From assembly GCA_963663235.2 (NCBI GenBank), contig CAXXNO010000002.1, positions 1-64,000 of the forward strand: 64,000 bases of DNA, given 5' to 3'. The notes beneath the pieces were generated by a model, which worked only from the letters and a program-made list of their open reading frames with translations, did no database searches and was not told the DNA's origin. This document shows, one piece after another, positions 1 to 64,000 of this stretch. The position numbers and the translations under genes were made by a program. Position 1 is the first letter of the stretch; each line of letters begins with the position of its first letter. The DNA comes from Dehalococcoidia bacterium. Lineage in GTDB: Bacteria; Chloroflexota; Dehalococcoidia; Bin125.

Positions 1-131
1 GACGAACGACATCATTTCGCGGTACGTGCGCCGAACGCTCTCGGCACGATTTCTGTCGTTCGACAGCTCCCGGAGTGTCCAACAGGCCCTGACGAGCATC
101 TGCCTAACGTCCGAGGCGGATAGTTCGTCCC

Positions 132-344
132 TCATAGGGCTCGGGGCTTTCTCGGCCCCCAAGCCCGCGGCCGCTCCAGCCGGTCGAGCACCGATTTCTT
201 GAAGAGCTTCCGGCGTCGGTCCTTGGGGTCGGTACGGAAGGGAATCAAGCCGCGCGCGACGGCGTGCTTCCAGATGGTTTGGCGTGTCACGCCGAGGTAC
301 TCGGCTGCCTCGACCAGCGTGAGTTCGGAACGTGGCCCGCTCAT
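132..344 (-). CDS. Excisionase-like helix-turn-helix protein (HTH_17/MerR-like Xis)
   Basis: 70 aa with 'LTLVEAAEYLGVTRQTIWK' HTH typical of Xis-family proteins; lies just downstream of a tRNA 3' end; TAGAAT -10 six nt before the ATG. Confidence 0.75.
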   Translation of the reverse strand: MSGPRSELTLVEAAEYLGVTRQTIWKHAVARGLIPFRTDPKDRRRKLFKKSVLDRLERPRAWGPRKPRAL

Positions 345-483
345 GCGACCATTCTAGAGCAACCACGTTCAGAGGCGGACGACCGTTTACATGTGTGCTA
401 GGCTGCGCGCATCGGCGAGCAGCCCCGCGCAGGGGCAATCAAGGCGAGATGCCTGACGCCGGTGCGATGGCCGCATTTGGCTG

Positions 484-502
484 TGTAGCCAAGTTGTAGC
501 CA
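484..502. repeat. Direct repeat TGTAGCCA x2 (11-bp period), candidate integrase arm-type sites
   Basis: TGTAGCCA at 484-491 and 495-502, ~90 bp from the tRNA CCA end. Confidence 0.5.
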
Positions 503-588
503 GTTGGGTGGAGCAGGGCAGCACGGAAGCGGGGAGGCGAGCGTGATGGAGGTGCCGGTTTCGGCCTGGAAAACACGGGTCAAACAGC

Positions 589-664
589 TGGTACCCCCGG
601 CAGGACTCGAACCCGCGCTTCCGGCTCCGGAGGCCGGCGCTCTATCCAGCTGAGCTACGGGGGC
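589..664 (-). tRNA. tRNA-Arg(CCG)
   Basis: Reverse complement GCCCCCGTAGCTCAGCTGGATAGAGCGCCGGCCTCCGGAGCCGGAAGCGCGGGTTCGAGTCCTGCCGGGGGTACCA; cloverleaf, anticodon CCG, encoded CCA. Confidence 0.97.
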
Positions 665-732
665 GTGCGCGACACGTCGATGGTACACCGCCACGGGCGC
701 TGGCCGGAGCGGCCGCAGGCAGACCGAGCGGG

Positions 733-1113
733 CTAGTCCGTCATCCATTCGCCGCCCGCCTTCACCTGGTAGAGCTCCAGCAGAAGCCCGTCCGGCGCTT
801 CACACATGGTGTAGCGGAAGGCCGGCTCGTCGCGGATCCCTTTGGGAAAGCGCAGGCCCCGTTCCTCCATGTGCGCCACCAAGGCATCGAGGTCATCAGT
901 GTGAATGCCCAAGTGGTGGACGATCTGGCGGCCGGGGCCGCGGGGCGGCTGCGCGTAGACGTGAATTGCGCCGCCGCCGATGTCGACGCGGACGTTGCGC
1001 CGTCCGACGAGGTCCGTGTCGTAGACCAACCGCCCGCCGAACATGGTGATGAAGAACTCCACCGTGCGATCGACATCGGAGGCGAAGATGTGCGCGTGGT
1101 CCAGTCGGTTCAT
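733..1113 (-). CDS. VOC/glyoxalase family protein
   Basis: 'LDHAHIFASDVDRTVEFF', 'HHLGIHTDDLDA', 'EAPDGLLLELYQ'; SD GAAGGGAG before ATG 1113. Confidence 0.85.
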   Translation of the reverse strand: MNRLDHAHIFASDVDRTVEFFITMFGGRLVYDTDLVGRRNVRVDIGGGAIHVYAQPPRGPGRQIVHHLGIHTDDLDALVAHMEERGLRFPKGIRDEPAFRYTMCEAPDGLLLELYQVKAGGEWMTD

Positions 1114-1153
1114 CGTCCGGCCGCTCCCTTCGTCCGACACGGCAAGCCCGGCC

Positions 1154-2692
1154 TCATTGGTCGCCGCCGCGCCGGCGGTACTGCACCGCCTCGGCGACCT
1201 GCGCCGCCTCGATCCGATCCGTCTGCGCGAGGTCGGCGATGGTGCGCGCCACCTTGAGCACGCGATGGAAGGAGCGCGCGGAGAGCGAGAGTTGCGCCAT
1301 GGCCATCCGCAGCAAGGAAGCCGCCTCCGGGGCCAGACGCTCCTGGCAGTGCTCCCGGACCAGCCGGGGCGTCATCCCGGCGTTGACGGTGGGACCGCCG
1401 GGGCCGAAGCGGCCGTATTGGAGCGATCGCGCGCTGCAGACCCGCTCGCGCACCGCAGCGGACGGCTCCGTGGCGGAGGTGGCGGCCAGTTTCTCGTACT
1501 CCACCCGCGGCACCTCGGCGAAGATGTCGATGCGATCGAGCATCGGGCCGGAGATGCGACGTTGATATCGCAGCACGGCACCCGCGGAGCAGGTGCAGGC
1601 CTTGGTCGCATCGCCGTAGAAGCCGCAGGGGCAGGGGTTCATCGCCGCCACGAGCATGAAGCGGGCCGGGAAGGTGATGGCCGCCTGCGCCCGCGCGATG
1701 GTCACCTGGTGATCCTCCAGCGGCTGCCGCAACGCCTCCAGCGTCGCGAGGCCGAACTCCGGGAGCTCGTCCAGGAAGAGGACGCCGTGGTGGCTGAGGC
1801 TGATTTCGCCCGGCCGCGGCTTGCGACCACCCCCGACCAAGCCGGCGTTGGAGATGGTATGGTGCGGCGCGCGAAACGGCCGTTGCCGCATCAAGGAGCC
1901 GCCTTCGCGGAGGGTCCCGCTGACGCTGTAGATCTTAGTGACCTCCAGCGCCTCCTCGCCGTTGAGTGGCGGCAGGATGCCGGGGATGGCGCGCGCCAGC
2001 AGCGTCTTGCCGGCGCCGGGCGGCCCGCTCATCAACACGTTGTGCCCGCCGGCCGCTCCCACCTCGATCGCGCGCTTGACGTGCTCTTGCCCGCGGACAT
2101 CGCTGAAATCGACCTCCAGAACCGTCACCGCATCCGCCGGGGGTGGGAGCGTCGCCCGATCAAGCAATGGGAGCGGGGCGTGGGCGCGGGCGCCTTCGAT
2201 GAAGTCTCGCAGCGAGGCGATCGGCTGGATCTCGGGCCCCTCGATCAGCGCGGCTTCCGGGGCGTCGACGTCGGCGAGCGCCAGCCGCCGGAAGCCCTCG
2301 TCGCGCACCATGGCCGCCACCGGCAAGGCGCCCGGGACATGGCGGAGGTCGCCGTTGAGGGCCAACTCGCCCAGGAACACGGCGCCCTCCGCGATGTGGG
2401 GCGGGACCTGTCCGGAGGCGATGAGGATCCCGATCGCGATCGGCAAGTCGTAGCCGGCGCCCTCCTTGCGGAGGTCGGCGGGGGCGAGGTTCACCGTGAT
2501 GCGTTTGCCGGGAAAGGTGGCGCCGGCGTTGCGGATCGCCGCGCGCACGCGCTCCTTTGCCTCCTGGACGGCGGCGTCCGGCAGGCCGACGACGCTGAAC
2601 GCCGGGAGACCGGCGGGCGCAATGTCCACCTCGACGCTCACCGGTGCGCCGTTCAGCCCTACCACAGCGCACCCGGAGACCCTGGCGAGCAT
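1154..2692 (-). CDS. comM: YifB/ComM family Mg-chelatase-like AAA+ ATPase (competence helicase)
   Basis: 'VVGLPDAAVQEAKERV', 'ITVNLAPADLRKEG', Walker A GPPGAGKT, 'FRAPHHTIS', 'LFLDELPEF', 'NPCPCG'; real start at MLARVSG (upstream part of the listed ORF is a shadow of rel). Confidence 0.92.
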   Translation of the reverse strand: MLARVSGCAVVGLNGAPVSVEVDIAPAGLPAFSVVGLPDAAVQEAKERVRAAIRNAGATFPGKRITVNLAPADLRKEGAGYDLPIAIGILIASGQVPPHIAEGAVFLGELALNGDLRHVPGALPVAAMVRDEGFRRLALADVDAPEAALIEGPEIQPIASLRDFIEGARAHAPLPLLDRATLPPPADAVTVLEVDFSDVRGQEHVKRAIEVGAAGGHNVLMSGPPGAGKTLLARAIPGILPPLNGEEALEVTKIYSVSGTLREGGSLMRQRPFRAPHHTISNAGLVGGGRKPRPGEISLSHHGVLFLDELPEFGLATLEALRQPLEDHQVTIARAQAAITFPARFMLVAAMNPCPCGFYGDATKACTCSAGAVLRYQRRISGPMLDRIDIFAEVPRVEYEKLAATSATEPSAAVRERVCSARSLQYGRFGPGGPTVNAGMTPRLVREHCQERLAPEAASLLRMAMAQLSLSARSFHRVLKVARTIADLAQTDRIEAAQVAEAVQYRRRGGDQ

Positions 2693-2748
2693 TGCAGGCA
2701 TGGTACCGCCCGGCTCGGCGGGCAGGAACCACCGGCGCGGTGCGCCGC

Positions 2749-4947
2749 TTAGCGTTCCCGGTCCACGCTCAGGACGCTGCGCACAGCCTCCACCTTGGTC
2801 ATGACGCGTTGAAGCTGGGCGAAGCCATCGGTTTCGATCGCGACGGAGACGGTTACCCGTCCGTCGCGGGATTCCGTGGTGCGCAGCCCGACCATGTTCA
2901 CGCCCTCGTCGGCGACGATGGTGGAGATGTCGCGCACGAAGCCGATGCGGTCCCAGCCCTCGATGCGGATCTGGGATGCGTAGTGCGAACCGGGCGCCCG
3001 CCCCCACTCCACATCCACCAGGCGCTCGCGCTCGACGGAGTTGACCACGCTGTGGCAGTCGCTGCGGTGGACGGTGACGCCGCGGCTGCGGGTGATGTAC
3101 CCGGCGATCGGATCGCCGGGTACCGGGTGGCAGCAATTGGCGAAGCGGGTGAGCACGTTGCGCGCCCCCAGGACGTGCACGCCGGTGGCGTCCCGCTCCG
3201 GCAGCGGCTGGGCCAGCGGCACCGCTCCGGGCGGGATCTCGTCCGCGACCATCAAGTTGGCCAACTTCAGGGCGAGTTGGTAGGCGGAGGCCTCGCCGAT
3301 GCCAACGGCCTGGGCCACGTCGTCCAGCGTGTCGTAGGGCAGCATCTCCAGCAGCGGCTCTTCGACCTCCGCTTGGCGCAGGTTGAGCCGGCGCAGCTCC
3401 TTCTCCAGCATCTCGCGCCCGCGCGCGATGTTCTCGTGGCGCTCCTGGCGGCGGAACCACTGGCGAACCTTGGCGAGCGCGTGCTGGGTTTTGAGGTAGC
3501 CCAGGGCCGGGTTGAGCCAATCGCGACTGGGGCCGTGGGAGGTGCGGCTGGTGACGATCTCCACGACGTCGCCGGTGTGCAGGGGCGTCGATAGCGCGAC
3601 GAGGCGGCCGTGGACCTTGGCGCCCACGCAGGAATAGCCGATCTCCGTGTGGATGCGGAAGGCGAAGTCCAGCGGCGTGGCGCCCGCGGGCAGGTCCTTG
3701 ACCTCGCCTTTGGGGGTGAACACGTAGACCTGATCCTGAAAGATGTCGGATTTGAGTGTCGCCACGAACTCCGCCGCGCCCGGCAGATCGCGCTGCCACT
3801 CCAGCAACTGCTTCAACCAGGCGAGCCGTTCACGGTCCGGGCGGCCGGCGGCGCCCTCTTTGTAGCTCCAGTGCACGGCGACGCCGAACTCGGCGTCACG
3901 GTCCATCTCGGCGGTCCGGATCTGCACCTCCAGCGGGCGGGTGCCCTCCCAGTAGACCGTGGTGTGCAGCGACTGGTAGCCGTTGGGCTTGGGGTTGCCG
4001 ATGTAGTCATCGAACTGACCCGTGATCGGGCGCCAGAGGCTGTGCACGATGCCGAGGACGTTGTAGCAATCCTCCGGGCGATCGACGAGCACGCGGAGCG
4101 CCAGCAGGTCGTAGATATCACTGAACGAAAGGCCCTGCGCCGCGTACTTCTGCACCTTCTGATGGATTGAGTGGATGTTCTTGACGCGTCCCGTGACCTC
4201 CGCGGAGATGCCCTGCGCCGCCAGCGCGTCCTTCAGCTTGCGTTGCAGTTGATCCACGTAGCGCTCGCGGGTGGAGCGACGGCCCGCCACCAACCCAGTG
4301 ATGCGCTGGTACTCGTCCGGATCCAGATAGCGGAAGCCCAGGTCTTCCAGTTGCCACTTGAGCTGCCAGATCCCCAGTCGCGCGGCCAAGGGCGCATAGA
4401 TCTCCATCGTCTCCTGGGCAACCTGCCGCTGTTTCTCGGCCGGCAGTGCATCAAGCGTGCGCATGTTGTGGAGGCGATCCGCGAGCTTCACGATCACGAC
4501 GCGCACGTCCTCCGCCATCGCGACGAACATCCGGCGCAGGTTCTCGGCCTGGACCGCTTCTTCGCCGGGCCGTTCGCTGGGGCTGCCCCATTCGATCGCG
4601 CCCAGCTTGGTCACGCCGTCCACGAGCCGGGCGACCTCCTGGCCGAACTCGGCGACCAGTTGCGCATCGGTGACGCCGCAGTCCTCCTTGACGTCGTGGA
4701 GGAGCGCGGCCTGCACGGTGGCGAGGTCCAGTTGCAACTCGGCGCAGGAGAGGGCGGCCGAGAGCGGATGCACGATGTAAGGATCGCCGGTGAGCCGCTT
4801 CTGGTCGCCGTGCGCCCGCTCGGCGAAGGCGTGGGCGCGGCGGACGACCTCAATCTCTTGGTCGGTCACATAGCGGGCCAGCGCCTGGCTCAGCGCCTCG
4901 ATAGTCGGATGCGCCGCCGCAGTCTGGCTCTCGGCATCGGCGACCAT
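2749..4947 (-). CDS. rel: Bifunctional (p)ppGpp synthetase/hydrolase (long RSH, Rel)
   Basis: HD hydrolase 'LLHDVKED', 'KLADRLHNMRTL', 'YQSLHT', 'EVQIRT', TGS 'VYVFTPKG', ZFD 'CCHPVPGD', C-terminal ACT. Confidence 0.95.
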   Translation of the reverse strand: MVADAESQTAAAHPTIEALSQALARYVTDQEIEVVRRAHAFAERAHGDQKRLTGDPYIVHPLSAALSCAELQLDLATVQAALLHDVKEDCGVTDAQLVAEFGQEVARLVDGVTKLGAIEWGSPSERPGEEAVQAENLRRMFVAMAEDVRVVIVKLADRLHNMRTLDALPAEKQRQVAQETMEIYAPLAARLGIWQLKWQLEDLGFRYLDPDEYQRITGLVAGRRSTRERYVDQLQRKLKDALAAQGISAEVTGRVKNIHSIHQKVQKYAAQGLSFSDIYDLLALRVLVDRPEDCYNVLGIVHSLWRPITGQFDDYIGNPKPNGYQSLHTTVYWEGTRPLEVQIRTAEMDRDAEFGVAVHWSYKEGAAGRPDRERLAWLKQLLEWQRDLPGAAEFVATLKSDIFQDQVYVFTPKGEVKDLPAGATPLDFAFRIHTEIGYSCVGAKVHGRLVALSTPLHTGDVVEIVTSRTSHGPSRDWLNPALGYLKTQHALAKVRQWFRRQERHENIARGREMLEKELRRLNLRQAEVEEPLLEMLPYDTLDDVAQAVGIGEASAYQLALKLANLMVADEIPPGAVPLAQPLPERDATGVHVLGARNVLTRFANCCHPVPGDPIAGYITRSRGVTVHRSDCHSVVNSVERERLVDVEWGRAPGSHYASQIRIEGWDRIGFVRDISTIVADEGVNMVGLRTTESRDGRVTVSVAIETDGFAQLQRVMTKVEAVRSVLSVDRER

Positions 4948-5043
4948 GCCTTCAGTGTAGCGCGGGCCGTGTCGTGTGAGTTTGCTTCCGTCGCGCCGAC
5001 CCCGCCCGTACGATGGCAGGAAGCGCGAAGCGAGGAGGGTCTG

Positions 5044-6438
5044 GTGTTTCAAGCGCCCCGCGGCACCCGCGACGTCTTGCCTGCCGACGAAGCGGTGCGG
5101 CGCCTCATCGTCGCAACGGCCCAAGGGCTGGCCGAGCTAGCGGGCTACGGCGGCATCGAGCCGCCTACGTTCGAGCAGGCGGAACTATTCATCCGCAGCG
5201 TGGGCGCGGGCACCGACATCGTCGAGAAAGAGATGTACGTGTTCGAGGATCGCGGCGGGGACCGCCTGGCGTTGCGTCCGGAGGGAACGGCGTCCGTGTG
5301 CCGCGCCTACCTCCAGCACGGCCTGGCCAACGAGCCGCAGCCCGTGAAGCTCTTCTACCACCTGCCGATCTTCCGCTACGAGCGCCCCCAGGCGGGGCGC
5401 TTTCGCCAGCACACGCAGTTCGGGCTGGAGGCGATCGGCGTGCGCGACCCGGCGCTCGACGCCGAGGTGATGGAGCTGGCCTGGCGCATCCCGCACGCCC
5501 TGGGCCTCTCCGACCTCACCCTGCTCCTCAACAGCATCGGCGACCGGGAAGACCGCAGCGCGTACATCCCCCTCCTGCGGGAGCATTTCGCGCCGCACCG
5601 GGAGCAGTTGTGTGACGACTGTCGCGCCCGCTTCGACCGGGCGCCCTTGCGCCTACTCGACTGCAAGAACGAGGCCTGCCGCCCCTATCGGGAGGGGGCG
5701 CCGCTGATCAGCGAGCATCTGCGGCCGGAATCCGCCGCCTACTACGAGGAGGTCAAGGGCGCACTGGACGCCGTGGCGATCCCCTTCGTGGAGCGGCCGA
5801 CGCTCGTGCGCGGCCTGGATTACTACACGCATACGGTGTTCGAGATCGAGCCGCCCGGCGACAGATCGCAGGGCACGTTGGTCGCCGGCGGCCGCTACGA
5901 CGGCTTGATCGAGGAGTTGGGCGGCCCCGCCACGCCGGGGATCGGCTTCGGGATGGGCATCGAACGGCTGGTCCTCCAGCTTCGGGAGCGGGGCCTGACG
6001 CCGGCGGCGCGAACGGGCCCGCCGGTGCTCGTGCTGGTCCTGGGAGCGGAGGCGCGGCGCCCGGCCCTGGAGATTGCCTCCAAGTTACGGCGGGAAGGGA
6101 TCGGCGCGACATTGGTGTTCGGAGAGCGCTCGCTGAAAGCGCAACTGCGCCATGCGGGTCGTTCGGGGGCGCGGATCGCGGTGATCCTGGGCGAGCGCGA
6201 ACTGGCGGCCGGCGAGGCCATGGTGCGAGACCTCAGCAGCGGCGAGCAGCGCGCCGTCCCGTTGGCGCGGGTGCTCCCGGAGCTAACCGAGCGCGACCTT
6301 TATACTGAGCAGTGGGCCGGCTCTGCGGAAGGCATCCGTCGCTCCGAACACCGTGTGGGAACAACTGCGCGCGATCCAGACCCGCTTCGCCAAGATCGAG
6401 GCGGAGATGGCCTCCCCCGAGGTGGCCCGCAACCCTGA
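5044..6438 (+). CDS. hisS: Histidine--tRNA ligase
   Basis: 'FQAPRGTRDVLP', 'LRPEGTASVCRA', 'FRYERPQAGRFRQH', 'VRGLDYY', 'GGRYDGL'; GTG 5044 with SD GAGGAGG; C-terminus runs into prfA. Confidence 0.93.
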   Translation: MFQAPRGTRDVLPADEAVRRLIVATAQGLAELAGYGGIEPPTFEQAELFIRSVGAGTDIVEKEMYVFEDRGGDRLALRPEGTASVCRAYLQHGLANEPQPVKLFYHLPIFRYERPQAGRFRQHTQFGLEAIGVRDPALDAEVMELAWRIPHALGLSDLTLLLNSIGDREDRSAYIPLLREHFAPHREQLCDDCRARFDRAPLRLLDCKNEACRPYREGAPLISEHLRPESAAYYEEVKGALDAVAIPFVERPTLVRGLDYYTHTVFEIEPPGDRSQGTLVAGGRYDGLIEELGGPATPGIGFGMGIERLVLQLRERGLTPAARTGPPVLVLVLGAEARRPALEIASKLRREGIGATLVFGERSLKAQLRHAGRSGARIAVILGERELAAGEAMVRDLSSGEQRAVPLARVLPELTERDLYTEQWAGSAEGIRRSEHRVGTTARDPDPLRQDRGGDGLPRGGPQP

Positions 6439-7426
6439 GCGTCTGCAAGAGTTGGCGCGTGAGCGCGCCCCCCTGGAGCCGCTGGCCGCCCTGGCGGAGG
6501 AGCAGGCGACCCTGGAGCGCGAACTGGCCGATGCGCAGGAGCTCCTGGCCGCAGAGGCGGACGAAGAGATGCAGACGATGTTCCGCCAAGAGGCGGAACG
6601 CCTCAACGAACGGCTGGAGGCGCTAGCGAAGCGCGCCAAGAAGGCGCTGATCCCCAAAGATCCCAACGATGAGCGCAACGTGATCATCGAGATCCGCGCC
6701 GGAGCGGGCGGCGACGAGGCCGCCCTCTGGGCCGCGGACCTCTACCGCGCCTACAACCGCTACGCCGAAGAGCGCGGCTGGCGCATCGATCTCATCGCCG
6801 CCAGCGAGAGCAGTGGCGGCGGCGGCTTCAAGGAGATCACGTTTGAGGTCAAGGGCAAGCGCGCATTCTCCCGCTTCAAGTACGAGAGCGGCGTGCATCG
6901 GGTGCAGCGCGTGCCCAAGACGGAAGCGCAGGGGCGCGTGCATACCTCCACGGCGACGGTGGCGGTGCTGCCCGAAGCGGAGGAGGTGGACGTGAAGATC
7001 AACGAAGCCGACATTCGTGTTGATCGCTTCCACTCGGGAGGCGCCGGTGGCCAGCATGTGAACAAGGTCGAGACGGGCATCCGCATCACCCACCTGCCAA
7101 CGAACATCGCCGTGACCTGCACCGGGGAACGCTCCCAACTGAAGAACCGGCTCAAAGCGATGGGCGTGTTGCGCGCCCGCCTCTACGATCGTGAGCTCCA
7201 GCGCCAGCGCGCCGAGCGGGCGGAGTCGCGCCGCGCGCAGGTTGGGACCGGCGACCGCGCGGAGAAGATCCGCACCTACAACTACGCGGAGAACCGCGTC
7301 TCCGATCATCGTATCGGGCTTACGGTCCACAACCTGCCGGCCGTGCTGGACGGCGCGCTGGACCCGTTGATCGACGCCGTCGCCACGGCCGACGAAGCCA
7401 AGCAGATGGAGCAGCCGGTGGCATGA
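6353..7426 (+). CDS. prfA: Peptide chain release factor 1
   Basis: 'EIRAGAGGDEAAL', PxT motif 'RVPKTE', GGQ 'GAGGQHVNK', 'EKIRTYN'. Confidence 0.96.
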   Translation: MWEQLRAIQTRFAKIEAEMASPEVARNPERLQELARERAPLEPLAALAEEQATLERELADAQELLAAEADEEMQTMFRQEAERLNERLEALAKRAKKALIPKDPNDERNVIIEIRAGAGGDEAALWAADLYRAYNRYAEERGWRIDLIAASESSGGGGFKEITFEVKGKRAFSRFKYESGVHRVQRVPKTEAQGRVHTSTATVAVLPEAEEVDVKINEADIRVDRFHSGGAGGQHVNKVETGIRITHLPTNIAVTCTGERSQLKNRLKAMGVLRARLYDRELQRQRAERAESRRAQVGTGDRAEKIRTYNYAENRVSDHRIGLTVHNLPAVLDGALDPLIDAVATADEAKQMEQPVA

Positions 7427-8292
7427 GCCCGACATCCGTCATCCTCCGCGACGTCTGGATGAACGGCGCCACGCGCCTGAAAGCGGCGGGCATTGAAGAC
7501 GCGCGCTTCGAGGCGGAGGTGCTTCTGCGCCACGCCTGCCATCGCAGCCGGGCTGACCTTTACGCCAACCTGCAGGAGCCCCTGGACGCCGCCGCGCAGC
7601 GCGAGTTCGAAGCGATCCTCGCTCGCCGCTCAGAGCGCGAACCGCTGGCGTACATCACCGGCCATCGCGAGTTCTTCGGCCTCGATCTCCATGTGACACC
7701 GGCCGTGCTCATTCCCCGGCCGGAATCGGAGCTGGTGGTGGAGACGGCCCTAGCAGCGTTGCGGCGGCAGCGCCTGCGCGATGCCTTGGTCGTGGACGTC
7801 GGCACCGGCTCCGGCGCGCTCGGCATCGCCATCGCCAAGAACCGCCGCGGGGTCCGGCTCGTGGGCGTCGACAACTCCCGCGAGGCCCTGGACGTCGCGG
7901 TCGAGAACGCGAATCGGTTGATCCCGCGCGCGCGCCGGTACTGGATCCAAGCGGACCTGCTCACCACGCTGGCCGGCCCCATCGACTGCGTGGTGGCCAA
8001 CCTCCCCTATATTCCCGAGGAGCGGCTCCCGGGGCTGGAACCGGAAGTCGCCGAGCACGAACCGCGAATGGCGCTGGTCACGGCCGACCAGACCGGGTCC
8101 GAGCTGATCCTGCGACTGCTTACGCAACTGGGACGGCGGCTGGGCCCGCGCGGGGTGGCAGCGCTGGAGATCGACCCGGGCCTTCAGGACGAAGTGGCGG
8201 ACGCGGCCCGCCGCCTGATCCCCAACGCCCAGATCGACAGCCTCAAGGACCTCGCGGGTGATCCGCGGGTGGTGCGTATCGTGGCGGGCTAG
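7423..8292 (+). CDS. prmC: Release factor glutamine methyltransferase
   Basis: 'EPLAYITGHREFFG', 'LIPRPESE', 'DVGTGSG', 'ANLPY'; ATGA overlap with prfA. Confidence 0.93.
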   Translation: MSPTSVILRDVWMNGATRLKAAGIEDARFEAEVLLRHACHRSRADLYANLQEPLDAAAQREFEAILARRSEREPLAYITGHREFFGLDLHVTPAVLIPRPESELVVETALAALRRQRLRDALVVDVGTGSGALGIAIAKNRRGVRLVGVDNSREALDVAVENANRLIPRARRYWIQADLLTTLAGPIDCVVANLPYIPEERLPGLEPEVAEHEPRMALVTADQTGSELILRLLTQLGRRLGPRGVAALEIDPGLQDEVADAARRLIPNAQIDSLKDLAGDPRVVRIVAG

Positions 8293-8315
8293 ACGCCGCC
8301 AGCAGGGCACGTGGG

Positions 8316-9452
8316 CTAGGACGACCGCTGGTAGAGCTTGCCCTCGGTCTTGATCGCGGGCGCGATGACCATCTCCGCCTGGTGCATCTCGCGGATATTG
8401 CGCGCGCCGACCATCCCCATGCAGGCGCGCAACGCGCCCACCAGGTTTTCCGTCCCGTCGGTCCGGGCGGTGGGACCGAGCAGCAGCCGGTCCAGGCTGG
8501 TATGCCGTCCGACCTGGACCCGCACGCCGCGCGGCAACTCAGCGTGCGCGGTGGCCATGCCCCAGTGATAGCCGCGTCCCGGAGCTTCCTCCGTGCCGGC
8601 GAACGGTGAACCAAGCATCACCGCGTCCGCCCCCGCCGCAAATGACTTGCAGAGGTCGCCGCCCGTGCGGATGCCGCCGTCGGTGATGATCGGGACGTAA
8701 CGGCCAGTGTCCGCGTAGAACTTGTCCCGCGCGGCCGCGCAGTCGATGGTGGCCGTGACCTGGGGCACGCCGATGCCCAGCACTTCGCGGCTGGTGCAGG
8801 CCGCGCCCGGCCCCACGCCCACCAGCAGCCCGGCGATCCCCTCCTGCAACAACTCCAGCGCACCGTTGTAAGAGACGGTATTGCCCACCAGCACCGGCAT
8901 CGACACCTGCTGCACGAGCTCGTGCAAGACCAGGCCCCGCAGCGAGTGCGAGGTGTAGCGCACGGTGGTGACGGTCGATTGCACCACGAAGAAGTCTGCG
9001 CCGGCGTCGTCGCAGATGGGAGCCAGGCGCTTGGTGCTGGCCGGCGTGGCGGCGACGGCGACAGGGACGCCCGCCTGCTTGATCTCCTGGATCCGCTGGA
9101 CCACCAGGTCGTCCCGGATGGGAGCCTCATATGCCTTCTGCAGCGTGGCCGTTGCGGTCTCGGTATCGACGGCGGCGACGCGCTCAAAGATCTCGTCGGG
9201 CGCATCGAAGCGGCACTGCAGCCCTTCCAAATTGAAGACGGCCAGCCCGCCGCGCCGGCCGATCTCGATGGCCATGCGCGAGTCGACGACGGCGTCCATC
9301 GCAGAGGCGAGAATCGGGATCGCGAAGCTGTGGCCGCCGAGATCCAGATGCACATCGGCCATGGCGGGATTGATAGTGGCCGCGCCGGGCACGATGGCGA
9401 CGTCGTCGAAGCCGTAGGCCTGGCGCAGGTCCTTCAAGTAGGGGACCGACAT
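8316..9452 (-). CDS. GuaB3-family IMP dehydrogenase-related protein
   Basis: '[11 protein letters not shown]', 'ASAMDAV', catalytic '[12 protein letters not shown]', '[11 protein letters not shown]'; no CBS pair; 378 aa. Confidence 0.9.
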
Positions 9453-9495
9453 TTCGGGCTCTCCTCGATCGCTGCAGCCGTGCGGCCGTCCGCTT

Positions 9496-9526
9496 AAACA
9501 GAACCGCGCGGCAACGGGCCGCGCGG
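9496..9526 (-). terminator. Intrinsic terminator inside the guaB3 leader
   Basis: Minus strand CCGCGCGGC-CCGTT-GCCGCGCGG (9-bp GC stem) followed by TTCTGTTT, ~45 nt before the guaB3 start. Confidence 0.75.
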
Positions 9527-9641
9527 GCGCTCGGAGACTACCAGGCTCCAGTTACAGGTCCACGTGGGCGCATCACTCAACCATCTCGGGGTACCGTTGC
9601 TCCATTAGTGGTGGCGTCAGTGGGCCAATCCTTCGTGGATT
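9496..9641 (-). ncRNA. Candidate cis-regulatory RNA (riboswitch/attenuator) upstream of guaB3
   Basis: Long non-coding leader between promoter and terminator with several hairpins and an alternative GCAACGG/CCGUUGC pairing. Confidence 0.55.
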
Positions 9642-9647
9642 GGGGGA

Positions 9648-9676
9648 AGTATACGGCTCCCACCCGATGCGAGCAA
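9648..9676 (-). promoter_or_regulatory. Sigma70-type promoter for the guaB3 leader
   Basis: TTGCTC (9676-9671), 17 bp, TATACT (9653-9648). Confidence 0.7.
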
Positions 9677-9737
9677 AGTGACCGCTTATCAGAGCCGCCG
9701 ACTCGGGCCGGAGCGCCGAGGCCCGTATACTGCGGCT

Positions 9738-10595
9738 GTGGCGGGCACGCTCTACGTCGTCGCGACGCCGATCGGGAATCTGGAAGATCTCACGGCGCGC
9801 GCAGCCCGCGTCCTCGCGGACGTGGCGCTGATCGCGGCCGAGAATCGCCAGACGGCCGCCAAGCTATTACGTCACCTCGCGATCTCGACGCCCTGCGTTA
9901 CTTACAACGACCGCAACAAAGCGCGCAGCACCCCACGCCTCCTGGCACAGCTCAAAGCCGACGGCTCGATCGCGCTGATCAGCGAGGCCGGCACGCCCGG
10001 GATCTCGGACCCGGGCCAGGACCTAGTCGCGGCGGCGATCGAGGTCGGGGCGCAGGTCGTGCCCATCCCAGGGGCGTCGGCGCCCGCGACCCTGCTCTCG
10101 GTCGCGGGGGCGCGAACGCGCACGGCCCGCCTGGTCGGCTTTCTCCCGCGCCGAACGGGAGAGCGGCGGCGCCTGCTGGCGGACGTCGGTAAGCGCGGCG
10201 AGGCCACGCTCGCCTTCGAGTCACCCCACCGCCTGCGGGAATCGCTGGCCGACATCGCCGCCGTTCTGCCGCGGGCCCACCTGGTGGTGGGGCGGGAACT
10301 CACCAAGCTCTATGAGGAGGTCTGGCGCGGGTCGCCGGAGGAGGCGCAGCGCCATTTCGAGCGGCCCCGCGGAGAGTTCTCGCTGCTGATCCTGCCAGCG
10401 CCGCCAGAGCCGGTCCGCTGGCCGGACGACGCCGTACGCGCCGCGCTGCAGGGGGAACGCGCGGCGGGCGCACGTCGGGCCCCGGCGGCGGCGGCCGTGG
10501 CGGCCCGATCGGGGCGCACCCGTCGCGAGGTCTACGCGCTGTGGCCGACCGATGAGGCCGCCCCGCCGGACGGGCCGGCCGTCCACGGACAATAA
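9738..10595 (+). CDS. rsmI: 16S rRNA (cytidine1402-2'-O)-methyltransferase
   Basis: 'GTLYVVATPIGNLEDLT', 'SEAGTPGISDPG', 'FESPHRL', 'RELTKLYEE'. Confidence 0.93.
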   Translation: MAGTLYVVATPIGNLEDLTARAARVLADVALIAAENRQTAAKLLRHLAISTPCVTYNDRNKARSTPRLLAQLKADGSIALISEAGTPGISDPGQDLVAAAIEVGAQVVPIPGASAPATLLSVAGARTRTARLVGFLPRRTGERRRLLADVGKRGEATLAFESPHRLRESLADIAAVLPRAHLVVGRELTKLYEEVWRGSPEEAQRHFERPRGEFSLLILPAPPEPVRWPDDAVRAALQGERAAGARRAPAAAAVAARSGRTRREVYALWPTDEAAPPDGPAVHGQ

Positions 10596-10673
10596 ACGGA
10601 GTGATTGCTAAAATCGACGCGGAAGCGAAGATCGCTATCGCAGCAGCGATAGGGAGAGCAGCGCCTCCCCAAG

Positions 10674-12353
10674 ATGAGGCCCAAAGTGACTGAGACGATC
10701 CTGGTCGCCGTCGCCTGGCCCTACGCCAACGGCCCGATCCACCACGGCCAGTTGGGGGGCGCGTACCTGCCCGCCGACATCTTCGCGCGCTATCACCGCA
10801 CCAAGGGCAACCGAGTCGTGATGGTCTCCGGCTCCGACGCGCACGGCACGCCGATCACGGTGCGGGCCGAGAAGGAAAAGCGCTCCCCGGCGGAGGTGGT
10901 GGCCGAGTTTCACGCGAGCTTCCTGGAGACCTGGGAGCGGATCGGCATCTCGTTCGACCTCTTCACATCTACCGACACTGACAACCACGCCCGAGTCACG
11001 CAGGACATCTTCCGCAAATTGCGCGACGGCGGCTATCTCTATACCGCGCCCCAATCGCTCCACTTCGACGCCGAGATTCAACGCTTCCTGCCCGATCGCT
11101 ACGTGGAAGGAACCTGCCCGCACTGCGATTACGACGGCGCCCGCGGCGACCAGTGCGACAACTGCGGCCGCCAGTTGAACGCCGTCGACCTCATCAATCC
11201 GCGTAGCAAGCTCACAGGCAGCACGCCCATTCTGCGCGAAAGCGAGCACATCTTCCTCAAGCTCTCCGCGTTCACGAATCGCCTGCAGGAGTGGCTGAGC
11301 GAAGGCAAGGAGCACTGGCGCAAGCACGTCCTCAACTTCAGCCAAGGGATGCTGCGCGAGGGGTTGCACGATCGCGCCATCACCCGCGACATCAATTGGG
11401 GCGTGTCCGTGCCGGAGGAGGGGTTTGAAGCGAAGCGCATCTACGTCTGGTTCGAGGCGGTGATCGGCTATCTCTCCGCCACCATCGAATGGGCCAGCCA
11501 CCAGGATCAGCCGGAGGCCTGGCACGACTTCTGGAAGAGCCCGGATACGCGGTCGTACTACTTCATCGGCAAGGACAACATCCCCTTCCACACCGTGGTC
11601 TGGCCGGCGATGCTGATGGGCGTCGGCGATCTCAACCTGCCCTACGACGTCCCGGCCAACCAGTACATCACCATGTCGGGCAGCAAGGCCAGCACCAGCC
11701 AGAACTGGGCGGTGTGGGTGCTGGACTACCTGGATCGCTACGACCCCGATCCGCTGCGCTACGTCCTAGCCAGCCAAATGCCCGAGACCAGCGACAGCGA
11801 TTTCAACTGGGCGGCGTTCGTCCGCCGCAACAACGACGAACTGGTGGGCACGTGGGGCAACCTAGTGCATCGCGTGCTGACGTTGACGGTGCGCAACTTC
11901 GACGGCGTCGTGCCCGACCCCGGCCCGCTCGATCGCCAGGCGCAGCAACTGCTGGACTCGACGCAGTCCACCCTCGATCGCGTCGATGAGGCGCTCGCCG
12001 CCGTGCACCTGCGTCAGGGACTCCAGGCTGCCTTCGCGCTGGCGCAGGAGACCAACCGCTACCTGGACGCCACAGCGCCCTGGAAGACGATCAAGACGGA
12101 CCGGACGGCCGCCGCGCGATCGCTCTATACGGCGCTGAACGTGATCGCCGGGCTGCGCACCGCGCTCTATCCGTTCCTCCCGTTCACTTGCAACACCCTG
12201 CACCACTACCTTGGGTCCGAGGGCACGATTGAAGAAGCGGGATGGCGTTTGACCGCGCTCCAACCGGGTACCCCGCTACAGAAGCCGGAGCCGCTGTTCA
12301 CCAAACTCGAGCCCAGCGTGGTCGAGATCGAAGAAGCACGGCTGGGCACATGA
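10674..12353 (+). CDS. metG: Methionine--tRNA ligase (no C-terminal OB dimerisation domain)
   Basis: 'AWPYANGPIHHGQ', 'GSDAHGTPI', Zn knuckles CPHC/CDNC, 'YVWFEA', 'FIGKDNIPFH', KMSKS-like 'KASTS'. Confidence 0.95.
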   Translation: MRPKVTETILVAVAWPYANGPIHHGQLGGAYLPADIFARYHRTKGNRVVMVSGSDAHGTPITVRAEKEKRSPAEVVAEFHASFLETWERIGISFDLFTSTDTDNHARVTQDIFRKLRDGGYLYTAPQSLHFDAEIQRFLPDRYVEGTCPHCDYDGARGDQCDNCGRQLNAVDLINPRSKLTGSTPILRESEHIFLKLSAFTNRLQEWLSEGKEHWRKHVLNFSQGMLREGLHDRAITRDINWGVSVPEEGFEAKRIYVWFEAVIGYLSATIEWASHQDQPEAWHDFWKSPDTRSYYFIGKDNIPFHTVVWPAMLMGVGDLNLPYDVPANQYITMSGSKASTSQNWAVWVLDYLDRYDPDPLRYVLASQMPETSDSDFNWAAFVRRNNDELVGTWGNLVHRVLTLTVRNFDGVVPDPGPLDRQAQQLLDSTQSTLDRVDEALAAVHLRQGLQAAFALAQETNRYLDATAPWKTIKTDRTAAARSLYTALNVIAGLRTALYPFLPFTCNTLHHYLGSEGTIEEAGWRLTALQPGTPLQKPEPLFTKLEPSVVEIEEARLGT

Positions 12354-13156
12354 GCGGCTTGATCGATACGCACGCCCACGTCCATGACCGCGGCTTCCAG
12401 CAAGACCGCGCGGCGGTGCTGGCACGCGCGCGCGCGGCGGGCCTGGCCGCCGTGGTGACCGTGGGCACGGATCTCGCCGAGAGCGAGGCCGCCGTGGCGC
12501 TGGCCGATCAGGAGGCGGACGTCTTCGCGACGGTGGGCGTGCACCCGCACGACGCCCGACTGTGGGACGAAGCCGCCGAGTCGCGCCTGCGTGAGCTGGC
12601 CGGGCAGGCCAAGGTAGTGGCCATCGGCGAGATCGGGTTGGACTTCTACCGTGATCTATCGCCCCGCGCGGATCAGGAGCGCGCCTTCCGAGCGCAACTC
12701 AAGCTGGCGAACGAGCTCCGCCTGCCGGTCGTGATCCATGCCCGCCAGGCCGCCGAGGCCACCGCCGCGATCCTGACGGAATGGGCGCCCGACGCCGCGT
12801 GCGGCCGGCCGCTCGGCGTCCTGCACTGCTTCGACGGCGATGTCGCCCTCGCGGGCCGCTACGTGGAGCTAGGCTTCTTGATCTCCATCGCCGGGCCGGT
12901 CACCTATCCCAAGAGCACGCGCATCCGCGAGGTCGCTCTGGCGATGCCCGCCGAGGCGCTGGTGCTGGAGACGGACGCGCCGTACCTGACGCCGCAGTTC
13001 CGCCGAGGGAAGCGGAACGAGCCCGCCTACGTCGTGGAGACGGCGCGCTTCGTCGCCGATCTCCGCCGGACCGATGCGGAGACGTTGGCCGCAAGTTGCG
13101 GCGGCAACGCGCGTCGACTGTTCCGGCTTCCGGCCGGAAACGAGGTCGCGGTGTGA
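12350..13156 (+). CDS. tatD: TatD family DNase
   Basis: 'LIDTHAH', 'GVHPH', 'IGEIGLDFY', 'LHCF', 'LETDAPYLTP'; ATGA overlap with metG. Confidence 0.92.
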   Translation: MSGLIDTHAHVHDRGFQQDRAAVLARARAAGLAAVVTVGTDLAESEAAVALADQEADVFATVGVHPHDARLWDEAAESRLRELAGQAKVVAIGEIGLDFYRDLSPRADQERAFRAQLKLANELRLPVVIHARQAAEATAAILTEWAPDAACGRPLGVLHCFDGDVALAGRYVELGFLISIAGPVTYPKSTRIREVALAMPAEALVLETDAPYLTPQFRRGKRNEPAYVVETARFVADLRRTDAETLAASCGGNARRLFRLPAGNEVAV

Positions 13157-14133
13157 CCAACGTGACGGCTCTCTACGGACCGGTCGCAGAGGACCTAGCG
13201 CGGGTCGAAGATCTGCTCGAGTTGGCGACCCGGGCCGACTACGCGCCGCTGGAGGAGATGCTCAAGCACATCCTGCAGCGCAGCGGCAAGCGGCTGCGCC
13301 CGGCCATCGCCCTGCTGGCCGGCGGCTTCGGCGTCTACGACCCCGAACGCCACGTGCCCTTGGCGGCGTCCATCGAGCTACTGCATACAGCGACGCTGGT
13401 GCACGACGACGTGATCGACGCCGCAGAGACCCGCCGCGGACGCCCCACCGCCAACTCGATGTTCGACAACGCCGCCAGCGTGATGCTGGGCGACTACATG
13501 TTCGCGCACGCCGCGGAACTCGTCGCGCGGACGGGTCACATCGGCGTGATCCATCTCTTCGCCGCGACGCTGATGACGATGGCCAAGGGCGAGATCAATC
13601 AGGATATCAGCGCCTACGACACCGCCTCCGGCAACCTGCGCGACTACTACCAGCGCATTGACGGCAAAACGGCGTCCCTCTTCGCCACCGCGGGGACGGC
13701 CGGCGCCACGATGGCCCAGAGCGACGAAGCGACCGTGGAGGCGCTGCGCACCTACGGGCGCGCGCTGGGCATGGCCTTCCAGATCGTGGACGACATCTTG
13801 GACTTCACCGGCGACGCCGAGACCCTGGGCAAGCCGGTGGGCGGCGATCTCCTCGCCGGCACGCTGACGCTGCCGGCGATCCTCCTGATGGAGGCCGATC
13901 CCCGCGACAACGCGGTGCGCCGGTTGTTCGCCGCCGACGGGCCGGAGGAGCAACAGCGGCTGTTACGGACAGCGCTGGACGAGATCGCCGCCGCGGGCAT
14001 TCTCGATCGTGCGGCGGAGGTCGCCAGGCAGTGGCAGGCCGACGCCTTGCGTGCGCTGGAACCGCTCGCGGCCAACGAGCACCGGCGCGCGCTGGAGAGT
14101 ATCGCGGCGTTCGTGACGCGGCGCCGCTTCTAG
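13153..14133 (+). CDS. Polyprenyl diphosphate synthase (IspB/HepT type)
   Basis: 'GKRLRP', FARM 'HDDVID..ETRRG', 'KTASLF', SARM 'FQIVDDILD'. Confidence 0.92.
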   Translation: MTNVTALYGPVAEDLARVEDLLELATRADYAPLEEMLKHILQRSGKRLRPAIALLAGGFGVYDPERHVPLAASIELLHTATLVHDDVIDAAETRRGRPTANSMFDNAASVMLGDYMFAHAAELVARTGHIGVIHLFAATLMTMAKGEINQDISAYDTASGNLRDYYQRIDGKTASLFATAGTAGATMAQSDEATVEALRTYGRALGMAFQIVDDILDFTGDAETLGKPVGGDLLAGTLTLPAILLMEADPRDNAVRRLFAADGPEEQQRLLRTALDEIAAAGILDRAAEVARQWQADALRALEPLAANEHRRALESIAAFVTRRRF

Positions 14134-14143
14134 CCCCGCCGCC

Positions 14144-14575
14144 CTAGTCCAGACTGCGCCTGGTCGTCTTCAGTTCGCCGCGCTTGGACTTGGCGTCCAG
14201 CTTCTTGGAGCGTTGCTCGCGCATCACGGCGCGCTTCCGTCGACGCACCTCGATGTTCTTGTCGATGGAGTCAACGAAGTCCTGCTTGCTCGTGATCGGC
14301 GGTTCTTTCGATCTGGCCAGCTCCGGATGCTCAAGGGGATTGCCCCGGGTCTGCAGGCGCGACACGTCCGCGCCCAGATGCCGGTAGGTGCCCTTGTCCG
14401 GAAGGCGACGCGCGAGGCCCTCGCGCACGACGAAGGCTGTGAACGTGGTGGGCATCAGACGCTGGCCCTCTTCGTCGCAGACGGGGCAAGGCCCGGGTTC
14501 GTCCGCCTCTCGCATGTTGCGGACGATCTCAAAGATCCCATCGCACGGCTTGCAGAAGTATTCGTAAACCGGCAC
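14144..14575 (-). CDS. FmdB-family zinc-ribbon protein with basic C-terminal extension
   Basis: 'MPVYEYFCKPC...CPVC' pattern of FmdB/CxxC_CxxC_SSSS proteins. Confidence 0.8.
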   Translation of the reverse strand: MPVYEYFCKPCDGIFEIVRNMREADEPGPCPVCDEEGQRLMPTTFTAFVVREGLARRLPDKGTYRHLGADVSRLQTRGNPLEHPELARSKEPPITSKQDFVDSIDKNIEVRRRKRAVMREQRSKKLDAKSKRGELKTTRRSLD

Positions 14576-14578
14576 CAG

Positions 14579-15364
14579 TTAGCCTTTCCCCGGACCGTCC
14601 CCTGCCCCCGCGAGCGCCCGCACCGCATCCACGAATCCGGCCGCCTTCACGTCTCGATCGAGCGCCACATGCACCGCCTCGCGCAGGTGCATCTCCAGCT
14701 CGCGGCTCAAGCCCGTCTCGACGCGCACTCGCGCCACGTTCCGGAACGGCTCGCGCTGCAGGTAGCGTAACAGCCGGAACGCGCGCGCGGAAAGCGGCCG
14801 GCTTGCCGACCGTGCGGCGCAGTCAGGGCAGAGCACGCCGCCGAGCGCGGCGGCGAAGCCATTCCCGTCCGGTGTCAGCGCAGCGTCGCAGCGGACGCAT
14901 CGCTCCAGGTGCGGCTGATACCCCTGGTCCGCCAGCAGCTGCATCTCGAACCAGCGGACAGCCAGATCGATGCCCGGCGCGGCCTCCACACGCTCCAGCG
15001 TCTCCACCAAGAGGCGGTAGAGTCCGGTGGCATCCGGGGCGGCGTCCGTGAAGCGATCCACGAGCTCCGCCACGTAGAGTCCCCGGCTGAGCCGGTCAAT
15101 GTCTTCGCGCAGCGCCGCGTGCGCGTCGAGCGTTTGCGCCTGAGTGATGATGTCCAGTGAGCGGCCCCTGGCGAGCAACAGGCTGGAGCGGGAGAGCGGC
15201 TCCAGGTGCCCTGCCAGCCGACTGCGCGGCCGCCGCACGCCCTTGGCCACGGCCTCGATGCGCCCGAGGCCCGGCGTGAAGAGGACGCAGATCTTGTCCG
15301 CTTCGCCCAGGCCGCGCTGGCGCAGCACCACCGCCTCGGTCCGGTAGACCCGCGGCGCCGCCAT
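14579..15364 (-). CDS. recO: DNA repair protein RecO
   Basis: 'EAVVLRQRGLGEADKI', 'AVAKGVRRPRSRLAG', Zn 'CVRC...CPDC'. Confidence 0.93.
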   Translation of the reverse strand: MAAPRVYRTEAVVLRQRGLGEADKICVLFTPGLGRIEAVAKGVRRPRSRLAGHLEPLSRSSLLLARGRSLDIITQAQTLDAHAALREDIDRLSRGLYVAELVDRFTDAAPDATGLYRLLVETLERVEAAPGIDLAVRWFEMQLLADQGYQPHLERCVRCDAALTPDGNGFAAALGGVLCPDCAARSASRPLSARAFRLLRYLQREPFRNVARVRVETGLSRELEMHLREAVHVALDRDVKAAGFVDAVRALAGAGDGPGKG

Positions 15365-16014
15365 CAGCGCACCTCCGCGCCGCCCTCCGGTTCCGGCTCC
15401 GCCTCCAGCGGCAACCGGTTCCGCATCGCCCGGCCCAGCGTGACCTCATCCGCGTACTCGACGTCCGCGCCGGCCGGCAGCCCTCGGGCGATGCGCGTGA
15501 CCTGCACGGCGAAGGGCCGCAGCACGCGCGCCACGTAACTGGCGGTGGCGTCGCCTTCCATGTTCGAGTTGGTCGCCAGGATCACTTCGCGCACGTCGCC
15601 ATCGCGCACGCGATCCAGCAACTCCCGGATCTTGATTTGCTCCGGTCCGATCCCGTCCATCGGGCTCAGGGCGCCGTGCAGAACGTGGTACAGGCCGGCG
15701 TACGATCCCGCCCGCTCCACGGCCAAGGAGTCCAGCGGCTCTTCCACCACGCAGATCAAGGCGCGATCGCGGTCGCTGCCGACGCAAAGCGCGCAGGGGT
15801 CGCGATCGGTGACGTTCTGGCAGATCCGGCAGAGGTAAACGCGCTCCTTCACCTCCAACAAGGCCGACGCGAGCGCCTCCGTCTCCTCAGGCGGGGCGCG
15901 CAGAATGTAGTACGCGAGACGTTGCGCGCTCTTGGGCCCGATCCCCGGCAGCCGGTGAAACGCCTCCACGAGACGCGCAATCGGCGCGGCGGTGACGGTT
16001 GACCGCGCAGACAC
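15364..16014 (-). CDS. recR: Recombination mediator RecR
   Basis: 'LPGIGPKSAQRLA', C4 Zn finger, 'CVVEEP', 'YHVLHGALSPMDGIGP', TOPRIM 'ILATNSNMEGDATA'. Confidence 0.95.
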   Translation of the reverse strand: MSARSTVTAAPIARLVEAFHRLPGIGPKSAQRLAYYILRAPPEETEALASALLEVKERVYLCRICQNVTDRDPCALCVGSDRDRALICVVEEPLDSLAVERAGSYAGLYHVLHGALSPMDGIGPEQIKIRELLDRVRDGDVREVILATNSNMEGDATASYVARVLRPFAVQVTRIARGLPAGADVEYADEVTLGRAMRNRLPLEAEPEPEGGAEVR

Positions 16015-16017
16015 GAT

Positions 16018-16392
16018 TTAGGACAGATCCGGCAGCGAGAGGCCAGCGGTCAAGCCCGACATCCGCTCCGTCTGCATGGCCGCCAGTTTATCGACGGCGT
16101 CGTTGACGGCGGCGATGATCAGGTCTTGGAGCATCTCGGGATCCTCCGGATCGAGGACCTCCGGATCGACCGTCACGGCCCGGAGCTTGTGCTCACCGCT
16201 CATCACCAGAGAGAGCACGCCCCCTCCGGCGCTGGCCTCCACAGTGCTCTCCTTGAGATCCTCCTGGGCCTGCGCCAGCTGCGCCTGCAACTCCTGCGCT
16301 TGGCGCACCATGTCCGGCGAGAGCCCGGCTGCGCCCGCCCCTTTGGCGGACCGCTTGGGCTGCCGAAACATCCCGCCTCTGGATTTCGCCAC
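16018..16392 (-). CDS. ybaB: YbaB/EbfC nucleoid-associated protein
   Basis: 'ASAGGG', 'DPEDPEMLQDLIIAAVNDA'; between dnaX and recR. Confidence 0.92.
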   Translation of the reverse strand: MAKSRGGMFRQPKRSAKGAGAAGLSPDMVRQAQELQAQLAQAQEDLKESTVEASAGGGVLSLVMSGEHKLRAVTVDPEVLDPEDPEMLQDLIIAAVNDAVDKLAAMQTERMSGLTAGLSLPDLS

Positions 16393-16420
16393 GTCGCGCT
16401 CCGTTCCGCCGAGCCCCAGC

Positions 16421-18094
<1,674 letters not shown>

Positions 18095-18183
18095 GCCGCT
18101 CCCCCTTCGCCGGGCATCCCCAACAGGTGCCAGTATATCGAAGCGCTTGTCGCGCCCGAACAAGCGTGCGACTTGAGTTTATG

Positions 18184-18660
18184 TCATATCCGCGCGGCCG
18201 CGGGCCGCCCGATCCGCCTCAGCGCGGCGCGTTCCATGCGTCGCATGGCGGCGTCCTCGCGGCGGGTCCGGTGGTCGGCGCCCAGCAAGTGCAGCGTGCC
18301 GTGCGCGACCAACAGCGCCAGTTCGTCGTCCAGCGCGACGCCGCGCGCCTTGGCCCCCGCCGCGGCGACCGGGAGCGCAACCACGATGGCGCCCAACTCC
18401 TCCACCCCATCGGGCCGGCGCAGGCCGGGAAAGCGCGTCTCGAAGGAGAGCACGTCCGTCGGCTCATCCCGGTGCAGATAGCGCCGGTTCAAGCCCCGGA
18501 CCGTGCGACTATCCGTCACCGTCACGGAGACGCCGCGCGGCACACGCAGGCGGCGCGACGCCAGCGTCCCCGCGACGGTCGCGCACAGCAACTCGCCGTC
18601 GACCCGCCGCCGGTAGCGCGGATCGATCACCACGTCGACCTGGTGCGGGTGGCTAGACAA
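18184..18660 (-). CDS. ybeY: rRNA maturation endoribonuclease YbeY
   Basis: 'LNRRY...PTDVLSF', 'HGTLHLLGADH'; probable TTG start overlapping the nuoN stop. Confidence 0.88.
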   Translation of the reverse strand: MSSHPHQVDVVIDPRYRRRVDGELLCATVAGTLASRRLRVPRGVSVTVTDSRTVRGLNRRYLHRDEPTDVLSFETRFPGLRRPDGVEELGAIVVALPVAAAGAKARGVALDDELALLVAHGTLHLLGADHRTRREDAAMRRMERAALRRIGRPAAARI

Positions 18661-20122
18661 AGATCGCCGACACCGCCTCGTCCGCAACGTCGATTAAGAG
18701 CGAAGGCGAGACGCCGATCACCAAGATGCCGGCCGTGGTGGCGGCCAGCGTCAGTCCCAGCGGCAGGTCCGGCGCCCAGCGATCGGGCAAGGCCCCGGGA
18801 TCCGGGCTCTCGTCCACGAACATCGCCTTGATGGGGCGCAGATAGTAAGCCGCGCTGATCACCGAGTTGACGACGCCCACGACCGCCAGCCAAGCGAGAT
18901 CGCTCTTGATGGCGGCGTCAAACAGATACAACTTGCCGAAGAAGCCAGCGGTGAGCGGGAGTCCGATCAGCGACAAGAGGCTGAACGCCAGCAACGCCCC
19001 CAACAGAGGCGCACGCCGTCCGATGCCCCGGTAATCATCGATCTGGTACGAGCCGATCCGGTTGTAGAACGCGATCACCACCAAAAACGCGGTCAGGTTG
19101 GTGACGCTGTAGCCCGCCAGGTAGAAGAGGATTCCCCCCGGCCCCAAGCTCGCCGACCCATCGGCGGTCACGGCGGCCAGCCCGATCAAGATCGTGCCCG
19201 CATGGGCGATGGATGAATAGGCCAGCATGCGCTTGATGTCCGACTGCCGGAGGGCCAGCACATTGCCGAGGAACATGGACAGCGCCGCGAGGACGGCGAA
19301 GATCGTCGACCAGTGGGAGCTGAGGATGTCGTCGCCGAAGGCCTCGACGAAGACGCGGATGAGGATGGCGAACGCCGCCGCCTTGGACCCGACCGAGAGG
19401 TAGGCGGCGATGGGCGTGGGCCCGCCCTGATAGACGTCCGGCACCCACATCTGAAACGGCGTCACCGCCGCCTTGAAGCCGAAGCCCACAACGAAAAACA
19501 CCACGCTCAGGACCAGCGCCTCGAAGACACCGCTGTCGCTGCCTGCGACGTAGGCGGCGATGGCGTTCAAGTTGGTCGAGCCGCTCAGCCCCAAGAGAAT
19601 CGCCATCCCGTAGAGCAGCACGGCCGAGGCGATCGCGCCGAGGAGCAAGTACTTCAGCCCCGCCTCGCTGGAGAGGCGGTCCTTGTGCAACCCGACCAGG
19701 ACGTACTGCGAGAGGGCGGTCAACTCCAGGGCAACGAAGATCCCGATCAGATCGCGCGTCCCCGCCAGCAGCATCAGCCCCGCGGTGCTGAGCAGCAGCA
19801 GCGCCAGGTACTCGCCCTGCCGCGAAGGGAACCGCGCCAGCGTCTCCCACGACGCCCCGATCACCGCCAGCGCGATCCCGCCGAGCAGGAACTGGAAGAA
19901 CAGCGCGAAGCGGTCCAGCACCAGCACGCCGTCGAAGGCGTCACGGCCGGCCTTGCCGTCGACGAGGAGCACGGCGCTGTAGGCGATGGCGCCCAGCACG
20001 GCGGCCGCGGCCGTCGCCACCAGCACCCGCCGATCGTGCACAAAGACCTCGGCCACGAGCAAGAAGCCGCCCACGACCATCAGCACGAGCTCGGGCCCGA
20101 GGAGGTTAACGTCGCCCAGCAC
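18653..20122 (-). CDS. nuoN: NADH-quinone oxidoreductase subunit N
   Basis: Multi-TM antiporter-like; 'SSEAGLKYLLLGA', 'PFQMWVPDVYQGGPTP', 'KRMLAYSSIAH'. Confidence 0.93.
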   Translation of the reverse strand: MLGDVNLLGPELVLMVVGGFLLVAEVFVHDRRVLVATAAAAVLGAIAYSAVLLVDGKAGRDAFDGVLVLDRFALFFQFLLGGIALAVIGASWETLARFPSRQGEYLALLLLSTAGLMLLAGTRDLIGIFVALELTALSQYVLVGLHKDRLSSEAGLKYLLLGAIASAVLLYGMAILLGLSGSTNLNAIAAYVAGSDSGVFEALVLSVVFFVVGFGFKAAVTPFQMWVPDVYQGGPTPIAAYLSVGSKAAAFAILIRVFVEAFGDDILSSHWSTIFAVLAALSMFLGNVLALRQSDIKRMLAYSSIAHAGTILIGLAAVTADGSASLGPGGILFYLAGYSVTNLTAFLVVIAFYNRIGSYQIDDYRGIGRRAPLLGALLAFSLLSLIGLPLTAGFFGKLYLFDAAIKSDLAWLAVVGVVNSVISAAYYLRPIKAMFVDESPDPGALPDRWAPDLPLGLTLAATTAGILVIGVSPSLLIDVADEAVSAIFV

Positions 20123-21711
20123 TAGGGACCGCCTCCGCCCAGCGCCAGGCTGATGCCAGCGCTGTCGCGCACGTCAGGGTGCACGGCGGCGATGCCCTCC
20201 GCGATGGGCTCCACACCCATCTCCAAGACGTCCATCACCACCGAGGGGTAGACGCCCAGCAGGACGATCAGCGCCACCAGGGAGCCCACGGCGGTGACCT
20301 CCCACCAGTAGCGGATGTCTTCCAGGTGCGCCCAGCGATCGTCGCGGGGCCCAAAGAACGAGCGTTGCAGCGCCCAAAGAAGGTACCCCGCCGCCAGCAG
20401 AACCCCTACCAGCGCCACGAGCGTCTGCGGCTCGTGGCGGCCGAAGGCGCCCAGGAACACGGTGATCTCGGCGACGAAGCCCGCCAGCGCCGGCAGCCCC
20501 ATGCCCGCCAGCCCGGCAAAGACCATCGCCGCGCCGAGCAGCGGCAGATGATGCATGAGCCCACGCATCGCTCCGATCTCCCGGGTGTGCGTGCGGTCGT
20601 AGACCATCCCGACAACGACGAAGAGCAAGCCCGTGATCAAACCGTGCGTGACCAGTTGCATCGCCGCGCCGGTCATCCCCACCACGCCCAGCGCCGACAC
20701 GCCCAGCAGCACGAAGCCCATGTGCGACACGGACGAATAGGCCACGAGCCGCTTCAGGTCCGTCTGCCGCATGGTGATGATCGCCCCGTACACGATCGAC
20801 ACCGTGCCGACGATCGCCAGGGCGACGTCCGCGTCGCCGGCGGTGTCCGGCATGAGCGTGAACAGCAGCCGCAGGATCCCGTAGCCGCCCATCTTCAGCA
20901 GCACGCCCGCCAGGAGCACAGAGACGGCGGTGGGCGCGTCGGTATGGGCGTCGGGGAGCCAGGTATGCAGCGGCACCACAGGCAACTTCACAGCGAACGC
21001 CAGGAAGACGAAAGCGAAGATCACCGGCACGGGCAGGACGGCCGCGGTCAGGGCCGACTCCTGGATCAGGCGCATATCGAACGTCCCGGCGGCCACACCC
21101 ATGACAAGGAAGCCCACGATCATGAAGGCGGAGCCGGTGAAGGTGAAGAGGACGAACTTCAAGGCGGAGTAGCTCGCCCGGCCGCTGCCCCAGACGCTGA
21201 TGAGGAAGAACATCGGCACGAGCTCGAGCTCCCAGAACAGGAAGAAGAAGATCAGGTCCGTGGCCATGAAGACGCCCAGCACGGCGCTCTCCAGCACCAG
21301 CAGCCAGGCGAAGTACTCCTTGGGCCGCAGGTCCACGCGCCAGGAGACGAGGACCGCCACCGCGGTCAAGAGGCCGGTGAGCAGCACCAGCGGCATCGAC
21401 AGCCCGTCGACGCCGAGGGCGTAGGAGATATCGAAGCCGACGTCCTCCGCCTTGACCCAGAGGAACTCGTCGGTGAACTGGAAGCCGCTGTCGTTGCGGT
21501 CGAGCAAGACAAACAAGACCAGCGCGATGACGAACGTCGTGACGGCCACCGCCAGCGCCGCCCACTTGGCCCGAGTCTGGGCGTCGCCGGGCACCCGGCG
21601 GAACAGGGGCGCCGTCCAGGAGACCCGCTCGCCGGGGAGCAGCGCGATCAGCACCGCCCCCGCCAGCGGCAGGAAGACGAGGACAGACAGGATCGGAAAA
21701 CCGTCTCCCAT
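20122..21711 (-). CDS. nuoM: NADH-quinone oxidoreductase subunit M
   Basis: 'GVDGLS', 'FFLFWELELVPM', 'PLHTWLPDAHTDAPT', 'LLKMGGYG', 'DLKRLVAYSSVSHMG'. Confidence 0.94.
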   Translation of the reverse strand: MGDGFPILSVLVFLPLAGAVLIALLPGERVSWTAPLFRRVPGDAQTRAKWAALAVAVTTFVIALVLFVLLDRNDSGFQFTDEFLWVKAEDVGFDISYALGVDGLSMPLVLLTGLLTAVAVLVSWRVDLRPKEYFAWLLVLESAVLGVFMATDLIFFFLFWELELVPMFFLISVWGSGRASYSALKFVLFTFTGSAFMIVGFLVMGVAAGTFDMRLIQESALTAAVLPVPVIFAFVFLAFAVKLPVVPLHTWLPDAHTDAPTAVSVLLAGVLLKMGGYGILRLLFTLMPDTAGDADVALAIVGTVSIVYGAIITMRQTDLKRLVAYSSVSHMGFVLLGVSALGVVGMTGAAMQLVTHGLITGLLFVVVGMVYDRTHTREIGAMRGLMHHLPLLGAAMVFAGLAGMGLPALAGFVAEITVFLGAFGRHEPQTLVALVGVLLAAGYLLWALQRSFFGPRDDRWAHLEDIRYWWEVTAVGSLVALIVLLGVYPSVVMDVLEMGVEPIAEGIAAVHPDVRDSAGISLALGGGGP

Positions 21712-21720
21712 TCGATTCCC

Positions 21721-23643
21721 TTAGAAGAGCACCACGGCGCCCCAGATGATGACACCGCCCGCCACCAGCCCCACGGCCATCGATTGCACCTGGCCGTTCT
21801 GCACCAGCCGTCCCCAGCGGCCGGTCTCGAACGTGCCGCGCCAGACACCGTTGGCGAAACCATCGACCGCGACCGCGTCGAAGGCCGCCATCGCGCGCGC
21901 GACGCCGCCGTAGAAGGCGCGCCGCACCAAGAGATCCTCCACCAAGTAGTCCATGTAGAACTTGTTCTCCAGGAGGCGGTGCAGCGGCAGCAGCGGCCGG
22001 CTGGCGCGCAAGGCGGCGACGTCGCGCGCGCGCCACTGGTAGAGCGCCAGCGCCCCGCTGATGCCGGCCGCCACCACCACGGAGGAAGCGATGAAGATCC
22101 CGACGTCGAACTCGAACTCGCCCAACTCCGGCTCCGGCAGCGCCCCCAGCACCCAGGTTTGGAACTCGCCGCCGAAGGTGAGGAACCCCGCGGTGATCGC
22201 CAGCAGCGCCAGGACCACCAGCGGCCACCTCATGCTGGGCGGCGCCTCGTGCGGGTGGGACGGGTCGACGCCGTGCTCGCCGGGTTGCGGCTGCTCGCCG
22301 CCGCGATACGTGCCGTGGAAAGTGAGCACGATGACGCGGAACATGTAGAACGCCGTCAGCCCGGCCGTCGCCAGGCCAAAGGCGAAGATCACCTTCTGCT
22401 CCGACCAGGCCGCGGTCAGGATCTCATCCTTGGACCAGAACCCGGCCAGCGGGATCACCCCCGAGAGCGACAGCGCCCCGATCAAGAACGTGATGTAGGT
22501 CACGGGCATCGTCGACCGCAGCCCGCCCATGCGGCGCATATCGAACGTATTCGTCGAGTGGCCGACGGAGCCGGCGCCCAGGAAGAGCAGCGCCTTGAAG
22601 AAAGCGTGCGTCATGAGATGGAAAACGGCCGCCCCGTAGGCGCCGATCCCCAGCGCAAACATCATGTACGCCAGCTGGCTGATGGTGGAGTAGGCCAGCA
22701 CGCGCTTGATGTCGGTCTGGGTGACGGCGAGGAGCGCCGCGCCCAAGGCCGTCCCGGCCCCGATCCAGGCGATGAGATCGCCGGCGGTGGCCGAGGCCTC
22801 CAGCACGGGAAAGAACCGGGCCAGCAGGTACACCCCCGCGACGACCATGGTGGCGGCGTGGATGAGAGCGGAGACCGGCGTCGGACCCTCCATCGCGTCG
22901 GGCAGCCAGATGTGCAGCGGGAACTGCGCGCTCTTGCCCACCGCCCCCGCGACCAGACCGAGCGCGAAGAGCGTGAGCATCGTCTGTCCCAGCAGCCCCA
23001 CCTCCACCAGCGCCAGCACGTCCGTGTTGATCGCGGCGATGTCCAGCGTGCCCGTGCGCTCCCAGATGAGGATCAGGGCGGCCAGCAGGCCCAGGTCGCC
23101 GGCGCGCGTGACCAGGAAGGCCTTCTTCGCAGCCGCGGCAGCGGCCGGGCGATGGAACCAAAAGCCGATCAGCAGATACGAGGCCAGCCCGACGAGCTCC
23201 CAGAACACGAAGAGCATGACGAGGTTGTCGGCCAGGACCAGCCCCAGCATCGCCGAGGTGAACAGCGACATGAAGGCGAAGTAGCGCGTGTAGCCGCCGT
23301 CGCCGCGCATGTAGCCGGTGGAGTAGACCTGCACGATGAACGAAACGCCGGAGACCACCACCAGCATGACGGCGGTGAGCCCGTCCAGGCGGATGCCGAC
23401 ATTGATCACCAACGAGCCGACGTCGACGAGCTCGTGCGTGCCGAAGCCCATGCCGCGGCCGTCGCCGCTGATTGCCTCCGCCAGCGGCCACAGCGAGAAG
23501 CCCAAGGCCAGCCCCACCGCCCCCACCGTCAGCAGGCCCGCGAGCCGCGGCGCGTCGCGCAAGAACAGCGTGATCGTGACGAACGACGCCAGCGGCAGGA
23601 AGAAGATGAGCCAGAGGATCGCTTCGGGGACGGGCTCGCTCAT
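21721..23643 (-). CDS. nuoL: NADH-quinone oxidoreductase subunit L
   Basis: 'GKSAQFPLHIWLPDAMEGPTPVSALIHAATMV', 'THAFFKALLFL', 'GFWSKDEIL'. Confidence 0.95.
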   Translation of the reverse strand: MSEPVPEAILWLIFFLPLASFVTITLFLRDAPRLAGLLTVGAVGLALGFSLWPLAEAISGDGRGMGFGTHELVDVGSLVINVGIRLDGLTAVMLVVVSGVSFIVQVYSTGYMRGDGGYTRYFAFMSLFTSAMLGLVLADNLVMLFVFWELVGLASYLLIGFWFHRPAAAAAAKKAFLVTRAGDLGLLAALILIWERTGTLDIAAINTDVLALVEVGLLGQTMLTLFALGLVAGAVGKSAQFPLHIWLPDAMEGPTPVSALIHAATMVVAGVYLLARFFPVLEASATAGDLIAWIGAGTALGAALLAVTQTDIKRVLAYSTISQLAYMMFALGIGAYGAAVFHLMTHAFFKALLFLGAGSVGHSTNTFDMRRMGGLRSTMPVTYITFLIGALSLSGVIPLAGFWSKDEILTAAWSEQKVIFAFGLATAGLTAFYMFRVIVLTFHGTYRGGEQPQPGEHGVDPSHPHEAPPSMRWPLVVLALLAITAGFLTFGGEFQTWVLGALPEPELGEFEFDVGIFIASSVVVAAGISGALALYQWRARDVAALRASRPLLPLHRLLENKFYMDYLVEDLLVRRAFYGGVARAMAAFDAVAVDGFANGVWRGTFETGRWGRLVQNGQVQSMAVGLVAGGVIIWGAVVLF

Positions 23644-23837
23644 CAGATCTTGCGCATGATCTCGTAGGCGACGTGGGTCTTGGAATCGGGCACGTAGAGC
23701 TTGCGGGGGGCGAAGTCCCCCTCGTCGGCGCGATCCGCCGGCACGATCAGGCGGATGGCAATGCCCTCCGCGTGGAACAGCTCCCGCCAGGTCTCCGCGA
23801 TGTAGCGGTTGGGGACCTCAGTCAGCTCAGCCCACAT
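23643..23837 (-). CDS. Small hypothetical protein, DUF2007/PII(GlnB)-like pattern
   Basis: 64 aa filling the nuoK-nuoL gap; TGATG stop/start overlap with nuoL; 'W..L..V.N...AE....L...EGI' and 'LYVP......A.EI' resemble DUF2007. Confidence 0.7.
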   Translation of the reverse strand: MWAELTEVPNRYIAETWRELFHAEGIAIRLIVPADRADEGDFAPRKLYVPDSKTHVAYEIMRKI

Positions 23838-23844
23838 GCGCGCG

Positions 23845-24159
23845 TCACCACCTCATCAGGTTGATGCGGTCGACGCTGATGGTGTCACGGTTGCGATAGA
23901 CCACCATCGCCAACGCCAGCCCCACCGCCACCTCGGCCGCGGCGGTGGCGATGATGAACATCACGAAGACTTGCGTCGAGAGCGCGACGTCCGTCACGGT
24001 GAAGCGCCCGAACGCCACCAGCGTCAGGTTGACCGCGTTCAGCATGAGCTCCACGCCCATCAGCACCGCGATGGCGTTGCGTTTCGCCAGCGCCACGTAG
24101 AGCCCGATGCCGAAGATCAGGGCGCCAACCACGAGGAAGTGCTCCAGCCCGATGGTCAT
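23845..24159 (-). CDS. nuoK: NADH-quinone oxidoreductase subunit K
   Basis: 'LMGVELMLNAVNL', 'AAAEVAVGLAL'. Confidence 0.95.
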   Translation of the reverse strand: MTIGLEHFLVVGALIFGIGLYVALAKRNAIAVLMGVELMLNAVNLTLVAFGRFTVTDVALSTQVFVMFIIATAAAEVAVGLALAMVVYRNRDTISVDRINLMRW

Positions 24160-24755
24160 GCGCTGCCTCCGCCGTCGCCATCGTCAGGGCTCGGCCCGGG
24201 CCCGTGGGGCCCGGGCCGGCGCGCCTCCATGGCAAGACTCTCGTCGTGGAGGGGCGCGTCCTCGGGGTCTTCGCGGGCCAGGGCGATGGCCCCCACGAGC
24301 GCGGCCGTCAACAACACCGCCGCGATCTCGAACGGCAGCACAAACTCATTGATCAACGACTGGCCAATCACCCGCGGCGATTCGGCGACGGGATCATCGA
24401 GCACGGCGGCCCAATCCGTCTCTACCGCCACGAAGACCATCGCGGCGGTGACCAGCCCCATCAGGATGGTGGCCGGGTAGCGCATGGAGGTCTCCGCGTT
24501 GTCGCGCGCGGCCCGGGGCGTGAGGAGGATGGCGAACAGCATCAGCACGGAGATCGCGCCGACATAGACCAACACCTGGACGACGGCGATGAACTCGGCG
24601 GAGAGCACGAGGTAGAGACCGGCCACGCCGACGAAGGCGAGGATCAGGAAGATCACGGCATGGATGAGATTGCGGCTGACGACGACGCCCAGCGCCGCCC
24701 CCACGGAGATGACCGCGAGCGACCAGAACGCCAGATGGTAGCCGACGCTATCCAT
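24156..24755 (-). CDS. nuoJ: NADH-quinone oxidoreductase subunit J
   Basis: 'RNLIHAV', 'AEFIAVVQVLVYVGAISVL', 'LPFEIAAVLL'. Confidence 0.93.
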   Translation of the reverse strand: MDSVGYHLAFWSLAVISVGAALGVVVSRNLIHAVIFLILAFVGVAGLYLVLSAEFIAVVQVLVYVGAISVLMLFAILLTPRAARDNAETSMRYPATILMGLVTAAMVFVAVETDWAAVLDDPVAESPRVIGQSLINEFVLPFEIAAVLLTAALVGAIALAREDPEDAPLHDESLAMEARRPGPHGPGPSPDDGDGGGSA

Positions 24756-24770
24756 GCTCCTGGGGCCGCC

Positions 24771-26039
24771 CTAGTCCCCTCCCCCAGCCGCCTCGGCCAG
24801 CTCCCGCGCGGCGCGCAAGCCGCCCACGCGGCCGCGGGCCATGATCGGGGCGTGGGGCAGGCGCGCCAGGGGGCCGCCGGCCGTCCGGGCGTAGAGCACC
24901 ACGACCGCCAACGTGATCGCCGCGTTGATCACGGCCATCACGGGTAACGCGACCGTGCGGTCCCAATCCGTCTCCAGCAGCACAGTCCGCTCCACCGCCG
25001 CCACGACGATGAAGAGCAGACCGGCGGGGACCAGGAACTTCCAGCAGAAGGACATCAGTTGGTCGATGCGCAGGCGGGGCAGCGTCCCTCGGAGCCAGAT
25101 GAGGACGAAGTAGACCATCGAGGTCTTGGCCAGCAGGATCAGCCAGCTCGGAACCCACTCCTCCAGGCCCCAGAGCCACCATCCGCCCAGGAAGAACGTC
25201 GCCATTAAGGCAGAGAGGGCGAACGCGTTGAGCAGCTCCACGGCGTAGAACAGCCCGAAGCGCATGCCCGAGTATTCCGTGTGGTAGCCCGCCACGATCT
25301 CCGACTCCGCCTCCGCAATGTCCATGGGCGTGCGGTTCAGCTCCGCCGTGCCGCCGATGAAGAACGTGAGCGCCGCCAGCGGCAGCAACAGGAGCAGGAT
25401 CAGGTCCTCTTGCTGCTGCCACTGCACGATGCCGTTCAGGCTCATGCTGCCGGTGAAGAAGACCACGGCGAGCAGCGACAGCACCACGGGCACCTCATAG
25501 CTAATGGTCATGGCGATCACGCGCATCGCGCCAAAGAGCGCGTACTTGTTGTTGGACGCCCAGCCGGCGATGAAGATCACCAGCACGTTAGTGCCCGAGA
25601 TCGCCAGCAGGTAGAGCACACCGACGTTCAGGTCCGCCACCTGCATGTTGGGGCCGAACGGCAACACGCCCCACACCAGGAGCGCGGGGATGAAGACCAG
25701 CACCGGCGGCAAGAAAAAGAGCCACTTGTCCGCCGCGCGCGGCACCAGCTCCTCCTTGAGGATCAGCTTGATGGCGTCCGCGACGGGCTGGAACAGACCG
25801 CGCGGCCCAACGCGGTTGGGCCCGTAGCGCACCTGGATGCGCGCGATCAGTTTGCGCTCCACCCAGATCAGCAGCAGGAGCGTGGGGCCGACAACGGCAA
25901 GAATCGCGAGGGAGCCGATCAGGCCCGACAGCGCCGAGGCCAGCCACTCCGGGCCCCAGCCCTGGACCCACTCGGTGATCTCGCGGCTGATGCCGCTGAG
26001 GTCTCGGAGGTCGTACCAAGCGGCGAGGAGAGCGGTCAT
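24771..26039 (-). CDS. nuoH: NADH-quinone oxidoreductase subunit H
   Basis: 'ERKLIARIQVRYGPNRVG', 'QPVADAIKL', 'AELNRTPMDIAEAESEIVAGYHTEYSG', 'LPRLRIDQLM'. Confidence 0.95.
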   Translation of the reverse strand: MTALLAAWYDLRDLSGISREITEWVQGWGPEWLASALSGLIGSLAILAVVGPTLLLLIWVERKLIARIQVRYGPNRVGPRGLFQPVADAIKLILKEELVPRAADKWLFFLPPVLVFIPALLVWGVLPFGPNMQVADLNVGVLYLLAISGTNVLVIFIAGWASNNKYALFGAMRVIAMTISYEVPVVLSLLAVVFFTGSMSLNGIVQWQQQEDLILLLLLPLAALTFFIGGTAELNRTPMDIAEAESEIVAGYHTEYSGMRFGLFYAVELLNAFALSALMATFFLGGWWLWGLEEWVPSWLILLAKTSMVYFVLIWLRGTLPRLRIDQLMSFCWKFLVPAGLLFIVVAAVERTVLLETDWDRTVALPVMAVINAAITLAVVVLYARTAGGPLARLPHAPIMARGRVGGLRAARELAEAAGGGD

Positions 26040-27160
26040 CGATCGATCTCACCGACCACGATGTCAATGGAGCCGAGGGTGACGATGGCGTCGGCCAGGG
26101 TCCCGCCCACGCTCATCTGCTTCAGCGCCGTGAGGTTGATGAGGCTGGGGGCGCGGCAGTGGAAGCGCAGCGGCGTCGGGCCGCCGTCGCTGACGACATA
26201 GAAGCCCAGCTCGCCCCGCGGCGACTCCACCCGCGCGTAGGCTTCCGCCTCGGGCGGGCGCAAGTGCAAGGGCACGTCGGTGAGCCAGGGGCCGCCGGGA
26301 ATGTTATCGACGACCTGCTTGAGGATGTGCACGCTCTGTCGCACCTCCTCCAAGCGCACGATGAAGCGGTCGTAGCAGTCGCCGTTGCGGCCGACGGGGA
26401 CGTCGAAGTCGAGTTGGTCGTAGACGCAGTAGGGATCGGCCTTGCGCAGATCCCAGGGCACGCCGGAACCACGCAGCACCGGACCACTGAGGGAGGCGTT
26501 GATAGCGGCCTCGGCGCTGATCACACCCACGCCGCGGGAGCGGACCACCAGGATCTCGTTGTCGACCGTGAGGCTGGCGTATTCCGCAATGCGATCGGGC
26601 ATCTCGTCCAGGAAGGCCCGCACAGCCGGCAAGAGCTCGGGCGGGGGGTCGAAGGCCACGCCGCCGATGCGCATGTAGTTGGTGGTGAGGCGTGCGCCGC
26701 AGGTCATCTCGAACATGTCGAGGACCTTTTCCCGCTCCCGGAACATGTACATCAACGGCGTTTGCCAGGCGCCGCAGTCGTTCACGAAGGTTCCGTTGGC
26801 CAGCGAGTGGCTGGCGATCCGCTGGAGCTCGGCGAACAGCACGCGGAACCATTGGGCCCGCGGCGGCACCTGGATGTCCGCCAGCTTCTCCACCGCCAGG
26901 CAGTAAGCGAGGTTGTTGGACATGGCCGCCAGGTAGTCGATGCGGTCGGTGAAGGGGATGTTCTGCGTGAACGTGCGCTCCTCGGCCAGCTTCTCCATCG
27001 AGCGGTGGAGGTAGCCGATGATCATGTCGGCGTCCTGCACCACCTCCCCGTCCAGCGTGACCTTGAGGCGGAAGACGCCGTGCGTGGAGGGGTGCTGCGG
27101 ACCCAGGTTGACAACGACCGGCTCGGAGCGGGTGCTGGTGGGCGGCGATTCCGGGCACAT
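26036..27160 (-). CDS. nuoD: NADH-quinone oxidoreductase subunit D
   Basis: 'NLGPQHPSTHGVFRL', 'GYLHRSMEK', 'ELQRIASH', 'ESPRGELG', C-terminal 'IDIVVGEIDR'; no Ni-binding CxxC. Confidence 0.95.
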   Translation of the reverse strand: MCPESPPTSTRSEPVVVNLGPQHPSTHGVFRLKVTLDGEVVQDADMIIGYLHRSMEKLAEERTFTQNIPFTDRIDYLAAMSNNLAYCLAVEKLADIQVPPRAQWFRVLFAELQRIASHSLANGTFVNDCGAWQTPLMYMFREREKVLDMFEMTCGARLTTNYMRIGGVAFDPPPELLPAVRAFLDEMPDRIAEYASLTVDNEILVVRSRGVGVISAEAAINASLSGPVLRGSGVPWDLRKADPYCVYDQLDFDVPVGRNGDCYDRFIVRLEEVRQSVHILKQVVDNIPGGPWLTDVPLHLRPPEAEAYARVESPRGELGFYVVSDGGPTPLRFHCRAPSLINLTALKQMSVGGTLADAIVTLGSIDIVVGEIDR

Positions 27161-27165
27161 TGCGG

Positions 27166-27708
27166 TTAACCCTCCGGGATCTGCGGCGTGCCGCCGGGGA
27201 CCGGCCAGGCGTTGCGACCGCTTTCGTGCGGGAATCCCGGCAGGCCGGCGCGCAGGTCGCCGGGCATCCCCAAGAAGTCCTTGCGCAGCGGGAAGCCCGG
27301 GAAGCCATCCCAGAGGAACATCCGCCGCAGGTCCGGGTGGCCATCAAAGCGGATGCCCATCAGGTCATAGACCTCGCGCTCTTGCAGGTGTGCGCCGTGG
27401 AAGCAAGCGACAAGACTGGGCACGCGGGGGGCGTCGTGGTCATCGGCGAGCGTCTTGAGCGTGAGCATGTGGTTGCGGTCCAGCGACTGGAGATGATAGA
27501 CGACCTCGAAGTGCGTCTCGCGATCGACGGCGGTCAGGTTGGAGAGGTAGCTGAGGTCGAGGTCGGCGTCGTCGGCCAAGTAGCGCACGGCCTCCGGCAG
27601 CCGCGCCGGCTCCACCACCAGCGCCGTCGAATCAGCGGCGCGGACAGCGCCGGGGACCGCCGCAGCCAGCCTCTCCGCCACGACCCGAGGGTCCAGCGCG
27701 GCCGTCAC
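27166..27708 (-). CDS. nuoC: NADH-quinone oxidoreductase subunit C
   Basis: 'LTAVD', 'EREVYDLMGIRFDGHPDLRR', 'PLRKDF'. Confidence 0.94.
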   Translation of the reverse strand: MTAALDPRVVAERLAAAVPGAVRAADSTALVVEPARLPEAVRYLADDADLDLSYLSNLTAVDRETHFEVVYHLQSLDRNHMLTLKTLADDHDAPRVPSLVACFHGAHLQEREVYDLMGIRFDGHPDLRRMFLWDGFPGFPLRKDFLGMPGDLRAGLPGFPHESGRNAWPVPGGTPQIPEG

Positions 27709-27709
27709 G

Positions 27710-28081
27710 CTAGCGCCACTCGAGGGCGCGCTTCTTCCACTCGTACACGAGGCCGAGCGCCAGCACCCCGATGAAGATCAGCCCGGCCACCAGACCGAAG
27801 GTCGCCACGTCGTCCAGCGCCACCGCCAGCGGGAACAGGAAGATGACTTCCACGTCGAAGAGCACGAAGATCAGGGCGATGAGGTAGTAGCGAAAGTTGA
27901 ACTGCACCCAGGTGGGGCCTTCCGTCTCCACCCCGCACTCGTAGGTGTCCGCCTTGACGACATTGGGAATCCGGGGCCGCACCTGCAATCGGTACATGGC
28001 CCAGGACGTGATGAGGGGGAGCGAAGGGAACGCGAGCGCGAACAGCAAGAGGATGGCAAGGTGGCTATATTGCTCCAGCAC
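27710..28081 (-). CDS. nuoA: NADH-quinone oxidoreductase subunit A
   Basis: 'YECG', 'YYLIALIFVLFDVEVIFLFP', 'YEWKKRALEW'. Confidence 0.95.
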   Translation of the reverse strand: MLEQYSHLAILLLFALAFPSLPLITSWAMYRLQVRPRIPNVVKADTYECGVETEGPTWVQFNFRYYLIALIFVLFDVEVIFLFPLAVALDDVATFGLVAGLIFIGVLALGLVYEWKKRALEWR

Positions 28082-28135
28082 CTCGCGGCCCTTTCGCTGC
28101 TTGTGAGAAGCGGCGCGAGCCGGAGTATACCATCG

Positions 28136-28195
28136 GCGCAGGGGGCGGCACAGGGGGCGGCACAGAGGGCAGCGCAGGGGGCGGCACAGGGGCAG
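28136..28195. repeat. 12-bp G-rich tandem repeat x5 (consensus GCRCAGGGGGCG) in the divergent promoter region
   Basis: gcgcagggggcg/gcacagggggcg/gcacagagggca/gcgcagggggcg/gcacaggggcag. Confidence 0.85.
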
Positions 28196-28305
28196 ACGTC
28201 GGGACCAGTCTCAGGCGCGGCCTCTGGGCCGGTCTCAAGACCGCACACTCTGACAGGCCGACCCAGGAAGGCGTCCCGAGGACTCGCGATGATGGCCAAC
28301 CGTTC

Positions 28306-29490
28306 ATGAGCCTTCAAGTCCGCCCGATCGGATTCGACAAGGAGCGGCGGAGGTTCATCGAGCTGCTGTGGAAGGTGTATCGCGACGACCCCATGTGGGT
28401 GCCGCCGCTGCGGCGGCAACTCGCCAGGCAGCTGGACGCCCGGCACAACGCCTTCCTCACCTACGGCACGGCGCAGCTGTTCCTCGCGGAGCGCGATGGG
28501 GAGGTGGTGGGACGCATCTCCGCGCACCTCAACCCGGTGCACGACGCCACCCACAACGAGCGCGGTGGCTTCTTCGGCTTCTTCGAATCGATCGACGATC
28601 CCGCGGTCGCGCAGGCGCTCTTGGAGAGCGCCGAAGACTGGCTGGCCCAGCACCAAGTCGACTGGGTGCGCGGCCCCATCTCCTTCACCATGAACCAGGA
28701 AGTGGGCATCCTGATCGAAGGTTGGGACACCCCGCCGACGGTCGGGATGGCGCACTCGCGCGATTACTACCCCGCCCTCATGGAAGGCGCCGGATACCGC
28801 AAGGCCAAAGATCTATACGCCTGGTCGTATGCGCTGGGCACGCTCAACAAGCGCCTCGCCGCCCTCTACGACCGCGTGGCGGCCCGGCCTAACGTTCACA
28901 TTCGCGAGTTCGAGCGCAAGCACTTCCATCGCGACGTGCGCATCGCCGCGCAGATCTTCAACGAGGGCTGGGCCGACAACTGGGGCTTCGTCCCCATCAG
29001 CGAAGCCGAGGCCGACCAACTGGCCGACGACTTGAACCAGTTCGCCAGCCCCGGGACCACGTCGATGATCGAGATTGACGGTGAGCCGGCGGCCATGGTG
29101 GTGGGGGTTCCCGACCTCAACCACGTCATCCGCGATATCGACGGCCGCCTGTTCCCGCTCGGGGCGATCAAGCTCAAGTGGCGCCTCTGGCGTGGCTCTC
29201 CCCGTGGCCGCTGCATCCTCCTGGGCATGCGCGCGCAATACCACCGGAACTTCAGCGCCGGCGTCGCTGCCTTGCTATGGGGGCAGATCCACCACTCGGG
29301 CAAGCGCTGCGGCTACGAGTGGGCGGAGCTGGGCTGGGTGTTGGAAGACAATGATCTGGTCAACAAGAGCATTGAGAGCGTCGGCGCGCGGCTCTACAAG
29401 CGCTACCGCATCTACCAGAAGGACGCGGCCGGCGCGCAGCCCGCGCCCGGCGACGCCGGTTCGGTTGTGACAGCAGAGTCGCCCGCCTAG
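28306..29490 (+). CDS. YghO-like double-GNAT N-acyltransferase (bacterial ceramide-synthase-like family)
   Basis: 'VYRDDPMWVPPL', 'FLAERDGEVVGRISA', 'FGFFESIDD', 'RGPISF...EVGILIEG', 'WADNWGFVP', 'ELGWVLEDN', 'YKRYRIY'. Confidence 0.75.
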   Translation: MSLQVRPIGFDKERRRFIELLWKVYRDDPMWVPPLRRQLARQLDARHNAFLTYGTAQLFLAERDGEVVGRISAHLNPVHDATHNERGGFFGFFESIDDPAVAQALLESAEDWLAQHQVDWVRGPISFTMNQEVGILIEGWDTPPTVGMAHSRDYYPALMEGAGYRKAKDLYAWSYALGTLNKRLAALYDRVAARPNVHIREFERKHFHRDVRIAAQIFNEGWADNWGFVPISEAEADQLADDLNQFASPGTTSMIEIDGEPAAMVVGVPDLNHVIRDIDGRLFPLGAIKLKWRLWRGSPRGRCILLGMRAQYHRNFSAGVAALLWGQIHHSGKRCGYEWAELGWVLEDNDLVNKSIESVGARLYKRYRIYQKDAAGAQPAPGDAGSVVTAESPA

Positions 29491-29502
29491 ACTGAGCATC
29501 GC

Positions 29503-30231
29503 GTGGGTCGCAAGCCTGCGCCCAAAGCGATGCTCATCGATCTGCACAACCACACGTGGCCGCGCTCGCACGATTCGGTCCTGGACCCAAGGGACCTCGT
29601 GGAGCGGGCCCGCGCGGCGGGCCTGGACGGGATCTGCGTCACCGAGCACGACGCCATCTGGGACCCCGCGGATCTGCGGGAACTCTGCGAGGAGACGAAC
29701 TTCCTGGTGCTCCCCGGGGTCGAGATCAGCACCGACGACGGCCACATTCTCTCCTACGGAGTCGAGAAATACGTCTTCGGAATGCACCGCGTGCAGACGC
29801 TGGCGGATCACGTCAACGAGCGCGGCGGGACGCTGGTCGCGGCGCACCCCTACCGCCGGCTCATGCCCTGGCGCGACGAGGAAGAAGACTGGCGGCGCGC
29901 CCTGGAGCGGGCCGCCCGGAACCCCGCCTTCCGCATGTGCGTGGCGCTGGAGCATCTCAACGGACGGGCCATGGAGCGGCAGAACCGCTTCAGCGGCGAG
30001 CTCTGCGAGCTGATGGAGCTGCCCGGGACCGGCGGCACCGATTCCCATGCCGTGCACGACATCGGCAAGGTCGCGACGTACTTCGAGTCTGATCAGATCT
30101 CCGACTGGCGCGACCTGGTGCGCGAGCTCAAGGGGGGGCGTTTCCACGCCGTCGACCTCTCGACCGAGCAGGAGATCAGCACCTCACCCGTCCAGGACGC
30201 CGCGCCGGACGCGGCGGCGCAGCCGGGCTGA
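29503..30231 (+). CDS. PHP-domain phosphoesterase
   Basis: 'IDLHNHT', 'ICVTEHD', 'PGVEIST..GHIL', 'AAHPYR', 'GGTDSH'; start could be ATG 29530. Confidence 0.88.
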   Translation: MGRKPAPKAMLIDLHNHTWPRSHDSVLDPRDLVERARAAGLDGICVTEHDAIWDPADLRELCEETNFLVLPGVEISTDDGHILSYGVEKYVFGMHRVQTLADHVNERGGTLVAAHPYRRLMPWRDEEEDWRRALERAARNPAFRMCVALEHLNGRAMERQNRFSGELCELMELPGTGGTDSHAVHDIGKVATYFESDQISDWRDLVRELKGGRFHAVDLSTEQEISTSPVQDAAPDAAAQPG

Positions 30232-30258
30232 TTCCGGGCCCGGCAGAAGGGAGCCGCG

Positions 30259-30789
30259 GTGCCCAGCGACGACCAAGCATTCCCCTCCGTGGTCACAGAC
30301 GCCATGCGCGCCCGCATCGGCGTGGACGGCGTCCCGGCCGAGTTCGAGGTCACCACCAGCAGCGTGCGCGCCTTTGCCCGTGCGGTGGGCTATGAGGACC
30401 GCGTCTTCTACAACCGCGACGAGGCCCGTCGCCGCGGCCATCGCGACCTACCCGCCCCGCCGGGCTATCTCGGGAGTATCGTGTTCGATCCCTCCTGGCC
30501 GGACACCATCTGGGGCCGGCCGGAGGGCTTCCTGCCGCGCATGGACACGCCCTACGCCCAGATCCTCAACGGCGGCAACGACGTGGAGTACTTCGACGAA
30601 GAGATCTGCGCCGGGGACCTGCTCACGGCCAGCGCGAAAATCGAGGGCTTCAACGAGCGCTACTCCTCGGCGCTGGGCGGCCCGATGCTGATCCAAGTGA
30701 CCTCCATCACCTACAAGAATCAGCACGGTACCGTGGTGGCGGTCATGCGCAACACGAGCCTCTCGTACGGCGAGAAGAAGGAGAGCTAG
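30259..30789 (+). CDS. MaoC/HadA-like hot-dog dehydratase partner subunit (FAS1-like dehydratase N domain)
   Basis: 'VRAFARAVG', 'DEARRRGHRDLPAPP', 'LNGGNDVEY', 'YKNQHG'. Confidence 0.8.
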   Translation: MPSDDQAFPSVVTDAMRARIGVDGVPAEFEVTTSSVRAFARAVGYEDRVFYNRDEARRRGHRDLPAPPGYLGSIVFDPSWPDTIWGRPEGFLPRMDTPYAQILNGGNDVEYFDEEICAGDLLTASAKIEGFNERYSSALGGPMLIQVTSITYKNQHGTVVAVMRNTSLSYGEKKES

Positions 30790-30792
30790 GCC

Positions 30793-31230
30793 ATGGGCGA
30801 GCAGGTGTACTTCGAAGACGTGGAGGTGGATGCGTCGATCCCCGACCTGGAGAAGCGGCCGAGCACGCTGCAACTGGCGCTCTGGGCGGCCGGCTCCGGG
30901 GACTTTTACCAGATCCACTACGACAAGGACTTCGCCATCGCCGCGGGCTTGGACGGCATCATCGTCCACGGTGCGCTCAAGCACGCCTTTCTGGGCGAGG
31001 TGGTGCACCGCTGGATCGCGCCGGGCGGGCGCATCAAGCGGCTGGCCTGCTCCTACCGAGGCATGGACCTCCCCGATCGGCGGCTCACGCAGCGAGGGCG
31101 GGTGGTGAAGAAGCACCAAGAGGGTGGGCACAACATCGTGGAGTTGGAGATCTGGAGCGAGAACGAGCAAGGGGAGCCCACCACACCGGGCACGGCGGTA
31201 GTCACGCTGCCTTCGCGTTCGTCAGGTTAG
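30793..31230 (+). CDS. MaoC/HadB-like (R)-specific acyl dehydratase
   Basis: Hydratase-2 motif 'SGDFYQIHYD..FA...GL..IIVHG'. Confidence 0.85.
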   Translation: MGEQVYFEDVEVDASIPDLEKRPSTLQLALWAAGSGDFYQIHYDKDFAIAAGLDGIIVHGALKHAFLGEVVHRWIAPGGRIKRLACSYRGMDLPDRRLTQRGRVVKKHQEGGHNIVELEIWSENEQGEPTTPGTAVVTLPSRSSG

Positions 31231-31805
31231 TTGTCGCCGCTGCGGGTGACGGCGCGGCGCGCGTAGTCCCGCTGCCAGCGCCACTCGCGGCGCACCTCCA
31301 TCACGTGAAAGCGATGGCCGCCGCGGCGGGCGCGCCCGCAGTCGCGGAACCCGGCGCGCGCGAAGCTGCGCTGCGCGCGCAGATTCCAGTCCAGCGTGTG
31401 CAAATACAGACGCGTCAATGACGTCTCAGTGAAGATGTGGTCCACCAGCAAGCCCACCGCCTCGGCGCCGTAGCCGCGGCCCCAGTAGGCGGGCTCCCCG
31501 ATGGTGATCCCCACCTCGGCCTCCCGCCGTCCGAAGTCGATGTTGTAGTACATGGCGTTGCCGATGTGGCGGCCGTGGAGATCATCGATGGCCACAACGC
31601 GCCGGGCGACGGGGGGGCGCATCAATTCCGCCGTATACGTGACGAGGAACTCCGCGTAGGGCATGCGGATGGGGCTGGCGGCGTCGTAGCGGACCAGGCC
31701 GAGGTCGGAGCGCCAGGCGTAATCGTGCGGGGCATCGGCGAGTCGCTTCTGCCGCAGCACCACCTGCGACCCACGGGCGACCGTGCTGTCCTGCGCGGTG
31801 GTCAT
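31227..31805 (-). CDS. GNAT (RimJ/RimL-like) acetyltransferase
   Basis: 'HIGNAMYYN', 'EVGITIGEPAYWGRGYG', 'LDWNLRAQRSF'. Confidence 0.82.
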   Translation of the reverse strand: MTTAQDSTVARGSQVVLRQKRLADAPHDYAWRSDLGLVRYDAASPIRMPYAEFLVTYTAELMRPPVARRVVAIDDLHGRHIGNAMYYNIDFGRREAEVGITIGEPAYWGRGYGAEAVGLLVDHIFTETSLTRLYLHTLDWNLRAQRSFARAGFRDCGRARRGGHRFHVMEVRREWRWQRDYARRAVTRSGDN

Positions 31806-32272
31806 CGCGCGGCTCCCGCGGCCTGTCCGTCGGCGCGCTCGATCAGCGCGGCCGCCTGGCGCAGGATGGAGGCCGTGTTCTCGTGCGTGGCGCGTTGGAC
31901 CGCATCGGCTATCGGGAACCAGCGCACGCTCACGTGCTCGGCGTCGTGTTGCTCCAGGCTCCCGCCCGTCGGTCGCATGAGCCAGAAGTGTACGGACTTG
32001 TGAAAGCGCCGCGCTTCTTCGCTGCGGACGAACCAGTACTCGATACTGCCCACTTTGTCTTCGAGCGCGACTTCCAGGCCCGTCTCCTCGGCGACCTCTC
32101 GCAGCGCCGTCTGCTCCAGGGCTTCCTCGGCGCCCGGCGTGCCCTTGGGCAGGCCCCACTGGCCTCCGGGGGTCTCCAGCAGCAGGACCTCCATCGTTCC
32201 GCGCCGTTGACGGTAGACCACCCCGCCGGCGGAGACGGCCTGCACGATACGTAATCGCGGTTGGTGTGTCAC
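31802..32272 (-). CDS. NUDIX hydrolase (Ap4A-hydrolase-like)
   Basis: 'SAGGVVY', 'WGLPKG', Nudix box 'EALEQTALREVAEETGL'. Confidence 0.88.
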   Translation of the reverse strand: MTHQPRLRIVQAVSAGGVVYRQRRGTMEVLLLETPGGQWGLPKGTPGAEEALEQTALREVAEETGLEVALEDKVGSIEYWFVRSEEARRFHKSVHFWLMRPTGGSLEQHDAEHVSVRWFPIADAVQRATHENTASILRQAAALIERADGQAAGAAR

Positions 32273-32275
32273 GGC

Positions 32276-33235
32276 CTAGCGCCCACCCTTCCGCAACTCC
32301 AGCGGGTCCTCGCCGAGCGTCAGGCTTTGCAGCGCTGCCTGCGAGGCGGTTCGCAGCGCGGCGTCTGGGTGCGTCGCATACTCTTGCAGGGCCTCACGGG
32401 CCTCCGGGCCGCCGATCTCGCCGAGCGCGGCGATGACCGCCAGCACCACCTCAGGACTTTCGTCTTCCAGCAGATCGCGAAGCAGAGGCGCCGCGTCCTC
32501 GTCGCCGATCTCGCCCGCGGCGAACGCCGCCGCCACTCGCTCATCTTCATCCAGCGCGGTGAGCGCGGCCGCGATGGTCGGCAGCCAGTACACGTCGGCG
32601 CTGCGACCCATGGCCCGTAAGGCGCCGACACGGAGGTCGGGATCGTCGGCGGCGTAAATATCGTGGATGAGGTCGCGCACCCATTCGGCGCTGATCACGC
32701 CGAGGCTCTCCAGCGCCGCCGCTTGGACTACGGGCGCTTCCGTGCCGGCTTCGACCAGGGCACGGAGGGTGTTGGCGACCAAGTCGGCGTGGCGCGGCTG
32801 TAGCCGGCCGAACTCTCCCTGGAGGGCGAATGTCCCCAGCGCCGCGGCGGCCTCCACGCGCACCTGCTCGTCCGGATCGTCCGCGACCACGGCGGCCAGC
32901 CTGATCAGCGCCTGCGGATCTTCGTACTGGGCCAGGCCGCTGGCCGCCAGGGCCCGCACATCGGCGACGTCGTCTTCAAGGCAGTCCAGACAGATGGCGG
33001 AGTAATCCAGCGTGAGCCGCTCTTCCGCCAACTCGATCAGCCGCTCCAGAAAAGCAAAGCGGGCCGTCTGGTCCAGCGAGCGCATTGCATCCCGCACGCG
33101 CTGGCGCGCGCCTGCGTCCACGTCGCTGAGGGCAGTGAGGTCTTCGCTCGGAATCTCGCGCGTGCCCGCCGCGAGCGCGGCGAAGAGTCCCTCCAGGTCC
33201 ACCTGTGAGGCCTGAGGCGCGTGTCCGGCGTTCAT
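32276..33235 (-). CDS. HEAT-repeat protein
   Basis: Repeated 'D.DEQVR..AA.ALG', 'DPDLRVGALRAMG', 'ESPEVVLAVIAALGEIG'. Confidence 0.82.
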   Translation of the reverse strand: MNAGHAPQASQVDLEGLFAALAAGTREIPSEDLTALSDVDAGARQRVRDAMRSLDQTARFAFLERLIELAEERLTLDYSAICLDCLEDDVADVRALAASGLAQYEDPQALIRLAAVVADDPDEQVRVEAAAALGTFALQGEFGRLQPRHADLVANTLRALVEAGTEAPVVQAAALESLGVISAEWVRDLIHDIYAADDPDLRVGALRAMGRSADVYWLPTIAAALTALDEDERVAAAFAAGEIGDEDAAPLLRDLLEDESPEVVLAVIAALGEIGGPEAREALQEYATHPDAALRTASQAALQSLTLGEDPLELRKGGR

Positions 33236-33285
33236 GGGCCTTTCCAAGGCGCAGCGGCGCGCCGCCCGGGCGCCGCGTTGCGATC

Positions 33286-34377
33286 TCAGTCTACGCGCCG
33301 CCCCCCATCCCCGGCCACTGCGGAACCGCCCTCGCCGGCCGTCCCGGGGTCCACGCGAGGGAGGCCGGCCAGCTCGTCCTGCGCCGCCCGGGTCATCAGC
33401 GCCCGAATCGCGTCCGTGGGCCGCTCCCCTTCGAAGAGCACGCGGTGCGTGGCTTCTACGATGGGCATATCGACGCCAGCGCGACGGGCCAGCGCGCGGG
33501 CTGGGCGAGTAGTCTCCACTCCCTCCGCCACGTGCACCATGTCGGCGAGGATCTCGTCGAGACGCCGCCCCTTGGCCAGTTCCTCGCCGACGTGGCGGTT
33601 GCGCGAGCGTCGGCTGACGCTGGTGACGATGAGGTCGCCCAGGCCGGCAAGGCCGGTGAAGGTGAGGGGCGCGGCGCCCTGGGACACGCCCAGCCGGGTC
33701 ATCTCCGCCAGGCCGCGGGTCAGGAACGCCGCCCGGCCGTTCTCGCCCGTGTTCAGCCCATCACCGATCCCGACGCCGATGGTGATCACGTTCTTGAGCG
33801 CCCCCCCCAACTCCACGCCCACCACGTCGGAGCTGGTGTAGACGCGGAACATCTCGGTCATCAGCATCTCTCGCACCGTCTCGCTGACCCGCGGGTCGCT
33901 GCTGGCCACGACCGTGGCCACGGGAAGCCCCAGCGCGACCTCCCGCGCGATGTTGGGGCCGGAGATCACGGCCACCGGCGGCTCCTCGCCGATCGCGCGG
34001 GCGCCCTCCGCCAGCACCTGCGACATCCGCAACTCGCTGCCTGCTTCCAGTCCCTTGCAGGCGCTGACCAGGGGCGGCAGCGGGCGGGAGAGGCCGGGCA
34101 GCACACGTTGGAGATTTTCACGCAAGCTCTGAGAAGGGACGGCGAAGACGACTGCGTCCAGCGGCCCTATGCCGGTCCCGTCCGCTTGGAACACCAGTGA
34201 GTCCGGCAGCGCGATTCCCGGCAGCAGCCGGCGCTCCTCGCGCTCGGCGCTTAGGCGCTCGGCTTCCTCGGGCGTGCGGCAAGCGACGGTGACCCGGGCG
34301 CCCGCTCGGGCGAACTGCATGGCCAGCGTGCAGCCCCACGATGTGGTCCCGACCACCAGGGCGTGCGGGGCGCTCAC
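33286..34377 (-). CDS. gpsA: NAD(P)H-dependent glycerol-3-phosphate dehydrogenase
   Basis: 'GTTSWG', 'ACKGLE', 'SGPNIA', 'ELGGALKNVI', 'GLAGLGDL', 'SRNR', 'VAEGV'. Confidence 0.93.
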   Translation of the reverse strand: MSAPHALVVGTTSWGCTLAMQFARAGARVTVACRTPEEAERLSAEREERRLLPGIALPDSLVFQADGTGIGPLDAVVFAVPSQSLRENLQRVLPGLSRPLPPLVSACKGLEAGSELRMSQVLAEGARAIGEEPPVAVISGPNIAREVALGLPVATVVASSDPRVSETVREMLMTEMFRVYTSSDVVGVELGGALKNVITIGVGIGDGLNTGENGRAAFLTRGLAEMTRLGVSQGAAPLTFTGLAGLGDLIVTSVSRRSRNRHVGEELAKGRRLDEILADMVHVAEGVETTRPARALARRAGVDMPIVEATHRVLFEGERPTDAIRALMTRAAQDELAGLPRVDPGTAGEGGSAVAGDGGRRVD

Positions 34378-35024
34378 GGGCGCTGATCTCGCGGCTGCGG
34401 CGCGAGCTTGGGCGTCGTTCTGGTCCGCCCCAGCGTGGGCTCCGTCCCTTTCAGGAGACGCACGATATTGTCCCGGTGCGAGATGGAGATGATCACGAAG
34501 GCTCCCACAGCGTAGGCATAGTACGCGGTGGGCTCGTCGGCGAACGCGACCAGCAACGCTTGGGTGAGAGCGCCGCCCGCCAAGGCCACGAGGGTGCTCA
34601 GGGACATGACGCGCGTGGTGGCCAGCAGGCCGATGGTCAGTCCCGCGGCCACTGCCCCGGCCAGCGGCGTGAGGACAAGGATCGCGCCCAGGGCGGTCGC
34701 GCCGCCGCGGCCGCCGCGGAACCCGGCGAGGAGCGGATAGATGTGTCCCGTGATCGCGGCCAGCCCGGCGAGCGCTTCGGCGGTTGGGCTATCCCAGACC
34801 AGGTAGACGATGAGCACCGGGAGGGCGCCCTTGGAGACGTCCAAGCCGAGGACCAGGAGGGACCACTTCTTGCCCAGGCGTCGCAGGGTGTTGGTCGCGC
34901 CGGTCTTGCCGCTGCCCACCTGCCGCAGGTCGACTCCGCCCACCACGCGGCCGATCCACAGCCCCACCGGGATGGAGCCCAGCAGATAGCCCACCAGCAG
35001 GGCGGTGACCCAGGCTTCAGCCAT
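34374..35024 (-). CDS. plsY: Glycerol-3-phosphate acyltransferase PlsY
   Basis: 'YLLGSIP', 'GSGKTGATN', 'DVSKG', 'GHIYP...FRGGRG', 'HRDNIVRL'. Confidence 0.93.
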   Translation of the reverse strand: MAEAWVTALLVGYLLGSIPVGLWIGRVVGGVDLRQVGSGKTGATNTLRRLGKKWSLLVLGLDVSKGALPVLIVYLVWDSPTAEALAGLAAITGHIYPLLAGFRGGRGGATALGAILVLTPLAGAVAAGLTIGLLATTRVMSLSTLVALAGGALTQALLVAFADEPTAYYAYAVGAFVIISISHRDNIVRLLKGTEPTLGRTRTTPKLAPQPRDQRP

Positions 35025-36366
35025 TGGGCTCACCCCGCTTGCGCAGGATCAGCCGCAGGGCGGCGCCCTCGAACCCGAACTCGGATCGAATCCGTCGCTC
35101 CAGGAAGCGCTGATAGGAGAAATGCACGCCGTCAGGATAGTTAACGAAGAGGAGGAAGGTGGGCGGCTCCACGCCGGTCTGCGTGGCGTAGAAGATTTTG
35201 ACGGCGCGGCCATGCACCGCGCCGGGCGGATGCTCGATGGTGGCCCGCTTCAACAGGGCGTTGAGCTTCCCGGTTGGGATCCGCCGACGGCGCTCTTCCG
35301 CGACGGTCACCGCGGTGCGCAGCAGCGTCTCCAGGTTGCGGCGCGTGAGGGCGGACGACCAGATCGCCGGCGCCCAGGGGACGAAACGCGCCCGCCAGCG
35401 CAATTGCCGCGCCCGGCGATCAAGCACCTCCGCATCGTCTTTAATCAGGTCGCTCTTGTTGAGCACCAAGATGAGACCGCGGGCGGCCTCCAGCGCCGCC
35501 CCCAAGATGTGCATATCCTGCGCCACGATGTCTTGCGACGCGTCCAGCACGACCGCTACCACGTCGGCCCGCCCGATGGCCCGGCGGGCGCGTGTGACCG
35601 CCGCGCGTTCCACGCCTCGTCCGAGCCTGCCCGGGCGCCGGATGCCCGCCGTGTCCACCAGCACGATCTTCTTGCCGTCCATCTCCAGCGCGGTGTCTAC
35701 GGCATCGCGCGTGGTGCCGGGCTCCGCGGCGACGATCATGCGCTCTTCTTGGAGCATGGCGTTCACCAGTGAGGATTTCCCCACGTTGGGCCGCCCAACG
35801 ATCGCGAGGCGGCAGCTGACAGTGTCGTCGCGGGCCGGGGCCTGCGGCAGCCGTTCTACGACGCGGTCCAGCAGGTCGCCGACGCCGAGCCCGTGCAAGG
35901 CGCTCACGGTCTGCGGCTCGCCGAGGCCCAGCCGAAAGAACTCGCCGGTCTCGGCCTCCAGGGCGGCGTTGTCGGCCTTGTTGAGCACGAGGTAGACGGG
36001 CTGCGACGCCTGACGCAGCAACGCCGCGACATCGTGGTCCAGCGGTAACACCCCTGTTTGCACGTCCAGCACGAAGAAGATCGCGTCCGCCTCCTCCAGC
36101 GCCTGGCCCACCTGCTCGCTGATGGGCGTGGCGTAGGGGCCGGACACGGCCTCGCCCATCAAGCCGCCCGTGTCCACGACGGCGAACGTCAGTCCATGCC
36201 AGGCTGCCTCGCCGTAGTGGCGGTCGCGGGTGGTGCCGGCTTCCTCCTCCACGATCGCCTGCCGCCGGCCCACGATCCGGTTGAAGAGCGAAGACTTGCC
36301 CACGTTGGGACGGCCCACGATCGCGACCAGCGGCAGCCCGCTTTTGGCAGGGGCGGCGAGGGTCAT
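35017..36366 (-). CDS. der: Ribosome biogenesis GTPase Der (EngA)
   Basis: Two G domains, each with GRPNVGKSS, TTRD, DTxG and NKxD; C-terminal KH-like domain. Confidence 0.96.
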   Translation of the reverse strand: MTLAAPAKSGLPLVAIVGRPNVGKSSLFNRIVGRRQAIVEEEAGTTRDRHYGEAAWHGLTFAVVDTGGLMGEAVSGPYATPISEQVGQALEEADAIFFVLDVQTGVLPLDHDVAALLRQASQPVYLVLNKADNAALEAETGEFFRLGLGEPQTVSALHGLGVGDLLDRVVERLPQAPARDDTVSCRLAIVGRPNVGKSSLVNAMLQEERMIVAAEPGTTRDAVDTALEMDGKKIVLVDTAGIRRPGRLGRGVERAAVTRARRAIGRADVVAVVLDASQDIVAQDMHILGAALEAARGLILVLNKSDLIKDDAEVLDRRARQLRWRARFVPWAPAIWSSALTRRNLETLLRTAVTVAEERRRRIPTGKLNALLKRATIEHPPGAVHGRAVKIFYATQTGVEPPTFLLFVNYPDGVHFSYQRFLERRIRSEFGFEGAALRLILRKRGEPNG

Positions 36367-37595
36367 GGCTCCTCCACCACGAGCGTGACCTGCACGTCGC
36401 CGGGAATGACCGTCACCGTGACTCCGGGCGGCGCTTCCACTTCCACGCGCAGGGAATGCTCACCAGGCTCGAGGTCGGCGGCGCTCACGGACACCTGCCG
36501 CAGCCGCTGGATGAGATCCGCGACGTCGGGCGCCGGGCCATCCATGACGACGGTGACGAGCACCGGCTCGACCGTGGCGCTGAGCCCCTCCGCGAGGTCC
36601 GTCACCACCAGCGGGAGCTCCAACGCCGTCGCCAGCACCAGCGGCTCCACTTGCACCCGCACCCGCACGATCGTTTCTTCTTCCAACGCCAGCCCGCCCG
36701 GCGGGAGCAAGTCCACGTCCGCGACCAGGTCCGCGTCGGCGCCTTCCACCGAGACGGCCGCGGTTGGGACGCTGCCGACGCGCTCGAGCGCCTCCAGCGT
36801 GCCGACCACCACCACGCTCAAGGGGTCGACGTCCACGGTCAGCACCCGATATCCGGCCGCCGGCCTGCCCACGATCTGCGGCTCAACGGCCACCGACCGG
36901 CGGAACGTCAGTTGCTGGATGGGGATTCGAACCTCCACGGCGGACGGCTGAATCAGCAGGCCGCTCACGGCCGCGCCCGTGGCGGTGCGGGCCTGGAGCG
37001 TGGTGGTCAAGGCCACGTCCACCGTCGCGCCGCGCAGGTCGACCGCCGCCACCACCTCGTCGACCAGTTCGACGAGTTGCCGAATCCCGCTCACCGTCAC
37101 CGTCTCCAGGGACAGCTGCGGCGCGCCCACTTCGAACCCCAGCGGCGGGGGGTTCCCCACCGCCACCGTGATCGCGAGCGTCCGCTCCTCCACCGGCTCC
37201 AGGATGACGTTCACCGACTCCGGGACCACCGCGCGCACCCGCACGCCGTCGGCCAGCGACTGAACGCGGACCGGTACCAAGTGCTCACCCACTTCCAGCG
37301 CCGTCAGGTCGACCGTCGTCGCGAAGTCCTCCGGCGTCACGCCGGCGATGTCGGACTCTTCGCCCGCGATGGTGATCGAGGCCGTTGGGAAGCGGTTCGC
37401 CAAGGCCAGGCCGTTGGGCGTGTTGACCGCGTCGATCACCAGGCCGAAGCCCAGCCGCTCCTCGATGGTCTCGACCTGCGCATCGGTCACCAGGAACCAG
37501 ATCACCAGCGCCAGCGCCACCGCCACCAGCGCCAGCAGCAGGTTGACCCCGGCGCGCCGCCAGCGCAGCCGCCATGGGGCGGGCCAGCGGATCAT
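36363..37595 (-). CDS. cdaR: CdaR (YbbR-repeat) diadenylate cyclase regulator
   Basis: N-terminal TM then YbbR-like repeats ('G.P..G(F/Y)', 'P..V.V.G'); follows cdaA. Confidence 0.85.
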   Translation of the reverse strand: MIRWPAPWRLRWRRAGVNLLLALVAVALALVIWFLVTDAQVETIEERLGFGLVIDAVNTPNGLALANRFPTASITIAGEESDIAGVTPEDFATTVDLTALEVGEHLVPVRVQSLADGVRVRAVVPESVNVILEPVEERTLAITVAVGNPPPLGFEVGAPQLSLETVTVSGIRQLVELVDEVVAAVDLRGATVDVALTTTLQARTATGAAVSGLLIQPSAVEVRIPIQQLTFRRSVAVEPQIVGRPAAGYRVLTVDVDPLSVVVVGTLEALERVGSVPTAAVSVEGADADLVADVDLLPPGGLALEEETIVRVRVQVEPLVLATALELPLVVTDLAEGLSATVEPVLVTVVMDGPAPDVADLIQRLRQVSVSAADLEPGEHSLRVEVEAPPGVTVTVIPGDVQVTLVVEEP

Positions 37596-37596
37596 G

Positions 37597-38427
37597 CTAC
37601 GCCCTCCTGCGGTGGGCCCGCAGCCGCAGTTCGCGCGCCGTGCCGTTGGTCAACATGGCCAGATGGGCGTGCAGGCCCTCGCCACTCAGCCGGGGCGAGA
37701 GCCGCCCATCGTTCGCCACCGAGATTGCGCCCGTCTCCTCCGATACCACCACCACCACCGCGTCCGTCTGTTCGCTGATGCCGAGCGCCGCGCGATGCCG
37801 CAGCCCCAGATGCCGCGCTTGGCGGCTTGGCTCCGCCGACACGGGCAGCGTGCAGGCGGCGGCCACGACCCGCTCGGGGCGCAGCACCACGGCGCCATCG
37901 TGGAGGGGTGAGTGGGGGTAGAAGATCCCCTTCAGCAGCTCTGGCGTCGGCAGCGCATCCACCGCGACCCCCGTGTCGGCGATCTCCTGGAGGCCGGTTT
38001 CGCGCTCGATCACCATGAGCGCCCCGGTGTGTTGTTGCGCCAGGTCATCCGCCGCTCTGGCCACCACCTGGATGAGCGGCTCGTACGTCTCCCGCCCCAG
38101 GCCGATCCAGGATCGCACGCCCGCGCGCCCCACCCGCTCCAAGGCGCGCCGGAACTCGGGCTGGAACACGATCAGCACGAACAGCACCAGCAGGGTCAGG
38201 GCGTTGTTCACCAGCCAGTTCAGGACCCCCAGATCGAAGACGCGGGCCACGACCACGATGGCCACCGTGACGATGGCGACCCCGCGGACGACCGGCATCG
38301 CCGTGGTGCCGTGCACCACGCGCAGCAGGGCGAAGATGACCAGGGCGAGGATCGCCACCTCCAACACGCCCGCCCAGCCGAAGCCGGAGAACGCGTCGGC
38401 GATGTCGTCAAAGAGGTCGTCTTCCAT
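37597..38427 (-). CDS. cdaA: Diadenylate cyclase CdaA
   Basis: 3 TM, 'VFQPEFRRALE', catalytic 'PLHDGA' and 'GLRHRAALG', 'VSEETG'. Confidence 0.94.
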   Translation of the reverse strand: MEDDLFDDIADAFSGFGWAGVLEVAILALVIFALLRVVHGTTAMPVVRGVAIVTVAIVVVARVFDLGVLNWLVNNALTLLVLFVLIVFQPEFRRALERVGRAGVRSWIGLGRETYEPLIQVVARAADDLAQQHTGALMVIERETGLQEIADTGVAVDALPTPELLKGIFYPHSPLHDGAVVLRPERVVAAACTLPVSAEPSRQARHLGLRHRAALGISEQTDAVVVVVSEETGAISVANDGRLSPRLSGEGLHAHLAMLTNGTARELRLRAHRRRA

Positions 38428-38553
38428 CCGACGCTCCGGGAGCCCGAACCGGTGGCCGCTCGCTCCCGGCCACATCTTTCTGAACGCGGCGTGCGCCGTT
38501 GACAGCGGCTACAGGACCGCCCGTGCGCTCTCGCCGACGCGCCGAGGCCAATT

Positions 38554-39471
38554 CTAGCGCAGGAGATGCCAGAGCAGCGCCTGCTGCGCGTGCATGCGGT
38601 TCTCCGCCTGATCAAACACCACCGACTGGGCGCCCTCGATCACCTCATCCGTGATCTCCTCGCCGCGGTGCGCCGGCAGGTCATGCATCACGATCGCGGA
38701 GCGCTTGGCGCAGGCCAGCAGTGAGGCGGAGAGCTGATAGCCCGCAAAGATCTTGCGCCGCGCCGCGGCCTCCGCCTCCTGCCCCATGCTGGTCCAGACA
38801 TCGGTGTAGACCACGTCCGCGCCGTCGACGGCTTCCCGGGGATCTTCCAGGGAGCGGAAGCTGCCGCCGGAGTCCGCCGCCCGGCGTGACGCCGCCTCAG
38901 CGCTGGGCGTATCGAGGGCGTAGCTCGCTGGTGAGGCAAGGCGGACGTGCATCCCCATCGACGTGGCGGCCAGCGCCAGCGAGCGCGCCACGTTGTTGCC
39001 GTCGCCGACGTAGGCCAGGACGCGACCGCGAGCGCCGCCGTGCTCTTGGATCGTCACGAGGTCCGCCAGCGCCTGGCAGGGATGCTCCCAGTCGGAGAGG
39101 GCGTTGATCACCGGCACCCCGGCGTAGGCGGCCAACTCCACGAGTATCTCTTGCGCGAAAGTGCGGCAGGCAATGGCGTCGCAGTAGCGGCCGAGGACGC
39201 GCGCCACGTCCTTGACCGGCTCGCGCACGCCCAAGCCCACCTCCGCCGGCGAGAGGTAGAGCGCCTCACCCCCGAGCCGGCGCATCGCCTGCTCGAAAGA
39301 GACGCGGGTGCGCAACGACGGTTTGTCAAACAGCAGCGCCAAGGTTTTCCCGCCCAGCGCCCGGCGATGCGATCCGGTCGCGTCCGCTTTCTGCGCTTGC
39401 GCGGTCTCGACGAGCGTCGTGATCTCCGTCGCCGTCAGATCGGCGATGCCGAGAAGCGATCGGCCCATCAT
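38554..39471 (-). CDS. argF: Ornithine carbamoyltransferase
   Basis: '[10 protein letters not shown]', '[11 protein letters not shown]', 'GDGNNV', 'YTDVWTSMG', 'HDLPAHRG'. Confidence 0.93.
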
Positions 39472-39584
39472 GAAAGGAGTCCTCCGAGTGGACGGTACTA
39501 TACCATCCAGCGCACGGCGCTTCGCCGTTGGCATCGCCGGTGGCGCGCCGGCGCGGCGCCCGGGGATGCGGGAAGGACGGGCGC

Positions 39585-40130
39585 ATGCGCGCGCTCTCGC
39601 GCCAGCCCGTCTGGTGGCCGGCCACGGCGCTGTTTCTCCTGCTGATCGCCGGTCTCGCGGCGCTCGCCGCCGATCCCGGCGCGTCGGGCGGTCCGGCGCA
39701 GATCCTGCCAGCGGAGCAGCGCGTCATCCGCGTGCACGTCAGCGGTGCGGTGGCCGCACCCGGCGACTACCAACTCGCCGCCGCCGCCAGCGTGGGCGAC
39801 GCCATCGCCGCCGCCGGCGGGTTGGCGCCGGATGCCGGCAGTGACTCCGCGATGGAGCTCCGCCTTTTCGACGGCGCCTCCGTCTTCGTCGGGCGCGCGG
39901 AGGGCGGACCGCCGTCCAGGCCTCAGCCCATCAGCCACCGCATTGATCTGAACCGCGCCTCGGCGGCGGAGCTGGTGGCGCTGCCGGGCATCGGGCCGGG
40001 CCGCGCGCAGGCGTTGATCGAAGCACGGGCGGCGCGGCCGGTCGCCTCGCTGCAAGACGTCGTCGACCGCGGGATCTGGCCGCACTCCGCGGCCGAGCAA
40101 GTGCAGGCGTTCGTCGGAGTCGCTCCGTGA
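39585..40130 (+). CDS. comEA: ComEA family DNA receptor (SLBB + HhH)
   Basis: TM/signal, '[11 protein letters not shown]', '[18 protein letters not shown]'. Confidence 0.85.
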
Positions 40131-42538
40131 CGGCCTCACTTGCCGCGGCGCCCCTGATGCTGGCCTCACTGGCCTTCGTCGCCGGGGTCGCGACGGCGAC
40201 CGGCTTCGCATCGACGGCGGTGGAGCTCGGCGTGTTGGCAGGGATCGCCGCCGCGGGCGGGGTCATCGCGTCCCAGCGCCAACGCTGTTTGCTGGCGCTG
40301 GGGCTGCTGCTGCCGTTGCTCTTCGCCGCCGGTCTGGGACGGGCGGACGATGGCGCTCCGCAGCCGGGCAGCATCGCCGACCTGACAGGCCGTCGCTTGG
40401 AGATCACCGGCGTTCTGTTGGAGGACGCGGCGCGCGGTGGCCGCGATCAAGAGTTGCGGCTGGCGGCGGAATCGGTCGCCCTCGGCAGCGAGCGTCTGCG
40501 CGTCGAGGGCACGGTGCTGCTCCGTGCCCCGCTGGGCCCGTCCTACCGCTACGGCGATCGCGTTCGCGTCATCGTGACGCTGCGGGCGTTGCCCGACGAT
40601 CGCGCCAGCGCCTTTCGCGATTTCCTGGCGGATCGGGGGATCAGCGCCACCGGAACGGCCGGCGACGTCACCGTCCTGGAACGTGACCAAGGCGATCCCT
40701 TGCGGGCCGCGGTCACCGCCGCCCGGCGCGACGTGGACCAGGCACTCGCTCGGGCGCTGGACGAGCCCCTGGCGGGGCTGGCACAGGGCATCGCGACCGG
40801 CCGGCGGGACACGCTGAACCCGGCCCTGCGCGCCGATCTCAACGCCACCAGCCTCTCGCACTTGGTGGTGATCTCGGGGAGCAACGTTGTCATCCTGGCC
40901 ACGCTGATCGTGGCCGGCTTGGCGTGGATCATCGGGCGGCGCTGGGCGGTCTTCGTGGCGCTGGCGTCGATCGGGGTATACACGGTTTTCGTCGGCGCCG
41001 ACGCTCCGGTCGTGCGCGCCGCGATCATGGCGACGATGTTCCTGCTCGCGGGCGTGCTGGGCCGCCGCGGGAGCGCGGCGCCCGCGGTGGCCTTCACAGC
41101 AGCGATCATGCTCGCGATCACGCCGGGCACCATCACCGACCTATCGTTCCAGCTCTCGTTCGCGGCAACATCGGCGCTGGCGGTGCTCGCCTCGCCTCTG
41201 CACGAGCGGATGACGCAGTGGATCGGGCTGCATCCGGAGTCGCAGGGCTTCAGCCCGACGGTGGCGCGCACGCTGCTGGAAACGGCGGTCGTGACGGTGG
41301 CCGCGACGGCGGCCACGCTGCCACTCATCGCGCTGCACTTCGAGCGGATCTCGATCGTGGCGCTGCCGGCGAACCTGCTCGTCGCGCCGATCTTCCCGTT
41401 CCTGTTCCTGGGCAGCCTGATCACCGGGATAGCGGGCGCAATCTCGGAATCGCTTGGGGAGAGCGTGGGCTGGGTCGCCGCCTGGCTGCCGCTGTCCTGG
41501 TTTGTCGAGGTTGGCGAAGGGCTGGCGGACCTGCCGTTCGCGTCGGCGCGGATCGACGGATTCGGCCTGGAGCATGCGTTCGTCCTGTACGGCGCGCTCG
41601 TAGCCGTCGGCGTCTGGCTCCACCGCCGCCGCCCGGCCCCGTCGCCGGCGGCGGCGCGCACCCTAGCGGGCCTCCAGCGTCCGTTGCCCTGGCTCGCGGC
41701 CGGGGTGCTGGTGGCGACGAACGTCGTGGTCTGGTGGGCGGTCGCCGCCGGGAGCGACGGCGCCTTGACCGTGCACGCCCTGGACGTGGGGCAAGGCGAC
41801 GCGATCCTGATCCAGGCGCCCTCCGGCCGGACCATCCTGATCGACGGGGGGGCCAACGAACGGACGCTGATCGAGGAGTTGAGCGAGGCGCTGCCCGCCG
41901 GTCACCGCGAAATCGACCTCGTGGTGGCAACCCATCCGCAGGCGGACCACATCAGCGGTCTTTTCGCCGTCCTCGATCGCTACCGTGTCGGGGCGCTCTT
42001 GGTGACGCCGGAGAACGAGCGGACGGCTGCAGGACGACGACTAGCCGCGGCCGCGCGCGAACGCGGGGTGCCCGTGCAAGCGCTGGCCCTGGGTGACCGG
42101 CTGCTGCTGGCCGATGACATCACCCTGGACGTGATCGCGCCAGCGCCCTCGCTGGGGCTGGACAGCAGTTCCGCGATCAACGACGGCGGACTGGTCCTGC
42201 GTCTGATCCACGGCGAGGTGCAGTTCCTCCTGGCGGCCGACATCGAAGCGGCGGGGGAGCTGGCGCTGGCGCTGGGCCCCGGCGACCTCCGCGCTACGGT
42301 GCTCAAAGTGGCCCACCATGGCAGTCGCTCTTCCACCACGGACCTGCTGCTGCGCCGGGTTCAGCCGGCGATCGTGGTGATCAGCGCCGGCGCCGGCAAT
42401 CGCTTCGGCCACCCGCATGCGGAGGTGCTGGACCGGCTGTCGGGGGCCACGCTGCTGCGCACCGACCACCTGGGCACCATCACCTTCCGCTCCGACGGCG
42501 CGACGCTCCGTTATCACAGCGAACGCTCCCCTCCCTGA
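40127..42538 (+). CDS. comEC: DNA uptake channel ComEC/Rec2 (OB + competence + MBL domains)
   Basis: 'LSHLVVISGSNV', 'VVRAAIM', 'SFQLSFAA', 'ANLL', MBL 'DVGQGDA', 'THPQADH', 'KVAHHGS', 'NRFGHP'. Confidence 0.92.
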   Translation: MTASLAAAPLMLASLAFVAGVATATGFASTAVELGVLAGIAAAGGVIASQRQRCLLALGLLLPLLFAAGLGRADDGAPQPGSIADLTGRRLEITGVLLEDAARGGRDQELRLAAESVALGSERLRVEGTVLLRAPLGPSYRYGDRVRVIVTLRALPDDRASAFRDFLADRGISATGTAGDVTVLERDQGDPLRAAVTAARRDVDQALARALDEPLAGLAQGIATGRRDTLNPALRADLNATSLSHLVVISGSNVVILATLIVAGLAWIIGRRWAVFVALASIGVYTVFVGADAPVVRAAIMATMFLLAGVLGRRGSAAPAVAFTAAIMLAITPGTITDLSFQLSFAATSALAVLASPLHERMTQWIGLHPESQGFSPTVARTLLETAVVTVAATAATLPLIALHFERISIVALPANLLVAPIFPFLFLGSLITGIAGAISESLGESVGWVAAWLPLSWFVEVGEGLADLPFASARIDGFGLEHAFVLYGALVAVGVWLHRRRPAPSPAAARTLAGLQRPLPWLAAGVLVATNVVVWWAVAAGSDGALTVHALDVGQGDAILIQAPSGRTILIDGGANERTLIEELSEALPAGHREIDLVVATHPQADHISGLFAVLDRYRVGALLVTPENERTAAGRRLAAAARERGVPVQALALGDRLLLADDITLDVIAPAPSLGLDSSSAINDGGLVLRLIHGEVQFLLAADIEAAGELALALGPGDLRATVLKVAHHGSRSSTTDLLLRRVQPAIVVISAGAGNRFGHPHAEVLDRLSGATLLRTDHLGTITFRSDGATLRYHSERSPP

Positions 42539-42576
42539 ACGCGACGCTCGGTGCTGGTCCCGGTACACTCTCTGCC

Positions 42577-43314
42577 ATGACCCGCGCCGACGGCCGAACG
42601 CCCACCGAGATCCGTCCGGTGACGATGCATCCGGGATACGTGGTGCATCCAGAGGGATCCGTGTTGATCGAGACGGGGCTCACTCGCGTTCTCTGCACGG
42701 TGTCGACGGAGGAGCGTGTGCCCGCCTTTCTGCGCGGTACCAGCGCCGGCTGGGTGACGGCCGAGTACGGCATGTTGCCGCGCAGCACCAACACGCGCAC
42801 GCCGCGCGAGGCCTCCCGCACCGGCGGGCGCACGCAGGAGATCCAGCGGCTGATCGGCCGCAGCCTGCGAGCGGTCACGAATCTGGACATCCTGGGAGAG
42901 CGCACCTTCACCGTCGATTGTGACGTCATTCAGGCCGACGGCGGCACGCGCACGGCGGCGATCACCGGCGGATTCGTGGCGCTCTCCCTGGCCATGCACA
43001 AGCTGGTGGCGGCCGGCATCTACAGCGCGCTGCCGTTGAATGAGGCAGTCGCCGCCACGAGCGTGGGGCTGGTGGAAGGCGCAGCGCTCCTGGACCTCAC
43101 GTACGCCGAGGATTCCGGCGCCGACGTCGACTTCAACGTGGTCAAGACGGCGGGCGGCGACTATGTCGAGGTGCAAGGAACCGCCGAGGGCGAGCCGTTC
43201 CCGCGTCGATTGCTGGACAGCATCCTGGACGTCGCCGACGAGGGCTTGGAGGTCCTCTTCCGCCTGCAACGGGAGACCATCGAGCGCGCGGTCGCGGCCG
43301 ACGCTCAGGCGTAA
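42577..43314 (+). CDS. rph: Ribonuclease PH
   Basis: 'WVTAEYGMLPRST', 'RTQEIQRLIGRSLR', 'DVIQADGGTRTA', 'EVQGTAE'. Confidence 0.96.
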   Translation: MTRADGRTPTEIRPVTMHPGYVVHPEGSVLIETGLTRVLCTVSTEERVPAFLRGTSAGWVTAEYGMLPRSTNTRTPREASRTGGRTQEIQRLIGRSLRAVTNLDILGERTFTVDCDVIQADGGTRTAAITGGFVALSLAMHKLVAAGIYSALPLNEAVAATSVGLVEGAALLDLTYAEDSGADVDFNVVKTAGGDYVEVQGTAEGEPFPRRLLDSILDVADEGLEVLFRLQRETIERAVAADAQA

Positions 43315-43961
43315 TCGCCCAGGAACGTCCCGCCCAGCACGTGCACGTGCCCCAGCTCCCCGCCCGGCAGGAGAACGTCGCCCGGGAAGTTGGAGACCAA
43401 CCGAAACCCGTTGGGACTCAGGGACCAACCGGTATCAACGATGTCCGCTCCGAACCGGCGGATGTCGCTCCATAGTTCAGCCTGCGGCTGCGCGGGTCCC
43501 GCCGGGACGGACAGGACGGTCACCGGCGCCTCGGGAACGAACGGCCGCTCGTCGTAGAAGACGGCGTGCTCCGTCCGGGAGATCTCGTGCTCACGCTTCG
43601 CCACGACCTGGACGATCGGCCGTCGCGGCTGCTCTCGCAGCTCCAGTTGCGCCTCGGTGCCATCGAGGATATGGATGTGGCCGTGGGGCTGGCTCTGCAT
43701 GGCCAGTTGCCCGAAGTTGGAGACCAGCCGGAAGCCGTCGGAGGCGTGCTCGCGGCCCATCTGCGCGGCTACCCTCCCCACCGGGCCCAGGTCTTCCCAC
43801 AGCTCGCTCTGGGTGCGATGCGTCTTGGGCACGGCCAGCAGCATGACCCGCGACCAGCCCAGGACGTTCTCGAAGACGATCACGTCCCGGTCCTCGTAGC
43901 GGACCTTGGCCGGCTCACGGCCCTCAGCGATGGCGCAGAACGTGCAGTTGCGGCTCATCAT
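43305..43961 (-). CDS. Tandem double-HIT-domain protein
   Basis: 'CTFCAI', first HIT 'QPHGHIHIL'; second repeat 'GFRLVSNF...LGHVHVLGG'. Confidence 0.8.
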   Translation of the reverse strand: MMSRNCTFCAIAEGREPAKVRYEDRDVIVFENVLGWSRVMLLAVPKTHRTQSELWEDLGPVGRVAAQMGREHASDGFRLVSNFGQLAMQSQPHGHIHILDGTEAQLELREQPRRPIVQVVAKREHEISRTEHAVFYDERPFVPEAPVTVLSVPAGPAQPQAELWSDIRRFGADIVDTGWSLSPNGFRLVSNFPGDVLLPGGELGHVHVLGGTFLGDYA

Positions 43962-44016
43962 GGGAGCGGCCCGCCGGGCGGGCCGGCCGCGAGTGTATGC
44001 GTGCCTCCCGCTTTCA

Positions 44017-44056
44017 ATCAACGCAGCCGGGCAATCATCAACGCAGCCGGGCAATC
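44017..44056. repeat. Perfect 20-bp tandem duplication in a divergent intergenic region
   Basis: ATCAACGCAGCCGGGCAATC x2. Confidence 0.9.
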
Positions 44057-44121
44057 GACGCAGGCGGGCGCGGCCCGCTGCTATGCTCCCTCTCGAACGC
44101 CGAAGTCTGAGGGAGGTCCCA

Positions 44122-45408
44122 GTGCCGGACCTGCGGCCGTTTCGCGGGCTGCGCTATGACCCCGCCGCCGTCGACGACTGGGGCGCCGTCCTGGGCCCGC
44201 CCTACGACGTGGTGGACGCCGCCGAACGGGCCGCCCTGACCGCCCGCAGCCCGTACCAGATCAACCACATCGAGTCGGCGTCCGGGGAGCCGGCGATCGC
44301 CCGCGCGGCCGAACAGTTGGAGCAGTGGCAGCGTCGCGGCGTCCTGCGTCGCGACGAGCGGCCGAGCTACTACCTGCACGAGCATCTCTTCCAGCACGAG
44401 GAGCGAGAGCGCATTCGGCTCTGCTTCTTCGTGCGCGCCCGCCTCACGCCCTGGGGCACGGGTGAGATCCGGCCGCACGAGTGGACCATGAGCGGTCCGC
44501 GGGAGGAGCGCGCGAGCCTGCGCCGGGCGACCCGCGCCGACATCTCACCGGTGTTCGCGATCGCCCCGGACCGCTGGGGCGGGCTGGGCGCGCTCCTCGC
44601 CGATGCCTTGCGCCGGCCCGTCGTGGCCGCGGGCGTCGACGCCGCGGGCGACCACCACCGCTTGCGCGTGATCAACGAGCCGGCCTCGATCGCGGCCCTC
44701 CAAGCCGCGCTCGAGGCCGAGCCCGTCTACATCGCCGACGGGCATCACCGCTACGAGTCGGCGTTGGCCGATCGCGAGCAGCGCGCCGCGGCGACCGAGG
44801 CGTGGACGGGTGACGAGCCCGAGAACTTCGTGCTCATGGGCATCGTCCGCGCCGCCGACCCCGGCCTTGTGGTGAGTGCGACGCACCGCCTGGTTCACTC
44901 CGGCCAGAGGCCGCCCAACCTCGTGGCGACGCTGCGGTCCCGCTTTCAGGTCGAAGAGGTGGGCGGTCCGAGCGCGGGACCGGGTCCACTCTTGCGCCGG
45001 ATGCAGGAGGCCGGAGGCCGTGCGCCGGCCATCGGCGCTCTGGGGCTGGAGGAGTCGCGCTGCCATCTCTTGATCGCCGACGAGCGCACCCGGGCGGCGC
45101 TGCCGGCCCGTCTGCCGCCGTCCTGGCGCGACCTGGACATGGCCCTGCTGCAGGGGGCGCTCCTGGAGCCGCTCCTCGGTGTCGACGACGCCGCGCTCAG
45201 GGGGGGCGAGGCCATGACCTACACCCACGATGCGGTAGCGGCCTTCGCCGCCGTGCGGGACGGCCGCGCCTGGTGCGCCTTGCTGCTCAACCCGCCCGCG
45301 CTGGAGCAGGTCTTCGCCAGCGCCGACTGCGGCGATCGCATGCCGCAGAAGAGCACCTATTTCTTGCCCAAGCTGCCCACGGGGGTGGTGCTCTACTCGT
45401 TCCGCTAG
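44122..45408 (+). CDS. DUF1015 family protein (ParB/Srx-like DGHHR motif)
   Basis: 'RPFRGLRY', 'PPYDV', 'PHE', 'YIADGHHRYE', 'MPQKSTYFLPKLPTG'. Confidence 0.88.
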   Translation: MPDLRPFRGLRYDPAAVDDWGAVLGPPYDVVDAAERAALTARSPYQINHIESASGEPAIARAAEQLEQWQRRGVLRRDERPSYYLHEHLFQHEERERIRLCFFVRARLTPWGTGEIRPHEWTMSGPREERASLRRATRADISPVFAIAPDRWGGLGALLADALRRPVVAAGVDAAGDHHRLRVINEPASIAALQAALEAEPVYIADGHHRYESALADREQRAAATEAWTGDEPENFVLMGIVRAADPGLVVSATHRLVHSGQRPPNLVATLRSRFQVEEVGGPSAGPGPLLRRMQEAGGRAPAIGALGLEESRCHLLIADERTRAALPARLPPSWRDLDMALLQGALLEPLLGVDDAALRGGEAMTYTHDAVAAFAAVRDGRAWCALLLNPPALEQVFASADCGDRMPQKSTYFLPKLPTGVVLYSFR

Positions 45409-45429
45409 GGGGGCGCTAGCGGGCGGCGG

Positions 45430-47022
45430 TTAGATCCGCGCCTGCACCACGCTCTCGATGCCGGGAATCGCCGCGATGCGCTGCGACTCGTCGGGGCTCA
45501 GCTCGCGGTCGATCGTGAGGACCATCAGCGCCATGCTACGGTCGCGCCGGCCGACATCCATGGCGGAGATGTTCACGTCCATGGCTCCCAACTGGGTGCC
45601 GACCGCGCCGACGCGGCCGGGCACGTCCTCATTCTCCAAGATGAGGATGTGTGCGTGCCCCTCGCGCTCTCCGCCGCGGGAGACGTCGACCGTGGCGCCG
45701 TTGATCTCGACGATGTGCGGCTCGCCGTGCGCGATGGTGCCGGCGACGTGGACCTCGCCGCCCGCGGTGGTCAGGCGCACGGCGATCTGGTTGGCGTAAG
45801 GGGCGGCCTCGTGCCCTTTCTCCTCGGTCACCTGCCAGCCGCGACCGGCGATGATGTTGTTGACCGAGACCAAATTGACGCGCTCCTCGCTGATCGTGGC
45901 GAGCAGGCCGGCGATGGTCGCCGCCTTGAGCGCCGTGACGTCGTGGTTGGCGATCTCGCCCTCGTAGTCGATCCGCACCGCCCGCCATTGGCCGGAGGCG
46001 AGTTGCGTGGCCAGCGTGCCGCACATCTTCGCCACGTCCAGGTACGGCCCCACCACCTCCAGCGTCTCCGGATCGACGAAGGGCGCGTTGACCGCCGCCG
46101 TCGCCGGCCGGCCATCGAGCACCAGTTGCACTTCGCGGGCCACGTCCAGGGCCACCTGCTCCTGCGCCTCGGCTGTCGACGCGCCCAGGTGGGGTGTGGA
46201 GACCACGCGCGGGTGTTGCAGCAAGGGGTTGTCGCCCGGGGGCTCATGCTCGAAGACATCGAGCGCTGCGCCGGCCAGGTGTCCCGTGTTCAGCGCCTCC
46301 AAGAGCGCGGTCTCGTCCACCAGTCCGCCGCGGGCCGTGTTGACGATCCGGGCGCCGGGCTTCATCAGCGCGATCTGCTCTCGCCCGATGATGCCGGCCG
46401 TCTCCGTGGTGAGCGCCGTGTGCAGCGTGATGAAGTCGGAGCGTTTGAGCAGCTCCTCCAGCGGCGCCAGTTCGACCCCCAACATGCGCGCGTGCTCATC
46501 GGGCACGTAGGGGTCGCAGGCGAGCACCGTCATCTCCAGAGCGTGCAGCCGCCGGGCGACCGCCGCGCCCACCCGCCCGAGCCCGATCACGCCGGCCACC
46601 TTGCCCCGCAACTCCACCCCGACAAACGCCCCGCGGTCCCAAGCGCCCTGCCGCAGGCTGCTGTCCGCCTGGGGCAGGCGGCGGGCCAGCGCCATCAGCA
46701 GCGCGACCGCCAGCTCAGCCGCCGACACCGTGTTGCCCGCCGGGGCGTTCACCACCACGATGCCCCGTTCCGTGGCGGCATTGACATCGATGTTGTCGAC
46801 GCCCACGCCGGCGCGGGCAATCACGCGCAGCTTCGCGCCGGCCTCGATCACCGCTCGCGTGACCTTGGTTTCGCTGCGGACCACCAGCGCGTCGTAGTCG
46901 GGGATGGCGGCGATCAGCGCGTCGGGGCTCAGGCCCGGGCGCTCATCCACGCGGGCCCGCTGCGCCAGCAGGTCGAGGCCCTCCCGCGCGATCGAGTCAG
47001 CGACGAGGACGCGCTCGTTCAC
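45430..47022 (-). CDS. serA: D-3-phosphoglycerate dehydrogenase (ASB + ACT)
   Basis: 'VVRSETKV', 'RAGVGVDNID', 'NAPAGN', 'GLGRVG', 'NTARGG', 'TPHLGAST', ACT 'NEDVPG'. Confidence 0.94.
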   Translation of the reverse strand: MNERVLVADSIAREGLDLLAQRARVDERPGLSPDALIAAIPDYDALVVRSETKVTRAVIEAGAKLRVIARAGVGVDNIDVNAATERGIVVVNAPAGNTVSAAELAVALLMALARRLPQADSSLRQGAWDRGAFVGVELRGKVAGVIGLGRVGAAVARRLHALEMTVLACDPYVPDEHARMLGVELAPLEELLKRSDFITLHTALTTETAGIIGREQIALMKPGARIVNTARGGLVDETALLEALNTGHLAGAALDVFEHEPPGDNPLLQHPRVVSTPHLGASTAEAQEQVALDVAREVQLVLDGRPATAAVNAPFVDPETLEVVGPYLDVAKMCGTLATQLASGQWRAVRIDYEGEIANHDVTALKAATIAGLLATISEERVNLVSVNNIIAGRGWQVTEEKGHEAAPYANQIAVRLTTAGGEVHVAGTIAHGEPHIVEINGATVDVSRGGEREGHAHILILENEDVPGRVGAVGTQLGAMDVNISAMDVGRRDRSMALMVLTIDRELSPDESQRIAAIPGIESVVQARI

Positions 47023-47024
47023 CG

Positions 47025-48131
47025 TCAGGCGCGCGGCGGGGCGGGGGCGGGGTGGCCCAGCTCGCTGAGGCTGCGCCCTAACGCCTCCAGAGCTCGATCC
47101 ATGTCGGCCTCGTCCACCCAACCAAGGTGTCCCAGGCGGATGATCCGGCCGGCGAGCCTCGCCTGGCCGCCCGCCACCACCGTGTTATGCCGCTCGCGCG
47201 CCTGCTTGGCGAGCTCCACGCCGTCGACGCCGTCGGGCAGGCGCAGGGCCGTCACCGTGTTGGAAGCGAAGCGCTCATCGGCGAAGAGTTCCAGCCCCAG
47301 CGCCTTGGCGCCGTCGCGCGTGCGCGCGGCGACGCGGGCGTGGCGCGCGAAGATGGCGTCCGGACCTTCCGCGCGCATCCGCTCCAGCGCCACGTCCAGC
47401 CCGTACATGACGGGGATTCCGGGCGTCGCGGGCGTCTGGCCCTTGGCGGCCGCGTCCCGGTACTGGCGCGCGTCCAGGTAGAACCGGGGCATGGCCGCCG
47501 TCTCGGCGGCGGCCCAGGCTTTATCGCTGAGGGCGAGCATCGCCAGCCCGGGCGGCGCCTGCCAGCCCTTCTGCGAGGCGGTGACCACGACATCGATGCC
47601 CCACACGTCCATCGCCAGCGCGATCGAGCCCAGGCTGGAGACCGCATCCACCAGGAGCAAGGCGTCGCTCTGGGCATGGACCGCCTCCGCGATCTCGCGC
47701 AGGGGGTTGGTGATCCCAGTGGAGGTCTCGTTGTGCGTGACGAGCACAGCGCGATAGTCGCCGCCGCGTCGCAGCGCCTCTCGCACCGCCTCGGGATCGG
47801 CGGCGCGGCCCCATTCCACTTCCAAGCGGGTGACGTCCGCGCCGTACAGCCGGGCGATCTCCGCAAAGCGGTCACCGAAAGCGCCGTTCGTGACGGCCAG
47901 CACAGGGTCGCCCGGCGAGAGCGTGTTGACGACGGCCGCTTCCATTCCCCCCGTACCGCCGCACGTCATCAGGAGCACGTCGTTGGCGGTCTGGAAAAAC
48001 GGCCGCAACCCCTCCGTCAGGCGCGCCAACAGCGCGGCGAACTCTGGTCCACGGTGGTTGATCATCTGCCGCCCTACCGCCTCCAGGACAGCGGGCGGGC
48101 AGGGGGTCGGGCCGGGCACACGCAGATTCAC
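47025..48131 (-). CDS. Class V PLP aminotransferase (serine-pyruvate/alanine-glyoxylate type; probably serves as phosphoserine aminotransferase)
   Basis: 'PGPTP', 'INHRGPEF', 'HNETSTG', 'VDAVSS', 'SQKG', 'RLGHLG'; co-oriented just upstream of serA. Confidence 0.88.
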   Translation of the reverse strand: MNLRVPGPTPCPPAVLEAVGRQMINHRGPEFAALLARLTEGLRPFFQTANDVLLMTCGGTGGMEAAVVNTLSPGDPVLAVTNGAFGDRFAEIARLYGADVTRLEVEWGRAADPEAVREALRRGGDYRAVLVTHNETSTGITNPLREIAEAVHAQSDALLLVDAVSSLGSIALAMDVWGIDVVVTASQKGWQAPPGLAMLALSDKAWAAAETAAMPRFYLDARQYRDAAAKGQTPATPGIPVMYGLDVALERMRAEGPDAIFARHARVAARTRDGAKALGLELFADERFASNTVTALRLPDGVDGVELAKQARERHNTVVAGGQARLAGRIIRLGHLGWVDEADMDRALEALGRSLSELGHPAPAPPRA

Positions 48132-48230
48132 GAAGAAACCTCCTGAGGGAAGACCGTCCCGATGATACGAGCGGCCGCCGAAGCGGAGCAACCAAGCCGG
48201 CGACTTCGCGTCGATGGTAGGGTTGGGATT

Positions 48231-49610
48231 GTGACCAACCCGTATCGCACATTGCCCAGCGTCGATCGGCTGCTCCAGCACCCGGCAGTCGCGCGGCTGC
48301 GCGATCGCTACCCGAACGGCCGCCTCACGACCCACGCGCGCGCCGTGCTGGACCGGGCGCGGGCGTCGCTGGCAGCCTCCTCCGATGCCGACGGCGGCGC
48401 CGACCTGGAGGCCCTGGCGCAGGCAGTCGTCGCCAGTGTCGAAGGGGCGACGACGCCCTCGCTGCGACCGGTCCTCAACGCCACCGGCGTGATCCTGCAC
48501 ACGAACCTGGGGCGCGCGCCCTTGTCCGCGGCAGCCCTGGCCGCGATGGAGCGGGCGGGCCGGGGCTATTCCAACCTGGAGTTCGATCTCGCCGCCGGCA
48601 AGCGGGGCTCCCGTTTCGCCCATCTGACCGCGCTCCTGCGTGAGGCGACCGGCGCCGAGGCGGGGCTGGCCGTCAACAACAACGCCTCCGCGCTCCTGCT
48701 GGCGCTCTCCGCTCTGGCGGCGGACCGGGAGGTGATCGTGAGCCGGGGCCAGGCCGTGGAGATCGGGGGCGGCTTTCGCATCCCGGACGTCCTGCGCCAG
48801 AGCGGCGCGACGCTGGTGGAGGTCGGCACGACCAACCGGACCCACGCCGACGACTACGGCGACGCCCTCAACCAGCGCACGGCGGCCATCCTGCGGGTGC
48901 ACGCCAGCAACTTCAAGATCGTCGGCTTCACGGCGCAGCCCGCGCTGACCGAGCTGCGCCGGCTGGCGAGCGACGCCGGCGTGCTCCTCCTAGACGACCT
49001 GGGCAGCGGCTGTCTGCTGGACACCACCCGCTACGGGCTGGCGCCGGAGCCGCGCGTGCAGGAAAGCGTCGCCACCGGTGTGGACCTCACGATGTTCTCC
49101 GGCGACAAACTGCTGGGCGGGCCGCAGGCAGGCCTGATCGTCGGTCGCGCCGATCTCATTGAGCGCCTGCGCCGCCACCCCCTGGCGCGCGCGCTGCGCC
49201 CGGACAAGTCGGCTATCGCCGGCCTGGCCGCAACGCTGGCGCACTACCTCCATGATCAAGCGGAGACGGAGATCCCCGTGTGGCGGATGATCGCCGCGCC
49301 CGCCGACGGGCTGCGCGATCGAGCGGAGGCGTGGCGCACGGCGATCGCGGCGGGCTCAGTAGAGCCGTCGCGATCGATGGTGGGAGGGGGATCGTTGCCG
49401 GACGAGAGCCTGCCGACGTTCGTCCTGGCCCTGAGAGAGCCGCGGACAGACGCCGGATCGCTGGCGGCGGCGCTGCGCGGCGGCGACCCACCGCTGATCG
49501 CGCGGGTGGAGCACGACGCCGTCCTGCTGGACCCGCGCACCATCGACCCCAGCGAGGATGCCGCCGTCGTCACGGCGCTGCGGTCGGCCCTCTCGGGAGA
49601 GGGCCGCTAG
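48231..49610 (+). CDS. selA: L-seryl-tRNA(Sec) selenium transferase
   Basis: 'VLNATGVILHTNLGRAPL', 'YSNLEFDL..GKRGSR', 'VNNNA', 'EIGGGFRIPD', 'EVGTTNRT', 'FSGDKLLGGPQAG'. Confidence 0.94.
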   Translation: MTNPYRTLPSVDRLLQHPAVARLRDRYPNGRLTTHARAVLDRARASLAASSDADGGADLEALAQAVVASVEGATTPSLRPVLNATGVILHTNLGRAPLSAAALAAMERAGRGYSNLEFDLAAGKRGSRFAHLTALLREATGAEAGLAVNNNASALLLALSALAADREVIVSRGQAVEIGGGFRIPDVLRQSGATLVEVGTTNRTHADDYGDALNQRTAAILRVHASNFKIVGFTAQPALTELRRLASDAGVLLLDDLGSGCLLDTTRYGLAPEPRVQESVATGVDLTMFSGDKLLGGPQAGLIVGRADLIERLRRHPLARALRPDKSAIAGLAATLAHYLHDQAETEIPVWRMIAAPADGLRDRAEAWRTAIAAGSVEPSRSMVGGGSLPDESLPTFVLALREPRTDAGSLAAALRGGDPPLIARVEHDAVLLDPRTIDPSEDAAVVTALRSALSGEGR

Positions 49611-49666
49611 GCGCCGTCGCGGCGTCGCTCCCGGCGTATCTGCCCGTAAAATGGGCGCGGAAGGGA

Positions 49667-51019
49667 ATGCCCGTGGGCCGTCCGGTGTTCGCCTGTGTCT
49701 CGCCTCACCCGCCGGTCATCGTGCCCGCCGTCGGACACGGTCGCGAACGGGAGACAAGCGCAACCATCGAGGCCCTGGCAACGCTGCGGGCGAGGCTCGC
49801 GGCGGCCGCCCCGGACACCCTGATCGTGATCTGCCCGCACGGGCCGGTCGCCGCCGACCGATTCGCGATCCTCGACGGTCCCCTGCGCGGCGACCTGGGC
49901 CGTTTCGGCGCCGGCGCGCTGCGCTTCGAGCGCTCGTGCGATTCCGAGCTCGTCCAGGCGATCCTCGAGGCGTGCGAGCGGCGCGGCGTCCCGCTCAAGG
50001 CCGTCGGCGACTGGGAGCGCGACGACCACTCGGCCTGGGTGCCGCTGCATTTTTTGCAGGACGCCGCGCCCGGCGCACCGGTCGTGATGCTGGCGATCAG
50101 CTTGCTGCCGCCGCAGGCGCACCACGAGCTGGGCTGCGCGATGGCCGAAGCCATCGCGAAGACGGACAGACGCGTCGCCATCATCGCCAGCGCCGACGGC
50201 TCGCACGCGCTGAACTCCGACGGCCCCTACGGCTTCCACCCGGCCGGGCCGCGCTTTGAAGAGGAGTTCCAGCGCGCCTTCCAGGCCTGGGACGTGAGCG
50301 CGGTGCTCGCCTTCGATGACGCCTATCGGCGCGACGCCGCCGAGGACGCCGTGCCCTCGCTCGCGATCCTGATGGGTGCGCTCTCGCTCCATGAAGCGCG
50401 ACCGCGCATCCTCGCGGCCGAGGGCCCTTGGGGCGTTGGCTATATGACGGGCCTCGTGGAGATCGGAGCGCCGGAAACGGACGCTCCTGTTCCGGACATC
50501 ACTGGGGCCTCGGACGTCACGGGCCTGGCGCGCGCAGCCGTGGAGAGCCACGTGCGCGAGGGTCGCAGGCTGGAATCCAACGGGGCGCTGCCCGCCGCGT
50601 GGCAGGCGCAGCGGGCGGGGACCTTCGTCTCGATCTACGCCAGCGGCGAGCTGCGCGGCTGCGTGGGAACCGTGCGCCCCAAACACGCATCGGTGGCTGC
50701 GGAGATCGTCGAGAATGCCATCGCTGCGGCGGAGGCGGACCCCCGCTTTCCCCCCGTGCGAGCGCACGAACTTGACCGGCTCACGTACAAGGTGGACGTG
50801 CTCTCCACGCCCGAGCCGATCGCCGGCCCGACCGACCTGGACGTGCGGCGCTACGGCGTGGTGGTGGAGGCCGGTCCGCGCCGTGGCGTGCTCCTGCCGG
50901 ACCTCGCCGGCGTGCAAGACGTGGAGCAGCAAGTTGCGATCGCCCGGGCCAAAGCGGAGATCCCGCCGGACGCGCCCGCGGCGCTGTTCCGCTTTGAGAT
51001 CCGGCGCTACGCGGAGTAG
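49667..51019 (+). CDS. Memo/LigB-like + AMMECR1 fusion (AmmeMemoRadiSam system protein)
   Basis: N-terminal 'SPHPP', 'PHG', 'DHSAWVPL', 'SADGSH', 'EGPWGVGY'; C-terminal 'GTFVS', 'LRGCVG', 'DPRF', 'GVLLPDL'. Confidence 0.88.
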   Translation: MPVGRPVFACVSPHPPVIVPAVGHGRERETSATIEALATLRARLAAAAPDTLIVICPHGPVAADRFAILDGPLRGDLGRFGAGALRFERSCDSELVQAILEACERRGVPLKAVGDWERDDHSAWVPLHFLQDAAPGAPVVMLAISLLPPQAHHELGCAMAEAIAKTDRRVAIIASADGSHALNSDGPYGFHPAGPRFEEEFQRAFQAWDVSAVLAFDDAYRRDAAEDAVPSLAILMGALSLHEARPRILAAEGPWGVGYMTGLVEIGAPETDAPVPDITGASDVTGLARAAVESHVREGRRLESNGALPAAWQAQRAGTFVSIYASGELRGCVGTVRPKHASVAAEIVENAIAAAEADPRFPPVRAHELDRLTYKVDVLSTPEPIAGPTDLDVRRYGVVVEAGPRRGVLLPDLAGVQDVEQQVAIARAKAEIPPDAPAALFRFEIRRYAE

Positions 51020-51038
51020 GCCCGAATCGGGGACGCCC

Positions 51039-53417
51039 CTGGACAGCAAGACGCTCGAATACCTGGAGTTCCCCAAGATCACCGCCCGCCTGGCGGAGCA
51101 CTGCACCTCGCCCATGGGCCGCGAACTGGCTGGGACCCTGGTCCCGAGCGACGACGTGGACGAAGTGCTGCGGCGACAGCGCCTAACCGCCGAGGGCAAG
51201 CGTCTGCGACGGATCAAGCCGAGCTTCGCGCTCGGCGGCGCGGCGGACATCACACCGCTGGCGCACTCGGCGGCGCGCGGTGCTCAACTGCCGGCGAGCG
51301 AGTTGCTGGAGGCGCTCTCCTTCCTCCGCAGCGCCCGGCACACCCGCCACCACATCATTCCGCTGGCCGATCAGGTCCCGGCCCTGGCGGCCGATGCGCA
51401 GCGCATCGGCGAGTTCGGCCCCCTGATCGCCGAGATCGATCGCGCCCTCAGCCCCCGCGGTGAGATCCTGGACACGGCCAGCCCCACTTTGTCCGTGCTG
51501 CGCCGCGACGTGCAGGTCGCCCATGACCGGCTGCTGGACCGCGTCCAGCGCATCCTCAACCAGACGCTCGCCCGCGGCTACGCGCAGGAATCGATCATCA
51601 CGGAGCGCGACGGTCGTTATGTAATCCCGATCAAGGTCGACTCGCGCAGCCACGTCCCCGGGGTCGTGCACGATCTCTCCTCCAGCGGGGCGACGGCGTT
51701 CGTCGAGCCCTTGGGCGCGGTCGAGCTGGGGAACGGCTGGCGCGAAGCGCGCCTGCTGGAAGAGCGGGAAGTGGAGCGCGTGCTGCGCCGGCTGAGCGGC
51801 CTGCTGGGGGCAGAGGCCGGCGCGATCGTGGCCTCGGTGCGGGCGCTGGCCGAGATCGACCTGACCCTGGCCAAAGCGGACTTCGCCGCCGCCATCGATG
51901 CTCCCCTGCCGGCGGAAGGGGAGAACCAGGCGTGGATCGTCGAGGCGCCGAGCGAGCTGCGGCTGCAATCGGCCCGCCATCCGCTGCTGACCGGGGAAGT
52001 GGTGCCCATCTCTCTCGTGGCCGGGGGCGAGCAGCGCGGCGTGCTGATCACCGGCCCCAACACGGGCGGCAAGACCGTGGCGCTGAAGAGCGTGGGCCTG
52101 CTCACGCTCATGGCCCAAGCCGGGCTGCCGGTCCCCGCCGAAGCGGGCACGCAGATCCCGGTCTACGCCACGATCGCCGCCGACATCGGCGACGAGCAGA
52201 GCATCGAGCAGTCGCTCTCGACGTTCTCCTCGCACATGCGCAACATCATCCGCATCCTAGAAGCCGCGGGCCCGCAGAGCCTGGTGCTGCTGGACGAGCT
52301 GGGAGCAGGCACGGACCCCAGTGAAGGCAGCGCCCTGGGCCGCGCCATCCTCAAGCAACTGCTCGGCCTGGGCGCCACCTTCGTCGCGACCACGCACCAC
52401 GGGGAGCTGAAGATCTTTGCGCACGAGACGCCGGGGCTGATCAACGCCTCGGTCGAGTTCGACCACGAGACGCTGGCCCCCACCTACCGGCTCATGCTGG
52501 GCCTGCCCGGTCGCAGTAACGCGATCGCCATCGCGGAGCGCCTGGGGCTGCCCGCCCCCGTGCTCGCCGACGCGCGGGCCGCCTACACGCCCGGCGAGCA
52601 GAGCATGGAGCGCCTGCTGGAGGAGTTGCAGCGTGATCGCAGCGCCACGGGCGACGCCCGCAGCGCAGAGGAGTTCGCGCGCCACGAGGCCGAATCGATC
52701 CGCGACCAACTCCGGCAGCGCCTGGATCGCCTGGACGCCGAACGGGACGAAGTGCTGGCCAAGACGCAGATGGAGATGGAGCGCCAGCTCGGCGCCCTGC
52801 GCCAGTCCATCCGCGCGGCCGAGAAGCGGCTGGCGTCCGGGCGCAAAGCGGAAATCGAACAGGCGCGCGAGCGCGCGGCGGGAGCGCAGCGCCGCCTGGA
52901 GCGGGTGCGGCGCGAGCGCCGCCAGCCGCAGTCGCATCGGCGTCCGACGCCGCAGGAGCGCCTCGATCCCGCCTCGATCCGCCCCGGCGCGGTCGTGCAC
53001 CTGCGTGGCCTGGAACAGCCCGGCGAGGCGCTCACCGCCGTCGATGCGGACGGCATGCTGGCCGTGCAGCTGGGATCATTGCGGACGCGCGTGCGCAGCG
53101 ATCAGGTGGAGCGGCTGGGACAGCGCGAGGAACGCCGCGGCGACGTGCGCTACGCCGTGAGTATCGCCGACCCCGGCTCGCGCATCGAGGTCCGCGGCCA
53201 GACCTTGGACGAAGCGCTCCCGACGGTGGAGCGCTTCCTGGACCAAGCCTTCCGCGCGGGGCTGTCACGGGTCGAGGTCGTGCACGGGAAAGGCACCGGC
53301 ACGCTGCGCGAGGCCGTGCGCCAACTGCTGGGATCCCATCCGCTGGTCGGACGCTACACGCCGGCGAGCCAGGAAGAGGGCGGTGAAGGCGTGACCATCG
53401 TGCACTTGGCGCTGTAG
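51039..53417 (+). CDS. mutS2: Endonuclease MutS2 (Smr domain; ribosome-collision factor RqcU type)
   Basis: 'KTLEYLEF', 'HDLSSSGATAFVEP', 'TGPNTGGKT', 'DEQSIEQSLSTFSSH', 'LDELGAGTDP', Smr 'VHGKGTG'; probable CTG start. Confidence 0.93.
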   Translation: MDSKTLEYLEFPKITARLAEHCTSPMGRELAGTLVPSDDVDEVLRRQRLTAEGKRLRRIKPSFALGGAADITPLAHSAARGAQLPASELLEALSFLRSARHTRHHIIPLADQVPALAADAQRIGEFGPLIAEIDRALSPRGEILDTASPTLSVLRRDVQVAHDRLLDRVQRILNQTLARGYAQESIITERDGRYVIPIKVDSRSHVPGVVHDLSSSGATAFVEPLGAVELGNGWREARLLEEREVERVLRRLSGLLGAEAGAIVASVRALAEIDLTLAKADFAAAIDAPLPAEGENQAWIVEAPSELRLQSARHPLLTGEVVPISLVAGGEQRGVLITGPNTGGKTVALKSVGLLTLMAQAGLPVPAEAGTQIPVYATIAADIGDEQSIEQSLSTFSSHMRNIIRILEAAGPQSLVLLDELGAGTDPSEGSALGRAILKQLLGLGATFVATTHHGELKIFAHETPGLINASVEFDHETLAPTYRLMLGLPGRSNAIAIAERLGLPAPVLADARAAYTPGEQSMERLLEELQRDRSATGDARSAEEFARHEAESIRDQLRQRLDRLDAERDEVLAKTQMEMERQLGALRQSIRAAEKRLASGRKAEIEQARERAAGAQRRLERVRRERRQPQSHRRPTPQERLDPASIRPGAVVHLRGLEQPGEALTAVDADGMLAVQLGSLRTRVRSDQVERLGQREERRGDVRYAVSIADPGSRIEVRGQTLDEALPTVERFLDQAFRAGLSRVEVVHGKGTGTLREAVRQLLGSHPLVGRYTPASQEEGGEGVTIVHLAL

Positions 53418-54041
53418 ATGGCCATCTTCCGTCGCCTCGGCCGCGCGCTCATCTATGAAGACGACGTCCGTCGCCGCCGCAAGACGGTCCTGGAGCTCGC
53501 CGCGGCCGACTTCCTCTCGCCGCTGCGCACGCGCCGGGGCAAGAAGGGGGGCAAGGGCTATGCCGGCTGGGAGCTGAGCAATGTCGTCGGCGCCGCGTTC
53601 TGGTGCATGGCGCTTCTCTCGCAACGGCGGGAACGCTTTCCCATGCAGTTGCTCTCCCAGATCCATGAGGACACCGCCGCGGTAACGCCCTTCGTGCGGG
53701 AGAAGAAGGCCACGCAGGAGATCCTGGACGCCACATCCGGCATCGATGCGGACTCGCTCGTCGGATTTGCCGACGTGGCCATCAGCCGTTTTCAGCCGCC
53801 GGGGGCATCCGGCGAACCGCTGGTGCCAGCGCAGCCCGCGCATGAGATCCTCAGGGCCGCGTTGCTCCGCGGCGCCATGGCCGGGCACCTCCAGCCCCAG
53901 GACGTGCGCGATGCCTGGATCGCCGACCACCCGGAGGCGAAGAGTAATCCCGAGCGACACTGGCGCACCGCCCAGGGCAAAGCGGAGTCGCTCTATCGCG
54001 CCTGGCAGAAGAAGCGCGGCCCCAAGCGCCCCTTCACGTAG
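53418..54041 (+). CDS. Hypothetical protein
   Basis: 207-aa ORF starting directly after the mutS2 stop (TAGATG); plausible composition; no family recognised. Confidence 0.6.
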   Translation: MAIFRRLGRALIYEDDVRRRRKTVLELAAADFLSPLRTRRGKKGGKGYAGWELSNVVGAAFWCMALLSQRRERFPMQLLSQIHEDTAAVTPFVREKKATQEILDATSGIDADSLVGFADVAISRFQPPGASGEPLVPAQPAHEILRAALLRGAMAGHLQPQDVRDAWIADHPEAKSNPERHWRTAQGKAESLYRAWQKKRGPKRPFT

Positions 54042-54061
54042 CGCTACGGCGGCGGCGAGTT

Positions 54062-54124
54062 GCGCAGGGCACCGGGCGCAGGGCACCGGGCGCCGGCGCT
54101 ATCCTGAGGCTCTATCCTGAGGCT
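54062..54124. repeat. Two adjacent short tandem duplications upstream of rarA
   Basis: GCGCAGGGCACCGG x2 (54062-54089) and CTATCCTGAGGCT x2 (54099-54124). Confidence 0.85.
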
Positions 54125-54187
54125 GGGCGGCCCCCTGAGCCGTGCTCCAAGAGAGAGGGAAGCCCGATCGTCGCCCGGAAGCGTCGC

Positions 54188-55576
54188 GTGCCGAGCCGGT
54201 CGCTCTTCGACGACCAGGAAGCGCCCGCACCCGGGGCGCCGCTGGCGGCCCGCATGCGCCCGCGCGACTTTGATGAGTTCGCCGGCCAAGATCATCTCGT
54301 CGGCCCGGGGCGGCCGCTGCGCCAGGCGATCGAGGCGGACCACGTCCCCTCACTCATCCTCTGGGGACCACCGGGCAGCGGCAAAACCACGCTCGCGCGC
54401 ATCATCGCGCGGCAGACGAGCGCCTTCTTCGCGCCCATCTCGGCGGTGTCCAGCGGAGTGGCGGATCTGCGGGAGCTCATTCGCGACGCCCAGGAACGCC
54501 GCCGGGACCAGGGGCAGCGCACGATCCTCTTCATCGATGAGATCCACCGCTTCAACAAGGCGCAGCAGGACGCCATCCTTCCCTACGCCGAGGACGGGAC
54601 GGTCACGCTCATCGGCGCGACGACCGAGAACCCGTCGTTCGAAGTGATCGGCCCCTTGCTCTCCCGCACCCGGGTACACACCCTGCGGCGCCTGGAGCCG
54701 GACCAGATCCGGCCCCTGCTGGATCGCGCCCTGGCCGACCCGGACCGTGGCCTGGGGCCCCGCCCCCCGCCCGTCGGCCCCGAGGCCATGGAAGCGCTGA
54801 TCGCCCTGGCCAACGGCGACGCCCGCGTGGCGCTCAACGCCCTGGAGTCGAGCGTGCGTGCCGCCGCCGAGGGGGCCGGGGTGACGGCCGAGTTGGTGGA
54901 GGAGGTAGCCCAACGCCGGCTGATCCACGACAAGGCCGGCGACGCCCACTACGACACGATCTCCGCCTTCATCAAGTCGCTCCGCGGCTCCGACCCGGAC
55001 GCCGCCCTCTACTGGCTGGCGCGGATGCTGGAAGCGGGCGAGGATGCGCTGTTCATCGTGCGACGCATGGTGATCCTGGCAGCGGAGGACATCGGCCTGG
55101 CCGATCCGCAGGCGCTGTCGGTGGCGGTCGCGGCGCAGCAGGCGGTCCATTTCGTGGGCCTGCCGGAAGGCTTTTTACCTCTGGCGGAGGCCGTCCTCTA
55201 CCTGGCGCTGGCGCCCAAGAGCAACTCAGTGCTCAGCGCCTATGAGCGCGCCCTCTCGGACGTCAAGGCGCACGGCACCCTGCCCGTGCCGCTGCACCTG
55301 CGCAACGCGCCGACCGGGCTGATGCGATCGTTGGGCTACGGCGCGGGCTACCAGTACGCCCATGACCACCCCGACCACGTCGCGCCCGAGCAAGCCCACC
55401 TGCCCGACCCGCTCGTCGGGCATCGCTACTACGAGCCCGGCGAAACCGGCCAGGAGCCGGCGATCGCCGAGCGCCTGCGCGCCCGCCGGTCCCGCCCGGA
55501 ACAACGGCGCCGGGCGACCAATCCCGACGGGCGCGCCCGCCGGCCGGAGCCTCCCGATGGCCGACCGCGATCCTGA
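54188..55576 (+). CDS. rarA: Replication-associated recombination protein A (MgsA/RarA)
   Basis: 'PLAARMRP', '[10 protein letters not shown]', '[14 protein letters not shown]', 'GATTENPSF', '[16 protein letters not shown]', 'VPLHLRNA'. Confidence 0.95.
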
Positions 55577-55964
55577 CGCCCCCTCACAGAGCGCCGCCGC
55601 GCGGCGCGGTGCGAAGCGAGGGCCGACGCGTCGCTTCGCCGGCCTCCCCGACGAGGCCGCGCACGCCATCGCCGCGTTCTTCGGTAGCGAACTGCGCGTG
55701 GAGCCGTACTGCGAGTCGGCGGACGCGCCCGTCTATCGCCTAAAACACCGCAGTCCGTCTGGGACGGTGGAGGTGGTGCTCTGGCCCCGCCTGGCGCGCG
55801 CCGACGTGCGCTGCGGCCCGCACACGTGGGTCGCGAAGGAGATCGCCGCGACCGAGATCGTGGAGGGCATCGAGGTGATCTTCCGCCCCTGCGCGGGCGG
55901 CCTACTCTTCGTCACCCTCGCCGGCGAGGTGCTCATGGTCAGCGGCGGTCAGCCCAGCGCTTAG
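55557..55964 (+). CDS. Hypothetical protein
   Basis: ~135-aa beta-rich ORF filling the gap between rarA and a convergent NUDIX gene. Confidence 0.55.
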   Translation: MADRDPDAPSQSAAARRGAKRGPTRRFAGLPDEAAHAIAAFFGSELRVEPYCESADAPVYRLKHRSPSGTVEVVLWPRLARADVRCGPHTWVAKEIAATEIVEGIEVIFRPCAGGLLFVTLAGEVLMVSGGQPSA

Positions 55965-56563
55965 CGCTGGAGCCCCAGTCGCTCCGCGACGAGCTCCAGA
56001 AAGCCGCGCAACATCAGCGCCGTCGCACCGGTCACGCGATGGGCACCCCAGGTGTACTCGGACATGATCACCATCTCACCCTGGCGTTCGACCGTGTAGT
56101 GGCGGGTATTGCCGACGTCCAGCAGGTGGCTCAGGGGAACCTCCAACACCTCCGCGACTTCCTTGGGACTGGGCCGGTACGGATAGGGCGCTCGTTGGAG
56201 CACGCCCACGAACGGGATCACGTGGAAGCCGGAGCGGGTCACGACGTCATCGAGCGGGCCCAGCACGTCCACATCGCTGGGCGCGATGCCCACCTCCTCC
56301 TGCGCTTCGCGCAGGGCCGCGGCTTGGGGGCCGGCGTCGCCCGGATCGATCACCCCACCCGGGAACGAGATCTCGCCTTTGTGATGCTCCACTTCCTGGG
56401 AGCGCACCGTCATGAGCACGTGGGGCTCGGCGGGGGCCGGGACCAAGGTCAGCAGCACGGCGGCCCGGCGCCGCCCGCCCGGCTCGATGGCCCGCCGCGT
56501 GTGCGCCCGTACGGCGGCGCGGATCCCGGCCCAGACATCGACCCCGGTCACGGATTCGTGCAT
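55961..56563 (-). CDS. CoA pyrophosphatase (NudL-like NUDIX)
   Basis: 'AAVL', 'HKGEISFPGG', 'AALREAQEEVG', 'EVAEVLEVPL', 'GATA'. Confidence 0.9.
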   Translation of the reverse strand: MHESVTGVDVWAGIRAAVRAHTRRAIEPGGRRRAAVLLTLVPAPAEPHVLMTVRSQEVEHHKGEISFPGGVIDPGDAGPQAAALREAQEEVGIAPSDVDVLGPLDDVVTRSGFHVIPFVGVLQRAPYPYRPSPKEVAEVLEVPLSHLLDVGNTRHYTVERQGEMVIMSEYTWGAHRVTGATALMLRGFLELVAERLGLQR

Positions 56564-56593
56564 CGATTCTGCGCCTATCTGCCCACCGTGGTG

Positions 56594-56669
56594 TGGTGGG
56601 CCGGGCTGGATTCGAACCAGCGACCGAGCGGTTATGAGCCGCTTGCTCTGACCCCTGAGCTACCGGCCC
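56594..56669 (-). tRNA. tRNA with CAT anticodon, most like tRNA-Ile2 (lysidine-modified)
   Basis: Reverse complement GGGCCGGTAGCTCAGGGGTCAGAGCAAGCGGCTCATAACCGCTCGGTCGCTGGTTCGAATCCAGCCCGGCCCACCA; G1:C72 paired (not initiator); body resembles Ile2. Confidence 0.92.
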
Positions 56670-56787
56670 CCCGGCGAGTCTAGGGGCTGACGTTGAGGTG
56701 AGCGCGCCCCTATCGCCGGCCGACCCGACGACGATGATCGAACAGACGCCGGGGAGAGGCATCGGCGCGCGGCGGAACGCGGGCACC

Positions 56788-57591
56788 ATGGACGACAAAG
56801 AATTCACCTACCTCACCAGCCGCATCCGCAAGCATCTGGACATCGACCTTGAGGCCTACAAGCCGGAGCAGATGCGGCGCCGTCTGACCGGTTTCGTCGA
56901 GCGCGAGGAGCGTGGCGGCGTGAGCCGCTTCTGTCGGCGCTTGCAACGCGAGCCGGATCTTCGCACAGCGCTGCGAGACACGATCACCATCAACGTCTCG
57001 GAGTTCTTCCGAGACGCCGCACCCTGGCCCAAGTTGCGATCCAAGCTGCTGCCGGAGCTCTTGGAGACGCGCCAGACGCTCAGGATTTGGAGCGCCGGCT
57101 GCTCCAACGGGCAGGAGCCCTACACCGTCGCCATGATCCTGGCGGATTTGCAGGCCGGCTCGCGGGCCCAGATTCTCGCCACGGACTTGGACCGAGTGAC
57201 GCTGGCGCGGGCGAAGGCGGGCGGGCCCTACCGCCCGGACGACGTCCGCAACGTCCCGCCCGCGCTACGGACGAAGCACCTGCGGGAAGCGGAGGATGGC
57301 TTCTACGTGGCGGACTTGCTGCGGAAGCGGGTCAGGTTTCGGGAACTGAATCTGCTGAGCGACGCATTCGACCGCGATTTCGACCTGGTCATCTGTCGCA
57401 ACGTCCTGATCTACTTCTCCAACGAGGCGAAGCTCCAGTTGCTGCGGCGCTTCTGCGACTCCCTCAGGCCGGGTGGCGTGCTCTTAGTGGGCGGCACCGA
57501 GGCGATTCTCTCGCCCGAGAGCCTGGGCTTGGAACGCCTGGGCGGCACCTTCTATCGCAACGCGCCCTCCCCCCAGCAGGCGGCCGCCTGA
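56788..57591 (+). CDS. cheR: CheR-type protein-glutamate O-methyltransferase
   Basis: 'YKPEQMRRRL', 'TINVSEFFRD', 'IWSAGCSNGQEPY', 'LATDLD', 'ICRNVLIYF', 'GGTE'. Confidence 0.92.
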   Translation: MDDKEFTYLTSRIRKHLDIDLEAYKPEQMRRRLTGFVEREERGGVSRFCRRLQREPDLRTALRDTITINVSEFFRDAAPWPKLRSKLLPELLETRQTLRIWSAGCSNGQEPYTVAMILADLQAGSRAQILATDLDRVTLARAKAGGPYRPDDVRNVPPALRTKHLREAEDGFYVADLLRKRVRFRELNLLSDAFDRDFDLVICRNVLIYFSNEAKLQLLRRFCDSLRPGGVLLVGGTEAILSPESLGLERLGGTFYRNAPSPQQAAA

Positions 57592-57646
57592 ACCCAAGGC
57601 GGGGCCTGGATTGGCGAGGCGAGGCCGCGCCGGTACGCTGAGGCGC

Positions 57647-58267
57647 ATGTACGGCCCGTCCCTTTGGATCCTGGACACCTCCCTCGTCCGCCGCCTGCTA
57701 CCCGCAGCCGTCGCCGGGGCCGTGCTCCTGGCGGCCTGCGGAGATGACGGTGACCGCGACGCCGGTCCGGCCGCGACGCCGGAGCCCGCGGGCGAAAGCA
57801 CCGCGTTGGCGGCCAGCGAGGACGCCGCGCCCCTCGCCGAGGCCGCGCTCCCGGATGGCGTGAAGCCCGTGGAGTTCGAGTCGGTGACCGTGCCCCTACA
57901 GACGCGCGACGGGCGCTCGCTCACCCTGCTGCTCGAGGTCGCCGATACGTTTGAGCGGCGGACCCGCGGCCTGATGTTCCGCACCGCGCTGCCGCCCGCA
58001 AGCGGCATGGTGTTCGCCTTCCCGGAAGAGACCCTGGGCCCCTTCTGGGCCAAGGACACGCCGCTGAGTCTGGACATCGCCTTCCTGGATGAGGAGGGGC
58101 GGATCCAGTCCATCCTGCGGCTGGAGAGGCTGAGCACGGAGCTCATCGCGCCGGAAGAGCCCTACCTCTACGCGGTGGAGATGGCAGCCGGTTGGTTCGC
58201 GGAGCAGGCGGTGGGGCCGGGGGACCGATTCTTGCTGCCATCCACGGTGGTGGGGATGCCCGACTGA
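57647..58267 (+). CDS. DUF192 family lipoprotein
   Basis: Lipobox 'LLAAC', 'EVADT..RRTRGLMFR', 'GMVF.F', 'FWAKDTPLSLDIAF'. Confidence 0.88.
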   Translation: MYGPSLWILDTSLVRRLLPAAVAGAVLLAACGDDGDRDAGPAATPEPAGESTALAASEDAAPLAEAALPDGVKPVEFESVTVPLQTRDGRSLTLLLEVADTFERRTRGLMFRTALPPASGMVFAFPEETLGPFWAKDTPLSLDIAFLDEEGRIQSILRLERLSTELIAPEEPYLYAVEMAAGWFAEQAVGPGDRFLLPSTVVGMPD

Positions 58268-58389
58268 TCGAGCCCAGACTTGACTGCCACGAGCATCGGC
58301 CCGGTGCTAGTATGCGCCTGCACACCCGCCGCCGGCGGCAGCCCGGCGGCTGAGCCATCGAATTGTTCATACCGTGAAAGGAGCATGGA

Positions 58390-58488
58390 GTGAGGAAGAT
58401 CTTCTTCGTTGGAGCGCTGTTCGCGGCTGTGGCGGCGTTCGGTAAGATGATCATGGGTCGGCGGCACGGAGAAGAGGACGACTCCTAG
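58390..58488 (+). CDS. Small 32-aa membrane peptide (MRKIFFVGALFAAVAAFGKMIMGRRHGEEDDS)
   Basis: Below the ORF-track cutoff; SD GAAAGGAG upstream, GTG start, single hydrophobic helix, extended -10 TGCTAGTAT upstream. Confidence 0.65.
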   Translation: MRKIFFVGALFAAVAAFGKMIMGRRHGEEDDS

Positions 58489-58612
58489 CTCCGCTCGTTT
58501 GCTCCATCGGCCCGCCGTCCGCCGCCGCCACTCGGGACCCGGTCGCCCAAGGCCGTCGCGCCGCTGCGACCGCGCGTCGCGGTAGGGGCTTTTCCGTGTC
58601 CAGAGCGGCCGG

Positions 58613-60235
58613 ATGAACGCCGACTACGACGTCATCATCATCGGCGGAGGCATTAACGGCGCGGCGGCGGCGGCCGCGCTGACACGGCGTGGGTACCGCA
58701 TCCTGCTCCTGGAGGAGCGCGACTTCGCTTCGGGCACGACGGCCGCGTCGACGAAACTGATCCACGGCGGGCTTCGCTACCTGGCGAGCGGCGAGGCCGG
58801 CCTGGTCCACGAGTCCCTCCAGTCCCGCGAGCGACTGCTCCGCGAGCGGCCGCACTTGGTCCGGCCGCTGCCCTTCCTGCTGCCCGTCTATCGCGGAGAC
58901 CCCCGCCCCGGCGCTTATGTGCGCGCGGGGCTGTTTCTCTATGACCTCCTCTCACCGCGCAAGGTGTCCCCCCGGCATCGCGCCTTCTCGCGCCAGCAGA
59001 TCCGGCGCCTGGAGCCCGCTCTCCGCACCCAGGGGCTCACCGCCACCTACCTTTACTACGACGCGCAGGTGGTCCTGCCGGAACGCCTCTGCATGGAGTA
59101 CCTCAGCGAGGCACGCGACGCCGGCGCCGACATCCGCAACTACAGCTCCGTGGATTTCATTGTGGTCGGCGGCGGCGTGGCGAGGGGCGTCGACTTTCAC
59201 GACGTCCTCAGCGGAGCGCGCCATCAAGCCAGCGCGCAGCTCATCGTCAACGCGGCCGGACCGTGGGTGGATGCAGTGCTGGCAGCGACCGGCGAATCGG
59301 TCCGTCCCCGGCTGGGGCCCACCAAGGGCTCCCACCTGGTCCTGGACTTGGAGGGGCGCGGGCCTCGGCACGCGATCCTGGCGCCGGCCCGCTCCGACGG
59401 CCGCCCGGTCTTCGTGATCCCCTGGCTCGACCACCATCTGGTCGGCACGACCGATGTGCGCTTCGCCGGCGATCCGCGGGACGCCGTCGCGGAGGAGTGG
59501 GAGGTGGAGTATCTCCTGGAGGAGACCGCCCGCATCCTGCCCGGCGTGGGCATCGACCGCGACCACGTGCGCTACGCCTACAGCGGCGTCCGCCCTCTGC
59601 CCCATCACCCGCGCCCGGTCGCGGAGGGATCGATCTCACGCCGTCATTACGTGATCGACCATTCGGCCGAGGGGGTGCGCGGCCTGTTGTCCATCGTCGG
59701 AGGCAAGCTGACCACGGCCGAACGCACCGCCGAAGCGGTGGTGCGCGCCGCGCGGGGCGCGATCGGGGCGCCGCCGCGGACCGGCCGGCCGCGCGCGCTG
59801 CCGGGCCAGCAGCCCGGCCGTGTCTCGTTCTTGCGCGCGGAGGTGCAGGAGCACCTGCGCGACCGCTACGGCCCTCGCGCCGCGGATGTGGCCGCCTACG
59901 CCGCGCTCGAGCCGACGCTCTCCGAGCCGCTGAGCCCCCACCACCCGGATATCGGCGCGCAGGTCCTCTACGCCGTTGAGCACGAGGGCGCCCGCACGGT
60001 GGCCGACGTCCTCTTACGCCGCACGGCGATCGGCCTCACCCACGACCTCGGCCGGGCGGCGGCGCCGAGAGCGGCGGCGATCATCGCCGACCAGCTGGGC
60101 TGGTCCGAGTTGCAGCGGCGCTCGGCGCTGCGCGACTACGAGCGCGAGGTGCGTCGGACCTTCACGATGCTGCCCGCCGAGTGGCGCGACGCCACTGAAG
60201 ATCGTGAGCCGGACGCGAGCGTCGCCCCCGCCTGA
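58613..60235 (+). CDS. glpD: FAD-dependent glycerol-3-phosphate dehydrogenase/oxidase
   Basis: 'IIGGGING', 'DFASGTT..STKLIHGGLRYL', 'NAAGPWVD', 'KGSH', 'GTTD', 'YSGVRPL', 'GGKLTT', 'DVLLRRT'. Confidence 0.9.
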   Translation: MNADYDVIIIGGGINGAAAAAALTRRGYRILLLEERDFASGTTAASTKLIHGGLRYLASGEAGLVHESLQSRERLLRERPHLVRPLPFLLPVYRGDPRPGAYVRAGLFLYDLLSPRKVSPRHRAFSRQQIRRLEPALRTQGLTATYLYYDAQVVLPERLCMEYLSEARDAGADIRNYSSVDFIVVGGGVARGVDFHDVLSGARHQASAQLIVNAAGPWVDAVLAATGESVRPRLGPTKGSHLVLDLEGRGPRHAILAPARSDGRPVFVIPWLDHHLVGTTDVRFAGDPRDAVAEEWEVEYLLEETARILPGVGIDRDHVRYAYSGVRPLPHHPRPVAEGSISRRHYVIDHSAEGVRGLLSIVGGKLTTAERTAEAVVRAARGAIGAPPRTGRPRALPGQQPGRVSFLRAEVQEHLRDRYGPRAADVAAYAALEPTLSEPLSPHHPDIGAQVLYAVEHEGARTVADVLLRRTAIGLTHDLGRAAAPRAAAIIADQLGWSELQRRSALRDYEREVRRTFTMLPAEWRDATEDREPDASVAPA

Positions 60236-60271
60236 CCTGCTGCCGCCGCGCCTCCAGCCGATGATTGGATC

Positions 60272-61102
60272 GTGGGTAGAATTCTCCGGCTCCCCAGGCG
60301 CGTCCTGATGGCGTTGGCGCAACGGCCGTGGCGAAGCCGGCGTCCTTGGGCGGCGCTGGTCTGGCTCGGGGTGGCGGCCTACGCAGCGGCCGGCGCCGTG
60401 CCGAGCGAGGCCACGCACGGCCCCCTGGCCGCGATGCTGGTCCTCCTCGCCGCGTTCTGGACCAATCGGCGCATGCAGCGCGACCAGCATCGCCGGGCCC
60501 ATCACATGGCGCAGACCATCATCGCCCTGCGGCGGCACGCCGCCGCCTTTGAACGGGACGCCACCACCGATGCGCTCACGGGCCTGGCCAATCGGAAGGC
60601 GTTCGACCGCGAGTTGGCGCTCGCCTTCGAGGAGCGGCTTAGCGGAAACGCCAGCGCTCTGCTGCTCATTGACCTCGGCGGCTTCAAGCAGATCAACGAT
60701 ACCTGGGGACACGGCATCGGCGACGCGGCCCTGCGGCAGGTCGCGCGTGTCCTCTTGCAAGAGAGCCGCGCGGAGGATCTGGTTGCGCGGTTGGGCGGCG
60801 ACGAGTTCGGCGTGCTGGCCCGCTCGATCGACGGCGCGGCGGCCCGGCGGCTCGCTCAGCGCTTGCAGCGGGCCGCCGCGAGCAAGTCGGTCCACCAGGA
60901 CGCCGACGGGAAGGCCGTGCGGGTCTCGTTCTCCGTCGGCATCGCGGCGCTCGCCGACCGTGCCGACCTCGACGCGGCCCTGATCAGCGCAGACCGCGAT
61001 CTCTACGCCGAGAAGGCGCGCGCCATCGCCAACGATCCCGCGCTCGCCGACGCCAAAGTGCGCTCGCTCATCCGCCGCAAGGCCGCGCGGCGCGCCGCCT
61101 GA
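60272..61102 (+). CDS. Membrane-anchored diguanylate cyclase (GGDEF)
   Basis: 2 TM, 'DALTGLANR', 'FKQINDTWGH..GD', I-site RAED, 'RLGGDEF'; start may be ATG 60308. Confidence 0.88.
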   Translation: MGRILRLPRRVLMALAQRPWRSRRPWAALVWLGVAAYAAAGAVPSEATHGPLAAMLVLLAAFWTNRRMQRDQHRRAHHMAQTIIALRRHAAAFERDATTDALTGLANRKAFDRELALAFEERLSGNASALLLIDLGGFKQINDTWGHGIGDAALRQVARVLLQESRAEDLVARLGGDEFGVLARSIDGAAARRLAQRLQRAAASKSVHQDADGKAVRVSFSVGIAALADRADLDAALISADRDLYAEKARAIANDPALADAKVRSLIRRKAARRAA

Positions 61103-61105
61103 CTG

Positions 61106-63499
61106 CTATACCACCGCCTTGGACGGGAAAGGCTGCCGCCAGCGCGGCGGCGCCGATCGTGGGCCGCCATGCGCCGCGAAATCGAGCCGCTGCAAGCGCA
61201 AAGAATTGGCCATCACGCTGAGGCTGGAGAGCATCATCGCGAAGGCGGCCACGATCGGCTCCAGGAAGCCCTGGTCGCCGAGCAGCCAGTGCAGCCCGCC
61301 CGGCACCGGACCCACGACCTGGAACAGCGGGTAGAAGAGCCCGGCCGCAACCGGGATCAGCAGCACGTTGTAGCCGAAGGCCCATCCCAGGTTCTGACGG
61401 ATCGTGCGCATCGTGGCGCGACTGAGCGTCACCGCGCCGAAGACGCCCAAGGGGTCATCGCGCATCAGGGTGATCTGCGCCGTCTCGATCGCCACGTCGG
61501 TCCCGCCGCCCATAGCGATCCCCACGTCCGCCAGCGCCAGCGCCGGCGCGTCGTTGATGCCGTCTCCGACCATCGCCACGACCTCGCCGTCACGCTGCAG
61601 TCGCTCGACGACGGACGCCTTGTCCGCGGGGAGAACCTCGGCGATTACGTCGTCCGCGCCGATGGCGTCGCCCACCGCGCGCGCGGTGAAGGCGTTGTCG
61701 CCGGTCAGCAGGATCACCCGCAGACCCAGGTCACTCAAGCGCCGCACGGCCTCGGCGGCGGTCGGCTTCAGCGTATCGGCCACCGCGATGACGCCGGCGA
61801 CGGCTCCATCGACGGCGACGAACATCGGGGTCTTCCCCGCCCCAGCGAGACCGGCTGCCGACTCGGCCAGCAACCCCGTCGCGTAGCCGCGATCCGCCAT
61901 CAGACCGGCGTTGCCGACCTCGACCCGGCGCCCATCAACGCGGCCGCCGGCGCCCTTGCCGGGCACAGCCTCAAACTCCTCGGGTTCCGCGAGCACCAGA
62001 TCGCGCGCCGCCGCCGCCTTCACGATCGCTTCACCGAGCGCGTGCTCGGACCCTCGCTCCACGGACGCCGCCAGGCGAAGCAACTCCGGCTCGCTCCACG
62101 CCGCAATGGTGAGCACGTCCGTCACCTCCGGCCGCCCATGAGTGACGGTGCCGGTCTTGTCCAAGACGACGGTGGTCACGTCCTCGACCCGCTCGAGCGC
62201 CGCGGCGTTCCGGATCAGGACACCGCGCTGCGCCCCTTTGCCGACGCCGACCATGATCGCGGTCGGGGTGGCCAGGCCCAGCGCGCAGGGGCAGGCGACC
62301 ACCAGCACCGCGACGGCGTTGAGGATCCCGAGCGTCAGGCTCGGCGACGGGCCCAGGCCCCACCACAGCAGCAGCGACACCATCGCGATCGCGATGACCA
62401 CCGGCACAAACACCGCCGCAATGCGATCCGCCAGCCGCTGCACCGGCGGTTTCGATCCCTGCGCCGCTTCCACCAGCTTGATGATCTGCGCCAGGACCGT
62501 CTCACCGCCCACCTGTGTCGCCCGGAAGCGCAGCCGCCCGGTCCCGTTGATCGTGGCGCCGAACACGCGCGCGCCGGGGCCCTTTTCCACCGGCAGGCTC
62601 TCGCCGGTGAGCATGGACTCGTCCACGGTGCTGCGCCCGTCGACCACTTCGCCGTCGACCGGGAACTTCTCGCCGGGGCGGATGGCCAGCAGGTCGCCGC
62701 TGCGGAGCGCCTCCACCAGGACCTCTTCCTCCACGCCGTCGCGGACGACGCGCGCCGTAGTGGGGCGCATCTTCAGCAGCCGTTTGATCGCGGCAGACGT
62801 CCGCCCCTTGGCCCGCGCTTCCAGATAGCGGCCCAGGGTCACGAACCCCACGATGATCAGCGCCGTGTCGTAGAAGGTGTCGCGCGCCAGGCCCGCGTCT
62901 TCGATGAGCCCCGCCGCGAACGTCGCCACGACGCTGTAGGCGAAAGCAGCGCCGACGCCGAGCGTGATCAGCGTGTTCATGTCGCTGGTGCCGTGGCGCG
63001 CCACCAGCAATGCCGCGCGGAAGATGCCCCGGCCCGACCACAGCAGCGCCGGTGTGGCGACTGCGAACACCACGACGAAGAGGAGATCACGGTCCCACCG
63101 CAGGTCCGCCCAGCGGTTGACCTGGAGCGCGAAGAACATCGACCAACCCAGGGCCAGCGCGACCACGGCGGCCCGGAAGAGCGACCGTCGCTCCGCGTCG
63201 CGCTCCCGCGCCTCCCAGTCCTCAGAGACCGCCTCGCGGGCCCGGTAGCCGGCCCGCTCCACTGCGGCGATGAGCGCCGCCCGCTCCGCCACGCCCGGCA
63301 CGACCTCCACGCTGGCGCGCTCGCTCGCCAGGTTGACCGTGGCCGCCACGACGCCCGGCGCCTTCTGCAGCTCGGACTCCAGGCGCAGCACGCAGGAGGC
63401 GCAGTGCATCCCCTGGATGGCGAGCGTGACCTCCTCCGTGCCGTCGCCGGCGGGGGAGTCGCGCTGCTCTGATCCGATGTCGCTGTGGGCGGAGACCAC
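61106..63499 (-). CDS. copA: Cu(I)-translocating P1B-type ATPase
   Basis: HMA 'GMHCASC', 'TGES', '[10 protein letters not shown]', 'DKTGT', 'GDGIND', TM 'YN' and 'MMLSS'. Confidence 0.95.
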
Positions 63500-63523
63500 G
63501 GATATCCCTCTCTGCGGCGATCG

Positions 63524-63539
63524 TACCGGGTTCGGAGTA
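63524..63539. promoter_or_regulatory. Candidate CsoR-type copper operator
   Basis: TACCGGGTTCGGAGTA pseudo-palindrome (TAC...GTA with G/C core) 25-40 nt upstream of copA. Confidence 0.4.
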
Positions 63540-63594
63540 TTACGGTCGTTATAATCGAACCGACCGCGAACGCCATCGCAAACACAGGTGCGCC

Positions 63595-64000
63595 GTGCCC
63601 CGAGTGCTGCTCCTCATCCCCAGCGCCAACTACCGCGCGCCGGACTTCATGCGCGCCGCGGCGGCACTGGACGTCGAGGTGGTGGTGGGGACCGACAACG
63701 AGCCGCCGCTGGCCGCCCTCGCTCCCGGGCACATGCTCCAGGTCGACTACCGCGAGTCGGAGAGCGGCCCGCAGCAGATCGCCGACTTCGCCCGCGAGCA
63801 CCCGCTGGACGCCATCGTCGCCGTGGACGACCAGGGCACGACCCTGGCGGCCCGCGCATCGCGCTGGCTGGGGCTGCCCCACAACTCGCCGGCGGCCGTG
63901 CAGGCGACGCGGAACAAGTACGACCTGCGGAAGCGCCTGAGCACGGCGGGCATCGCGAGTCCTCCGTTTCTGCTCGCCTCGACCCGCGACGACCCCGCCC
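63595..64000 (+). CDS. ATP-grasp domain protein (runs off window)
   Basis: GTG 63595: '[17 protein letters not shown]...DAIVAVDD...[17 protein letters not shown]'; TATAAT upstream. Confidence 0.8.

Follow-up and report, generated by a model that had tools for sequence, protein, structure and literature searches.

The guaB3 gene of this Dehalococcoidia genome is preceded by an intrinsic terminator hairpin that, from its conservation and covariation, is real and under selection, and the predicted attenuator to which it belongs occurs only in a single family of high-GC Dehalococcoidia. We find that such an attenuator is most likely watched by a translating ribosome, rather than operated by a riboswitch that binds a small molecule. 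It is quite possible, if not yet probable, that the guaB3 leader acts as a transcription attenuator that is coupled to translation, like those of pyrBI/pyrE, and is specific to this lineage. RNA polymerase starting from a TATACT promoter would stop at the hairpin, unless the folding of the hairpin is prevented. Folding would be blocked by a ribosome engaged on a short leader ORF that extends to the hairpin or across it, and the extent of read-through into guaB3 would then be a matter of how near the ribosome stays to the polymerase. Candidate signals are a nucleotide-dependent polymerase speed, the availability of ribosomes or the growth rate, and (p)ppGpp.

The following features surround the hairpin in the window, which is the whole 64,000-nucleotide stretch of DNA that was analyzed.

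9738..10595, plus strand: rsmI (16S rRNA C1402 2'-O-methyltransferase; TIGR00096, 191.6 bits), the divergent neighbor, given for context and outside the element
9648..9676, minus strand: promoter-like pair TTGCTC (9676-9671) and TATACT (9653-9648) with a 17-nt spacer, read from the sequence
9625..9643, minus strand: 5'-proximal hairpin CCAAUCC-ACGAA-GGAUUGG, read in the sequence and present in the fold prediction
9533..9549, minus strand: small stem GGAG-CCUGGUAGU-CUCC directly 5' of the terminator, its loop containing the TAG of leader ORF B
9504..9526, minus strand: terminator hairpin, CCGCGCGGC (9526-9518), loop CCGUU (9517-9513) and GCCGCGCGG (9512-9504), with nine G-C pairs
9494..9503, minus strand: U-rich tail UUCUGUUUAA, from the terminator scan
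9459..9466, minus strand: Shine-Dalgarno sequence of guaB3, GAGGAGAG, with 6 nt between its end and the ATG at 9452
8316..9452, minus strand: guaB3, 378 aa (PF00478; TIGR01304, 406.6 bits), the gene under control

A profile search identifies the gene at 8316-9452 as GuaB3 (TIGR01304, against a cut-off of 342.1 bits), in agreement with the family named in the earlier note. Its product consists of the catalytic domain of IMP dehydrogenase and lacks the CBS/Bateman pair. The whole assembly, which is 92% complete, holds no canonical IMPDH above cut-off, and the genome seems to have no IMP dehydrogenase besides GuaB3. Canonical IMPDHs are said to sense nucleotides through their CBS pair. In a cyanobacterium, GuaB3 is described as the essential IMPDH, lacking CBS domains and having different regulatory features (PMC13273366). 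Because GuaB3 is without the nucleotide-sensing CBS pair, the control of entry into GTP synthesis becomes a question, and a family-wide guaB3 attenuator would be a concrete and testable transcriptional answer to it. The upstream neighbor, rsmI, likely starts at the GTG at 9738 and is divergent, and the hairpin therefore cannot serve to terminate an upstream gene. Contig fragments from two RNA runs fall only within 9060-9357, inside the guaB3 coding sequence, and 9745-9784. A purine regulon with a common element was considered and dropped: guaA (contig 6, 115139-116806) has no such leader, and the other matches of the covariance model do not lie beside guaB3.

The sigma70-like promoter proposed for this leader stands in part. 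Its hexamers and 17-nt spacer are present, and TATACT is found at the equivalent place in the related genera g5, g4, g6 and g10 and at one g2 locus, while TTGCTC recurs in g5, the nearest genus. The consensus scan, however, makes no promoter call, as the pair matches 8 of 12 hexamer positions by our own reading and the threshold is 9 of 12. We infer a transcription start near 9641, which gives a leader of about 190 nt up to the ATG at 9452, as had been estimated. The 5' hairpin (9643-9625) and the GGAG...CUCC stem (9549-9533) are likewise both present as described. A different hairpin (GCGCAC...GUGCGC) occupies the same 5' place in g5, and the 5'-proximal hairpin may be a 5' stabilizer; the GGAG...CUCC stem is not conserved among relatives in the leader alignment.

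The terminator scan finds exactly one site, at 9526-9504, with nine G-C pairs, a 5-nt loop and the tail TTCTGTTTAA, compared with 0.3 +/- 0.7 terminator-like sites in shuffles. The isolated hairpin has a folding energy of -20.1 kcal/mol, and its GC-rich stem-loop is followed by the U-rich tract UUCUGUUU, which is the form of an intrinsic (Rho-independent) terminator. Both the scan and the fold confirm the 9-bp GC terminator with a U-rich tail that had been read at 9526-9496. We also considered a repeat family or REP-like element and rejected it: the genome holds 12 copies of the core palindrome, a number in line with its 68% GC, and by our own reading of the flanks none of the other 11 copies has a comparable T-rich run on its 3' side.

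Among relatives, the hairpin follows the gene. It lies upstream of guaB3 at all 25 family loci first examined and at none of five loci from other families. Its exact 21-nt form is found in 54 of 65 family genomes, at one place in 53 of them and at two in the other, while the control, the same pattern reversed, turns up in just 2 genomes; 38 of the 39 newly fetched places have the N-terminal motif of GuaB3 no more than 420 nt downstream. We aligned 53 distinct hairpin sequences from ten genera and found that 99.6% of the 477 cells are paired, and that three of the nine pairs have changed on both sides in a compensatory manner. The covariation score is 0.190, as compared with 0.052 +/- 0.010 in shuffles, none of which reached it (0/500), and slid controls score at most 0.032. 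Across these sequences, the six inner pairs of the stem show little or no change (one G-U, one mismatch), and the 5-nt loop varies freely in sequence and keeps its length. Tails of the UUGCGUU(U)AA type are conserved in g3, g7, g8 and g9. The attenuator model leaves the invariance or near-invariance of the six inner pairs unexplained.

A covariance model of the hairpin (R1) matches 9488-9532 in this genome with 38.9 bits (E = 8.8e-8); its look-alike hairpins in other genomes sit after stop codons. The distance from the hairpin to guaB3 ranges from 25 to 150 nt across the family. One g8 lineage (L015/L064) has only about 25 nt between the hairpin and the guaB3 start, and guaB3 must therefore be transcribed through the hairpin there. 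Metagenomes hold at least 121 stretches with a hairpin pattern of the g1/g5 type, but none of the 80 loci fetched has a GuaB3 motif downstream, so that they added no leaders closer to that of this genome. Leader terminators are not a general property of guaB3, an idea that we tried and set aside, as just 9 of 80 other guaB3 loci have a terminator-like hairpin within 320 nt upstream (with a slice offset for a few short loci).

We now consider what could control the hairpin. Two candidate leader ORFs of this genome reach it or come close to it.

9494..9580, minus strand: leader ORF A, TTG at 9580, 28 codons, crossing the hairpin, with its TAA (9496-9494) inside the U-rich tail
9538..9576, minus strand: leader ORF B, GTG at 9576 (in-frame ATG at 9573), 12 codons, with its stop TAG at 9540-9538

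ORF A continues through the stem, and the TAG of ORF B is 11 nt before the first stem base; both thus end within about 15 nt of the stem or beyond it, as the leader ORFs of relatives do. In g7 and g9, one frame likewise stops at a TAA 9 nt past the hairpin core. The GTG of ORF B is inside the motif TGAGTGAT, which is common to genus g5. Shine-Dalgarno pairing is weak at all three starts of this genome (9580, 9576 and 9573), ranging from -3.1 kcal/mol for ORF A to -4.6 / -4.9 kcal/mol for ORF B, and the mechanism here is therefore inferred mainly from relatives. Among 23 representative leaders, 20 combine a Shine-Dalgarno pairing of -5.5 kcal/mol or better with a frame that is open to the stem, as compared with 7.3 in dinucleotide shuffles. 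The excess persists at stricter cut-offs, with 11 leaders versus 3.1 at -7 kcal/mol and 6 versus 1.2 at -9 kcal/mol. Three of the 23 leaders lack a ribosome-binding site that qualifies, those of this genome and of L011 among them; the leaders of g8 and g10 have a canonical GGAGG 4-5 nt upstream of a GTG. In-frame stops account for 2 of 364 codons, and each is a TGA directly 5' of the stem. The distance from the GTG to the hairpin is 52 nt in this genome versus 51 nt in g4, g6 and g10, and it is for this reason that the frame stops before the stem here.

Several features of the leaders count against the ribosome-coupled model. Open frames are common at 68% GC. Substitutions are spread flatly over the codon positions (for example, 14/13/10 and 7/8/7), so that nothing in them shows translation directly. 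In the g7 alignment, indels are not multiples of three, and the variation falls in a hairpin loop rather than at third codon positions. The frame relative to the hairpin is f0 in g4, g5, g6, g7, g8 and g10 and f1 in g2, g3 and g9. A conserved small protein was accordingly rejected, on the grounds that third-position bias is absent and that the frame differs among genera. The leaders also have no codon runs for a regulating amino acid and no conserved peptide core of the trp/his type, and their peptides differ freely among lineages. There is no G-rich pause tract before the hairpin: the C/G ratio ranges from 0.58 to 2.11 in 18 leaders, is 0.88 in this genome, and C exceeds G in the leaders of five genera. 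Consequently, a GTP-sensing version of the attenuator is without sequence support.

The proposed mechanism has precedents in known attenuators. In E. coli, the pyrBI (pyrL) leader, which has U-rich pause sites, places an intrinsic terminator ahead of a nucleotide-biosynthesis gene, as the guaB3 leader does. ORF A and most of the leader ORFs of relatives cross the hairpin and end in or after its tail, and the pyrBI terminator is similarly embedded in, or placed at the close of, a short translated ORF, where a close ribosome blocks the hairpin. One study places it inside the 135-bp leader ORF, describes ribosomes as repressing terminators near a stop codon, and gives 10-15 nt as the distance from stop to stem that allows full hairpin folding (PMC4824070). 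The two systems differ in that guaB3 belongs to purine synthesis (GMP branch) and to Chloroflexota and is unrelated to pyrBI in sequence, in that its leader has neither a run of the sensed nucleotide nor a G-rich tract before the hairpin, and in the weak ribosome-binding site of this genome; leader translation and termination at guaB3 are predictions. In E. coli pyrE, which lies behind rph, translation of the upstream ORF finishes just short of the terminator, by a few nucleotides, and the stem is masked by the ribosome at the stop codon. ORF B has a comparable geometry, with its stop 11 nt before the stem, and many g7 leaders have a TGA directly before the hairpin. However, ORF B has 12 codons, whereas the ORF upstream of pyrE is a full-length gene, and 11 nt is at the edge of the 10-15 nt that allows full folding (PMC4824070).

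Other attenuators share less with the guaB3 leader. The trp, his and leu leader-peptide attenuators also have an intrinsic terminator downstream of a short leader ORF. In contrast, the guaB3 leaders have no regulatory codon runs, no conserved peptide and no conserved anti-terminator or anti-anti-terminator pairing, and their ORF overlaps the terminator rather than ending more than 20 nt before it. In yeast, the IMP dehydrogenase gene IMD2 is controlled by premature termination in its leader, and RNA polymerase itself senses GTP. This system is eukaryotic and works by Nrd1-Nab3 termination and start-site choice, and it is a functional analogy only.

The earlier note had instead proposed an undescribed riboswitch, in which an aptamer in the leader binds a purine, a nucleotide or a second messenger and switches between a terminator and an anti-terminator. 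We consider this explanation improbable, even though the leader is long, has a terminator and has no match in Rfam. The absence of a known family was predicted correctly: the matches at gathering score over the window are two tRNAs only, and a search over 9350-9850 with E up to 10 returned two chance-level matches only (a microRNA and a snoRNA), so that a supposed SAM-I-like echo in the leader finds no Rfam support at either setting. It also favors a riboswitch that GuaB3 is the only IMPDH found and has no nucleotide-sensing Bateman domain, and that the assembly as a whole contains no match to the purine and ZTP riboswitches (RF00167 and RF01750); upstream of guaB3 elsewhere, at 20 other loci, we found no known riboswitch at gathering score. 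RF00167 and other purine-pathway riboswitches resemble the guaB3 leader in placing a 5' leader and a terminator on a purine-metabolism gene, but the guaB3 leader has no Rfam match and no conserved aptamer. The 100-130 nt upstream of the hairpin cannot be aligned among 25 leaders from ten genera (33% mean column identity), the invariant columns being in the stem, with one more in the tail, and a conserved aptamer-like domain is therefore lacking. Conservation in relatives extends to the hairpin and its tail only. The expression platform is far better conserved than the putative aptamer, which is the opposite of known riboswitches. A consensus fold with g5 has little in common beyond the terminator, and 17 of its 34 non-terminator pairs are broken by one sequence, which by our own reading is mostly the window's own. 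Furthermore, the whole-leader fold is no better than shuffles (z = -0.48; 63/200 shuffles equal or better), and g7 leaders have just ~70 nt before the hairpin. A long leader with a terminator and without an Rfam match need not mean a riboswitch.

The anti-terminator on which the switch would depend involves one further feature.

9594..9600, minus strand: GCAACGG, the proposed anti-terminator strand, complementary to CCGUUGC (9517-9511) in the loop and 3' arm of the terminator; not counted as a working part

The 7-nt complementarity is exact, as had been noted, and in this genome the own loop yields -11.4 kcal/mol versus a mean of -7.8 kcal/mol for foreign loops, 1 of 17 of which equals it. These observations support a mutually exclusive anti-terminator, and hence a riboswitch, to a degree. 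However, dinucleotide shuffling of the upstream leader produces such a complement in 60 of 500 cases, which is a chance level, and a fold forced to include the anti-terminator reaches -58.6 kcal/mol versus a minimum of -71.7 kcal/mol, or 13 kcal/mol worse. GCAACGG is also not conserved in relatives, nor does the pairing track the loop there, as the own loop beats foreign loops in 10 of 21 lineage/loop representatives. A loop-kissing or anti-terminator pairing with a conserved GUGA motif fits some genera by eye; we rejected it on the same loop-swap result (10/21), and its mean gain is -0.3 kcal/mol.

Two further explanations need neither a ligand nor a ribosome, and we judge each of them unlikely. 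According to one, a protein or small RNA recognizes the invariant GC stem and thereby sets termination or transcription of guaB3. The recognition could take place on RNA, or on DNA, with the stem acting as a 7-N5-7 palindromic roadblock operator. The inner pairs change little or not at all among the 53 distinct sequences of the ten genera, with a free loop of fixed length, and such constancy exceeds what base pairing alone demands. Conserved half-sites around a free spacer are also what a palindromic operator would have. Yet the outer-pair changes, at three positions and in about five lineage events by our own reading, all keep complementarity, one pair of the stem is G-U, and the T-rich tail is one-sided. 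The site is also roughly 75-125 nt downstream of the -10 element, rather than at the promoter, and with a single site per genome there is no regulon. An all-GC stem under strong selection may moreover be frozen in place, as swaps from G:C to C:G would need mismatched intermediates. According to the other explanation, the hairpin is an unregulated structural element, such as a leaky terminator or pause hairpin, a processing or stability hairpin, or the terminator of a short transcript. It agrees with the lack of a conserved alternative structure and with the finding that the hairpin alone explains all of the sequence conservation. What counts against it is that a ribosome-binding site with an ORF reaching the stem is about threefold more frequent than in shuffles, and that this design recurs in unrelated leaders. 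An unrelieved terminator of -20 kcal/mol would probably be costly before an essential single-copy gene, and the L015/L064 lineage of g8 has no space for a separate promoter. A ribosome-coupled attenuator remains the reading that we favor.

The recurrence of this design suggests a broader, and rather doubtful, proposition: Dehalococcoidia may have repeatedly evolved pyrBI-like guaB3 attenuators, in at least three unrelated designs, in which an ORF is translated through one or two terminators and the distance between polymerase and ribosome sets the flux into the GMP branch. This distance would follow a polymerase speed that depends on guanine nucleotides or (p)ppGpp, or else the translational capacity of the cell. 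A similar arrangement is seen in two Dehalococcoidia guaB3 leaders unrelated to the present one. In L084 and L099, a 42-codon ORF runs through two terminator hairpins, with its stop 9 nt upstream of the ATG, and in L028 a 54-codon ORF with a Shine-Dalgarno pairing of -11.5 kcal/mol runs through a hairpin, with its stop 12 nt upstream of the ATG. In the literature that we covered, from which subscription journals were mostly absent, we found no guaB or guaB3 leader attenuator or riboswitch of such a kind. If the proposition is true, the repeated guaB3 attenuators would be the purine counterpart of UTP-sensitive attenuation, of which we found no account for a bacterial gua gene in that literature. 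For the family described here, ribosome coupling would carry a mechanism known from pyrimidine genes of enterobacteria over to a purine gene, in a lineage that is uncultured and widespread in the environment.

The guaB3 hairpin is of a style that is common in this genome. There are 61 terminator-like hairpins of the same style genome-wide, and 35 of these lie no more than 120 nt past an open frame that is 120 codons or longer. Interrupted U tracts similar to that of the guaB3 hairpin also occur in the genome's other terminator-like hairpins.

GuaB3 appears to be the sole IMPDH catalytic domain in the window's assembly, G000, which is 92% complete. No canonical, CBS-containing IMPDH passes TIGR01302 in that assembly: guaB3 gives the top match to this model, and of the seven remaining matches most cover the CBS region only. 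According to the parts of PMC13273366 cited here, GuaB3 is the essential IMPDH in a cyanobacterium, is without the CBS pair and has a regulation unlike that of canonical GuaB. The gene and its neighbor are as follows.

guaB3, 8316-9452, minus strand: 378 aa, IMPDH catalytic domain (PF00478), passes the GuaB3 equivalog model TIGR01304 at 406.6 bits (cut-off 342.1)
rsmI, plus strand, divergent neighbor upstream of guaB3: TP_methylase, TIGR00096 191.6 bits

The rsmI open frame (9678-10595, plus strand) has its first GTG at 9678. From the conserved N-terminus MAGTLYVVATPIGN and a Pfam domain beginning at residue 24, GTG 9738 is likely the true start; the spacer between the two genes would then be about 285 nt of divergent intergenic DNA, and any minus-strand terminator there would belong to the guaB3 leader. 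The gene rsmI is likewise divergent and upstream of guaB3 in 22 of 29 relatives' loci. In G000, guaA (contig 6, 115139-116806, minus strand) has no leader comparable to guaB3's and no terminator there; its open frame starts about 50 codons ahead of the conserved IVILDFGSQ, and its sole good ribosome-binding site is at TTG 116806.

Four elements that the earlier note had read in the guaB3 leader region are present.

9676-9648, minus strand: promoter-like hexamers TTGCTC and TATACT, 17-nt spacer
9643-9625, minus strand: 5′ hairpin
9549-9533, minus strand: GGAG/CUCC stem
9526-9504, minus strand: terminator hairpin, 9 bp, all GC, tail UUCUGUUUAA

By our own reading, the hexamers match 8 of 12 consensus positions, and a consensus scan makes no promoter call for the pair. 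The scan does call the hairpin, as its sole terminator-like site (1 found versus 0.3 ± 0.7 in shuffles). The hairpin by itself has a predicted folding energy of -20.1 kcal/mol; for the leader as a whole, the predicted fold is no more stable than that of shuffled sequences (z = -0.48). Scanning the genome for a perfect 8-bp GC-rich stem followed by at least five T in 10 nt yielded 61 sites, with interrupted U tracts as tails (for example UUUGUUCGUG and UCGUUUGUCG), and the guaB3 leader's tail is alike. Thirty-five of them follow the end of a same-strand open frame of 120 or more codons at a distance of no more than 120 nt, a placement that is supportive, not proof, because GC-rich DNA is full of open frames. 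The core palindrome has 12 copies in the genome, the number expected at 68% GC, and, as we read the flanks, the 11 copies elsewhere all lack a T-rich run like the leader's behind them.

A protein search with GuaB3 found a match in all 41 related genomes, from which 30 loci were fetched. GCGCGGC-N5-GCCGCGC, or a one-pair variant, stands 54-236 nt before the aligned start in all 25 loci of the window's family (ten genera, GuaB3 identity 68-79%) and is missing in all five loci from other families. In several genera the hairpin is merely about 25-60 nt ahead of the real GuaB3 start, owing to an N-terminal extension (MTTLT...). This extension of about 35 aa, found in genera g3, g7, g8 and g9 (loci L007 and L015-L025) and missing from the window's GuaB3, begins 25-60 nt past the hairpin. 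Of 65 family genomes, 54 contain the exact 21-nt form AGCGCGGC-N5-GCCGCGCT, at a single place in 53 and at two places in one, versus 2 genomes for the reversed pattern in the same search. The 11 genomes without it are the window's, eight of g2, g3 and g5, which have outer-pair variants of the hairpin instead, and two of g7, one of them 66% complete. The GuaB3 N-terminal motif lies downstream at 38 of 39 newly fetched places, the exception being the second place in the two-copy genome.

Across 53 distinct sequences, 99.6% of the 477 cells of the 9-bp helix are paired, with one cell G-U, and both sides change at three helix pairs (GC/CG/AU, AU/CG/GC and GC/AU). The helix covariation score is 0.190, compared to 0.052 ± 0.010 when shuffled (0 of 500 shuffles reach 0.190) and at most 0.032 in all slid controls. 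A covariance model of hairpin and tail exceeds 50 bits in the family only (6 of 6 sampled) and scores 38.9 bits in the window's genome at 9488-9532; among the five best remaining matches, which were inspected, none adjoins guaB3 and three come after a stop codon like ordinary terminators. Judged by these sequence comparisons, the hairpin is conserved and selected, and it is very probably a conserved cis-acting terminator or attenuator. Hairpins closely resembling the leader's, GCGCGGC...GCCGCGC with a U-rich tail, stand right after the stop codons of unrelated genes, in the manner of ordinary 3′ terminators, in G000 (contig 11, 51604-51651, plus strand) and in two compared genomes, G113 and G131.

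The earlier note had proposed a new riboswitch, having failed to place the leader in a described family. Rfam at gathering score returns two tRNAs and nothing else in the 64-kb window, a permissive scan of 9350-9850 returns two chance-level matches (a microRNA and a snoRNA), and the purine and ZTP riboswitch models have no match in the 92%-complete assembly. The leader element, which is real and specific to the family, indeed has no counterpart in Rfam in these scans. Upstream of the hairpin, leaders cannot be aligned across the ten genera (mean column identity 33%, invariant columns in the stem only). A consensus fold of the window's leader with three from g5, the nearest genus, keeps the terminator, with 17 of the 34 other predicted pairs broken in one sequence, mostly the window's own by our reading of the alignment. 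The proposed anti-terminator pairing GCAACGG:CCGUUGC does exist as a complement, but 60 of 500 shuffles also yield a 7-nt complement, and a fold made to include the pairing costs 13 kcal/mol. Because the loop differs among lineages, each leader was also paired with its own and with foreign loops; of the 21 lineage/loop representatives, only 10 paired better with their own loop, and the gain averaged 0.3 kcal/mol. In known riboswitches the aptamer is better conserved than the expression platform, whereas here the expression platform is better conserved than the part upstream. With unalignable leaders, no fold shared with g5, an anti-terminator at chance level and this loop-swap result, the riboswitch proposal is not upheld, and the leader is probably not a riboswitch.

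The element is best filed as a translation-coupled attenuator rather than a new class of riboswitch. Most genera have a purine-rich Shine-Dalgarno-like tract and, 4-10 nt after it, a GTG, as in GGAGG-CGAGA-GTG (g8) and GGAGG-CRCA-GTG (g10), and the frame thus opened reaches or crosses the hairpin.

Ends of the putative leader ORF
g8 and g9: within the hairpin's tail
g6 and g10: within the tail of another hairpin resembling the first
g3 and one g10 genome: overlapping the guaB3 start
g4: 15 nt ahead of the guaB3 start
g5: no separate end, in-frame fusion with guaB3
many g7: TGA immediately 5′ of the stem

Of 23 representative leaders, drawn from ten genera and not mutually independent, 20 have a start with a Shine-Dalgarno pairing of at most -5.5 kcal/mol and a frame open as far as the stem, versus 7.3 in dinucleotide shuffles (11 versus 3.1 at -7; 6 versus 1.2 at -9). 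Stops in the putative frame number 2 in 364 codons, both terminal TGA; in the two alternative frames, of 346 codons each, there are 10 and 3, the +1-frame count being inflated by the GTGA motif itself. In loci L084 and L099, from another Dehalococcoidia lineage, a 42-codon ORF (positions 515-643) begins 5 nt past a -10-like element, spans two terminator-like hairpins and has its stop within the guaB3 Shine-Dalgarno sequence, 9 nt ahead of the ATG. In L028, from another family of the class, a 54-codon ORF with the strong ribosome-binding site GGGAGG (-11.5 kcal/mol) extends from 174 to 12 nt before guaB3, spans the terminator-like hairpin TGCCTGCC-ACAC-GGCAGGCA with UUUGUGCUUUGUU and ends in the guaB3 Shine-Dalgarno sequence. 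These leaders are unrelated in sequence to the family's and have the same predicted architecture.

Translation-coupled attenuation is an established principle. According to the cited parts of PMC4824070, ribosomes repress terminators that lie a few bases past a stop codon, free RNA of 10-15 nt permits folding, and the pyrBI terminator sits inside its own 135-bp leader ORF. Given the observed hairpin, its conservation and covariation, and the ORF enrichment, transcription from the TATACT promoter would, about 125 nt downstream, run into a strong, presumably active intrinsic terminator. If the putative leader ORF is translated by a ribosome close behind the polymerase, that ribosome could cover or melt the 5′ arm and so couple translation to read-through into guaB3; with the ribosome lagging or absent, the hairpin would form.

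We hold ribosomal control of this hairpin only tentatively, as somewhat more doubtful than probable. In the putative ORFs, substitutions are spread evenly over the three codon positions (14/13/10 and 7/8/7, for example), and the peptide is therefore not under selection. Relative to the hairpin, six genera have the ORF in frame f0 and three have it in f1. In the g7 alignment the indels are not multiples of three, and the variation is located in the loop of a small, conserved hairpin with the GTG inside it. The window's leader is one of the 3 of 23 representatives without a qualifying ribosome-binding site, and its candidates are these.

TTG 9580 to TAA 9496-9494, minus strand: candidate leader ORF, 28 codons, crosses the hairpin, pairing -3.1
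GTG 9576 or ATG 9573 to TAG 9540-9538, minus strand: candidate leader ORF, 12 or 11 codons, pairing -4.6 or -4.9; the TAG is 11 nt ahead of the stem

A serious rival agent is a sequence-specific binder of the stem, whose six inner pairs are all but invariant, for which the ribosome-coupled model gives no reason; however, an all-GC stem under strong selection may be evolutionarily frozen, as swaps from G:C to C:G would need mismatched intermediates. No G-rich tract lies ahead of the hairpin, which leaves a GTP-sensing pause without sequence support. Our literature search, judged mostly from search listings, found no gua-gene leader of such a kind described.

Some hairpin loops, GCCCGU in the window (9513-9520) and CGUCA/UCAC in g4 and g8, resemble the 16S rRNA region around C1402, the target of the adjoining RsmI; those of g7 and g10 show no such likeness. 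The resemblance is probably a coincidence, the hairpin being kept also where rsmI is not adjacent. In g6 and g10 (L009, L011-L014) a second terminator-like hairpin, ACCGGCCGC-N5-GCGGCCGGT, lies 80-110 nt past the first, and the long leader ORF has its stop codon in the U-rich tail of this second hairpin, giving tandem hairpins within one ORF. The g7 loci (L016-L061) share a conserved block, TGTTYGGTYGTTTACG, which precedes the guaB3 -10 element TATCTT by about 45 nt; at 21 nt it is too far for a standard -35 and may be a regulator site or the divergent promoter.
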